Position numbers and translations under genes: made by a program. The notes under the pieces were generated by a model, which saw nothing but the letters and a program-made list of their open reading frames with translations, was not told the origin of the DNA and searched no databases. Of a stretch of 47,070 nt of DNA, positions 1 to 47,070 are shown piece by piece; position 1 is the stretch's first letter; the number at the start of each line of letters is the position of its first letter. The DNA comes from Gemmatimonadaceae bacterium (lineage in GTDB: Bacteria; Gemmatimonadota; Gemmatimonadetes; Gemmatimonadales; Gemmatimonadaceae). The DNA is taken from NCBI GenBank assembly GCA_040901985.1, contig JBBDYC010000010.1, positions 1-47,070 of the forward strand, in the 5' to 3' direction.

Positions 1-52
<52 letters not shown>

Positions 53-60
53 CTGGTAGC

Positions 61-100
61 GCAACAGGGCGTCCCATTCGTGGGGCGCCCTGCTGTGTTT
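61..100 (+). terminator. Hairpin/intrinsic terminator after tRNA-fMet
   Basis: CAGGGCGTCCCA-TTCG-TGGGGCGCCCTG stem-loop followed by CTGTGTTT. Confidence 0.7.
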
Positions 101-163
101 CGGGGGTGAGGGGCGAGGGTTGGAACGGGTGGACGGGGCGCGTTAGATTGGTCGGCGACACAG

Positions 164-237
164 GGCTGGGTAGCTCAGCTGGTTAGAGCACGGCACTCAT
201 AATGCCGGGGTCGCGGGTTCGAGTCCCGCCCCAGCTA
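164..237 (+). tRNA. tRNA-Met (CAT), probably elongator (Ile2 not excluded)
   Basis: Full cloverleaf: acceptor GGCTGGG/CCCAGCT, D-arm TAGCTCAGCTGGTTAGAGC, anticodon arm CGGCA-CTCATAA-TGCCG, T-arm GCGGGTTCGAGTCCCGC; CCA not encoded. Confidence 0.93.
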
Positions 238-303
238 TTCCCGACGGACGTCGGTCCTGGATGAGGATCGGCGCCGTTCGCGATCACCCCAACGGAGACC
301 CAC

Positions 304-993
304 ATGCCGACCAATCGCAGGGAGTTCCTCGACCGCCTCACCCTCGGCGCCGCCGCGCTCGGCGGCCTGACCGTCGGACTTGGCGCCGTGCCCGAGCGGC
401 TCGCGGCGGCCGGGATTGGCGTCAGCGGCGGATCTGACTGGGATACCGCGTGGCCGGACCGGCTGACCGGCAGCGTCCGCTCCGTCTTCGACGTGCCGGA
501 AGTCGAGAGCGGGTTCGGCGTCTGGCGCGCCTCGATCTGGGCGGCGCAGTACGACCAGGCATCCGTGGCGGCCATGGCCGACTGCTCGACCGCGCTCGTG
601 CTTCGCCACAACGCCATCATCCTGGCGATGAGCCAGGAGTACTGGGACCGCTACGACGTCGCGAAGCAGTGGAACGTGACGCACCCGTTGACCGGCCAAC
701 CGACGCTGGCGAATCCGGCGCTCCTTGGGGCAGCGGACGGCATCCCCGAGCCGTTTGCCGGATACGGGCTGCGCGGTTTCATGCGCCGCGGCGGCGTCGT
801 GCTCGCCTGCGACCTCGCGCTCGGCGCGTTTATCGTCCCAAAGGTCCAGCAGGTGGACGGCGTGAGCCCGGAGGTCGCCCGCGCGCGCGCGATCGGCCAT
901 ATGCATCCGGGCGTGATCCTGCAGCCGTCGGGCGTCTTCTCGGTCATCCTCGCCCAGCAGAAGAAGCAGGCGCATTACATCCGGGCGAGCTGA
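304..993 (+). CDS. Tat-exported protein of unknown function (possibly DsrE-like fold)
   Basis: GGAG RBS; twin-arginine signal TNRREFL plus hydrophobic stretch; C-terminal GGVVLACDLA...VILQPSGVFSVILAQ resembles DsrE-like proteins. Confidence 0.75.
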   Translation: MPTNRREFLDRLTLGAAALGGLTVGLGAVPERLAAAGIGVSGGSDWDTAWPDRLTGSVRSVFDVPEVESGFGVWRASIWAAQYDQASVAAMADCSTALVLRHNAIILAMSQEYWDRYDVAKQWNVTHPLTGQPTLANPALLGAADGIPEPFAGYGLRGFMRRGGVVLACDLALGAFIVPKVQQVDGVSPEVARARAIGHMHPGVILQPSGVFSVILAQQKKQAHYIRAS

Positions 994-1020
994 GCGGCAG
1001 AGCCGCCGCCCGGCTCGACC

Positions 1021-2988
1021 GTGCCACCCAACCCGTTCCGCTCCCCAGTCGCCTTCCTGCGCCAGTCCCCCGAAGGGGTGCTGGCGCTGCGCCTGTCGTT
1101 GTTGCTCGCTGTCTACGGCGCGATCCGGTTGGTCTTCCTGCTCCACTACGTCGGAAACTTCGGGGACGTCCCGTCGCTGATGGTTGCGGGGGCATTCGTC
1201 GCTGGGTTGCGGTTCGACCTCTCGGCAATTACTTACGCCAACCTGCCGTTCATCCTGGCATCGCTGGCGCCGGCCGCCGCGCTCGCCCACCGGTGGTACC
1301 AGCGCGGGCTGCACGCGCTCTTCATCGCCGTGAACGTGCCGCTCGTCCTGCTGATGGTCGCCGACATCGGGTACTTCCAGTTCACCGGGACGCGGATGAC
1401 GCGCGACATCTTCGCGCTACGGAGCGAGGCGGCGGCCCAGGCGGATCAACTGCTCGTGAGCTATGCGGGGCTCGCGTTGATTGCCATCGCCTTGGCGGTG
1501 GCAACGGCGATGCTCTATCCCCGCGTCCGTGGGCCCGGCCCGGCCGTCCCCCGACGCTGGACGCGCTACGCGTCGGCTTGCCTTGCCGTGGTCGTCCTCG
1601 CGGTCGTCGCCGCCCGGGGCGGCCTGCAGAAGAAGCCCCTGAAGCCGATCCACGCCTTCACCAGCGGTGAACACGACGTCGGGATCCTCACACTCAACAC
1701 GGCGTTCACCCTCATCCACGGGTCGCGCGAGCGGCTGCTCGAGCCCGTCGAGTACTTCGCGTCCGACCGTGAGGCGGAAGCACTCCTCCACGCACCATTC
1801 GGCCTGACCCGCGGCCGCAGAGCGCCGAACGCCGCGCCGCGGCAGAACGTCGTGCTGCTGATCCTCGAAAGTGTGTCGGCGGAATACTGGGGGGGCGAGG
1901 ACCGGGCGGTCGAGCAAACGCCATTTCTCGATTCGCTGGCGCGCCACGGCACCTTCCTCGTTGACAACTTCGCCAACGGCCGCCGGTCAATGGATGCGTT
2001 GCCGAGCATCCTCATCGGCGTCCCGCTGCTCACGGGCCAGTCCATTGCAGTGTCCGCCTACCAGGGGAACGAGTGGCGTGGGCTCGGACACTTCCTCGGC
2101 GACGCCGGCTACCACACGAGCATGTTCCACGGCGCGCCGAAGGGGACGATGTTCTTCGACGCGATTGCGGCGATGGCCGGCATCGGTGACTTCCGACCAC
2201 TGGAGAGCTACCCGGCCGACCGCCAACGCCGGGACTACGACGGACACTGGGGCCTCTTCGACGAACCCTTCCTCCAGTGGTCCATTGAGGAGATGGGGAA
2301 GTTTCGGCAGCCGTTCTTCTCGACGGTCTTCACGATCAGCACGCACAATCCATACCGCTTGCCGCCGGACTACGAGGACGTCCTCCCCGCCGCAGCGGAG
2401 CCGTTCCACCGGAGTCTCCGCTACCTCGACCTGTCGGTGCGGCGCTTCTTCGAGACGGCGAGCCGCCAGCCGTGGTACGACAGCACGCTGTTCATCGTGG
2501 TCGGCGACCATACGCCGCCCACGCGGTCCCGGCGCTACGAGACGTCACTCGGCCGGTATATGGTGCCGATGCTCCTCTTCGACCCGTCGGGCCGGATGCC
2601 GGTGGTGGACCCGCGGCGCATCACGCAGCACGTGGACATCTTCGCGACGATCCTCGACTACGCCGGTGCGACGCCGGGACGCATCCCGCGATTCGGGCGT
2701 TCGCTCTTCTCGCCCGTGGCGGGCGAGGCGATCCTCGAGAACAGCGGCACCCACTGGCTCGTCACCCGCGACGGCGTGCTCGAACACGATCCGTCGGGCG
2801 CCGAGCGCCTGATGGCGTACCGGCGGGAGGCCACCAGCGCGCACGCCGAATCGCTCGACGACCCCGAACTGGCGGCGCGCCTCTCTCAGCGTCTCCGGGC
2901 GTACGTCCAGCACTACACGTCGTCAATGATCAACAACGCGTTCTATCGCGAGTCGCACGACGGAAGCGGGGCGCGCGCGAAGCGCTGA
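1021..2988 (+). CDS. LTA synthase / phosphoglycerol transferase (sulfatase superfamily) membrane protein
   Basis: About 5 N-terminal TM helices with GLRFDLS; NVVLLILES, NGRRSMDALP, FTISTHNPY and TLFIVVGDH motifs. Confidence 0.88.
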   Translation: MPPNPFRSPVAFLRQSPEGVLALRLSLLLAVYGAIRLVFLLHYVGNFGDVPSLMVAGAFVAGLRFDLSAITYANLPFILASLAPAAALAHRWYQRGLHALFIAVNVPLVLLMVADIGYFQFTGTRMTRDIFALRSEAAAQADQLLVSYAGLALIAIALAVATAMLYPRVRGPGPAVPRRWTRYASACLAVVVLAVVAARGGLQKKPLKPIHAFTSGEHDVGILTLNTAFTLIHGSRERLLEPVEYFASDREAEALLHAPFGLTRGRRAPNAAPRQNVVLLILESVSAEYWGGEDRAVEQTPFLDSLARHGTFLVDNFANGRRSMDALPSILIGVPLLTGQSIAVSAYQGNEWRGLGHFLGDAGYHTSMFHGAPKGTMFFDAIAAMAGIGDFRPLESYPADRQRRDYDGHWGLFDEPFLQWSIEEMGKFRQPFFSTVFTISTHNPYRLPPDYEDVLPAAAEPFHRSLRYLDLSVRRFFETASRQPWYDSTLFIVVGDHTPPTRSRRYETSLGRYMVPMLLFDPSGRMPVVDPRRITQHVDIFATILDYAGATPGRIPRFGRSLFSPVAGEAILENSGTHWLVTRDGVLEHDPSGAERLMAYRREATSAHAESLDDPELAARLSQRLRAYVQHYTSSMINNAFYRESHDGSGARAKR

Positions 2989-3010
2989 AGGCGCGGCACG
3001 CGCCGAGCAC

Positions 3011-3043
3011 GCTCAGCGTGCGCTCAGCGTGCGCTCAGCGCGC
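3011..3043. repeat. 3 x 11-bp tandem repeat GCTCAGCG(T/C)GC between convergent genes
   Basis: Units at 3011, 3022 and 3033; the last contains the stop codon of the M20 gene. Confidence 0.85.
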
Positions 3044-4603
3044 GCGAGGACCCAACGGCTCCGTGAGGACCGCCGCGATGATGCGGATCCCCTGGAGGAA
3101 ATCGTGGACCCGGAGGTTCTCGTTGGACGAATGCTGATTGTTGTCGGGGTTCACCGTCCCGACCACGACGGCCGGGACCCCGAGCGTCGTCACGAACGGC
3201 GAGATGGGGATCGAACCGCCGCCGGTCCGGAGGAGGACGGGCGAACGGCCAAACAGCCGCTGGAAGGCGCGGCCGAGCCATTGGCCCGGCTCCGAGTCGA
3301 GATCCGTCCGGAACGCCCGATACGACACGCTCGCGTCGAAGCGAATGATCCGCGGATGCCGCGCCCGCTCGGCATCGGTCGGCTCGCGTCCGCTGATCAC
3401 GTGGTAGCCGAGCCCCTCGATGTGGCGGCGCACCAGCCCGAGGAGCCGCTCGGGATCACTCTCGCGCACGAGCCGCAGGTCGAGCTCCGCAATCGCGTCG
3501 GGCGGGATGATCGTGCGGGTCTCGTTGCCCACCCACGCCGAGCGCAGGCCGCGGACGTTGAGGGACGGGTACTGCAACGCCTCCTGGATGCTCGCGGCGA
3601 CGCGGTCGGGCGCGGCGATCCCCAGTCGGCGGTGGATGGCCGCCGTGTCGTCGGGCACGGCCTCGAGGATCCGCCGCGTGGCGGCGTCAATCGTGACGCC
3701 GTCGTAGAAGCCGGGGATCGTGACCCGGCCGTGGTCGTCCTTCATTGACGCGAGGACTTGCGCAAGGCGCAGGGCGGGGTTGGGGACGTAGTTACCCCAG
3801 TGCCCGGAGTGCTGGGCAACGCGCGGGCCGTACGTCGTGAGCGTGATGTCGGCGATTCCCCGCGCGCCGAACGTCAGCGTGGGCTCGCCGGTGACGTGTG
3901 GCGGGCCGTCGAAGATCACGAAGATGTCGGCGGCGAGCCGGTCGCGATACCGCTCCACCGCCGCCGCGAGATGCGGCGACCCCATCTCCTCCTCCGGGTC
4001 CACGATCACCTTCATATCGAAGTCAGGGCGGAGTCCGGCGGCGTCGATCACCGAGATGGCGGAGAGGAACTGGGCGACCGGACCCTTCGAGTCGGAGGCG
4101 GAGCGCGCGAAGATCCTCCACTCGGGATCGGGTGCGTCGTAGAGTCGCTCCCACGGGAGCGCGGTCCAGTCGGCGGGGTTGCCATCCACGCTCGTCGAGC
4201 CGGTGCGCCGCGCCTTGAGGGTCGGCGTCCAGGGGCTCTCCTGGTGCCAACGCGTGGGGTCCACCGGCTGGCCGTCCGCCTGCAGGTAGATCAGCACCGT
4301 GCGCGTCGCGCCCGGCACGCGGCGCTCGGCCAGGACGGCGTCGCTCCCCGGCATCGCCAGCCGCTCGGTCGCGAAGCCACGCGCGCGAAACTGGCGCTCG
4401 AGAAACTCCGTGAGCCGAAGGATGTCGTCGGCCCGGTCGGCGACGTTCGGGTAGGTCAGCAGTTCGCGATACAGCGCGAAGGCCGAGTCGGCGTGTGCGG
4501 CGGCCAGCGCCTCGATGCGGGCGGCGGACGGTGGCCGTTGTGCGCCGAGCGCAGGCGCGGCGGCGAGCAGGAGCGCGGTGGCGCGGAGGAGAAGTGGTCG
4601 CAT
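3035..4603 (-). CDS. Secreted M20/M25/M40 family metallopeptidase/hydrolase
   Basis: Signal peptide ending LGA-Q; motifs IFARSASDSKG, DPEEEMGS, QHSGHWGN, NNQHSSNEN; ATG 4603 preferred (GTG 4609 alternative). Confidence 0.88.
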   Translation of the reverse strand: MRPLLLRATALLLAAAPALGAQRPPSAARIEALAAAHADSAFALYRELLTYPNVADRADDILRLTEFLERQFRARGFATERLAMPGSDAVLAERRVPGATRTVLIYLQADGQPVDPTRWHQESPWTPTLKARRTGSTSVDGNPADWTALPWERLYDAPDPEWRIFARSASDSKGPVAQFLSAISVIDAAGLRPDFDMKVIVDPEEEMGSPHLAAAVERYRDRLAADIFVIFDGPPHVTGEPTLTFGARGIADITLTTYGPRVAQHSGHWGNYVPNPALRLAQVLASMKDDHGRVTIPGFYDGVTIDAATRRILEAVPDDTAAIHRRLGIAAPDRVAASIQEALQYPSLNVRGLRSAWVGNETRTIIPPDAIAELDLRLVRESDPERLLGLVRRHIEGLGYHVISGREPTDAERARHPRIIRFDASVSYRAFRTDLDSEPGQWLGRAFQRLFGRSPVLLRTGGGSIPISPFVTTLGVPAVVVGTVNPDNNQHSSNENLRVHDFLQGIRIIAAVLTEPLGPRAR

Positions 4604-4708
4604 CCCCACATTCTACCGCCCGCGCGGACGGCGCGCAGTGCGCGCGGCGCGTGCGGCGAGCCCGGAGCACTGGCGGACCTCACCTTCGGGCGCTATTCCT
4701 TCAGCATA

Positions 4709-4791
4709 GCCGCCAGGGGTACTCCGCGTCCGCGGGGTTGAGAAAGTCTCTTGGAACCTGACCCGGTCAACACCGGCGTAGGGAGTGCGGC
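4709..4791 (+). promoter_or_regulatory. TPP (thiamine pyrophosphate) riboswitch aptamer
   Basis: AGGGGT...TTGAGA...GAACCTGACCCGGTCAACACCGGCGTAGGGAG core; P1 GCCGC (4709-4713) pairs with GCGGC (4787-4791); upstream of a thiamine-type TonB receptor. Confidence 0.9.
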
Positions 4792-4814
4792 GAGTGTCGT
4801 GACCGCCGTCCCTT

Positions 4815-4857
4815 GGCCACGCCACCCGCTCGCCGGGTGCGCGTGGCCTCTGTCGTT
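4815..4857 (+). terminator. Riboswitch expression-platform hairpin (putative attenuator)
   Basis: GGCCACGC-CACCCG-ctcgc-CGGGTG-c-GCGTGGCC followed by a weak T tract TCTGTCGTT. Confidence 0.55.
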
Positions 4858-4920
4858 CGGGGGTGGCGCGTACCCGGCGGGGATCCGCCGGACCGTACGC
4901 CGCAACACGAGGATCCCGCC

Positions 4921-6993
4921 ATGCGACGTATCAACTGTTCCGCCATCATCCTTCTCGGACTCGGCGCGGCAACCGCCGGCGCCCAGGTACCGACCGCGCC
5001 GCGCGACACGGCAGCGCGCGACACGGCAGCGCGCGACACGGCGGCGCGCGATACGCTGGAATCGGTCGTCGTCCGCGCGACGCGCGCCGGTGGCGCGGCC
5101 CCCACGTCGCAGACCACGCTCGACCGCGCGACCATCGAACGCACGTACGTCGGCCAGGACGCGCCGCTCGCGCTCCTCGGCGCCACCGGCATCACCGCGG
5201 CGTCGGATGCCGGCGCCTTTTCCGGCTACAGCTCGATCCGCCTCCGCGGCATTGACCAGACGCGCCTGGCGATCTCGCTGGATGGGATCCCGCTGAACGA
5301 CCCGGAGGACCAGGTCCTCTACTTCTCGAACGTACCGGACTTCATGAACTCGATGCAGAGCGTGCGCGTGCAGCGCGGCGTCGGGTCGAGCGCGTTTGGC
5401 ACGGCGTCGTTCGCCGGCTCGCTCAACTTCGAGAGTCTCAACCTCCTGACGCTGCCACGCGGCGCCGAAGCGCAACTCACTGCCGGATCGTGGGGGACGC
5501 AGCGTCTGAGCGTCGAAGGTGCCACGGGCCTCGTCGGCGGATTCGCCGCCTACGGCCGCGTGTCGGCGCAGGAAACCGATGGGTATCGAATCCGCTCGGG
5601 GAACCAGTCGGAGTCGGGGTTCGTGAGCGCCGGATGGTTTGGCGAACGCGACGCCGTGAAGTTCACCGGGCTCGCCGGCCGCTCGCGGATGCAGCTCGCC
5701 TACTACGCGGCGAGCGAGGCCGAGCTCGCGGTCGAGCCGCGAACCAATCCGATGTCCCCCGAGGAGCGCGACGACTTCCATCAGGAGATGGTCAGTCTCC
5801 AGTACACACGGGTCCTCCAGCCGGGCACCTCCCTCACCACGACCGCCTATCGCAATAGCGCCGGCGGGGAGTACGACGTGGCCGTCGGCTCCGAACTCTG
5901 GAACTTCAACCTCAACCACGTCTGGTACGGCGTCCTCTCGACGTTCGAGTGGCAGCGCGACGGACTCGTGCTGGCGGCCGGCGCGCACGTGAGCCGCTAC
6001 TTCCGCGATCACTATCGCTTCACGCATCCCGACCTGCAACGCCGCGTCTACGACAACACCGGCTTCAAGCAGGAGCAGAGCGCGTTCCTGAAGGGGACGT
6101 GGACCCAGGGCGCGGTGGATTGGCACGGCGACCTGCAGCTGCGCCGGGCGTCGTTCCGCTACCGGCCTACGGCGGGGAGCACGTTCGACGCGCCGAACAT
6201 TGACTGGGTGTTTCTCAATCCGAAGGTCGGCGTGACCTGGCGCGCGCAGCCCGCACTTCAGCTCTTCGTGTCGCTCGGTCAGAGTCGCCGCGAACCGACG
6301 CGGAGCGATATGTTCGCCGGGGCCGACGACCTTGACGACGCGGCGGCTGCCGACGTCCTCCCCCTCGGCCAGGTGCGCCCGGAGACGCTCACTGACCTCG
6401 AGGTGGGCGCGCGCTGGGAGCGCGGAACGGTCCGGTTGGGGGTCAACGCCTTCGCGATGCGTTTTCGAGACGAGATCGCCGCGATTGGGGCCATCTCGGT
6501 CATCGGCAGCCAACTACGCCGGAACGTGGACCGGAGTGCCCGTGACGGCGTCGAGCTCGAGGCAAGCTGGCGCGCGCGGCCGACGCTGCGTCTGGGCGGG
6601 AATGCGATGTTCCTGCGCGCACGGATCGCCGAGTTCACTGATGAGGCCACCGCAATCACCTACGTTGACGTGCGACCGGTGCTTACGCCGGCGGTGATCG
6701 CCAACGCGCAGGCAACCTGGACGCCGCTCGCGGCGGGCGAGCTGACCCTCACGGTGCGCCACGTCGGCGACTCGCCGCTCGCCAACGACGGCAATGCGGC
6801 GCTCGTCACCCCGGCCTTTACGCTCGCCGACCTCGGCGCCGCATACCGCTTCGGCCGGACGTCGGTGCGCGTCCAGGTGCAGAACCTGCTCGACGCCACC
6901 GCGTACGCGAGCGGCTACACCGATGGCACAACCCGCTACTTCTTCCCGGTGGCGGCGCGCACGCTGATGGCGACCGTCGTGCTGACCTTCTAA
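4921..6993 (+). CDS. TonB-dependent receptor, probable thiamine uptake
   Basis: RBS GAGGA and ATG 4921; signal peptide; TonB-box-like LESVVVRA; plug SDAG..GYSSIRLRGIDQTR...GIPLND...QRGVGSS..G.ASFAGSLN resembling Bacteroidota thiamine receptors; C-terminal Phe; TPP riboswitch upstream. Confidence 0.9.
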   Translation: MRRINCSAIILLGLGAATAGAQVPTAPRDTAARDTAARDTAARDTLESVVVRATRAGGAAPTSQTTLDRATIERTYVGQDAPLALLGATGITAASDAGAFSGYSSIRLRGIDQTRLAISLDGIPLNDPEDQVLYFSNVPDFMNSMQSVRVQRGVGSSAFGTASFAGSLNFESLNLLTLPRGAEAQLTAGSWGTQRLSVEGATGLVGGFAAYGRVSAQETDGYRIRSGNQSESGFVSAGWFGERDAVKFTGLAGRSRMQLAYYAASEAELAVEPRTNPMSPEERDDFHQEMVSLQYTRVLQPGTSLTTTAYRNSAGGEYDVAVGSELWNFNLNHVWYGVLSTFEWQRDGLVLAAGAHVSRYFRDHYRFTHPDLQRRVYDNTGFKQEQSAFLKGTWTQGAVDWHGDLQLRRASFRYRPTAGSTFDAPNIDWVFLNPKVGVTWRAQPALQLFVSLGQSRREPTRSDMFAGADDLDDAAAADVLPLGQVRPETLTDLEVGARWERGTVRLGVNAFAMRFRDEIAAIGAISVIGSQLRRNVDRSARDGVELEASWRARPTLRLGGNAMFLRARIAEFTDEATAITYVDVRPVLTPAVIANAQATWTPLAAGELTLTVRHVGDSPLANDGNAALVTPAFTLADLGAAYRFGRTSVRVQVQNLLDATAYASGYTDGTTRYFFPVAARTLMATVVLTF
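5002..5055 (+). repeat. 15-bp in-frame tandem repeat encoding (RDTAA)3-RDT
   Basis: CGCGACACGGCRGCG x3 plus CGCGATACG, between signal peptide and TonB box. Confidence 0.9.
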
Positions 6994-7002
6994 CGTTCGC
7001 GT

Positions 7003-7488
7003 ATGTCCCGTGCCCCACGCTCGCTGCAGGAGGAGTTGCAACAGACCCGGCCGTTCTCGTCGCCGGCCGAGGAGGCGCTGGTGGCACTGATGCGCACGGC
7101 GGCGCTCGTGCGGCGTGCAATCGCGCAGCGGGTCGAGCCGTACGGCATCTCGCCGGCACAGTACAACGTGCTGCGGATCCTGCGCGGGGCCGGGGAGGCG
7201 GGGTTGCCGACGCTGGCGGTGCGCGAGCGGCTGATCGAGGAGGCGCCGGGAATCACCCGACTGATTGACAAGCTCGAGGAGAGCGGCCACGTGCGGCGTG
7301 ACCGCACCGGGCAGGACCGCCGGAAGGTGCATTGCCACGTCACCGATCGGGGATTGGCGCTGCTCGCGGCGATGGACACGCTGGTGCGGGAGACCGCCTC
7401 GTTGGTCTCGGCCGGGATCCCCGACGAGGGCGACCAGCGCCGGATGATCGAGTTGCTGGCGAAGCTCAGGGCGGGGATGGCCGAATGA
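7003..7488 (+). CDS. MarR family transcriptional regulator
   Basis: GISPAQYNVLRILRG...TRLIDKLEESGHVRR...DRR winged-helix pattern; 9 bp after the receptor stop. Confidence 0.9.
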   Translation: MSRAPRSLQEELQQTRPFSSPAEEALVALMRTAALVRRAIAQRVEPYGISPAQYNVLRILRGAGEAGLPTLAVRERLIEEAPGITRLIDKLEESGHVRRDRTGQDRRKVHCHVTDRGLALLAAMDTLVRETASLVSAGIPDEGDQRRMIELLAKLRAGMAE

Positions 7489-8914
7489 CGATGGACTCGA
7501 TCACGTCCCCTTCCATCACGGCGTCCACGACCTCGATCCCTTCCACCACCTCGGCGAAGACGGTGTAGTCGCGGCCGAGCCGCAGGTTGTCGCGCAGGTT
7601 CACGAACCACTGCGCGTCCCCGGTGTCGTGGCCGCGCGTGCTCATCCCGACTGTCCCGCGGCGATGGGGAAGCGTGCCCAGCTCGTCAACCAGGTAGCGG
7701 TCCAGTCCGACGTATTCGTTGGCGCCCGGGCTCCCGCCCTGGATCACGAAATCGTGCTCCACCCGGTGCCAGGTGAGACCGTCGTAGTGGCCGGCGCGCA
7801 CAAGGTCGAGGATCCGCGCCGCCATCAGCGGGGCGACGTCGCCGCGCAGCCGGACGACGAACTGGCCGCCACCCCCGCTCGCCGAGGCCATCGTCACGCA
7901 CAGGTGCGACGTGGCGCCGAGCGCGAGGGCGACGGCGTCGCGGGGGAGGGTGTGGTCGGGGGCAGGTGGCTGGTCATCCGTCGGCGGTCGGCCCGCTGCT
8001 TCGAGTAGCGCGAGGCGCACGTCGCGTTCCGAGGCAGTGGCGTGCGTGACGAAACGGGCAAAGGCCGCCAGCGCCGCCTTGCGTGCGCCGCTGTACGCGG
8101 AGCCGCCGAGCGCGACGGCCGCCGCGAGCACGGCCTGCGCGCCCTCGCTGCCGAGGGCGGCGACAAAGAGCGAGTCGTCGGCGTGACCGGTCAGGCGCGC
8201 CAGGCCTTCGATGGCGGCCTCCTTGACGTTGTCGTCAGGGTCGCGGGCGAGCGCGCGCAAGGCCGCGGTGTCCGAGGCGAGCGCAGCGGCACGCGCCGCA
8301 TACTGCCGTACCTGCCACTGCGGGTGCAGGCGGTGCGCGGCGATCAGGTCGCTCGCCTCGGCCGGCCGCAGGCGGGCAAGCGCCACGAGGCCCTGCGCGC
8401 CCCCCTGCCACGACACGCCGTCGCGTGCGCGGTGCGAGGCGTCAGCCGGCAGGGACGTTGCCCAGGCGCGGAAGGTGGCAACGAGCGGGCCGTGTCCCGC
8501 ACACGACGCCCGCGCGAGCGCCGCTACGCGCAGGCGCACCGGCCACACCGGGTCGGCGGTCGCCGCTGTGGTCAGCGCCTGACAGTCGTCGCGCTGCGCC
8601 ATCAGCGCGCGGTACCGGGATTTCCACTCCGGCTCGGGCCACTCCGGCGGCGGCGGCAGCTCGGCGCCGGGCAGCGAGTCGCGGCGCGAAAAGTGCGGAT
8701 CCACGATCCGCTCCCTCGCCCGCAGCGCCAGTGCCCGCACGCGCGGGTCGTGGTGTCCGGCGCCTTCGGCGAGCGCCGGGGCGGTCGAGTCGCGCCGTAG
8801 CTCGGCGCTGAGGATCCGCCTGGCCAGGGCGGTATCCGCCTGGGCCGACGCCGGCCGGGGAACCGCGAGCATCAGCAGACCTGCCACCAGGGCCCAACCG
8901 CGCAGTGCGGGCAT
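7466..8914 (-). CDS. Secreted HEAT-repeat protein with C-terminal cyclophilin-type peptidyl-prolyl isomerase
   Basis: Signal peptide ASA-Q; HEAT-like DPRVR/WQVR/DDNVK repeats; YDGLTWHRVEHDFVIQGG, RGTVGMS and YTVFAEVVEG cyclophilin motifs. Confidence 0.88.
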   Translation of the reverse strand: MPALRGWALVAGLLMLAVPRPASAQADTALARRILSAELRRDSTAPALAEGAGHHDPRVRALALRARERIVDPHFSRRDSLPGAELPPPPEWPEPEWKSRYRALMAQRDDCQALTTAATADPVWPVRLRVAALARASCAGHGPLVATFRAWATSLPADASHRARDGVSWQGGAQGLVALARLRPAEASDLIAAHRLHPQWQVRQYAARAAALASDTAALRALARDPDDNVKEAAIEGLARLTGHADDSLFVAALGSEGAQAVLAAAVALGGSAYSGARKAALAAFARFVTHATASERDVRLALLEAAGRPPTDDQPPAPDHTLPRDAVALALGATSHLCVTMASASGGGGQFVVRLRGDVAPLMAARILDLVRAGHYDGLTWHRVEHDFVIQGGSPGANEYVGLDRYLVDELGTLPHRRGTVGMSTRGHDTGDAQWFVNLRDNLRLGRDYTVFAEVVEGIEVVDAVMEGDVIESIVIRPSPP

Positions 8915-8972
8915 CGCGTCAACCTATGCCTGGCCAATGGCCCTCGACAGTGGCACGGCGTAAAATTGGGGC

Positions 8973-9485
8973 ATGCTGATCTTCAAGCTCCTGCAGTCAC
9001 TCCTCAGGGCGCTCAACTCCGAAGGCACACCCGGCCAAGTCGCGATGGGAATGGCGATCGGCCTCGCATTCGGACTCACGCCCCTCGTCAGCCTGCACAA
9101 TCTCGTCATCCTGGCCGTGGCGATGCTGACCACGGTCTCGTTCCCGGGCGTGATCGTCGGTTGGATCGTCGCGGTGCCCGTCGGCTTCATGCTCGATCCA
9201 CTGTTTGATCGCGTGGGGATGGCGCTGCTGACCACCGACGCCCTGACCCCACTCTGGCTTTGGGTCGTCAACACGCCAGTCGTGGCGCTCTCGCGGCTCA
9301 ACAACACGATCGTGCTCGGCAGCCTCGTCGTGTGGGTCGTGCTGCTGATTCCAGCCTACTTTGGGTTCCGCGTGCTGGTGGCTCGCTACCGGACGCATCT
9401 CTATGTGCACGTGCAGAAATGGCGGATTGTCCAGCTGGTCAAGACGTCGAAGATCTACTCGCTGTACGACACGTTCCGGCCGTGA
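8973..9485 (+). CDS. TIGR03546/DUF2062-like inner membrane protein
   Basis: LNSEGTPGQVA..., LDPLFDRVG, LNNTIVLGSL; paired with the downstream TIGR03545-like gene. Confidence 0.82.
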   Translation: MLIFKLLQSLLRALNSEGTPGQVAMGMAIGLAFGLTPLVSLHNLVILAVAMLTTVSFPGVIVGWIVAVPVGFMLDPLFDRVGMALLTTDALTPLWLWVVNTPVVALSRLNNTIVLGSLVVWVVLLIPAYFGFRVLVARYRTHLYVHVQKWRIVQLVKTSKIYSLYDTFRP

Positions 9486-11299
9486 GGTACATCCGGTGGA
9501 AGGCGCTGCTGCCGCTGAGCGTGACCCTGGTGGTGATCGCGACCGTGATGATCGTCGTCAAGGACCGCGCGGTGCGCTGGTCGGTCGAAGCCGGTGGCAC
9601 TGCCGCAGTCGGCGCCAAGGTGGACCTCGACGACGCGCACCTCGCGCTCGCGGCCGGCCACGTCACGTTGCGCGGGCTCGCGGTCACGAACCCCAACTTC
9701 CCGATGCGCAATCTCTTTGAGGCGGAGGAGCTGGTCTTCGACGTGGACCTCCTCCCCGCGTTGGAGCGGAAGGTGGTCGTGGACACCGTGGCCGTGCGCG
9801 GCCTTCGCTTTGGCACGGCGCGGGCCGCTTCCGGTGCAATTCCGCACAAGGAGCCCGGTGCTGCGGCGACCAGCCAAGTCATCGCCGAGTGGAAGAGCCG
9901 CGTGAGGATACCGCCGCTCGAACTCAGCACGCTGACCCGAGCGGTGAATGTGGAGGGGATCGCCGCCGAGAGTCTTGCCACGCTGCGCGAGGCGTCCCAC
10001 GCGCGTGCCTATGCCGATACGGCCAAGGCCAAGCTCCTCGCCGACCTCGAAGCCGCCGACCCGCGGCCGACGCTCGACTCGGCGGAGGCCCTGGCAAACC
10101 GGCTGCGCAATGCGAACCTCGCGACGCTCGGGATCGCTGGTGCGCGCCGCGCCGTGTCGGATGTGCGGCGCACCATCGGCGAGCTCTCGCGGATTGACGA
10201 CCGGCTCCGGACCTTCGACGCCGAGGTACGCGGGAACGCGGCGGGACTGCAGGGCCGGCTCGACGCGATCGGCGCGGCGCGCACGGCAGACTATGCCTAC
10301 GCGCGCTCGCTCCTGCGCCTGCCGACGTTCGATATTCCCAGCATCGGTCCGCAACTCTTCAGTGACCTCGTCGCCGAGCAGTTCGCCGCCCTGCTCTACT
10401 GGGTGCAGATGGCCGAGCGGTATATGCCGCCGGGACTCCAGCGGCAGTTTCAGCGGGGCCCGGAGCGGGTGCGCGCGTCGGGCACCGACGTGCTGTTCCC
10501 GAGAGAGCGAGTCCATCCGACCTTCCTGCTTCGGCTCGCCGAGCTCTCCCTGTCGCTCGGCGGCGAAGGAGCGACAGCGGGGAACTATCGGGCGCGCCTG
10601 GTCGGCGTGACATCGCAGCCCGCCGTGTACGGTGCGCCGACGAGTTTCCTCGTCGAGCGCGCCGGGGGGCAGGTCGGGCCGCGTGACGCGCGCGTCGAGG
10701 GGATGCTGGACCATCGCACGGCGAATGTCCGCGACACGCTCAGTGCCCGCTTCAGTGGGATCGCGCTGCCGCAGTTCCCGCTCGCCGGACTCGGGGCGAC
10801 CGTCGTGATGGGGCAGGGCCTGTCGGACCTGCAATTGGACCGGCGCGGTGATTCCCTCACCGGCCGCTGGCTCTGGCGCGCTCCGAACGTCACTTGGGTG
10901 CGCGACAGCGCCGCCGCGCGCGCGACCACGCCGACGATGCGGCTGGTCGAGGACGCAATCTGGCGGGCGGTCAGTCGGCTCGACTCGGTGGAGATCGAGG
11001 CCCGTGTCGGCGGCAGCGTCAGGCATCCGGCGCTCGCGATCCGGACGAACATCGCCAGCGCCGTCGGGAACGCGCTCCGCGAACAGCTCGGTGAGGAGGT
11101 GCGGCGCGCCGAGCAACAGGTGCGCGCGCGCGTGGACGCGCTGGTGGCCGAACGGGTGGCCGAGGCGCGCACCTATGCCGATGGCGCGCGCGCCGACGTC
11201 ACTGCGCGCATCGCCGCCGAACGCGAACGCGTGGAGACGCAGAAGGCGGCCCTGGAGGCGCGATTGCGCGAGCTGGCCCGGATCCCCGGCGTCGGCTGA
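9482..11299 (+). CDS. TIGR03545-like membrane-anchored protein (AsmA-like N-terminus)
   Basis: GTG overlaps the upstream stop (GTGA); IRWKA plus TM anchor; GAKVDL...LAVTNP..PMRNLFE; helical insert; GTDVLFP; C-terminal coiled coil. Confidence 0.8.
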   Translation: MRYIRWKALLPLSVTLVVIATVMIVVKDRAVRWSVEAGGTAAVGAKVDLDDAHLALAAGHVTLRGLAVTNPNFPMRNLFEAEELVFDVDLLPALERKVVVDTVAVRGLRFGTARAASGAIPHKEPGAAATSQVIAEWKSRVRIPPLELSTLTRAVNVEGIAAESLATLREASHARAYADTAKAKLLADLEAADPRPTLDSAEALANRLRNANLATLGIAGARRAVSDVRRTIGELSRIDDRLRTFDAEVRGNAAGLQGRLDAIGAARTADYAYARSLLRLPTFDIPSIGPQLFSDLVAEQFAALLYWVQMAERYMPPGLQRQFQRGPERVRASGTDVLFPRERVHPTFLLRLAELSLSLGGEGATAGNYRARLVGVTSQPAVYGAPTSFLVERAGGQVGPRDARVEGMLDHRTANVRDTLSARFSGIALPQFPLAGLGATVVMGQGLSDLQLDRRGDSLTGRWLWRAPNVTWVRDSAAARATTPTMRLVEDAIWRAVSRLDSVEIEARVGGSVRHPALAIRTNIASAVGNALREQLGEEVRRAEQQVRARVDALVAERVAEARTYADGARADVTARIAAERERVETQKAALEARLRELARIPGVG

Positions 11300-11312
11300 G
11301 CGGCGCACCGTA

Positions 11313-12239
11313 ATGGGACTCGGCCGAACCCTCCTTCTTGCCGCCGCCAAGAGCCAGCGGCTGAACGACTTCGCGACCCGCAGCCGCGTCGTGCGCCGCG
11401 CCACGCGCGCGTTCATGCCCGGTGAACTGATGGAGGACGGGCTGGACGCCGGCGCGGCGATCGCCCGCGACGGCCGCGGTCTCCTCTTCACGCGGCTCGG
11501 CGAGGCGATTGCCGAAGCGCGCGACGCGGTCGAGGTGCGCGACCACTACCTCACGCTCTTCGGCGAGATCAAGGCGCGTGGGCTGGCGGCGCAGGTGAGC
11601 GTCAAGCCGACGCAGCTCGGTCTCGACCTCTCCGAGCGCGACTGCACGATGCACCTGATTGCGCTCGCCACCAAGGCGGAATCCACGGGGTCGGCGCTCT
11701 GGCTCGATATGGAGGATTCGGCGTACGTGGACCGGACCCTCGAGCTCTACACGACAATCAAGATGGGCCACGCGCGGGCGGGGATCGCGCTGCAGGCCTA
11801 CCTGCGCCGGACGCCGAAGGACGTCGAGCGGCTCCTTCCACTCAAGCCGGTGATCCGTCTGGTGAAGGGCGCCTACGCCGAGCCGGCGACCGTCGCCTAT
11901 CCGAGAAAGGCCGACACCGACGCCGCCTTCGAGGCGATTGCCGGAACGATGCTGGAGGCGGCGCGCCACGGGGACTGTCGTCCGATCCTCGGGACCCACG
12001 ACATGCCCCTGCTGCGCCGGATCATCAGCCGTGCCGGTGCGCTGGGCGTGGCCAAGGGCGACTACGAGGTCCATATGCTCTACGGCATCCGCGACCGCGA
12101 GCAGCGGGCGCTCCGCGCCGAGGGCGAGCGCGTCTGCACACTGATCAGCTACGGCGAGGCGTGGTACCGTTGGTATATGCGGCGGCTCGCCGAGCGGCCG
12201 GCGAATGTCTGGTTCCTGGCCCGCTCGCTCTTCGGATGA
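11313..12239 (+). CDS. Monofunctional proline dehydrogenase
   Basis: SVKPTQLGL, LDMEDS, IALQAYLRRT, IRLVKGAY, GTHD, MLYGIR, YMRRLAERPAN motifs. Confidence 0.92.
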   Translation: MGLGRTLLLAAAKSQRLNDFATRSRVVRRATRAFMPGELMEDGLDAGAAIARDGRGLLFTRLGEAIAEARDAVEVRDHYLTLFGEIKARGLAAQVSVKPTQLGLDLSERDCTMHLIALATKAESTGSALWLDMEDSAYVDRTLELYTTIKMGHARAGIALQAYLRRTPKDVERLLPLKPVIRLVKGAYAEPATVAYPRKADTDAAFEAIAGTMLEAARHGDCRPILGTHDMPLLRRIISRAGALGVAKGDYEVHMLYGIRDREQRALRAEGERVCTLISYGEAWYRWYMRRLAERPANVWFLARSLFG

Positions 12240-12273
12240 TCCCGCAAGTGCGCCAAGCGGAGCGTCGCTAGGG

Positions 12274-13230
12274 ATGGATCCGATCACGCACACGATGGCG
12301 GGCGCCGCGATGGGTCGCGCCGGCCTCGACCGCCGGACGCCGCTCGCCGGCGTCACGCTGATGCTGGCCGCCAACGCGCCCGACATCGACATTTTCTCGC
12401 TTTGGCTCGGCACGTACGCATCGCTTGCCTTTCGAAGGGGGTGGACGCACGGGCCGCTCGCGCTGGTCGTCCTTGCCGTCGCGCTGACCGGGCTCGTCCT
12501 CGGCTGGGACCGACTGGTGCGCCGCCGACGTGACCCCTCGCTCGCGCCGGTGGATGCGCGTTGGACGTTCATCCTCGCGACGGCCGGTGTCGTCAGCCAC
12601 CCGCTCCTCGACCTCCTCAACACGTACGGCATCCGGTTGCTGATGCCGTTCAGCGGCCGCTGGTTCTATGCCGACGCGGTGTTCATCATTGACCCGTGGA
12701 TCTGGCTGATGCTTGGCGCGGCGTTGATCCTCGCGCGGCGCGGAGCCGTGTTGCGGACGGTGCAGCGCGTGGCGGGCCTGGCCGTCGCGTACGTGCTCGT
12801 GCTGCTGGGCCTCAGCGCCGTCGGGGAGCGGATGGCACTCTCGGCGGCCGGTTCCCAAGGCATCGGCGACGTGCTCGAGGTGCTCTACCAGCCAAGCCCA
12901 ACCAACCCGTTTGCGGCGCAACTCATCGCGGTCACGGCCGATGGGTACCACGTCGGCGCGTTGTCGTGGCTCGCCGCCGACCGCATCCGATTCGAGGGCG
13001 AGGTGATCCGCCGCGGCGACTGGGCCGACCCGCGCATTGCGCGTGCCGTGGTGCACCCGGATGTGCGCAACTACCTGGTCTGGTCGCGCTATCCCTGGGC
13101 CAGAATTGAGACGACCGCCGCCGGTGTCCCGGCGACGGTCGTCTTCGGTGACGCGCGATTCCCGTCCGGCGGGATGTCGGGGGGACTCGGTGGGGTGCGC
13201 GTCAGTGACTCGCCACCACTCTCGCGTTGA
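12274..13230 (+). CDS. Membrane-bound metal-dependent hydrolase (YdjM-like)
   Basis: MDPITH, PDID, RGWTHG, SHPLLDLLNTYG and FIIDP motifs. Confidence 0.85.
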   Translation: MDPITHTMAGAAMGRAGLDRRTPLAGVTLMLAANAPDIDIFSLWLGTYASLAFRRGWTHGPLALVVLAVALTGLVLGWDRLVRRRRDPSLAPVDARWTFILATAGVVSHPLLDLLNTYGIRLLMPFSGRWFYADAVFIIDPWIWLMLGAALILARRGAVLRTVQRVAGLAVAYVLVLLGLSAVGERMALSAAGSQGIGDVLEVLYQPSPTNPFAAQLIAVTADGYHVGALSWLAADRIRFEGEVIRRGDWADPRIARAVVHPDVRNYLVWSRYPWARIETTAAGVPATVVFGDARFPSGGMSGGLGGVRVSDSPPLSR

Positions 13231-13882
13231 CGTAGGCCACGAGCGCGGTGAGCTCCTCAGGGTTGATCGCCAGTTTCGGCATCACGACATACTGGTTGAA
13301 CGGCACGCGGTTGACCGCCGGGTCGGCGATCTTCGTCGCCAGCCACTCGGCCTCGAACCGCCGACCGCCGAGATCCGGGCCCACGCGCACCGACTGCCGC
13401 TCGAGCAGCGCCGGGTCGTCGGACTTCGAGTGGCAAGTCACGCAGCCCTTGGCGACGTAGAGAGCTCGTCCGTGTGCCTCGGCGCTCAGGCGTGGGGCCG
13501 CGGCGCCCGACGCGACGACGGGAATGGGCAACAGCTCGCTCTCCGCCGTGTGGTAGTCGGCGTCAATGGTCAGCGTGACCGAACCCGTTTCCGTGGGGTT
13601 GATTGTCGCCCGGTACTCGCCCGGCCCCACGCCTGGCTCGGCCCGGACGCGCTCGCGTCCCGCCAGGATGCCAGCGCCGGTCCGCCGCACGGCGACGCTT
13701 GGCCGGCGTCCGCGCATCAGGTCCGTGCCGTGCTGGCGGATCGTGAAGGTGACCGAGGTCGGCACGCCGGCCACGAGGTGCGTCGGTACGTCGTGCACCG
13801 TGATCACGGCCCAACCGCCCGAGTGGGGCGCCGCGGCGACAAGCAGGGCCGCCGCCGTGAGGAATACGAGTCTCCTGGGCAT
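13202..13882 (-). CDS. Exported protein: beta-sandwich domain plus monohaem c-type cytochrome
   Basis: Signal peptide; beta-rich N-domain (GGWAVITV...RQHG); GRALYVAKGCVTCH haem motif, GPDL, distal Met in VMP. Confidence 0.85.
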   Translation of the reverse strand: MPRRLVFLTAAALLVAAAPHSGGWAVITVHDVPTHLVAGVPTSVTFTIRQHGTDLMRGRRPSVAVRRTGAGILAGRERVRAEPGVGPGEYRATINPTETGSVTLTIDADYHTAESELLPIPVVASGAAAPRLSAEAHGRALYVAKGCVTCHSKSDDPALLERQSVRVGPDLGGRRFEAEWLATKIADPAVNRVPFNQYVVMPKLAINPEELTALVAYVNARVVASH

Positions 13883-13903
13883 TCGACATCTCCCGCGTGA
13901 AGG

Positions 13904-14992
13904 TCACTCCATTGCCCACAGCCAGAGCCGCTGGCCGATCGTCGCCCAGAGCGGGGCTGCTTCCTCGCCCCACATCGGGCTGAGGTCACGGCGCCAGCGG
14001 TCGAGCATCCGACGGTCGAGGGCGAGAATTCCTTCCATCGTCACCTCGGCGGGGGGTGGTGCGAGCCGGGCGAGCGCCGCGACGACCTGCGCCCGCGACG
14101 CCCCGTCCACGCGCTGCGCGAGATGCCACAGCGTGATGCCGCTCTGCTGGCGCGCCACCAGCGCCGCGTCCGGCGTCGCCATCGCCGCGAGCACCACCTC
14201 AAGGTCGGCCTGATGGCCCGTGCCGCCGTCGAGCCGACGGAGCGCCGCTCGCGCGCCATCGGAGAGCTCCGCCACGTAGGGCGTTCCCGGCGCGCGGTCC
14301 TTCTCCACCTCGGCCGCCATTCCGGCCGGGACGAGGGCGCGGCGCCCACCCTGGTCGAGTTCGACCCAACCGGCGGTGACGTGCAGGCGACTGGCGCCGA
14401 GCGAGTCCACCTCAAGCGTGTAGGCGCACCCGAGGTCGGTGGCGAGCGCCGAAGGGGTTTCGACGAAGAAGAGGCGTGGCGGCGCGCCGATCACCGCGTG
14501 CAACGACCCCCGCTCGAGGACGAGCCGGTGGTCGGTCAGGCCTCCGCGCACGAGCCGAACGCGGCTCTCCGGGCCGATCTCGGCCAGCCCGATCCGTCCC
14601 ACCGTGAGCCGCGCGCTGGACGTGGCGTCGGTGACGAGCCACTCGCCGGCGCCAAGTGCGCCTTTGTCCACGAGGACGGCTCCGTCCACGTGGGGCGCGC
14701 CGCCGAGAGCGACGACCGCCCACTGTGCCGGCGCGGCGAACTGCCGGTAGGCGCCGGCGAGCGTCCCTACCGTCAGCGCGGCCACCGCCGCCGCGGCGAC
14801 CAGCCAGGGCGATCGCACCGGACGTCGCAGCACGCCGGTCCGCCGCGGAGTGGCGCCCGCGCCACGGACATCCGCCGGTGCGGCGAGTGCGCCCTGGATC
14901 CCGCGCCAGAGGTCCTCCGGCCGCGGGACCGGAGTCACGGGTAGGTCGCGCAAGAGATGCTTCAGGTCTTCGTGATCGCGGGAGTCAGGCAT
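13904..14992 (-). CDS. FecR-domain transmembrane anti-sigma factor
   Basis: LWRGIQ cytoplasmic helix, TM segment, FecR-like LVLERGSLHAVI...FFVETPSALATDLGCAY...LHVTAGWVEL; overlaps the sigma stop codon. Confidence 0.8.
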   Translation of the reverse strand: MPDSRDHEDLKHLLRDLPVTPVPRPEDLWRGIQGALAAPADVRGAGATPRRTGVLRRPVRSPWLVAAAAVAALTVGTLAGAYRQFAAPAQWAVVALGGAPHVDGAVLVDKGALGAGEWLVTDATSSARLTVGRIGLAEIGPESRVRLVRGGLTDHRLVLERGSLHAVIGAPPRLFFVETPSALATDLGCAYTLEVDSLGASRLHVTAGWVELDQGGRRALVPAGMAAEVEKDRAPGTPYVAELSDGARAALRRLDGGTGHQADLEVVLAAMATPDAALVARQQSGITLWHLAQRVDGASRAQVVAALARLAPPPAEVTMEGILALDRRMLDRWRRDLSPMWGEEAAPLWATIGQRLWLWAME

Positions 14993-15569
14993 GGTCGGCT
15001 CCACCGAAGGAGGCGCGGAGGGGATCGAGTTTGCGCTTGAGGATCGCGTGCGCACGATTGAGGCGCGATGCAACGGTGCCGCTGGTGACGCCGATCGCCT
15101 CGCCGATCTCGTCGTACGAGAGGTCGTCGAAATAGCGGAGGACCACCACGAGCCGAAGGCGCGGGGAGAGTCCCTGGAGCGCCGCGCTCACCCGGCCATC
15201 AGGAGCGGTCGGCTCGGGCTGCTCCACCTGCGGGTGATTGGCCGCGGGCACGTCGCCCAGCAGGACGAGCCGGCGTCGCCGTCGCAGCTCGTCCGCGCAG
15301 GCATTGGCCACCACCCGGTAGAGCCAGGTGGAGAGGCGTGCATCGGCGCGGAAGGTGTCGGCAGCGCGAAAGAGCTTCACAAAGACCTCCTGGGTCACGT
15401 CCTGGGCGGCGTCACCGTCGCCGCGCAGGTAATGCAGAGCAATCGAATAGATCCGGTCCCGGTGTCGGTCAAAGAGCGCACGCTGCGCGTGCGGATCGCC
15501 GCGACGACAGCCGTCGAGCAACTCCGTGTCGGGGTCGGGGGGCCGATCGGTCACGCGGGGGAGTCCCAT
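14985..15569 (-). CDS. ECF sigma-70 factor
   Basis: Region 2 AQDVTQEVFVKL...LSTWLYRVVAN; region 4 LSYDEIGEAIGVTSGTVASRLNRA; start ATG 15569 or GTG 15554. Confidence 0.92.
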   Translation of the reverse strand: MGLPRVTDRPPDPDTELLDGCRRGDPHAQRALFDRHRDRIYSIALHYLRGDGDAAQDVTQEVFVKLFRAADTFRADARLSTWLYRVVANACADELRRRRRLVLLGDVPAANHPQVEQPEPTAPDGRVSAALQGLSPRLRLVVVLRYFDDLSYDEIGEAIGVTSGTVASRLNRAHAILKRKLDPLRASFGGADHA

Positions 15570-15580
15570 TGCTGGAGGTG

Positions 15581-15607
15581 AGACGAATCTGGCGTCGGAT
15601 TCCTTCC
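15581..15607 (-). promoter_or_regulatory. Candidate ECF-type autoregulatory promoter
   Basis: Minus strand GGAAG-N17-CGTCT ending 11 nt upstream of the sigma ATG; resembles GGAAC-N16/17-CGTC ECF promoters. Confidence 0.35.
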
Positions 15608-15623
15608 GTAGCGACCTTTCGGG

Positions 15624-16229
15624 ATGGGCGAACGCCAGTACTCCGACGAGGAGGTCGCCGCGATCTTCGCGCGCGCGACCGAGACGCAGCACCCTGCACC
15701 GCGGGAGGGCACGTCGGGACAGGGGATGACGCTTGCCCAACTCCAGGAGATCGGTCGCGAGGTGGGGATTGCCCCGGACCTCGTGGCGCAGACAGTGGAA
15801 CTCGGACGGCGCTTGAGCGACGCCGAGTGGGATCGCTTCGTGGTGGACCTGCGCGACACGTTCGACGCGCGCGGCCGCGTGCGGAACGACGGGTCATTCC
15901 GCCAGTGGACCAATGGCAACCTGCAGGTGCTGCTCGAGCCGAGCGGCGAGGGTCACCGCGTCCGATTCAAGACGGTGAAGGCGGATGCCCGGCTCCTCAT
16001 CTTCTCTGGACTCGGGCTGATTGGCATCACGGCGTCGGTCCTCGTCCCGGCGATGCTGACCGGGGCAGTGCCGACGGGCGAGGCGGTGGGGCAGATGGCT
16101 CCCGTAGGCCTGATCGGCGTGGTCTTGATGGGCCTCGGCGCGCTGCGGCTGCCGGGGTGGGCCAAGCGCAGGCGCGAGCAGATGGCGGACTTGACCGCGC
16201 GTCTCCTCGCGCCACCGCCGTCGCCCTGA
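15624..16229 (+). CDS. Hypothetical membrane protein
   Basis: N-terminal YSDEEVAAIFARA...MTLAQLQEIGREVGI domain and two C-terminal TM helices. Confidence 0.75.
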   Translation: MGERQYSDEEVAAIFARATETQHPAPREGTSGQGMTLAQLQEIGREVGIAPDLVAQTVELGRRLSDAEWDRFVVDLRDTFDARGRVRNDGSFRQWTNGNLQVLLEPSGEGHRVRFKTVKADARLLIFSGLGLIGITASVLVPAMLTGAVPTGEAVGQMAPVGLIGVVLMGLGALRLPGWAKRRREQMADLTARLLAPPPSP

Positions 16230-16232
16230 CGT

Positions 16233-16273
16233 ACGATCCCCCGGCGCCGAGGAAGCCGGCGCCGGGGGGTCGT
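16233..16273. terminator. Long hairpin between convergent genes (bidirectional terminator candidate)
   Basis: ACGATCCCCCGGCGCCG-aggaagc-CGGCGCCGGGGGGTCGT, 17-bp stem. Confidence 0.7.
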
Positions 16274-16304
16274 CGTTCAGTCTCGCGGGGCCGACCCGCC
16301 CGGC

Positions 16305-18335
16305 TTACGACACGACGATGTTGATCAGGCCCTGCGTGGCCTGCTTGAGCATCTCGACCCTCGGTGCGTCGCACGACGTGGCCTTGTCGGCCTCAAGCTC
16401 GCCCACCAAGTCGGTGAGCCGCCGCGTGCGCATCGCACCCGACGCGAACTCGGCGTCGGTGAGTGAGCGCCGCACGGACGCGATGCGCGCCGCCGACAGG
16501 CATCCCTTGCGCTCGAGCTGGTCCACGTAGGCGCGGGCAAGCGAGAAGCTTGCCGGCCACTCGATCTTCGGCTGGCCCTGCGCGTTCAGTTGGGCCCACC
16601 GCACCGTCTTCGCCGCATCAATCTCGTTCTTCGTCAGGAACTCGCTCGGCACGAGCTCGGCGATGTCGAGCCCGCGGGCAATCTCCGAACTCACCATGCT
16701 GCCGTTGTACCAGTACACCGACCACGATCCGCCCATCTGCATCCGCGTCGAGTCCACCGGACCGCGGTCGAAGTAGGCGATCTCGAACGGATTCGCCGCA
16801 TCGGTCCAGTCAAATACCGAGATGCCGCCCTGGTACCAGGCCTGCACCATCACGTCACGGCCGGGAATCGGGACGAGCGAGCCGTTGTGGGCCACGCAGT
16901 TCTCCAGCGCGGTCTGCACGGTCGGGATCTTGTAGTAGCTCTGGAACCGGAGGCGGCGATTCTCGATCGTGAAGATCGCGTTGGCGCCCCACTCCGGCTT
17001 GTCGCCGGCGCGGCACTTCGGCGCGCCGCCGCCGCCCCACTCGTCCGAGAACAGGATCTTCGTCCCGTCGTTGTTGAACGTCGCCGAGTGCCAATAGGCA
17101 AAGTTCGAGTCGGCGACCGCGTCGAGCCGGACCGGATTCACCGGATCGCTGATGTCGAGCAGCAGGCCGTGACCCTCACAGGCGCCGCCGGCCAGCCCAA
17201 GCGCCGGATACACCGTGATGTCGTGGCACTGCGAGCCCGCCGAGACGGGGCCGCCCGGCTGCGGGGCGCTGCCGAAGAGATTGTTGATGATGCCCTGCAT
17301 CGCGTCACGGAGCGCCGTGCTGTCCGCCGCCGTGGGCGCGCCTTCGCCGCCGCGTGCCTTCATCACGCTGTCGAGCCGCGCGCGCACGAAATTCCCGCCA
17401 AGCACGATCTCCTGTCCCGAACTCGGGATCCGCGCAGTGAAGCCACCGGCGGCCCGCGCCGCAGCCGCCGCCCGCGCCGCCGCGTCAAGGTCCTCCTGCG
17501 CCGGCCCGTGGGCCGTCGGATGCGTCAACCCCCCGAAGATGTTCGCCCGGTTCACTACCGCCGCCGCCGCCGGATTCGCCAACGGCACCTTGATGATCTC
17601 AATCCGCAGGAGCGACGAATTCTCGTCCTGGTCAGGCGTCGCCCGCACACAGTCGGCGAGTTCTGTCGGCGACCGCACCGGCGCCGAGCCCGACACGTAG
17701 ATGTAGACGTGCTGGCGATCCTTCGGATCCTCGAGCACCGTGTGCGTGTGCGACCCGCGGCAGGTCTGGACGTTCGTGAGGAGCTTCGGGTTCCGGATGT
17801 CGGTGATGTCGAAGATGCGCACGCCGCGCATCCGGATGTTGCTCACGGAGTCCGGCACACCGCCCGGCATACAGTCCACGCGGCCGTTGAACGCCTCGGC
17901 CGACATGAAGAGCAGGTTGCCGTAGACCGAGACGTCGTTTTGCGAGGCGGGGCAGGTGTACGCCGTGACCAGCGTCGGGTGCGACGGGTCCGACACGTCC
18001 CAGATCACCGGGCCGTTGTAGTTGCCCTGAATCGCGTAGTTGCCGGTGAAGGCGAGGTCAGAGTTGGTGATGCCGAGAAACCCCTCGGGCGAGATCGCGC
18101 GAGCGGTCACGTTGAGGTTGTGGATCGCCTCCTCGGCATCCATCAGGCCAGCCCGAAGACCGACACGGCTGTCGTCGGCCCACGAGGCGGCCGGAGCCGG
18201 CTCGGGAGTTGGCGGCGCGGCGGGCGCGGTCGAGCCGGCGCAGGCCGTCGTGACGAGGAGCGTCGCGATCACGCCTAGGGGGCGGGCGAGCGACAGGAAC
18301 GATGCGCCACCAAGGCGCGGACGAACACGTGACAT
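16305..18335 (-). CDS. LVIVD-repeat beta-propeller lipoprotein
   Basis: RBS AGAGGA; lipobox TTAC; repeats VIWDVSDP, RIFDITDI, LLDISDP, VFDWTDA; Cys/His motifs CRGSHTHT, CHDITV, YWHSATF, NCVAHN. Confidence 0.85.
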   Translation of the reverse strand: MSRVRPRLGGASFLSLARPLGVIATLLVTTACAGSTAPAAPPTPEPAPAASWADDSRVGLRAGLMDAEEAIHNLNVTARAISPEGFLGITNSDLAFTGNYAIQGNYNGPVIWDVSDPSHPTLVTAYTCPASQNDVSVYGNLLFMSAEAFNGRVDCMPGGVPDSVSNIRMRGVRIFDITDIRNPKLLTNVQTCRGSHTHTVLEDPKDRQHVYIYVSGSAPVRSPTELADCVRATPDQDENSSLLRIEIIKVPLANPAAAAVVNRANIFGGLTHPTAHGPAQEDLDAAARAAAAARAAGGFTARIPSSGQEIVLGGNFVRARLDSVMKARGGEGAPTAADSTALRDAMQGIINNLFGSAPQPGGPVSAGSQCHDITVYPALGLAGGACEGHGLLLDISDPVNPVRLDAVADSNFAYWHSATFNNDGTKILFSDEWGGGGAPKCRAGDKPEWGANAIFTIENRRLRFQSYYKIPTVQTALENCVAHNGSLVPIPGRDVMVQAWYQGGISVFDWTDAANPFEIAYFDRGPVDSTRMQMGGSWSVYWYNGSMVSSEIARGLDIAELVPSEFLTKNEIDAAKTVRWAQLNAQGQPKIEWPASFSLARAYVDQLERKGCLSAARIASVRRSLTDAEFASGAMRTRRLTDLVGELEADKATSCDAPRVEMLKQATQGLINIVVS

Positions 18336-18345
18336 CAGCAATCCT

Positions 18346-19029
18346 CTACGGGTCGAGGGTGATCAACATCTGCAGCATCCGCCGGATCTCGGTGGATTGG
18401 TCAACTTCTACATCCGCGGCGAACTTGAAAATTGTTTCATCCTGCCCGGCGTTAGGGGACGCCAGAAGCGACTGCACCATCTGTACGGCGCCGCGGTGGT
18501 GTTGGATCATGAAGGTAAGAAAGAGCCGGTCGAACTCGCCGCCCCAGGCGGCATCGAGTTCCCGCAACTGCGCCACGGTCAGCATGCCGGGCATCTGCAT
18601 CGCGTGCCCGCCGTGCTCGCCGTGCCCGCCGTGCTCGCCGCCCGCCACCGTCACCGTGCCCGCCGAGTCCACCTGCGGCGCCGGCTGGTTCCTGTCGCGC
18701 AGCCACGTCTGCATCAGCACGATGTCGTCGGTCTGGGCGTTGATGATCCGGGCCGTGAGCCGCAGGAGTTCCTGGCTGGCGCCGCGTATCGGGGCAAGGC
18801 GCGACATCACGAGCGCCTGCGCGTGATGGTGGATCATCCCCTGCATGAACTCGATGTCTGCCCTGGTATACGGGTAGCGGATGCTGTCGGCGCGCGCCCG
18901 GACGATGGCCGCCGCATCCCCCATCTCGGGCGTGGAGCCCTGCGCACTCGCCGCGCGGGAGGCACAGGCTGCGAGCGGCGCCACCAGGACCGCGACGAGT
19001 AGGGCGGTGCGAATGCGGGGTATCAACAT
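18346..19029 (-). CDS. DUF305 (ferritin-like, CopM-related) exported protein
   Basis: Lipobox-like LAAC; ADIEFMQGMIHHHAQA and FLTFMIQHHRGAVQM repeats; His-rich linker GEHGGHGEHGGH (18-bp tandem repeat 18604-18639). Confidence 0.88.
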   Translation of the reverse strand: MLIPRIRTALLVAVLVAPLAACASRAASAQGSTPEMGDAAAIVRARADSIRYPYTRADIEFMQGMIHHHAQALVMSRLAPIRGASQELLRLTARIINAQTDDIVLMQTWLRDRNQPAPQVDSAGTVTVAGGEHGGHGEHGGHAMQMPGMLTVAQLRELDAAWGGEFDRLFLTFMIQHHRGAVQMVQSLLASPNAGQDETIFKFAADVEVDQSTEIRRMLQMLITLDP

Positions 19030-19184
19030 CGTGGAAAGATAGTACCGCGGGGCGCGGTACGGGGTCCCGCGCCGCACGGACCCGTGCTGCACGGTCGGCT
19101 CCTTGCGCACTCGGCCGCGGGAGGCGGAGTTAGTGCTTCTCGGCGCGGCCGATCGGCCGGCGCCACGCCCCCACCGGAGGAGCC

Positions 19185-19982
19185 GTGGCCAAGAAGCGGG
19201 ATCGCCTCAAGCGCAAGGTCTACGAGCAGAAGCTCGCCGAGTTGCACTTCGAGCTGGTCAAGTTGCAGTACTGGATTAAGGAGAAGGGCGAGCGGCTCGT
19301 GATCATCTTCGAGGGGCGGGACGCGGCGGGGAAGGGTGGCGCCATCAAGTGCATCACCGCGCCGCTGAACCCGCGCGGCAGCCGCATCGTCGCACTGGGC
19401 ACGCCCAACGAGCGGGAGCGGACGCAATGGTATTTCCAGCGGTACGTCGCGCACCTCCCCGCCGCCGGCGAGATCGTCCTCTTCGACCGCAGCTGGTACA
19501 ATCGGGCGGGCGTCGAGCACGTGATGGGCTTCTGCTCCGATGACGAGTACCACGAGTTCCTGCGGAGCTGCCCGGAGTTTGAACGGATGCTGGTGCGGTC
19601 GGGGATCACGGTGCTGAAGTACTGGTTCTCGGTCAGCGATGACGAGCAGGAGCGGCGGTTCGAGGATCGGGCCGGGGACCCGGCGCGGCGGTGGAAGCTG
19701 AGTCCGATGGACCTCGAGTCCATGCCGAAATGGGAGGAGTACTCCAAGGCGAAGGACGAGATGTTCAAGCACACCGACATCGAGCACGCGCCGTGGTGGA
19801 CCGTCGAGGCCGACGACAAGCGCCGCGCGCGCCTCAACTGCATCGCGCACATCCTGAACGCGGTCCCGTATCGCGACCTGATCCCGCCCCCGCTCGAGCT
19901 GCCGAAGCGCAAGCGTCGGAAGGGGAGCTACCGGCGCCCGCCCAAGTCGCACCAGAAGCACGTGCCCGACGTGGACCTCTGA
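19185..19982 (+). CDS. ppk2: Polyphosphate kinase 2
   Basis: FEGRDAAGKGG Walker A, WYFQRY, FDRSWYNRAGVE, WKLSPMD; RBS GGAGGAG before GTG. Confidence 0.96.
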   Translation: MAKKRDRLKRKVYEQKLAELHFELVKLQYWIKEKGERLVIIFEGRDAAGKGGAIKCITAPLNPRGSRIVALGTPNERERTQWYFQRYVAHLPAAGEIVLFDRSWYNRAGVEHVMGFCSDDEYHEFLRSCPEFERMLVRSGITVLKYWFSVSDDEQERRFEDRAGDPARRWKLSPMDLESMPKWEEYSKAKDEMFKHTDIEHAPWWTVEADDKRRARLNCIAHILNAVPYRDLIPPPLELPKRKRRKGSYRRPPKSHQKHVPDVDL

Positions 19983-20047
19983 TCGGCTTTCGACGCCGCG
20001 CGGCCCGGGCTACCTTGACCGAGTCCCTCCATCAGCGAGAGAGATTG

Positions 20048-20938
20048 ATGAGAGTCGCCACCCTCCTTGCCGTCACGTTCGCGCTTGCGTCCCTTGTGCC
20101 ACACGTCGGCGTCGCGCAACAGCCGGGTGCCGCGCCGCAGGGCCAGCAGCGCGCCCCCAACCCCCGCGCCGATAGCCTGCGCCAGGCCCAGCGCCTCGAC
20201 GCCGAAGGCGACCACGCGGCGGCTCGCGCGCTCTTCCAGACGCTGATTGACAACGCGCCGACGCCCGCTGCCAGGGCGCAGGCCCAGCGCCGGCTGGCGC
20301 TCTCCCACGCCTACGACGGCAACTGCGCCCGGACGATCGAACTCGAGGAACAGGTCATCGCCTACTGGGTGACCCGCCGCGCCGAGGAGCCACAGAACGC
20401 GCACTATCAGGAAGGCGAGATGGCCAACGAGGCGGCGCGGATCTGCCTTGACGCCGGATCCCTCGACGAGGCCGAGCGGATGTATCGCCGCGGCAGCGAC
20501 CTCGGCAACGCCGAGCCCGAGCCGCGCACGCATCCCCGGAGTCTCTGGGATTTTCGCCTTGCCCACGCGCTGGCCCGCATCGCGGCGCGCCGCGGCAACG
20601 CGGTCGAGGCCCAACGCTGGATCGTCGAGGCGCGCCGGGCGCTCGACAGCGACTCGGCGATGGCCGCCGACCAGCGGCAGTACCTTCCGTACCTCATCGG
20701 TTACGTGGCGCTCTACACGAACGACCTGGCGACGGCCGAGCGCGAGTTGACCGTCGCGATGGGCTTGATGCGCAATGACCCGTTCCAGGTCGTCCTGCTC
20801 GGGATGACGTACGAGAGGATGGGGAACCAGGCCAAGGCCACCGAGCTCTTCGAGCGCGCGTACATGATGTCCACCGGGAGCAATCCGCCCAACGTGTACT
20901 CGCGACGGTTCACTCGAGAGAAGATGGGGCGGCGCTGA
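20048..20938 (+). CDS. Secreted tetratricopeptide-repeat protein
   Basis: Signal peptide GVA-Q; helical TPR-like pairs (YLIGYVALY..., LLGMTYERMGNQAKA). Confidence 0.75.
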   Translation: MRVATLLAVTFALASLVPHVGVAQQPGAAPQGQQRAPNPRADSLRQAQRLDAEGDHAAARALFQTLIDNAPTPAARAQAQRRLALSHAYDGNCARTIELEEQVIAYWVTRRAEEPQNAHYQEGEMANEAARICLDAGSLDEAERMYRRGSDLGNAEPEPRTHPRSLWDFRLAHALARIAARRGNAVEAQRWIVEARRALDSDSAMAADQRQYLPYLIGYVALYTNDLATAERELTVAMGLMRNDPFQVVLLGMTYERMGNQAKATELFERAYMMSTGSNPPNVYSRRFTREKMGRR

Positions 20939-22856
20939 AGGAGTCCGACTGTTCCTCCACCTGCCGGCGCACCATCTCGGCGTAGCCGGCGCCGGCGCGC
21001 ATCAGCCCCTCGTGCGTGCCCCGCTCGACGATCCGCCCTTCCTCCATCACGAGGATCAGGTCGGCGCGGCGGATCGTCGAGAGCCGATGCGCGATGACGA
21101 ACGTGGTGCGGTCCTTGAGCAACGCGGCGATTGACTGCTGGATCAGTTGCTCGCTCTCGGTGTCGAGGTTGCTCGTCGCCTCGTCGAGGATGAGGATCCG
21201 CGGGTCGGCGAGGATCGCGCGGGCGATCGCCAGCCGCTGTTGCTGGCCGCCGGAGAGCTTCACGCCGCGCTCGCCGATTGACGTCTCGTAGCCGCCGGGC
21301 AGGCGTGCGATGAACTCGTGCGCGTTGGCCCGGCGGGCCGCGTCCTCCACCTCGGCGTCCGTCGCATCCTGCCGGCCGTAGGCGATGTTGTCGCGCACCG
21401 AGCCGTCGAACAGGAAGACCTCTTGCTGCACAATGGCCAGCAGGCCGCGATAGCTCCTCAGCGTCAGGTCGCGGAGGTCCACGCCGTTGAGGAGGATCCG
21501 TCCCTTCGTCGGATCGTGGAAGCGCGCCACGAGGTCGGTGACCGTGGTCTTCCCGGCGCCGCTCCGTCCGACGAGCGCGACCACGGTCCCGCCCGGCACT
21601 GACACGTGGAAGTCGCGGACCACTGGCCGTCCCGCCCGGTATTCGAACTCCACGCCGTCAAAGGTGAGTTCGCGCACCTCCGGCGGCGCGGGGCGCGCGC
21701 CCGGACGGTCGGGCTTGTCGTTTTCCATCGCCAGCACCTCGAAGACCCGCTCCGTCGCGGCGAGCGAGCGCTGCAGCTCGGAGAACGAGTTGACGATGTT
21801 CCAGACCGGGTTGAGCAGGAGGAACGTATACCATTGGAACGCCATGATGTCGCCGACCGACGCGCGCCCGGTGACGCTCAGGTAGCCGCCGTACCAGACG
21901 ATGATCACGTTCACGCCGGAGATCAGCAGCCCCCACGACGACCAGAGCACCATCTCGCGCCGGCGCGCGAAGAGCTCCTTGCGCATCACCGTATGGCGGC
22001 CACGCAGGTACTCGAGCAGTTCCAGCGATTCGCGGACGAAGCCGCGCACGACGCGGATTCCCGAGAACGTCTCGCCGGTGCGGCCGTCAATCGCCTCGAC
22101 GTCCTTCCGCACCGACCGGTAGATCGGCCGGATGCGGCGCGCCGAGGCGAAGCTGAGCAGCATCGCGCCGGGAATGACCGCCAGCGCCGCGATTGCCAGC
22201 CGCCAGTTGATCGTGAGCAGGATGCCGACCGCGATGACGAGCCGGATGACCGAGATCGCCGGCGAGACGATTGCCATCTGCAGCAGGCCGGTGGTCGTGT
22301 CCACGTCGCCCGAGAGGCGCGAGAGGATCCCGCCCGTCTTCATCTCCCAGAGTCGCGGCAGCGGCAGGCGCAGGAAGCGCGAGAAGAGCGCGCGGCGCAG
22401 CGAGAGCATCACCCGCGCATCGAGCAGTTTCTGGCGATACTCCTTCGCCATTCCCAGCAGCGCCGATACGAGGACGACGGCGAGGAAGGTCCCGCCGACG
22501 AGGTGGAGGCGGGACATCCGCGTGGTCAGCTCCTCCCCCGGCGCCAGCAACACGCGGTCAATGATGTACCGCATGAAGAGGGGCTCGAGCATGTCGAGCG
22601 CGGCGACGAAGAGCGCGAGCAGGAAGACGAGCGCGACCGATCCCTTGTGGGGGGCGAGCCAGCGCAGGTAGTCCTTGAGGTAGTCGCGACGGGCCCCCGG
22701 TCGGCGCCAGAAGGCCCAGCGCGGCGCGCTCGGCGGCGCCGCGGCGGCGTCCGGCGGCTCGGCGCTCGCCGTGGCGTCGGTGAGGTCAATCCGCCCGGCG
22801 CGGAAATCCCCGACGAACGTCTCGTAGCGCCTGCGCGACGAACGGGGCCGCGTCAT
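20910..22856 (-). CDS. ABC exporter, fused permease/ATPase (MdlB/MsbA-like)
   Basis: TM domain plus [32 protein letters not shown]. Confidence 0.93.
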   Translation of the reverse strand: MTRPRSSRRRYETFVGDFRAGRIDLTDATASAEPPDAAAAPPSAPRWAFWRRPGARRDYLKDYLRWLAPHKGSVALVFLLALFVAALDMLEPLFMRYIIDRVLLAPGEELTTRMSRLHLVGGTFLAVVLVSALLGMAKEYRQKLLDARVMLSLRRALFSRFLRLPLPRLWEMKTGGILSRLSGDVDTTTGLLQMAIVSPAISVIRLVIAVGILLTINWRLAIAALAVIPGAMLLSFASARRIRPIYRSVRKDVEAIDGRTGETFSGIRVVRGFVRESLELLEYLRGRHTVMRKELFARRREMVLWSSWGLLISGVNVIIVWYGGYLSVTGRASVGDIMAFQWYTFLLLNPVWNIVNSFSELQRSLAATERVFEVLAMENDKPDRPGARPAPPEVRELTFDGVEFEYRAGRPVVRDFHVSVPGGTVVALVGRSGAGKTTVTDLVARFHDPTKGRILLNGVDLRDLTLRSYRGLLAIVQQEVFLFDGSVRDNIAYGRQDATDAEVEDAARRANAHEFIARLPGGYETSIGERGVKLSGGQQQRLAIARAILADPRILILDEATSNLDTESEQLIQQSIAALLKDRTTFVIAHRLSTIRRADLILVMEEGRIVERGTHEGLMRAGAGYAEMVRRQVEEQSDSFSAAPSSLE

Positions 22857-22860
22857 CGCG

Positions 22861-23019
22861 TCAGGTCACATACCGCGCGATGGCCATCCCGATCACGCTC
22901 AGGCCGAGCATCCCGTTCGCCGCGTCCATCGCGCCGTACTTGCCGCGCATCGCCCGCGGACGGGCGACGAACACGCCGACAATGTGCAGCAGGCGAAGGA
23001 CGAGGATTTCGTGGGGCAT
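22861..23019 (-). pseudogene. 52-aa small ORF; internally deleted membrane-protein remnant or mini-protein
   Basis: Own translation MPHEILVLRLLHIVGVFVARPRAMRGKYGAMDAANGMLGLSVIGMAIARYVT*; GC3-rich codons; stop 4 bp before the ABC start; below the ORF-track cutoff. Confidence 0.55.
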
Positions 23020-23107
23020 GGGCGACAAATGACGGGCTGGTGCCGTCCGCGGGGGCGCGACCCGAATCTACCGCGAAGGCGCCTCGCGGCAACGCGCATC
23101 GGCGGCC

Positions 23108-24343
23108 TCACGACTCCGGCTCCACGCGCGCGCTGATCAGCGTGACCGCGCCCAGTTGGCCGGTCACGTTCAGGAGGGTCTTGAACACGTCGGGAATGAG
23201 ATCGAGCGCGATCAGCACGCCAATCGCCTCCGGCGGGATCCCGACGCTCGCGAAAAAAGGTGCCACCACGAACAGGCTGGCACTCGGGATTCCCGGCACG
23301 CTGAAGCTCATCAGCACCGACGTCACGGCGAGGGTGAGCACTGCCGCCATCCCGAGTTCGACGCCGTAGAGCTTCGCGGCGAAGAGCGCCATCACCACCC
23401 AACTCACCGCCTGGTTGAGCCGGAAGGTCGAGACGGCCAACGGAATCGCAAAACTCGTCACGGCGCGCGGGAGGTGGAGGGTCTCCTCGGCGCTCGTGAC
23501 CATCACCGGGAGCGCTGCCATCGAGGAGCGCGTGGTGACCGCGACCAGTTGTGCGGGGAGTGCGGCGCGGGCGAACAGCGCAAGCGGCACGCGGGCGAAC
23601 AGCGCAATCGCGACATACACGAGGAGCGTCGCGACCAGCAGCATCGCGGCGTACGACACGATGTAGAAGCCCACCGCGCCGACGATCGCCGTCCCAAGGC
23701 GGGCGGCGACCGTGAAGGCGAGCGCGAAGACGCCATACGGCGCGGCGGCGAGGATCCACCCGACGATCACCGTCATCGCCTCGGCGACGCCGCGGAAGAA
23801 CCCGACGACCGACTCGCGGCGCGCGGCCTCGACGCGCCCGAGGGCAAGCCCGAAGGCCAGCGTGGCCACGACGAGCGACAGCATCGCGCCGTCCACTGCC
23901 GCCTTGATCGGGTTGGCAGGGACGATGCCGACCAACCAGCTCGTGAACGACGGCATCGTGGGGAGCGTCGTGGCGGCGTCCACGCCTCCGCGGACCGCCG
24001 CGGCGGCGCTGGCATCAATCGTCAGGAGGGCGAAGACCGGCGGGGCGGCGAGCGCCGTGAGCGCGGCGATCACGGCGAGCAGGAGCAAAAAGACGACGAA
24101 CGAGCGGGTGCCGAGCCGGCCCATCGCCCGCGCGCTGGTGTCGGAGACGGCGACCACCAGCGAGGCGACGATCAGCGGGATCACCGTCATCCGGATCGCG
24201 TTGACCCAGAGCAGCCCGACGGGCTCGACCCAGCCGACGAGGGCGGGCTCCTTGGCACCCGGCGACGACACGAGGATGCCGAGCGTGCCTCCGAGGACGA
24301 GCGCGCCAAGACTCTGCAGAGCGGCCCGGTGGGAGGCGGTCAT
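23108..24343 (-). CDS. Dicarboxylate/amino acid:cation symporter (DAACS/GltP family)
   Basis: WVNAIRMTVIPLI, IVPANPI, TTRSSMAALP, GIPPEAIGVLIALDLIPDVFKTLLNVTG. Confidence 0.92.
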   Translation of the reverse strand: MTASHRAALQSLGALVLGGTLGILVSSPGAKEPALVGWVEPVGLLWVNAIRMTVIPLIVASLVVAVSDTSARAMGRLGTRSFVVFLLLLAVIAALTALAAPPVFALLTIDASAAAAVRGGVDAATTLPTMPSFTSWLVGIVPANPIKAAVDGAMLSLVVATLAFGLALGRVEAARRESVVGFFRGVAEAMTVIVGWILAAAPYGVFALAFTVAARLGTAIVGAVGFYIVSYAAMLLVATLLVYVAIALFARVPLALFARAALPAQLVAVTTRSSMAALPVMVTSAEETLHLPRAVTSFAIPLAVSTFRLNQAVSWVVMALFAAKLYGVELGMAAVLTLAVTSVLMSFSVPGIPSASLFVVAPFFASVGIPPEAIGVLIALDLIPDVFKTLLNVTGQLGAVTLISARVEPES

Positions 24344-24407
24344 CCGGGGAGTTTGGCCCCGCGGCGGGCGTTCAGCCAGTCGGCTTGGCCGTGGCAGCGT
24401 ACCCGTG

Positions 24408-24440
24408 CCGTGACACGACCGTCACGAGGTTGTTACAATT
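24408..24440 (+). promoter_or_regulatory. Pho box (three direct repeats with 11-bp period)
   Basis: CCGTGAC-acga-CCGTCAC-gagg-TTGTTAC-aatt, resembling CTGTCAT repeats; about 95 bp upstream of the porin-pst operon. Confidence 0.75.
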
Positions 24441-24533
24441 GCCCGTGACCCTTCACGGCTGGGAGCGCGTCCCCTGTCCACCGCCGACGGGAGCCACGCG
24501 AGCGAACCATCCACCCGGCGGCTGGGCAACTCG

Positions 24534-25592
24534 ATGCGTTACACCGGATTGCTCGGACGCGTACTCCCTCTCGCGCTCGCGTCCTTCCTCGGCGCTCCCA
24601 GTGCCGCTGCCGCGCAGACCACCGTGGATGGCGTGATCTTCGCGAGCTACCGCTACGGGCTGCAAAAGGACACGACGTACTCGCCCCCCGCCGCCCAGAG
24701 CAACTTCGAGGTTGACCGCGCGTACCTGAACGTCCGCAGCCGGATGGATGGGGGCGTGACGACGCGGTTGACCATTGACGTGGACGGCCGGGAGGCCGCC
24801 GCCAACCAACTCACGTTCCGCCTCAAGTACGCCTACGTCGCCTGGACGCCCGAGGCGAGCGCGCTGACCTACCGATTCGGCATGCAGCCGACGCCGCAGG
24901 TGGGCTGGGAGGATGACCTCTGGGGCTACCGGTTCCAGGGGCCCAATCCGCTCGACCGCGCGAAGTACCTCTCGTCGTCCGACATCGGTGCCGCTGTCGA
25001 GGGGTCCTGGGGCGCGCAGCGGGTGAATCTCGAGGCGGGCGTCTACAACGGGGAGACCTACTCGGGCGCGCCGGGCGACAACCGCAAGGACTTCGCGGCC
25101 CGCCTGTCGGTCCGCGTCCTCGAGACAGCCAACACGAGTCGGACTGGAGGGCTGCGCCTCACCGGGTTCGCGCTCGTCGGCCAGGCCACGGGCGGCACAG
25201 CCCGCACGCGGACCGTCGGCATGGTCTCGTATCAGACCACGTCGCTCCTCCTCGGTGCGCAGGTCGCGCTGACACAGGACTCGACCGACGCCTCTGCCAG
25301 GACCAAGGGTCGGATGATGAGTCTCTTCGGCACCCTCGAGATCCCCGATGGACCCTTCGGCCTGATGGGCCGGCTGGACCGCTGGGATCCGGACACCGAC
25401 CTGAACCCGGCGGCCGGAACGCCGGCGGCCAGCGAGCAGACACGCGTCATCGGCGGGATTTCGTACCGGTTGGCGCGGAACGTCAAGCTCCTCCTCGACG
25501 GCGACGTGGTCCTCCTGCAGAACGACCCGGGGAACAACGCGTTCCAGGCCGCGAACCGCTCGATCTACGTGCACGCCGAGATCAAGTACTGA
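24534..25592 (+). CDS. Outer-membrane porin, putative phosphate-selective (OprO/P-like)
   Basis: Signal peptide AAA-Q; FEVDRAYLNV, FRLKYAYVAW, GVYNGE, KDFAARLSVR; amphipathic strands; terminal Tyr; first gene of the pst operon. Confidence 0.8.
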   Translation: MRYTGLLGRVLPLALASFLGAPSAAAAQTTVDGVIFASYRYGLQKDTTYSPPAAQSNFEVDRAYLNVRSRMDGGVTTRLTIDVDGREAAANQLTFRLKYAYVAWTPEASALTYRFGMQPTPQVGWEDDLWGYRFQGPNPLDRAKYLSSSDIGAAVEGSWGAQRVNLEAGVYNGETYSGAPGDNRKDFAARLSVRVLETANTSRTGGLRLTGFALVGQATGGTARTRTVGMVSYQTTSLLLGAQVALTQDSTDASARTKGRMMSLFGTLEIPDGPFGLMGRLDRWDPDTDLNPAAGTPAASEQTRVIGGISYRLARNVKLLLDGDVVLLQNDPGNNAFQAANRSIYVHAEIKY

Positions 25593-25624
25593 TGTCCACC
25601 ACTCACGACCAATCGGAGCAGGCT

Positions 25625-26707
25625 ATGCCCCCGTCCACGACTCATCCAGCCGTTCGGTCGCGCCTGCGCGGCCTGGCCCTCGTCGCCTCAGTCGCCGCGC
25701 TCGGAGCGCTGGCGTGCGGCGCCGAAGGGACCGTCGCGCTTACCGGCGCGGGCGCGACCTTCCCGTATCCCGTCTACTCCAAGTGGTTCGACGCCTACTA
25801 CCGGGCCACCGGGAACCAGGTGAACTACCAGTCGCTGGGGTCGGGCGCCGGCGTGAAGCAGTTCACCGAGCGCACGGTGGACTTCGGCGCGACCGACGGC
25901 CCGATGACCGACGCAGAACTCGCTGCCGTCAACGGCGAGGTGTTCCACATCCCGACGGTGCTCGGCGCCGACGTGGTGACCTGGAACCTGCCGTCGCTCG
26001 GCAACACGCAACTGCGCTTCGATGGGCCGCTGCTGGCCGACATCTTCCTTGGCAAGGTCACGAAGTGGAACCACCCGCGGATCGTCGCGCTCAATCCGGG
26101 CGTCGCGCTTCCCGACCGCGACCTGATGGTCGTGCACCGCTCCGACGGGTCGGGCACGACCTACATCTGGACCGACTATCTGAGCACCGTGTCCAGCGAG
26201 TGGCTCACCAGGGTCGGCCGCGGGAAGTCCGTGAACTGGCCGGTGGGCCTGGGCGGGAAGGGAAACGAGGGCGTCACGCAGCAGGTGAAGCAGCTCGAAG
26301 GGACGCTCGGCTACGTCGAGCTCATCTACGCGATGGCCAATGGCCTTCCCTACGCGGCGATCAGGAACAAGAGCGGCAACTTCGTCGCCCCGACGCTCGA
26401 GAGCGTGAGCGCCGCCGCCGCCGGCGTCTCGTTGCCGCCGGACACCGACTTCCGTGTGTCCATCGTGGATGCGGACGGCCCGACGGCCTACCCGGTCGCG
26501 TCCTTCACCTGGTTGCTGATCTATCCTGACCTGGCGGACGTGAAGAAGGCGCGCGCGATCCAGGCGTTCCTCGAGTGGATGACGACGCCGGAGGCGGCGG
26601 CGATGGCGGCCGAGCTCCACTACGCACCGCTCCCCGCCTCGGTGGCCGATCTCGTCAGGGCGCGCGTCGCCACGCTGCGGTCCGGCGGCGAGGTCCTCGA
26701 CCAGTGA
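25625..26707 (+). CDS. pstS: Phosphate ABC transporter substrate-binding lipoprotein
   Basis: GAGATFPYP, NYQSLGSGAG, DFGATD, HRSDGSGTT, GGKGNEGV; lipobox ALAC; alternative start 25592. Confidence 0.96.
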   Translation: MPPSTTHPAVRSRLRGLALVASVAALGALACGAEGTVALTGAGATFPYPVYSKWFDAYYRATGNQVNYQSLGSGAGVKQFTERTVDFGATDGPMTDAELAAVNGEVFHIPTVLGADVVTWNLPSLGNTQLRFDGPLLADIFLGKVTKWNHPRIVALNPGVALPDRDLMVVHRSDGSGTTYIWTDYLSTVSSEWLTRVGRGKSVNWPVGLGGKGNEGVTQQVKQLEGTLGYVELIYAMANGLPYAAIRNKSGNFVAPTLESVSAAAAGVSLPPDTDFRVSIVDADGPTAYPVASFTWLLIYPDLADVKKARAIQAFLEWMTTPEAAAMAAELHYAPLPASVADLVRARVATLRSGGEVLDQ

Positions 26708-26726
26708 CCCTCCGGCCTTCCAGCGG

Positions 26727-27665
26727 ATGACGGACGAGTCGCTCGCCCGCAGCTCCCGGGGCGACACGATCTTCAAGTGGTCGCTGATGGCGGCCGCCTG
26801 TACGATCCCGGCCCTGCTCCTCGCGCTCCTCTATGAGCTGACGCAGGGGGCCTGGCCAGCGGCGCGCGCATTCGGCACGGAGTTTCTGTTCTCGAGCACG
26901 TGGGATCCCGTCGCCGGCGTCTTCGGCGCCTGGCCTGCGATCGTCGGCACCCTGCTCACGTCGTTCCTCGCACTCGCGATGGCGGTGCCGCTCGCGCTCG
27001 GCGTGGCGATCTACCTGACGGAGTTCGCGCCGGTCCCGATCCGACGGCCCATCGCCACCGTCATCGAACTGCTCGCGGCAATCCCGAGCGTCGTCTACGG
27101 GTTGTGGGGGATCTTCGTCCTGATCCCGTTCCTGCAGACGTCGGTCTTCCCGTTCCTGCAGCAGCACCTGGGGTTCCTGCCGTTCTTCAGCGGCCCCATC
27201 TACGGGCCCTCGGTGCTGGCGGCGGCGCTGATCCTGACCATCATGATCGTGCCGTTCATCATGTCGGTCTCGCGCGAGGTGCTGTTGGCCGTGCCGAGCG
27301 CGCAACGCGAGGCAGCGGTCGCACTCGGCGCCACGCGCTGGGAAGCCGTGAGCACGGCAATCGTCCCCTTTGCGAAGTCGGGGCTGATCGGCGCGGTGAT
27401 CCTCGGGCTCGGGCGCGCGCTCGGGGAGACGATGGCGGTCACGATGGTGATCGGGAACCGGCACGACGTGTCGGCGTCGCTGTTTGCGCCCGGGTACTCG
27501 CTGGCGGCGGTGATCGCCAACGAGTTCGCCGACGCCGCCGGCGGTCCGATCCACGAGTCGGCGCTCATCTATATGGCGCTCCTGCTGTTCGGCGTGACGG
27601 TGCTCGTGAACGCGGTGGCGCGACTGCTCATCTGGCGCGTCTCGCGCGGGCGGGGTGGCGTATGA
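26727..27665 (+). CDS. pstC: Phosphate ABC transporter permease PstC
   Basis: [38 protein letters not shown]. Confidence 0.96.
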
Positions 27666-28507
27666 TCCCGGCGCGCGCGCTCCGCCGCGGCAAGTCGCGG
27701 CTGATGGTGGTGCTGATGGCGATCGCCGTGGTCGTCGCGGTGCTGCCGCTGTTCCTGATCCTCGGATCGCTCATCGTGCGGGGCGCATCGTCGCTCTCGC
27801 TGTCGTTCTTCCTGAGCCGCCCGGCACCGGCGGGCGAGGTCGGCGGCGGCGTCGCCCACGCCATCTCCGGCACGCTGATGATCGTCGGGATGGCGGCGGC
27901 GGCGGGGATCCCGATCGGCGTCGCGGCGGGACTCTATGCGAGCGAGTTCCGCGAGACGCGGCTGGCGACCATCACGCGCTTCGTCGCCGACGTGCTCAAC
28001 GGCACGCCGTCCATCGTCGTCGGGATCCTGGCCTGGACCTGGGTGGTCGCCACGCAGCGACACTTCTCGGCGCTCGCCGGATCGTTCGCGCTCGCCGTCC
28101 TGATGGTGCCGATGGTGATGCGGACCACCGAGGAGCTGGTGCGCCTGGTGCCGGATTCGCTCCGCGAGGCCGCGCTCGCGCTCGGCTATACACGCTGGCG
28201 CACGACCCTGGTGGTGGTGCTCCGGACCGCACTCCCGGGGATCGTGACCGGGTCGCTGCTCGCCGTGGCGCGGATTGCCGGCGAGACCGCGCCACTCCTG
28301 TTCACCGCGCTCGGGTCGGAGTACTTCTCGTTCGACCCAGACCGGCCGATGGCCGCCCTCCCGCTCGTCGTCTACAAGTATGCGACGGGCCCGTACCCGG
28401 AGTGGCACAAGCTCGCCTGGACCGCGTCGCTCGTCCTCATCCTGGTGGTGCTCGCGCTGAGCATTGCCGCGCGGATCGCCACCCGTCAGCGGTTCGAGCG
28501 CTCGTGA
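27662..28507 (+). CDS. pstA: Phosphate ABC transporter permease PstA
   Basis: ATGA overlap; [29 protein letters not shown]. Confidence 0.95.
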
Positions 28508-29271
28508 CGGAGCCGACGGTCCGTCTCCGCACCGAGGGACTGAGCGCGATGTACGGCGACTTCAGGGCCGTGCAGGACGTCACGCTCGAGTTCCCGGCCA
28601 ACCGCGTGCACGCGCTGATCGGGCCGTCGGGCTGCGGGAAGTCCACTTTCCTGCGCACCCTCAACCGGATGCACGAGACGATTCCCGGCGCGACGATCGG
28701 CGGCCGGGTCCTGCTTGACGGGCGCGACGTCTATGCCCGCGACGTCTCGCCGATCCACCTGCGCCGTCGGGTGGGGATGGTCTTCCAGAAGCCGACACCC
28801 TTTCCGTTTCTCTCGATCGCCGACAACGTCTCCGCCGGGCTCGTCCTCGACCGTTCACTCTCCAAGGCGCGGATTGCCGAGGTGGTGGAGCGGTCGCTGC
28901 ACCGCGCCGCCCTCTGGGACGAGGTGAAGGACCGGCTCGGCGAGAGCGCCATGGGCCTCTCCGGCGGCCAGCAGCAACGGCTCTGCATCGCCCGCAGCAT
29001 CGCCCCGGAGCCCAACGTGATCCTCCTCGACGAACCGACCGCCTCGCTCGACCCGCAGGGCACGCAGCGGATCGAGGAGCTGGTCTTCGAGCTCAAGGAG
29101 GAGTTCACGATCGTCATCGTCACGCACAACCTGCAGCAGGCGGCGCGGGTCTCCGATACGACGTCGTTCTTCTACCTCGGCACGATGGTCGAGCACGGCG
29201 CGACGAAGCAGATCTTCACGGCGCCGCGCGAACCGCGGACCGAGGCCTACATCACCGGCCGGTTCGGATGA
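28504..29271 (+). CDS. pstB: Phosphate ABC transporter ATPase PstB (copy 1)
   Basis: GTGA overlap; [40 protein letters not shown]. Confidence 0.95.
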
Positions 29272-30047
29272 CCGCGCCCCGATACGACGTGCCGGTCCCC
29301 GCCGTTGTCGCCGCCGACTTCTCCTTCTGGTACGGCGAGCGGAAGACGCTCCACGAGATCTCGCTCACGTTCCTGCGGCGTGAGGTCACGGCGATCATTG
29401 GTCCCTCCGGCTGCGGCAAGAGCACCTTCCTCCGCTGCATCAACCGGATGAATGATCTCGTGCCGCACACGCGCGCCACCGGTGCGCTGGAGGTGGACGG
29501 GCGTCCCGTCCAGGACCCCGGCCTCGACGTGGTCGCGCACCGCCAGCGCGTGGGAATGGTCTTCCAGCGGCCGAATCCGTTCCCCAAGTCCATCTACGAC
29601 AACGTCGCGTACGGGCCGCGGCTCAACGCGCTCGCGCCGACGCGCGACCTCCCGGCAATCGTCGAGCAGTCGCTCCGCCGCGCCGCGCTCTGGGACGAGG
29701 TGAGGGACCGGCTGCGCGAGAACGCGATGGGGCTCTCCGGCGGCCAGCAACAGCGGCTCTGCATCGCCCGCGCGCTGGCCAACCAGCCCACCGTCCTGCT
29801 GATGGACGAACCCTGCTCCGCGCTCGACCCGATTGCCACGCAACGGGTCGAGGAACTGATCTTCGAGCTCAAGCAGGACTACACGATCGTGATCGTCACG
29901 CATAACCTGCAGCAGGCGGCGCGGGTGTCTGACCGCACTGGCTTCTTCGACGCCGGTCGGTTGGTGGAGTTTGGTGTCACGGACCAGATCTTCACGGCGC
30001 CCGCGCACGAACGGACCGAGGCCTACATCACCGGGAGATTTGGATGA
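29268..30047 (+). CDS. pstB: Phosphate ABC transporter ATPase PstB (copy 2)
   Basis: [39 protein letters not shown]. Confidence 0.95.
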
Positions 30048-30730
30048 GCGAGACGCAGCGGCATTTTCACGAGGAACTCGCCGATGTGCGGGCGCGGCTC
30101 CTCACGATGTCCGGCGCCGCCGAGGCGGCGCTCGAGTTGGCCATCGAGGCCCTGATCGGACGCAACGAGGAGAAGGCGCAGGCCGTGATTCTCGGCGACC
30201 GCGCGATTGACGACCGCGAGGTGGACATCGAGCAGCGCTGCCTCGCGCTCCTCGCGCGACACCAGCCGATGGCGCGCGACCTCCGGCTCCTGATCGCGGC
30301 GATGCGGATCGCCAACGACCTCGAGCGGGTGGGAGACCACGCGGTGAACATCGCGCAGTCGGCCACGCGCCTGCCGAAGTCGGCGCCGCGGATGCCCGAA
30401 CGGGAGATCGGCGAGATGGCGCGCCTGACGCGCCTGATGCTCTCCGACGCGATGGACGCCTTTGTGCGCAGCGACGCCGCCGCCGGCCGCGAGATTTGCG
30501 TGCGCGACGACGAGGTGGACGCGCTCAACCGCTCGATCTACAAGATCCTGCTGATGCGAATGATGGAGGACGTGCAGGTGGTGAGCTCGGGGATGGAGAT
30601 CCTCCTCGTCTCACGGAACCTCGAGCGGGTGGCCGACCTCGCCACGAACGTGGCGGAAGGCGTCGTGTTCCTCGCCGAGGGCAAGTCCATCAAGCACCAC
30701 GCGGAGGACGGGGGCGTGCCGGCGCGCTGA
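30044..30730 (+). CDS. phoU: Phosphate signalling protein PhoU
   Basis: [40 protein letters not shown]. Confidence 0.96.
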
Positions 30731-31073
30731 CCCCGCGGACCACGCCCGCGACGCTCCCCGCGAGCAGCGCCGGAAAGGCCAGCGTCAGCACCACCAGCGC
30801 GAACGGCCCCACCTGCATCGCCGCGCCGACCACCTCCGCGACGCGCGCCGTCCCGCCCCCGGTCACGCCCGGTAGCGCCAGGAGCACGCCCCACGCGAGC
30901 GGTGCCGCCAGCGCCGCCATCAGGGGCACCGCCGGATCGCCCCGCCGGATCCACGCCCAGGCGCCCGCGAGCACCGGCACCGCCATCCACCCGAACGCCC
31001 AGGTCGCCAGCCCCACGCCGACCGCGAGCGTACTGAACCAGACCACTCGCGCCCCACCTTCGCTCATCGCCAC
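30690..31073 (-). CDS. Small hydrophobic membrane protein
   Basis: Three to four TM segments; starts 4 bp after the acylase stop; alternative ATG 31067. Confidence 0.65.
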   Translation of the reverse strand: MAMSEGGARVVWFSTLAVGVGLATWAFGWMAVPVLAGAWAWIRRGDPAVPLMAALAAPLAWGVLLALPGVTGGGTARVAEVVGAAMQVGPFALVVLTLAFPALLAGSVAGVVRGVSAPARPRPPRGA

Positions 31074-31077
31074 GGCC

Positions 31078-33582
31078 TCACTCCGGCAAGAAGGTCAACA
31101 CACTCGTCGTCACCGCGGCGCCCAGTCCCTCGGGCGACCTCGGGAGCAGCAACTCGGACAGTTCGCCCCGCTGCCAGAGCGCGAGGCGATCGTCGTATCG
31201 CGCCGAGACGGGATTCCCGGACTGTCCGCCGGGGTAGGTCCCCCACGCCCGGATCTCGGGCCCAAGCTCCACCACGAATCGCCACGACGCCCCGTACCCG
31301 CCGCCCGGCATCGGGGAGAGTGTCTCGGGCCCCCCCGTCACCGCCAGCCCCTCCCGCCCGAACCCCGGCAGGCGCAACAGGTGCGGAATGTTCGCCGGCC
31401 GCGCATCGCTCCACTTCCACGTGCGCTCATCATTTCCGAACCGCGACCGCGTGCGGGACCAGGCATCGCGCAAGGCCGCGAGTAAAATCTGGTCGCGATC
31501 CTCGCGAACGTCCGGGGTCGAGCGGTCGTCCCACCACGCCGATCCGGGGTCGGCGAGCAGTCGCGTGAGCATCATCTGGGCCGGCGTCGCCACCCGCCGG
31601 TTCTCCCCGGGGATCACCAACTCATCCCAGGTCAGTCGCGTCAGTGAGGAGAGCAGTGCGTCAAAGAGCACCGCGCCGCCGGCGCCGGGCGTGAAGGTCG
31701 CATCCCACGCTTCGAGGAACGCCATCGCCGTCGCATCGTCCGCCGTCCACGTGCCCGCCCGCTCCGCGGCGACGCGCGCCTCGCCGAGCGCCGTCATCAC
31801 GAACGGCGTGACCTCGCTTCGCGGATCGGTCTGGAACTGCCGCATCAGGTCCGGCGTCATCGCCGGATGCGCGCGGAGGAGCGTGTTGATCCGCATCGCC
31901 CGCCACGGACTCGGCCAGTCGGTCCCGACGTAGCCGGGTCGGACGGCGGGGTCCATCGGCTGCTGATTGGCGCTGGCGAGATACCCCTGGGCCGGCGAGA
32001 GCGCCTGCGGATACCAGTTCAGCGGTCGGTCGCCGACCCAGTCGCTCGCGCTCGTGCTCCCGTCGAACACGACATTGCCCGTGCCGCTCCCCGGGCGGAT
32101 CGGATACCGTCCGGTGGAGCGGATCCCAATCGTGCCCGCCCTGTCCGCGACAAGGAAGTTCTGCGCCGGCGTCCGGTACCTCTCCATCGCCGCGTACCAG
32201 TCGCGCGCGCTCGTGGTCCGCGCCGCGCGCCAAAACGCCTCACCTTCGTCCGACACCTCGCGCGCGGTCCAGCGCACCGAGACCCAGCCAAGTGCGGTCT
32301 GATGCAGCGGCCCGCGATGCGTGCTGAGAAGGGTGTCCACGGCGATCACGCGGCCCGACGGCGCGCGGTACGTCTCCACGCGGACGCCGAGGGCCCGCCA
32401 AGCGCCGTCGAGCCGGTATTGCGTGGGGCGCAGCGAGTCGTTCACCGTCTCCCGATAGAAGTCCACCACGTCGTTGCCGGTGTTTGTTGCCGTCCACGCC
32501 ACGTCGCGGTTGAATCCAATCGGGATGATCGGCGAGAGTGGGAGCGTCACGCCATAGACGTCAATTCCGCCTTCCACCACGAGGTGCGCCTCGTACCAGA
32601 TGCTCGGCAACGTCAGCGGGAGGTGGGGGTCGCCGGCGAGGAGGGCAAAGCCGCTCGCCGTCCGCGACGGCGCAACCGCCCAGTTGTTGCTGCCCGCCAC
32701 CCCGTCGCCGCGGATGGTCGAGCCACTCTCGCGCGCGCGACCATCGGCACTCGCCACCAGGTCCGCGGCATCGCGCCACCGCCGGGCCTCGGCTATCCGC
32801 GCGCCGGTCGCGAGCTCCGGGGCGGGGAAGCGCGTCGGGGCGATCCGCGCCTGCCGACGCCCCGGCACGGGCTCGATCGGTTCCTGGATCGGCGCATCTA
32901 TGGGAAGGAGCGCTACGGCCGCCGCGCGGCCGACCATCTGTTCCACCGCGTTGAACCGAAGTTCGCCCTGCTGGTAGGAGAGCGTCTGCGACATCCGGGC
33001 GAGCAGGTAGTAGGTGTCCACCGGATTGAACTGCCGCGGCTTGCGGCCCAGCAGCCGATATTCGAGCGGGAGGTCCTCCGGCTGCATCCCCCGCACGTAC
33101 GCGTTGACGCCCTCCATATAGCTCTCGACCGCGGCGCGGGCCTCCGAGCCCGCCGGTATCGCCGCCCACTTGGCCTCGGCCGCGGCGGCGAGTCCGAGCC
33201 CTCTCGAGTCGCGGTCGAGCGGGAGCGCGCGCTCCCCCACCAGTTCTGCCATCGTCCCCGCCACTGCCCGCTGGGTCAGCTCCATCTGGAAGAGCCGGTC
33301 TCGCGCGTGGACCCAGCCGAGTGCGCGGTACGCGTCGTTTTCGGCCTTGGCGAAGATGTGCGGTACGCCGCGGGCGTCGTACTTCACCTCGACGGCGGCG
33401 CCCAACCCCTTCAGCGCCAGTGTCTGCTTCGCCGGCAGGTCCGCCGTCCGACCGACGGACCAGATGCCGTGAACCGGATCGAGAAAGTCGCCGAGTGGCG
33501 GCACCGGTCCGGTTGGCCGAAACCCAATCCAGAGTCCCCCGAGTAGGGAGAGCGCGGAAACGACCGTAGTGAAGCGACGCAT
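31078..33582 (-). CDS. Penicillin acylase family Ntn-hydrolase (possible AHL/acyl amidase)
   Basis: DARGVPHIFA, ARDRLFQMEL, catalytic GSNNWAV, DPHL, ASANQ, PGGQSGNP; N-terminal membrane anchor. Confidence 0.93.
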   Translation of the reverse strand: MRRFTTVVSALSLLGGLWIGFRPTGPVPPLGDFLDPVHGIWSVGRTADLPAKQTLALKGLGAAVEVKYDARGVPHIFAKAENDAYRALGWVHARDRLFQMELTQRAVAGTMAELVGERALPLDRDSRGLGLAAAAEAKWAAIPAGSEARAAVESYMEGVNAYVRGMQPEDLPLEYRLLGRKPRQFNPVDTYYLLARMSQTLSYQQGELRFNAVEQMVGRAAAVALLPIDAPIQEPIEPVPGRRQARIAPTRFPAPELATGARIAEARRWRDAADLVASADGRARESGSTIRGDGVAGSNNWAVAPSRTASGFALLAGDPHLPLTLPSIWYEAHLVVEGGIDVYGVTLPLSPIIPIGFNRDVAWTATNTGNDVVDFYRETVNDSLRPTQYRLDGAWRALGVRVETYRAPSGRVIAVDTLLSTHRGPLHQTALGWVSVRWTAREVSDEGEAFWRAARTTSARDWYAAMERYRTPAQNFLVADRAGTIGIRSTGRYPIRPGSGTGNVVFDGSTSASDWVGDRPLNWYPQALSPAQGYLASANQQPMDPAVRPGYVGTDWPSPWRAMRINTLLRAHPAMTPDLMRQFQTDPRSEVTPFVMTALGEARVAAERAGTWTADDATAMAFLEAWDATFTPGAGGAVLFDALLSSLTRLTWDELVIPGENRRVATPAQMMLTRLLADPGSAWWDDRSTPDVREDRDQILLAALRDAWSRTRSRFGNDERTWKWSDARPANIPHLLRLPGFGREGLAVTGGPETLSPMPGGGYGASWRFVVELGPEIRAWGTYPGGQSGNPVSARYDDRLALWQRGELSELLLPRSPEGLGAAVTTSVLTFLPE

Positions 33583-33732
33583 TGTGTGAAGACTGGCAGG
33601 AGGAAAGTGTGCGAGCTGGAAAGTGGATCCGGGGGCAACGCTCTGCTAACCGCCCACCGTGCCGCTCCACCCCGCGTTTTGTCCGACACGACGCGTCCAA
33701 CAGGGAGGACACCGGCCGGGCCGGTCAAACGT

Positions 33733-33789
33733 TAGGTCGCTGTACAACAATAACTTACGACTTAGCCCGCGAATGGTGCAAACGCTGCA
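33733..33789 (+). promoter_or_regulatory. Candidate IHF site plus sigma54 (-24/-12) promoter of the lipoprotein operon
   Basis: TAG-GTCG-CTG-N5-CAA-TAAC-TTA (33733-33757) then TGGTGCAAACGCTGCA (GG-N10-GC at 33775-33788). Confidence 0.55.
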
Positions 33790-33858
33790 TACTACTGAGA
33801 TCAGCGAGCGGCACTGCCGTTCGTTAAGAGTCCCAACCATCCGTGCCAGGAGTCCCCT

Positions 33859-34464
33859 ATGCTCCGTACCAAGGCAGTACTCGGCGTCCTCATCGCCGCC
33901 CTCGCGGTCACGGGCTGCATGAACAAGCGCGTCGAGCGCATTGACCCCAACTCGGTGACCGATCTGTCCGGCCGCTGGAACGACGCCGACTCGCGGCTCG
34001 TGGCCAACGAGTTGATCGCCCAGTCCCTCACCGGCACCTGGGCCCGCGACTACGCGGCGGCCAACGGCGGCACCGCGCCGACGGTGATCATCGGCGAGTT
34101 TCGCAACCGGACGATGGAGCACATCCCCGTCGGCACGTTCGTGCGCGACCTCGAGCGCGCCTACGTCCAGAGCGGACTCGTCCGCCTCGTGGCGAGCTCG
34201 GAGGAGCGTGACGAGGTCCGCGCCGAGCGGATTGACCAGCAGACCAATGCCTCGGCCGAGACCCGCGTGCGGCTGGCCCGTGAGATGGGCGCCCGCTACA
34301 TGCTGCAGGGCGACGTCCAGGCAATCGAGGACAGCGAGGGTCGCGAGCGAATCGTGTTCTACCAGATTGACGCGACGCTCATTGACCTCGAGACCAACGC
34401 GAAGTCGTGGATCGGCCAGCACAAGATCAAGAAGTACATCCAGCGTCGTCGGTTCACGCCCTGA
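33859..34464 (+). CDS. LpoB-like (penicillin-binding protein activator family) lipoprotein
   Basis: RBS AGGAG; lipobox VTGC; DLSGRWNDADSRLVA, FRNRTMEHI, GARYMLQG, YQIDATLIDLET...WIG. Confidence 0.85.
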   Translation: MLRTKAVLGVLIAALAVTGCMNKRVERIDPNSVTDLSGRWNDADSRLVANELIAQSLTGTWARDYAAANGGTAPTVIIGEFRNRTMEHIPVGTFVRDLERAYVQSGLVRLVASSEERDEVRAERIDQQTNASAETRVRLAREMGARYMLQGDVQAIEDSEGRERIVFYQIDATLIDLETNAKSWIGQHKIKKYIQRRRFTP

Positions 34465-34474
34465 GGAGACAGCC

Positions 34475-35311
34475 ATGCTACGTCCTACCGTATACCTGAC
34501 GCGGAGCCAGCGCTCCACCCTGGCGGTTGTCCTGGCGGCGATCGGTGCCTGCGCGTCGCCCTACCCGCAGCGGATCGAACAGCCGGTGCTGGTCCCGAAC
34601 AACACGTCCGTGCCCGCCGTCGAGGGCGCCGACGCGGCCGCGGCGATTGGGATGGACCGCGCCCGGCTTCGTCAGTCGGCGGACTCGGTGAATGCCGTCG
34701 CGCTGGCCAGCTGTGCGCCGGCGCAGTGCGAATCGATTGCGCGCGGCGAGATCGCGATCGGGATGAGCGAGGCGCAGGTGATGGCAGCCGCGCGCTCGGC
34801 GCCGCAGGCCTGGATGGTGCGACGCGTTGACGCCGGCGCGGTGATGGTCCCTGCCACTCCGTCGGCGTCGCCGTACGACCGCTCCGGCGAGGTGATGATG
34901 GTCCAGTTCGAACGCGGAGGCGCGTCGGTGATCAGCCGTCGCGGGCCGCAGGGCATTCTGGTCGTGAGCCGTCCGCAGGACGCGACGCAGCAGGCGCAGG
35001 CCCGCGCCGCCGCCGAGGCCCTCGTGCGCGAGGGAGACGACCTCGTTGCCGCGAACGACCTCGCCGGCGCGCTCAACCGGTACGACCGCGCGAGCGTCCT
35101 CGACCCCGACGCGCCGGACATCGAATACAAGGCCGCCCGCCTGCTCGATCTCCAGCTGCGCCCGCAAGAGGCGCTGATGCGCTACCAGCGATTCCTCCTC
35201 TCGCTGGACATCGAGCGGATCCGTGCGCAGGGCGAGGCAAGCGCGCGGATGGCCGAGGCGATTGCGCTCGCGCAACAGCGGATCGTGGTGCTCGAGAAGC
35301 AGGTACGCTGA
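34475..35311 (+). CDS. Lipoprotein with BamE/SmpA-like GMSEAQV motif and C-terminal TPR
   Basis: RBS GAGGAG; lipobox IGAC; Cys pair CAPAQC; TPR-like ALNRYDRASVLDPD...EALMRYQRFL. Confidence 0.75.
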   Translation: MLRPTVYLTRSQRSTLAVVLAAIGACASPYPQRIEQPVLVPNNTSVPAVEGADAAAAIGMDRARLRQSADSVNAVALASCAPAQCESIARGEIAIGMSEAQVMAAARSAPQAWMVRRVDAGAVMVPATPSASPYDRSGEVMMVQFERGGASVISRRGPQGILVVSRPQDATQQAQARAAAEALVREGDDLVAANDLAGALNRYDRASVLDPDAPDIEYKAARLLDLQLRPQEALMRYQRFLLSLDIERIRAQGEASARMAEAIALAQQRIVVLEKQVR

Positions 35312-35318
35312 GGTCCTG

Positions 35319-36836
35319 ATGGACCGACGCGCCCACCGCGTTCCCGGTCTGCCCCGTCCGCTGCGCCTCGCTGTGGCGCTCCCGTTGCTGTGGCTCGGCG
35401 GCGGGTGCGCGACGGCGGGCGCGGCGTGGCGTTCCGGTCCGGCCGGGGTCTCTGCCGAGTGGGCGTTGCGTGACCATCTGAGTTTCGGCCGCGCTGACGC
35501 CGCGTGGACCTCAATGCGCGACAAGAAGATCGCTCCCGCCGACGTCCTCCTGCGGCATATGTATCGCGGCGTGATCTCGCTGCACGCCGGGGAGTTCGAC
35601 GCAGGCACGCGCTCGATGGACCGCGCCTGGACCATTGCCGGCGACCGCTACACCAAGCGGCTCTCGGCGGCCGCGGTGTCAATGGTCACCTCCGACGCCG
35701 CGTTGCCGTACGACCCCGGCGTGACCGAGATGATGTTCATCCCGTACTACGGCGGGCTCAACTGGCTTGCGCGCAACGAGCGGGTCGAGGCCGCGGTCGA
35801 GGCGCGCCGGCTCGCCGCGCTCCTCGCGAGCGACGCCGGCCCCAAGCCGCCGGTGGGGCTGCAGGGCGTGCTGCGCTACGTGAGTGGCGTGATGTTCGAG
35901 TCGGCCGGCGAGCGACAGGACGCGCTCGTCGCCTACCGCAATGCCGCGGCGCTTCTCGGCACCCTTCCCGGCGACACCCTGCTGGCGCCTCCCGATGCCG
36001 GCGACGTGGTCGTGATCATCGAGGACGGCTTCGTCGGCCGTCCCGAGCCGCGCACGCTGGGCGTCTGGATGGACGGGGACGAACTCGTCGCCCTCACGAC
36101 CGGCAAGAAGAACGAGCGATACCTGGTCGCGCGGACCGTCGCCGAGCGGCGCCACGACCGGACCTTCCACGAGCCGGGCTTCTCGCGCGTCGGCTGGCTG
36201 ACCTATGAGGTCAACTGGGCGAGCTTCGCGGCGCCATCGCGCGGCAGCATTGGCGTCGGCGCGCGCTCCGCCGGCGTCGAATTCGCCACCGTGACGGCCG
36301 ACGTGACCGCGGCGGTGCAGGACGATTTCGAGCGCGAGCAGCCGGCGCGCCTGGCGCGCGCGATTGCCCGCGCCGCCATCCGCTACGCGGCGATGGAGGC
36401 GGCAGACAAGGCGTTCGAGAGCGCCCGGAAGGAGCGAAAGAAGAACAAGGAGGAGGGCGAGAAGGGCGGGGGATGGGGCCGCATCCTGCTCGGCATCGGC
36501 CTGCTCGCCACGTCGGTGACGTCATCGGCGATCGACCAGCCCGACCTGCGCGCGTGGCAACTCCTGCCCGACCGCATCACCGTCGCGCGGCTGCGCCTGC
36601 CCGTGGGCGAGCACCCGATCGAGGTCGTGCGTGGCGGTGAGGTCGTATCGCTCGGCGTGGTGACGGTGACGCCGGGCGGCGTGGCCGTGCTGAACCATCG
36701 CTGGTGGTCGGGCGCCCTAGTCCAGCGCGCCAGCGAACTCCCGGACAATCTGCCCCGCCGGGCGGATGTCGTGGATCCCGGCGACCGAGCGCCCGGCCTG
36801 CCAGTACTCAGTCCGCGTGTCCGTCTTCATCAGTGA
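35319..36836 (+). CDS. COG3014-like lipoprotein
   Basis: Lipobox GGGC; helical N-half (AAVEARR, DALVAYRNA), VVVIIEDGFV, PDLRAWQLLP..I.VARLRLPVGEH; C-terminus overlaps the convergent gene by 120 bp. Confidence 0.78.
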   Translation: MDRRAHRVPGLPRPLRLAVALPLLWLGGGCATAGAAWRSGPAGVSAEWALRDHLSFGRADAAWTSMRDKKIAPADVLLRHMYRGVISLHAGEFDAGTRSMDRAWTIAGDRYTKRLSAAAVSMVTSDAALPYDPGVTEMMFIPYYGGLNWLARNERVEAAVEARRLAALLASDAGPKPPVGLQGVLRYVSGVMFESAGERQDALVAYRNAAALLGTLPGDTLLAPPDAGDVVVIIEDGFVGRPEPRTLGVWMDGDELVALTTGKKNERYLVARTVAERRHDRTFHEPGFSRVGWLTYEVNWASFAAPSRGSIGVGARSAGVEFATVTADVTAAVQDDFEREQPARLARAIARAAIRYAAMEAADKAFESARKERKKNKEEGEKGGGWGRILLGIGLLATSVTSSAIDQPDLRAWQLLPDRITVARLRLPVGEHPIEVVRGGEVVSLGVVTVTPGGVAVLNHRWWSGALVQRASELPDNLPRRADVVDPGDRAPGLPVLSPRVRLHQ

Positions 36837-37685
36837 CCGCTTGAGCCGTCGGATCGAGCTGAGGGCGTAGAACGTTCGCATCCAATGCTTCCGCCGCCGC
36901 CCGCGGAGCATCCAGCGCGCGAACCACCCCGCCTTCGTCCCCAGCCGCTCGATGTACGCATTGCGGATCACCGCCACCGGCACGCCGGTCAGCCGCTCGG
37001 TGAGCACGATGTCGTCCTCCCCGGCGTCCACGATTGCCTGCTTGTAGGCCGCGCTCGCCTTGCACTCGGGCGTCGCGATGAATCGCGTGCCGAGTTGCAC
37101 CGCCGCGTACCCCATCCGCAGGTGGCGTGCGAACTCCTCCGGCGTGCCCACGCCTCCCGCCGAGACGATCGGCAGGCCGAACGGCGCCAGCTCCGCGAAC
37201 AGCGCCTCGGGACCGAGACGCCCCGCGTGTCCGCCGGCGCGCGAGTTCACGGCAATCAGCCCATCCACGCCGCCGTCCACGCCCTTCTGCGCCCACTTCC
37301 GCTCGGTGACGTCGTGGTAGACCACGCCGCCGGCCGCGTGGACCTTCTCGCAGACCCATCGCGGATTGCCGAGCGAGGTGAGGAAGAACCGCACGCCCTC
37401 CTCGAGCGCCACGTCTATCCACTCGTGCATCCGGGCGATGTACGCCCGGTTCGTGCCCTCGATCAGCGCGTTGAAGCCGATCGGCTTCTGGGTGAGCGAC
37501 CGGATGAATCGCAACCCGGCGCGATACTCGTGCCCGTGCACATAGGTGAGGGAGATCGGCTGCACGACGCCGAGCCCGCCCGCCTCGCTCACCGCGGCGA
37601 CCAGTTCGGGGTTGGAGCACGGATACATCGGCCCGCCGATCAACGGCACCGCGACGCCCGTCTGGCGCGTGAAGGCCGTCTCCAT
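36717..37685 (-). CDS. Nitronate monooxygenase / FabK-like flavoenzyme
   Basis: PLIGGPM, LVAAVSEAGGLG, AGGHAG, SAGGVG, AVQLGTRFIATPE; TGATG coupling with the upstream gene. Confidence 0.9.
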   Translation of the reverse strand: METAFTRQTGVAVPLIGGPMYPCSNPELVAAVSEAGGLGVVQPISLTYVHGHEYRAGLRFIRSLTQKPIGFNALIEGTNRAYIARMHEWIDVALEEGVRFFLTSLGNPRWVCEKVHAAGGVVYHDVTERKWAQKGVDGGVDGLIAVNSRAGGHAGRLGPEALFAELAPFGLPIVSAGGVGTPEEFARHLRMGYAAVQLGTRFIATPECKASAAYKQAIVDAGEDDIVLTERLTGVPVAVIRNAYIERLGTKAGWFARWMLRGRRRKHWMRTFYALSSIRRLKRSLMKTDTRTEYWQAGRSVAGIHDIRPAGQIVREFAGALD

Positions 37686-38167
37686 CAGGCCTTCGGCCGG
37701 ACAGGGCCCAGCCGCCAGCGCACGGTGCCGGTGGCGACCAGCACCCCCGACGGGTCGAAGCACTCGGCACGCACCTCGAAGTCGCGGTCGTCGGTCACGG
37801 TCGGGATCTCGACCCGACTCACCGCCGAGATCGTCCCGCGCGCCTTCTTGTGGTAGGTCATCGAGAGCGAGGTGACGATGCCGCGCACACCCTCCGGCAG
37901 CCCGGCCATCATTGCGAGGCCACTCGTCATCTCGGCGGCGTTCATCAGGGCGATGGCGTGTACCGAGCCCAGGTGCTGCCGGTTGGACCGGCGGTCGGGG
38001 ATCTCGACCCGGGCGTGGCCCGGCGCAAGCTCGCGGATGCGCGGCCCGACGGAACCCGAATAGGGCACCGTCATCGCAAAGATCCTGGAAAAGAGCCACT
38101 GCCCGCCGGGCAGCGGCGAGAGTCGGCTCCAGAGCTTCAGGAGACGCGCGCCAGTCGCGTTGGCCAT
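37685..38167 (-). CDS. Hotdog-fold thioesterase (DUF4442/PaaI-like)
   Basis: PYSGSVGPRI, NRQHLGSVHAIAL, MTYHKKARG. Confidence 0.85.
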   Translation of the reverse strand: MANATGARLLKLWSRLSPLPGGQWLFSRIFAMTVPYSGSVGPRIRELAPGHARVEIPDRRSNRQHLGSVHAIALMNAAEMTSGLAMMAGLPEGVRGIVTSLSMTYHKKARGTISAVSRVEIPTVTDDRDFEVRAECFDPSGVLVATGTVRWRLGPVRPKA

Positions 38168-38240
38168 GCCGGAAAAGCTAATCACCGCAAGCGCACGCCG
38201 GGCCTAGATTACGGGAGCCCTCTCCGCCGGAGCCCGATCC

Positions 38241-40355
38241 GTGTACCGCGTCCCCGTCGCGTCCCTCTATTTCTTCCTGTCCTTCGCAGCCCTGCAAACG
38301 ATGAACGCCCAGCAACCCCCGGTCGCCCGTCGGATCCCGGCGGTCACCACGCTCCACGGCGAAACGCGCACCGACCCCTACGCCTACTTCCGCGACAAGG
38401 GGCACCCCGAGACGATCCCCTACCTCGAGCGCGAGAACGCGTACACCGAGGCGATGACCGCGCACACCAAGGCGCTCGAGCAGCAGCTCTACGACGAGAT
38501 CATCGGACGGATCAAGGAGGACGATTCCAACGTCCCGGTGAAGCGCGGCGAGTGGTTCTACTACTCGCGCACGGAGCGGGGCAAGCAGTACCCCATCTAC
38601 GCCCGCAAGCGCGGGTCGCTCGAGGCGCCGGAGGAGATCTACTTTGACCAGAACAAGGAGGCCGAGGGATTCAGCTTCTATGCGCTCGGCGGAATGGAAG
38701 TCTCACCGGACCACCAGCGTCTTGCCGTGCTCGTGGACACGACCGGCTACGAGGACTTCACCCTCCAGGTGAAGGACCTCCGGACCGGGGCGTGGCTCGC
38801 CGACCGGATCGAGAAACTGGCCTTTGGCCTCGCGTGGGCCAGCGACAACCGGACGCTGTTCTACCTGACGATGGACTCCGCCAAGCGCGGCGACCAGGTG
38901 TGGCGCCACGTGGTCGGGACGCCGCGCGCGGAGGACGTGTCGGTCTACCACGAGCGCGACGTGCTGTTCAACGCCGACGTCTCGCGTGAGCGCAGTGACG
39001 AATGGATCATCGTCGGGAGCAGCTCGTTCACCTCGGCGGAGTGGTACGCGATTCCGGCGGGCGAGCCGACCGCCGCGCCCCGCCTGATTGCCGCGCGGCG
39101 GCCGGGGGTCGAGTACTCGGTGAGCGCCGGCGCCGGCTTCTTCTATATCCACACCAATGAGAATGCGACGAACTTCAAGGTGATGCGCGCGCCATTCGAT
39201 GCGACCACGCCGGCGCAGTGGGAGGAGTGGGTCGCGCACAACGACGACGCCTTCATCGAGGGCGTGCTGCCGTTCCGCGAGCACGTCGTGGTGATACAGC
39301 GGCGCGAGGGCCTGCGCCGGCTCGCCGTGACCGACCTCGCCGGCGGGATCGCGCACGAGATCACGTTCCCGGAGGCGGCGTACGGCGTGTTCCCGTCGGG
39401 GAACCCGGAGTTCAACACCCGCACCCTGCGCTTCGCCTACAGCTCGATGGTGACGCCGAACTCGGTGTTCGACTATGCGATGGACACGCGGGCGCGCGAG
39501 CTCAGGAAGCGTGATGAGGTGCTCGGTGGCTTCGACCCCAACCGCTATGAGGTCGAGCGGACCTTTGCCACCGCCCGCGACGGCGCGCGCGTCCCCGTCT
39601 CACTCGTCTACCGGAAAGGGCTGGTGCGTGACGGCAAGCGGCCGCTCCTCCTCTACGCCTATGGATCGTACGGCGCGACGATGGAGCCGACGTTCAGTTC
39701 GGTGCGCTTCTCGCTCATTGACCGCGACTTCATCTACGCCATCGCCCACGTGCGCGGCGGCGAGGAGATGGGACGGCGCTGGTACGACGAGGGGAAGATG
39801 CTGCATAAGATGAACACGTTCACCGACTTCATTGACGTGGCCGAGCACCTGGTCCGCGAACGGTATACCTCGCCGGACCGTCTCGCCGCGAATGGCGGGA
39901 GCGCGGGCGGGCTCCTGATGGGCGCGGTGGCCAACCTGCGCCCCGACCTCTTCAAGGTGATCGTCGCCGACGTGCCGTTCGTGGACGTGATCAACACGAT
40001 GCTCGACGCCAGCATCCCGCTCACCGCCCAGGAGTGGGAGCAGTGGGGCAACCCGGCGATTCCCGAGCACTATCGGTATATGCGGCAGTATTCGCCCTAC
40101 GACAACGTTGAGCCGAAGGCGTATCCGCGGATGCTCGTGATGAGCGGGATCAACGACTCACGGGTGGCATACTGGGAGCCGACCAAGTGGGTGGCGTTGC
40201 TGCGCGCCACCAAGACCGACGCCAACCCGCTCCTCCTGAAGATGAACATGGGTGCCGGGCACGGTGGCGGCTCGGGTCGCTATGAGCGTTACCGCGAGAT
40301 GGCGTTCCGGTACGCGTTCATCGTGGACCAGACGCTGCAGGGCTTGGTGCAGTAG
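38241..40355 (+). CDS. ptrB: Oligopeptidase B (S9A), secreted
   Basis: HGETRTDPY, YGSYG, HVRGGEEMG, GGSAGG, NDSRVAYWEP, GAGHGG; signal peptide MNA-Q. Confidence 0.93.
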   Translation: MYRVPVASLYFFLSFAALQTMNAQQPPVARRIPAVTTLHGETRTDPYAYFRDKGHPETIPYLERENAYTEAMTAHTKALEQQLYDEIIGRIKEDDSNVPVKRGEWFYYSRTERGKQYPIYARKRGSLEAPEEIYFDQNKEAEGFSFYALGGMEVSPDHQRLAVLVDTTGYEDFTLQVKDLRTGAWLADRIEKLAFGLAWASDNRTLFYLTMDSAKRGDQVWRHVVGTPRAEDVSVYHERDVLFNADVSRERSDEWIIVGSSSFTSAEWYAIPAGEPTAAPRLIAARRPGVEYSVSAGAGFFYIHTNENATNFKVMRAPFDATTPAQWEEWVAHNDDAFIEGVLPFREHVVVIQRREGLRRLAVTDLAGGIAHEITFPEAAYGVFPSGNPEFNTRTLRFAYSSMVTPNSVFDYAMDTRARELRKRDEVLGGFDPNRYEVERTFATARDGARVPVSLVYRKGLVRDGKRPLLLYAYGSYGATMEPTFSSVRFSLIDRDFIYAIAHVRGGEEMGRRWYDEGKMLHKMNTFTDFIDVAEHLVRERYTSPDRLAANGGSAGGLLMGAVANLRPDLFKVIVADVPFVDVINTMLDASIPLTAQEWEQWGNPAIPEHYRYMRQYSPYDNVEPKAYPRMLVMSGINDSRVAYWEPTKWVALLRATKTDANPLLLKMNMGAGHGGGSGRYERYREMAFRYAFIVDQTLQGLVQ

Positions 40356-40376
40356 CCGTGGTTGCGGCGTCGCCAC

Positions 40377-41768
40377 CTAGAGCTGTTTCACCTCGGTGAC
40401 GAGCTTCGTCAGCGTCCCCTTCGCGTCCCCAAAGAGCATCTGCGTCTTGGGGTCGTAGAACAGTTCGTTCTCGATCCCCGCGAAGCCCGCCGACATCCCA
40501 CGCTTCATCACGATGATCCGCTTGGCGTGGTCGGCGTTGAGGATCGGCATCCCGTGGATCGGGCTCGACGGGTCGTTGCGCGCCGCCGGGTTCACCACGT
40601 CGTTCGCCCCGATCACCAGCGCCACGTCGGCGCGGTCGAACTCCGGATTGATGTCGTCCATGTCGAGCAGCTTGTCGTACGGGATGTTCGCCTCGGCGAG
40701 GAGCACGTTCATATGCCCCGGCATCCGGCCGGCCACCGGGTGGATCGCGAACTTGACCGTGCCGCCGCGCTTCTCGATCAGGTCCATCAGCTCACGCACC
40801 TGGTGTTGCGCCTGGGCCACCGCCAGCCCATAGCCGGGCACGACAATCACGAGCTGGGCGTAGCCAAGCTGCAGCGCCGCCTCCTCGATGTTGGTCGTGT
40901 TCACCGACAGGCCTGCCGCACTCTTGGCGCCCACGGTGACCGTCGCCCCGAAGCCACCGAAGAGCACGTTGGCGAGCGACCGATTCATTGCCCGGCACAT
41001 GATCTGGCTGAGGATGATCCCCGACGAGCCGACGAGGGCGCCGCTGACGATCAGCACCTCGTTCCGGATCACGAACCCCGTCATCGCCGCGGCGATCCCC
41101 GAGTACGAGTTGAGCACCGCGATCACGACCGGCATATCGGCGCCGCCGATCGGGATGACCAGGAGGATACCGAGCAGCAGCGCGAGGACGATGAGCGCGT
41201 AGAAGAACATCAGCGGCGCCGCTGGGTCGGCGACCACATAGGCGCCGATCGCGAGGATGGCGAGGAAGATCGTCGCGTTGATCGTCTTTTGAAACGGGAA
41301 GACCACCGCGCGCCCCGCCATCAACTCCTGGAGCTTGGCGAAGGCAATCACGCTCCCGGTCACCGTCACCGCGCCGATCAGCACGCCGATCTGGGTCGAG
41401 AGGGCGACGTCGAACGTCACGCTCAGGCCGCGGTCCTCGACGTGGAGGAATTCCGCGCTCGCGACGAGGAGCGATGCGCCGCCGCCGGCGCCGTTCAGGA
41501 GGGCGACCATCTGTGGCATCGCGGTCATCTTCACCAGCCGCGCCATAGACAGCCCGATCGCGCCGCCGACAATCAGCCCGGCGATGATCGTCGTGTACCC
41601 GACGATGGTCTGGTCGAGCAGGGTGACGGTGAGCGCAATCAGCATCCCCGTCGCCGAGATGCGGTTGCCGAGGCGCGCCGTCTCCGGGCTCTGCAGTCTC
41701 CGCAACCCGAGGATGAAGAGGACCGCCGCCGTCAGGTAGAGGAGCCGCGCCAGCCAGGGGGCAATCAC
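40377..41768 (-). CDS. pntB: NAD(P) transhydrogenase beta subunit
   Basis: KMTAMPQMVA, IGGADMPVVI, VPGYGLAVAQAQH, HPVAGRMPGHMNVLLAE, GANDVVNP. Confidence 0.97.
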   Translation of the reverse strand: MIAPWLARLLYLTAAVLFILGLRRLQSPETARLGNRISATGMLIALTVTLLDQTIVGYTTIIAGLIVGGAIGLSMARLVKMTAMPQMVALLNGAGGGASLLVASAEFLHVEDRGLSVTFDVALSTQIGVLIGAVTVTGSVIAFAKLQELMAGRAVVFPFQKTINATIFLAILAIGAYVVADPAAPLMFFYALIVLALLLGILLVIPIGGADMPVVIAVLNSYSGIAAAMTGFVIRNEVLIVSGALVGSSGIILSQIMCRAMNRSLANVLFGGFGATVTVGAKSAAGLSVNTTNIEEAALQLGYAQLVIVVPGYGLAVAQAQHQVRELMDLIEKRGGTVKFAIHPVAGRMPGHMNVLLAEANIPYDKLLDMDDINPEFDRADVALVIGANDVVNPAARNDPSSPIHGMPILNADHAKRIIVMKRGMSAGFAGIENELFYDPKTQMLFGDAKGTLTKLVTEVKQL

Positions 41769-42064
41769 TTGGCGTCCTCCCGCGGGCTCTTCTTGAACAT
41801 CTCCAGCATCCGGTCCGTGACCGTGTAGCCGCCGACCACGTTCATCATCGCGAAGACGATGGCGAGGAAGCCGAGCACGCTGGAGAGCCAGCCGAACCCG
41901 GCGCCGGCGACGAGCAACGCGCCCACCACGGTGATCCCGGAGACCGCGTTTGCCCCCGACATCAGCGGCGTGTGGAGCGTCGGCGGCACCCGCCCGATGA
42001 GCGAGGCGCCGAGGAAGGTGGCGAGGACGAAGACGACGATCCCGCCAATCAGCACATCAGTCAT
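41765..42064 (-). CDS. pntA: NAD(P) transhydrogenase alpha subunit part 2 (membrane)
   Basis: VPPTLHTPLMSGANAVSG, NVVGGYTVTDRMLEMF. Confidence 0.95.
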   Translation of the reverse strand: MTDVLIGGIVVFVLATFLGASLIGRVPPTLHTPLMSGANAVSGITVVGALLVAGAGFGWLSSVLGFLAIVFAMMNVVGGYTVTDRMLEMFKKSPREDAK

Positions 42065-43161
42065 CAGGAGGCCCTCTTGCCGGTGACCATCATCGCGCCC
42101 GTGATCTCGTCGGCGGCGTCCACGTGGAGCGCGCCGTCCTTCAACAGGTGTTGCACGAACGTCAGGATGTTGCGGGAGAGCATCTGCGACGCGTGCGTCG
42201 GCATCAGCGCCGGCAGGTTCAGCGGGCCGATCACCTGCACGCCGCCCACCTGGACCGTCTCGCCGGGCCGGGTGGCCTCGCAATTGCCGCCGCTCTCGGC
42301 GGCGAGGTCCACGATGACCGCGCCCGGGTTCATCGTGCGCACCGTGGCGGTGGAGATGAGACGGGGCGCCGCGCGGCCCGGGATCGCCGCCGTGGTGATG
42401 ACCAGATCCATCCCCTTCAGATGTTCGCGCAACGCGGCCTGGATGGCCTCCTGCTGCTCCTTCGTCTGCTCCTTGGCGTAGCCGCCCGCCGTCTCGGCGT
42501 CCTGCGCAATCAGTTCCTGGGCGACGACCGTGGCGCCGAGCGAGCGGATCTGTTCGGCCGCCGCGGCGCGGATGTCGAACGCCGAGACGATGCCGCCGAG
42601 GCGGCGCGCGGTCGCGATGGCCTGGAGGCCGGCGACGCCGGCACCGAGGACGCACACCTTGGACGGCGCGATCGTGCCGGCCGCCGTCGTGAGCATCGGC
42701 AGGAACTTGCCCAGTGCCGACGCGCCGACGAGCACGGCCTTGTAGCCGGAGACCGTGGCTTGCGAGGAGAGCACGTCCATGGACTGCGCGCGGGTGATGC
42801 GCGGGACGAGTTCCAGCGCGAAGGCGGTGACGCCCCGCGCCTCGAGCGCCGCAATCTCCTCCGCGCTCGACGAGGGCTGCAGCAGCGACACGAGATGCGC
42901 GCCGCGCTTGAGCTTGGCGGTCTCGTCGGCGGAGGGCTTCTGGACCTTGCAGACAAAGTCGGCGGTGGAGAGCACCGTCTCCCGGTCGCTCGGTTTGCCG
43001 CCCACCCAGGTGTAGGTCTCGTCCGGGAATCCGGCGCGCGCACCGGCGCCGCGTTCGACGAGGACCGTGACGCCGGCCTTCACGAGTTTGCCGACGGCTT
43101 CGGGGATGAGGGCGACACGTGCTTCGCCCGGGGTGCGTTCAGCGGGGATTCCGAGGATCAT
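42064..43161 (-). CDS. pntA: NAD(P) transhydrogenase alpha subunit part 1 (domain I)
   Basis: PRITRAQSMDVLSSQ, GAGVAGLQAIATARRLG, DLAAESGGNC. Confidence 0.96.
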   Translation of the reverse strand: MILGIPAERTPGEARVALIPEAVGKLVKAGVTVLVERGAGARAGFPDETYTWVGGKPSDRETVLSTADFVCKVQKPSADETAKLKRGAHLVSLLQPSSSAEEIAALEARGVTAFALELVPRITRAQSMDVLSSQATVSGYKAVLVGASALGKFLPMLTTAAGTIAPSKVCVLGAGVAGLQAIATARRLGGIVSAFDIRAAAAEQIRSLGATVVAQELIAQDAETAGGYAKEQTKEQQEAIQAALREHLKGMDLVITTAAIPGRAAPRLISTATVRTMNPGAVIVDLAAESGGNCEATRPGETVQVGGVQVIGPLNLPALMPTHASQMLSRNILTFVQHLLKDGALHVDAADEITGAMMVTGKRAS

Positions 43162-43360
43162 CGCGTGGGGACTGAGGGGGAGCGCAGTGGCGGGTAAACT
43201 GATGCGCGGGACCTCGCGACGGAACCGGGGAACTGCTGGCGGCCTGTGCGGGGAACCCCGTCCCCGAGCTTCAGGCGCGTCCAGAATGGCGCGATTTACC
43301 GCGGCCTGCGCTGCTCCGTGGCGAGTTGCGCGGGCGTAGCCGAAGCGACTAGTCAGCCAC

Positions 43361-43535
43361 TGTCACCGTGTGACGGTCCCAATCTGTTGCGTGGCAATGG
43401 TTTAGCGCTGACCAAATTGACCGGACTGATATAAAACGGTGCAATGTCGTGACTTACGACTTGAGCTTGCACCGAATGTCACAATGTGACCTAAGTCTCA
43501 GTGTGCAAACAAGATACACTGGCATGCGAAGTGCC
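43361..43535 (+). promoter_or_regulatory. Candidate sigma54 promoter with IHF-like site and two palindromic boxes
   Basis: TGTCAC-N3-GTGAC at 43361-43374 and 43477-43490; CAA-TCTG-TTG-N5-CAA-TGGT-TTA at 43380-43404; TGGCATGCGAAGTGCC (GG-N10-GC) at 43520-43535. Confidence 0.6.
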
Positions 43536-43716
43536 ACTAGTTGATATTGTCTGGACAGCGTTGCGTTACGTGACTCTGCACATCCAGACATCGTCAAGAG
43601 TCGGCACAGCGGCTTTCAACAAGGAAGAGCGCGGTTCCTGCACGGCAGGTCCAGAAGGCCTAGGTCAAAAATCCCCCAGTGTTGTCGGTTGTCCAACCAC
43701 GTTCGAGGAGAGAAGA

Positions 43717-44286
43717 ATGTCGAAGTACTTGGTTCGATTGGTGACGGGGCTCGCGGTAGTCGCGATGCCGATGGTGGCGGTGGAGGCGCAGACGTGCTCG
43801 CGGATCAACGGCGTCAACAGCGGCAGCTGCAGCGTGGACGCGAACCTCACGGTGCCCACCATCGTGACCCTGACGGTCCCGGCGTCGATCGTTGTTGACC
43901 CGATCGCCGACTGGAACGCGTTCTTCACGGCGGGCGTGGTCGACTCGACGTATAACGAGATCGGCCTCACGGTGCGCTCGAACGTCGGCGACGTGGCGCT
44001 GACCGTCACGGCGAGCGCGCTGAGCGGTACAGCCGCAGGCGTGGCGGGCAACACCCGTACGTTCGCGGACTATGGCTACAAGGTGCTGGCGGCGGGCACC
44101 TGCACGGCGGACGGCTATACCGCGTTCACCGGAGCGGCCCAGGCCCTCTCGTCCATCCCGACCGGCCCGTTGGATGCGCCGACGCTCACGCTCTGCGTGG
44201 CGGCGGAGTTCGATCCGGCTGACCTGACGACGCTCCGCGCCGGTGTCTATACACTGCCGCTGGCCGTCATCATCACCGGCCCGTAA
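43717..44286 (+). CDS. Secreted beta-rich protein, candidate major pilin/fibre subunit
   Basis: RBS GAGGAG; signal peptide VEA-Q; 189 aa, T/A/G/V rich; four Cys; C-terminal strand AGVYTLPLAVIITGP. Confidence 0.7.
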   Translation: MSKYLVRLVTGLAVVAMPMVAVEAQTCSRINGVNSGSCSVDANLTVPTIVTLTVPASIVVDPIADWNAFFTAGVVDSTYNEIGLTVRSNVGDVALTVTASALSGTAAGVAGNTRTFADYGYKVLAAGTCTADGYTAFTGAAQALSSIPTGPLDAPTLTLCVAAEFDPADLTTLRAGVYTLPLAVIITGP

Positions 44287-44314
44287 TCGCACGACGCGCC
44301 CCGGAAGAGTGCCG

Positions 44315-45166
44315 ATGCGCCAGTGCGCGAAGGCATCGCGAGCAGTCCTGGGATCCACCGGCACACTGGTGATGATCCTGGGGCTGCTCGCACTTCCGGG
44401 CGGTCGCGTGGACGCGCAGGTCGCCGTTGATGTGCTCGAACGCCACATCGTGCTCGGCCGCGACCCGCTGAGCCAGGTGATTGGCGTCCGCAACGAGACC
44501 GATTCGGTGCAACAGGTGCAGGTCTCGGTGCAGGACTGGGAACGCGACTCCCTGGGGAACAACGTCTTCGTGGACCTGGGGACGTTGGACGCGAGCTGCG
44601 GGGACCGACTCGAGGTCTTCCCGCGCACGCTGCAGATCGGACCGCAGCGGACCGAGAACCTCCGGGTCACCTACCGCCCGACCGGCGTGTCGGACGAAGG
44701 GTGCTGGGGGATCGTGATGATCGAGCCCGTCCGGCCGCCAATCACGGCGACCGGTGCGCGGTCAACCGCGGTGATCACGGTGCTGACGGGCGTCAAGATC
44801 TACGTGCGTCGCTCGGACGCCACGATCGCCGGCACCATCGAGTTCGCTGATGTCGAGGCGTCCTGGCTTCCCGCTGCCGCGGGGAAGCCGGCAGCCGACT
44901 CCACGATGGTGCAAGACGTGGTCGTGCGCTTCGTGAGCACCGGCACCGACCATATGCGACTGACCTCGGTGTTCGAGATCCGCGACGACCGTACGCAACT
45001 CGTCGCGCGAATCAACGGGCCCGTGGCCTATCTCACGCCCGGCGCGTTCCGGGATCTCCTCGTCCGGGTGCCGGAGCTCCCGCGCGGCCGCTACGTCGCG
45101 GTCGTGCTCGTGGATTTCGGTGACGACGAGGTCCAGGCTGCCCAAGTCGAATTCGAGGTGCCGTGA
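44315..45166 (+). CDS. PapD-like two-Ig-domain periplasmic chaperone
   Basis: Signal ending VDA-Q; VRN...VQDW, LEVFPRTLQIGPQ..ENLRV, WGIVMIE, GVKIYVR (compare PapD IKLFYRP), second Ig domain ending GRYVAVVLVDFG. Confidence 0.72.
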   Translation: MRQCAKASRAVLGSTGTLVMILGLLALPGGRVDAQVAVDVLERHIVLGRDPLSQVIGVRNETDSVQQVQVSVQDWERDSLGNNVFVDLGTLDASCGDRLEVFPRTLQIGPQRTENLRVTYRPTGVSDEGCWGIVMIEPVRPPITATGARSTAVITVLTGVKIYVRRSDATIAGTIEFADVEASWLPAAAGKPAADSTMVQDVVVRFVSTGTDHMRLTSVFEIRDDRTQLVARINGPVAYLTPGAFRDLLVRVPELPRGRYVAVVLVDFGDDEVQAAQVEFEVP

Positions 45167-45669
45167 TGCGCCGCAGCCTCCGCGTCGCCGGAGTCTGTGG
45201 AGCCGTCCTCCTCGCCGCCACGGTGGGGGTGGCCCCCACGCTCCACGGCCAGACGAACCGGCTCACGGTCCTCACGCTCTCGGGCTTTCCGCTGACCGTG
45301 AGCACCACGACGCCGGCGGACTTCGATGCCGGCAGCGTCCCGCTCGGGACGACCGGGTTCACCGTGGACCTGACGTCGAACGCCGGCCCTGGCTTCGCGA
45401 CCCGCGTCACGACCGTGAATGTGCAGTGCGGGCTCCCCTGTCCGGCTGGCGTCACGTCGTTGCAGTGGCGGCGCAACGACCTCAGCGTCTGGAACACGCT
45501 CACCACGAGCTTCGCCCTCGTCGAGTCGCGGACCGCGACCTTCAACGGCGTGAACGACCCGTGGTCGAACTCGATGCTCTGGCGCTATCTCGTCGGCTGG
45601 ACCACCAACCCACCAGCGCCGACGGAACAGTACCTGATCACGTTCCAGCTCGTGGTGACTGCCCCGTGA
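45163..45669 (+). CDS. Secreted beta-rich protein, candidate minor pilin
   Basis: Start overlaps the chaperone stop; signal LHG-Q; TPADFDAG; Cys pair; C-terminal EQYLITFQLVVTAP parallels the first subunit. Confidence 0.7.
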   Translation: MMRRSLRVAGVCGAVLLAATVGVAPTLHGQTNRLTVLTLSGFPLTVSTTTPADFDAGSVPLGTTGFTVDLTSNAGPGFATRVTTVNVQCGLPCPAGVTSLQWRRNDLSVWNTLTTSFALVESRTATFNGVNDPWSNSMLWRYLVGWTTNPPAPTEQYLITFQLVVTAP

Positions 45670-47016
45670 CGCGCCTTGCGATCCGCGGCCTCCTGGCAAT
45701 GCTCCTTGGCGTCGGCGCCCCGGCCGGGCTGGGCGCGCACGGGCGTGCCGCCGACGTGCTTCGCCTGCCGCCGGTGACGATTGCGGGGGCTCCGCGCTCG
45801 CTGGTGACGTTCGCGATCGCGGTGCCCGCTGAGGTCGAGGCGGCGGCCGGACTGCGCTACCAGGTCGAGCTCCGCGGGGCCACCGAGGTGCTCGGTCGCC
45901 TCGAGGGCGAACTCGCCGAGGGCCGCCGCCAGATCGTGCTGACCCTGCGCGTCCCCGCCGACGCCCGCGTCGGTCTCCTCGACGTGGCCGACGTCATATT
46001 CCGCGGTGCCGACGGCGAGGTCGTGATCGTCCCAATCATCCTGCGCGTCCCCGCCGTCCGGGCAATGCGAATCACCGGGCCGCCGATGTACGCGGACCTC
46101 CGGCAGGGTGATCGCGTCGAGATCGCGTTCCGGATCCAGAATCTCGGCAACGCCCCGGAGGAGGTGGAGGTCCACGTGACCCCGCCGTCCGGGTGGCTGA
46201 TGCGCACGCCCCGCGTCACCGTCGTGCGGATGGAGCCGTTCGGCTCCCGTGACGTGAACGTCCGTCTCTCCGTGCCGGCCGCCGCCGACGGCGGCGACTA
46301 CTACGTGGCGGGCTCGGTGCGGCCGCGAAGCGGGGCGGACTCGGCGGTCGCCGTGTCGGCGTCGACGCGGCTGCAGGTCCGCGCGCGCGAGACGCGCGAG
46401 CCGGGCCTCAAGTTCTCCCCGTTTGTCGCGGCGGCCACGAGCTATGGCGGCACCGCCGTGGCCACCGGGTTCGGCCTCCACGGACCGATTGCCGACAACG
46501 TGCGGCTCTCATTGCAGGTCCTCCCCTTCGCCTCCTCGACCAATTCCGGCGGACTTGGCCTGGCCGGAGTCGGCGGAATCGGCGTTCCCGTCCAGGCCGC
46601 CGTCTTCGGCGACGGATGGAACGTCATCGCCGGGAACACGTCCGCACGGATCTCCGACCTCACGGGGATGAACGTCGTCGGGGTCGGCGCGCAGGCCTCG
46701 CTGAACCGGTCCGGTCGAGAGGCGATTGTGCTCGCGTCACGGCCAATCAGTGGCACCGGCCAGACCGGCGAACACCTCGGCGCGGGCGCGTGGTGGAACA
46801 CGGCGTTCGGGCGCGTCGGCGGTTCGGCGTCGCAACTGCGCGAGTCGTATAACGGTGCGATCTCGCGGGAACTGACTGCGGTCGGCGCCGATTGGACGTC
46901 GCACCCCGTCAAGGACTGGGTTCTCGATGGCGGGCTCGCGGTGCGACAAGTAAACGATGCCGCACATCTCGGGTATCGCGTCCAGGCACTCCGCGAAGGC
47001 GACGGGCAACGGGTCC
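45666..47016 (+). CDS. Large exported protein (partial): Ig/NEW3-like domains then beta-barrel-like region; candidate non-canonical usher
   Basis: Not in ORF track (no stop before the window end). GTG overlaps the upstream stop. Own translation MTRLAIRGLLAMLLGVG..., VLTLRVPADARVG, FRIQNLGNAPE...PPSGW...LSVPAAADGGDY, then Gly/aromatic amphipathic strands. Confidence 0.75.

Positions 47017-47070
<54 letters not shown>

Follow-up and report, generated by a model that had tools for sequence, protein, structure and literature searches.

A six-gene cluster in the genome of a Gemmatimonadaceae bacterium, the front of which lies in the window (the whole stretch of 47,070 nucleotides analysed here), probably builds a surface fibre in chaperone–usher fashion, with a predicted usher-like pore that lacks an inserted plug; we give this reading, which draws on structural models, a probability of roughly 0.78. 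By the features tested, the system is outside the classical, alternative and archaic families, and it would be an undescribed branch of the chaperone–usher pathway. No description of the six-gene system was found in the literature searched, which covered few subscription journals. An earlier reading of the DNA letters (the sequence-only reading) had proposed a divergent donor-strand-exchange fibre, and this proposal is supported by the conserved gene order, by the barrel and by the absence of Fim/Csu family matches for any of the four window proteins.

Organization of the operon

The four co-oriented reading frames of the sequence-only reading are all present and form the front of a six-gene operon (Table 1); the assembly gap at the end of the window falls inside gene 4. 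Genes 1 and 2 are separated by 22–28 nt, and the start/stop coupling claimed for the last three window genes was seen as overlaps between genes 2 and 3 (TGATG or GTGA) and between genes 3 and 4 (GTGA). The quoted C-terminal strands and the GVKIYVR strand were found in the sequence, and the D..(A)F..AG motif shared by the two small proteins is real but loose (NAFFTAG aligned with ADFDAG). When the window genes are compared with those of the nearest relative retrieved, divergence is greatest at third codon positions (0.49–0.61, vs 0.20–0.30 at second positions), and synonymous changes are seen at about half of the residues that are identical, so all four genes are coding. Export leaders were recognized by eye in the sequences of all six products. 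Pfam and NCBIfam searches with the four window proteins gave NEW3 as the sole match, and no Fim/Csu family.

Table 1. Features of the operon and its upstream region (window coordinates, or contig coordinates where indicated)
Feature	Position	Strand	Description
Palindrome GTCAC-N3-GTGAC, copy 1	43362-43374	.	candidate regulator site upstream of operon
Palindrome GTCAC-N3-GTGAC, copy 2	43478-43490	.	
Gene 1, pilin	43717-44286	+	189 aa; signal peptide, Cys-Cys loop, N-terminal donor-strand extension
Gene 2, two-domain PapD-like periplasmic chaperone	44315-45166	+	283 aa; alternative start GTG 44309
Gene 3, single-domain pilin paralogue	45166-45669	+	167 aa (168 from GTG 45163)
Gene 4, in-window part	45666-47015	+	450 clean codons; signal peptide, two Ig domains, first half of usher-like barrel
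Poly-G stretch	47016-47070	.	assembly artefact preceding N10 scaffold gap
Gene 4, remainder	contig 47106-48503, past window	+	465 codons; second half of barrel, SdrD-B-like and carboxypeptidase-regulatory-like domains
Gene 5, lipoprotein	contig 48500-48916, past window	+	138 aa
Gene 6, donor-strand pilin (third pilin of operon)	contig 48913-49458, past window	+	

The whole gene 4 protein has about 923 aa. A frameshift or pseudogene at the poly-G end was considered and rejected: the stretch is an assembly artefact before the N10 gap, and gene 4 resumes beyond it. At the gap the assembly has 90 nt (contig 47016-47105), vs eight codons in relatives; in the only sequencing run with DNA of this region, contigs stop at either side of the gap (depth 22.7 and 22.5) with zero bridging.

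The two upstream palindromes, 116 bp apart, are the only exact copies of GTCAC-N3-GTGAC in the 2.64-Mb genome. The motif occurs upstream of gene 1 in 5 of 35 loci as an exact copy (0.04 expected from shuffles) and in 13 of 35 with at most one mismatch (0.71 expected), counts that include the present locus, where the motif was discovered, and that come from related, non-independent loci. The pair with its 116-bp spacing is repeated at two loci, exactly at L032 and with one mismatch in each copy at L024. A sigma-70 promoter scan gave 0 sites, and terminators stayed at chance level.

Pilin subunits

The gene 1 product is predicted to be a pilin of the chaperone–usher type, its Ig fold incomplete and its N-terminal donor strand free. 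In its AF2 model (pLDDT 89) the first 25 mature residues are without secondary structure, and mature positions 18, 20 and 22 are hydrophobic in 85, 98 and 94% of 52 sequences, respectively. The neighbours of the fold are mostly donor-strand pilins; the nearest are tied (CsuA/B, Z 7.6; CupE, 7.5; FimH pilin domain, 7.3; TLP-1b, 7.3), with TasA, TLP-1, CfaB and EcpA also near, and the modelled core 26–162 aligns with CsuA/B 15–155. Every Z is below 8, and Foldseek gave no matches at E 0.001. It is likely that gene 1 encodes the major shaft subunit, as it stands first, has a GGAG-type ribosome site and shows no start/stop coupling.

Gene 3 is a paralogue of this pilin (HHalign probability 98.4, E 6.7e-15), but the alignment begins at pilin residue 24, past the donor strand, and the protein is without both the donor strand and the Cys-Cys loop; the same truncation was noted by eye in gene 3 homologues. 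This refines the sequence-only reading, in which both small proteins were pilins, and gene 3 is likely to be a tip or initiator subunit. A two-domain tip adhesin was not found: the three pilins are single-domain proteins of 167–189 aa including the leader, and no further profile matches were found in the organism's own genome, a profile search that an unrelated, unlinked adhesin could escape. The SCPU domain (PF05229) matched 1 of 31 pilins, at E 0.024 (positive control, E 3e-28), and the WxL domain matched none of the 31.

The chaperone and its predicted complex with the pilin

PapD_N was detected in 8 of 32 gene 2 homologues (best E 2.5e-6). The best profile match of gene 2 is EcpB (E 0.0011), with YadV at 0.017, and its Atlas structure matches a Deinococcota 'pili assembly chaperone' cluster at TM 0.84, with predicted structures on both sides. 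The Pro of the superfamily is kept in 41 of 42 chaperones. Classical chaperones (PapD, FimC, Caf1M) hold the carboxylate of the subunit with an Arg/Lys pair; here Lys161, present in 39 of 42, corresponds in the alignment to the G1-end Lys of YadV, and its N-terminal partner position is seemingly Glu42 (36 of 42), placed by eye against the PapD pattern. In archaic and alternative chaperones (CsuC, EcpB, CfaA), strand F of domain 1 is described as bearing a conserved Arg89 (PMC4654587). At the corresponding column (29 residues past the invariant Pro in EcpB), Ser (20), Ala (10) and Gly (6) were found instead among the 42 sequences, a placement that depends on a weak match (E 0.0011) and on an inferred offset of the numbering. 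WxLIP matched none of 32 chaperones, and a C-terminal hydrophobic helix is absent from their alignment; distant relatives of gene 2 match DUF916/WxLIP.

The predicted complex of the chaperone with the gene 1 pilin (trimmed to residues 22–165) scored 0.75, and the best of three controls 0.00; of solved complexes 116 in 157 attain the mark, and of mismatched pairs 2 in 215, rates that apply roughly here, as our own alignments were used. Contact agreement between runs was at least 93%, and the pLDDT of the partners at least 79. Chaperone residues 148–161 pair with the last strand of the pilin, with both numberings rising together, i.e. in parallel, and this predicted G1 pairing is as in donor-strand complementation; the pass may be due to likeness to solved chaperone–pilin complexes. 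Together with the unstructured N-terminal 25 residues of the pilin, this pairing agrees, at the level of models, with the expectation that the subunits are incomplete, polymerizing domains.

The usher-like barrel

A membrane barrel had been foreseen in the fourth protein, and it was borne out by fold searches and by the model of an intact relative (L022, 57% identical; pLDDT 91.3, pTM 0.66), from which the gene 4 fold is taken. In the model, two Ig domains precede a barrel of about 26 strands, and two further domains follow at the C-terminus. The strand count comes from DSSP, which gives 26 consecutive strands at 227–685, two of them short, and the placement of the domains is uncertain. Two NEW3-like Ig domains had been suggested; the second matches NEW3 (residues 146–219, E 3e-9), but for the first only the model indicates an Ig-like fold. 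The plug of ushers is an insertion of about 80 residues. In 79 sequences the longest inter-strand stretch is 31 residues, too short for such an insertion, so the gene 4 family is predicted to lack an inserted plug.

Foldseek ranks 1–10 for the L022 barrel protein are all FimD/PapC (E 1.3e-13 to 6.5e-10), and VIA aligns model residues 226–874 with FimD 137–833 (430 residues, Z 13.2, rmsd 9.8). The best VIA match by Z is MtrB (16.2, rmsd 5.0, 414 aligned), a barrel of 26 strands; several porins also rank above FimD by Z, and TM values to ushers are only 0.25–0.32. PF00577 matched none of 17 gene 4 homologues at E 0.01 and nothing in the organism's own genome (99.97% complete), whereas an archaic usher from the same phylum (G291), the positive control, matches it at E 8e-17. 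HHalign of the gene 4 profile with one archaic usher gave E 0.14, and no sequence similarity to PDB ushers was found; a PDB search with the gene 4 profiles was significant for SdrD-type domains only. The secretion platform, called different in the sequence-only reading, is not unrelated to ushers and appears to be a structurally related variant. The gene 5 lipoprotein had no Pfam match and no PDB match.

Conservation and spread

Among 41 loci selected by a chaperone match, the full six-gene order is kept in 27 and the chaperone gene is followed by the barrel gene in 38; since the loci were chosen as chaperone matches, these counts measure linkage, not prevalence. In 301 Gemmatimonadota genomes PF00577 found 2 and the chaperone profile 23 (E < 1e-40). 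A related core is located on three Deinococcus plasmids, and look-alikes of the chaperone and the barrel are present in Bacteroidota. The barrel as tblastn query against plasmids gave zero matches. Relatives of the system occur outside the phylum as well.

Comparison with known systems

The operon shares with classical Fim/Pap pili the pilin fold, a two-domain chaperone with G1 donation, the invariant Pro and the G1-end Lys, and with FimD/PapC, the best Foldseek matches of gene 4, a barrel followed by two C-terminal domains. For the classical usher, 24 strands and an internal plug are described (PMC13721041); here, in contrast, there are about 26 strands, no inserted plug, no PF00577 match, two N-terminal Ig domains and an SdrD-B-like C-terminal domain, and the operon has an extra lipoprotein and no two-domain adhesin. 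Archaic and alternative systems (Csu, CupE; CFA/I, ECP) provide near pilin folds (CsuA/B, CupE, CfaB, EcpA) and the best chaperone match (EcpB). However, the Arg89 carboxylate anchor is absent at the aligned column, SCPU is unmatched, the usher is plug-less with about 26 strands, and a single-domain, donor-less subunit is found vs their CsuE/CfaE-type adhesin.

TLP-1a/b are environmental fibrils (PDB 9IKJ, 9IKK) described as a donor-strand-exchange fibre of unknown origin, 8 nm wide and tubular, with n+4 exchange; the closest predicted model is a Flavobacteriales protein, and the part of the article available gives no assembly genes (PMC11494351). They are the two best PDB sequence matches of our pilin profile (E 0.038 and 0.24) and give the longest structural alignment of the pilin (150 residues, Z 7.3, rmsd 4.2), but TLP-1 has 237 residues vs 165 in the pilin, at 13% identity. 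A Deinococcus pilin did not match TLP-1 by phmmer. The glycofibril named 'TLP-2' was considered and set aside as distinct from PDB entry 9IKK, going by the accessible part of its preprint (bioRxiv 10.1101/2025.09.30.679562).

Chaperone-guided donor-strand exchange outside Proteobacteria, predicted here from genes and models, is also described for the WxL (Elr) pili of Bacillota (bioRxiv 10.64898/2026.10.17.759780) and for the Pam pili of CPR bacteria, which have a single-domain predicted tip pilin (PMC13278184). Both are presented in these sources as having membrane-anchored chaperones and no usher, whereas our operon includes a barrel and its chaperone has no membrane segment at the C-terminus. 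The pilins of WxL systems carry the WxL domain, and their chaperone is of the DUF916/DUF3324 type.

Alternative readings

The operon might be a far-diverged archaic (sigma) or DUF4402-type system, with the 26-strand, plug-less build arising from a mistake in modelling or in the strand count. In its favour, the tied best folds for the pilin include CsuA/B and CupE; the C-terminal domains of the L022 barrel protein share homology with those of an usher that is weakly positive for PF00577 and belongs to a DUF4402 cluster (HHalign 96.9%, E 1.3e-10); Deinococcus-Thermus is reported to have archaic systems (PMC4654587), and relatives of the operon occur there; and a sub-cut-off match to PF00577 came up for D. 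radiodurans in a control. We consider this unlikely, as the PF00577 result for the 17 homologues differs sharply from that for the same-phylum archaic usher, the inter-strand stretches are under plug size, SCPU is nearly absent from the pilins, and the Arg89 column holds Ser, Ala or Gly.

Somewhat less likely again is a barrel that merely exports chaperone-primed subunits, which would then assemble by themselves outside, as a short tip-like complex or a TasA-like matrix fibre, with no usher-catalysed growth. TasA and TLP-1 are neighbours of the pilin fold, plug and two-domain adhesin are both absent, and non-usher pores match the barrel as well by Z; the usher-typical pair of C-terminal domains after the barrel argues against it, as does the retention of a donor-less subunit, which fits ordered, tip-first assembly. 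A non-fibre envelope complex (a pore for uptake or scaffolding, partnered by the lipoprotein and by periplasmic Ig proteins) would agree with MtrB as top VIA match, with TonB-dependent receptors aligning from model residue 113–135 and with the lipoprotein in the operon, but it is very improbable given that no haem-binding, TonB or substrate-binding partners are seen in the six genes, that the chaperone–pilin model has strand complementation and that the donor strand is present or absent in a fixed pattern across the three pilin paralogues.

Proposed assembly and implications

In the chaperone–usher reading that we prefer, the periplasmic chaperone would complete the Ig fold of each pilin through its G1 strand (modelled for gene 1), and the gene 4 protein would serve as docking site for the chaperone–pilin pairs, its barrel and its pair of C-terminal domains being predicted to correspond to their FimD/PapC counterparts. 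By the usual logic of the pathway, the donor-less gene 3 subunit would go first and cap the tip, gene 1 subunits would form the shaft with the N-terminal strand of each inserted into the preceding one, and gene 6 may adapt or end the fibre. With about 26 strands and no inserted plug, gating would therefore come from elsewhere, perhaps most likely from the lipoprotein or from the NEW3 domain, the second of the N-terminal Ig pair; the start of the TonB-dependent receptor alignments, ranges that give end points only, is a hint of NEW3 as a plug. The fibre probably serves surface attachment or biofilm.

A wider claim can be put forward only tentatively, its parts having to hold jointly: that this is the type example of a fourth chaperone–usher branch, with a 26-strand, NEW3- or lipoprotein-gated usher, that it occurs in Gemmatimonadota, Deinococcota, Bacteroidota and Synergistota, that it is the main route in Gemmatimonadota, that it builds TLP-1-type fibrils and that its chaperone connects the chaperone–usher pili of Gram-negative bacteria with the WxL pili of Gram-positive ones.

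A pore of 24 strands and an inserted plug as its gate count as constants of the pathway, and a working usher without them would, if true, change both the mechanism of the pathway and its evolutionary history. The gene 4 family escapes the usher models of Pfam and NCBIfam, and, given the 2 vs 23 finds in 301 genomes, probable adhesion machinery of a phylum common in soil and sediment is going unnoticed. The related core in cultured, harmless Deinococcus strains, such as Deinococcus deserti VCD115 (DEIDE_RS15110-15120), makes direct testing possible, and the operon suggests, in concrete form, how the orphan TLP-1 fibrils may be made.

Locus and gene models

In this genome (2.64 Mb, 99.97% complete), four open reading frames lie where the sequence-only reading had placed them, encoding a pilin (gene 1), a PapD-like chaperone (gene 2), a pilin paralogue (gene 3) and an usher-like barrel protein (gene 4); their codon-position pattern, compared with the closest relative fetched, is that of real coding genes. 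A poly-G run closes the window and is followed by an N10 scaffold gap (poly-G or poly-C also borders several other gaps in this assembly). Gene 4 picks up again past the gap, where BLAST against intact relatives finds eight residues absent, giving a protein of about 923 aa. As to the proposed recovery of the full gene from reads, no contig bridges the gap in the only run containing this DNA (contigs end on both sides), so that the intactness of gene 4 in this genome is something we infer.

Table. Features of the proposed pilus operon, its surroundings and related loci
Feature	Sequence	Position	Strand	Remark
Presumed oligopeptidase B and NAD(P) transhydrogenase genes	JBBDYC010000010.1	38241-43161		Named from translations; transhydrogenase-like genes divergent from the operon
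Palindrome GTCAC-N3-GTGAC, copy 1	JBBDYC010000010.1	355 bp ahead of gene 1		The two copies are the only exact ones in the genome
Palindrome GTCAC-N3-GTGAC, copy 2	JBBDYC010000010.1	239 bp ahead of gene 1
Genes 1-4	JBBDYC010000010.1	43717-48503	+	Gene 4 interrupted by the gap
Gene 5, lipoprotein (138 aa)	JBBDYC010000010.1	48500-48916		Outside the window; coupled
Gene 6, third pilin	JBBDYC010000010.1	48913-49458		Outside the window; coupled
Convergent secreted protein (162 aa)	JBBDYC010000010.1	49479-49967	-	Beyond the window, after gene 6; L001 6480-6968
Variant cluster(s)	L064	4535-18000
Variant cluster(s)	L071	3285-10628
Lone chaperone C-terminal domain gene	L078	8466-9044
Archaic cluster	L083 (genome G291)	5607-10283
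DUF4402 cluster	L084 (genome G170)	6563-10907

Conservation and distribution

The chaperone is present in 25 of 61 relatives, own genome counted (23 of 36 within the genus). Across the phylum, 45 of 301 genomes have it, 23 of them with E below 1e-40. We fetched 41 loci: our own, 20 chosen from the chaperone search of the relatives and 20 from the 301-genome search. The survey of gene neighbourhoods that had been suggested finds the chaperone followed by the barrel gene in 38 of them and, by profile search, the full order (pilin, chaperone, donor-less pilin, barrel, lipoprotein, pilin) in 27. Among the other 14, three are cut by contig ends, two have gene 3 undetected in a 500-bp gap, four are rearranged or lack the lipoprotein, three belong to a second subtype with other pilins and two are orphan chaperone genes. 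In the second subtype (L075, L076 and L077) the Cys-Cys loop is missing from the pilins and the Lys and Cys pair from the chaperone, and there is a NEW3-barrel gene; it is seen in Longimicrobium-type proteins, and its nearest plasmid match is a Deinococcus deserti cluster. Of 35 loci, 5 have the exact palindrome ahead of gene 1, against 0.04 expected from shuffles (with at most one mismatch, 13 against 0.71); it is a candidate regulator site.

Several variations were observed. In L064 and L071, where the cluster adjoins a groEL named by eye, the variants are two tandem clusters within one genome, additional pilins and a lipoprotein gene in reverse orientation; L025 and L026 have two gene 3 copies side by side; poly-glutamine tails end the barrel proteins of L029, L036 and L037; and lone genes matching only the C-terminal domain of the chaperone (e.g. 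in L078) occur in several genomes of one genus. The convergent 162-aa protein has a donor-strand-like N-terminus, no Cys pair and no Pfam match; a similar or a pilin-type convergent gene follows the operon in seven of 41 loci by profile, this one counted, and in L074 by eye. It is possibly a terminator or accessory subunit.

Beyond this phylum, plasmids searched with the chaperone give matches in Deinococcus. All three Deinococcus regions fetched have pilin-sized gene(s), a chaperone and a large gene matching the usher profile (E 2e-22 to 9e-30); their pilins match the pilin profile weakly, those of D. deserti not at E 0.01. A 2007 fimbrial classification reportedly records sigma ushers from Deinococcus-Thermus. 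In the Atlas, proteins resembling the chaperone and the barrel turn up in Bacteroidota, Synergistota, Deinococcota and others; these are leads from structural likeness.

Pilins and chaperone

In genes 1 and 6 (52 sequences) one Cys is invariant, the second is found in 51, and an alternating hydrophobic strand lies ahead of the core. The gene 1 model (pLDDT 89, pTM 0.77; no secondary structure over mature residues 1-25) has mostly donor-strand pilins as nearest folds (Z 7.6 to 6.7, none at 8), consistent with the predicted donor-strand-type pilin; its best Foldseek match is CfaB (E 1.5e-3). The top two PDB sequence matches of the pilin profile are TLP-1b (E 0.038) and TLP-1a (E 0.24), from environmental fibrils of unknown source in which donor-strand exchange was shown (PMC11494351); a tie between these fibrils and this operon type is a lead. 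Gene 3 is a clear pilin paralogue whose alignment begins past the donor strand, which is present in genes 1 and 6. Because a non-donating subunit must come first in the chaperone-usher pathway, the gene 3 product is likely the tip, resembling the single-domain tip predicted for the Pam pili of CPR (PMC13278184).

The window's chaperone itself has no Pfam or NCBIfam match. PapD_N is found in 8 of 32 homologues, and its PDB profile matches are EcpB (E 0.0011), YadV (0.017) and FaeE (1.4), in line with the PapD-like assignment; database auto-naming already calls some homologues PapD chaperone. The predicted complex of chaperone and gene 1 residues 22-165 scores 0.75 (best control 0.00). Among solved complexes 116 of 157 attain this mark, as do 2 of 215 mismatched pairs; since solved chaperone-pilin complexes exist, this score measures likeness rather than proving binding. 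At least 93% of contacts are common to the runs (partner pLDDT at least 79), and the modelled strand complementation has chaperone residues 148-161, with GVK at the end, parallel to the last pilin strand. Of 42 chaperones, 41 retain the superfamily Pro and 39 the G1-end Lys. Archaic and alternative chaperones are marked by Arg89 (PMC4654587), whereas the column aligned here, weakly, holds small residues; the carboxylate anchor thus appears to fit neither described type fully.

Barrel protein

Because of the assembly gap, the intact gene 4 of L022 (57% identical) was folded instead, from an alignment with 79 of 126 full-length sequences. The model (pLDDT 91.3, pTM 0.66) agrees with the Ig-plus-barrel architecture read from the sequence: two N-terminal beta domains come first, then 26 consecutive predicted strands (227-685) and, at the C-terminal end, a further two beta domains. 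In none of the 79 sequences are neighbouring barrel strands more than 31 residues apart, which leaves no inserted plug domain; ushers are described in a review as having 24 strands and an internal plug (PMC13721041). Pfam finds NEW3 in 14, SdrD_B in 15, CarboxypepD_reg in 9 and Usher in none of 17 homologues. Foldseek ranks 1 to 10 are all FimD/PapC (E 1.3e-13 to 6.5e-10, TM 0.25-0.32). In VIA, barrel and C-terminal domains align with FimD 137-833 (Z 13.2, rmsd 9.8, 430 residues); the top rank goes to MtrB (Z 16.2, rmsd 5.0, 414 residues), and nine porin-type entries separate it from FimD. The usher in the DUF4402 cluster of genome G170 has C-terminal domains homologous to those of gene 4; no sequence link of the barrel to an archaic usher was found. 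On our reading of the model, gene 4 may be a relative of ushers with its front half rebuilt.

Relation to known systems and proposed mechanism

PF00577, the usual usher family, matches two of 301 genomes drawn like the chaperone set. One has a canonical archaic cluster (L083: SCPU, PapD_N, Usher), the single such cluster above the cut-off among these Gemmatimonadota genomes; the other has DUF4402 pilins, a chaperone and a weakly PF00577-positive usher (L084), and the C-terminal domains it shares with the gene 4 family make it a possible bridge between usher types.

We rejected the WxL system as the identity of the operon. WxL pili are reported as confined to Bacillota, and the portion of the preprint available does not mention Gemmatimonad- (10.64898/2026.10.17.759780). 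Distant chaperone relatives occur in Arthrobacter, Streptomyces and Nonomuraea plasmids (matches H32, H33 and H39-H47; two annotated DUF916), possibly WxL-like pili in Actinomycetota, beyond the preprint's stated range.

The system seems to work like a chaperone-usher pathway, yet, as the label non-canonical had implied, the operon fails the tests for the usher family, an inserted plug, Arg89, SCPU and a two-domain adhesin; because of these five we do not file it as classical, alternative or archaic. No description of it was found in the literature searched (mostly outside subscription journals, main texts without supplements), within which it is a previously undescribed variant of the pathway. 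Export leaders, gene coupling and conserved order are seen directly; pilin fold, donor-strand complementation and barrel architecture are predicted by modelling. An usher-assembled donor-strand pilus is the reading we favour (probability about 0.78). In such a pilus, subunits would be added in a set order through a pore that may be gated by NEW3 or the lipoprotein, the pilins would polymerise into a fibre, and the pilus would serve attachment.
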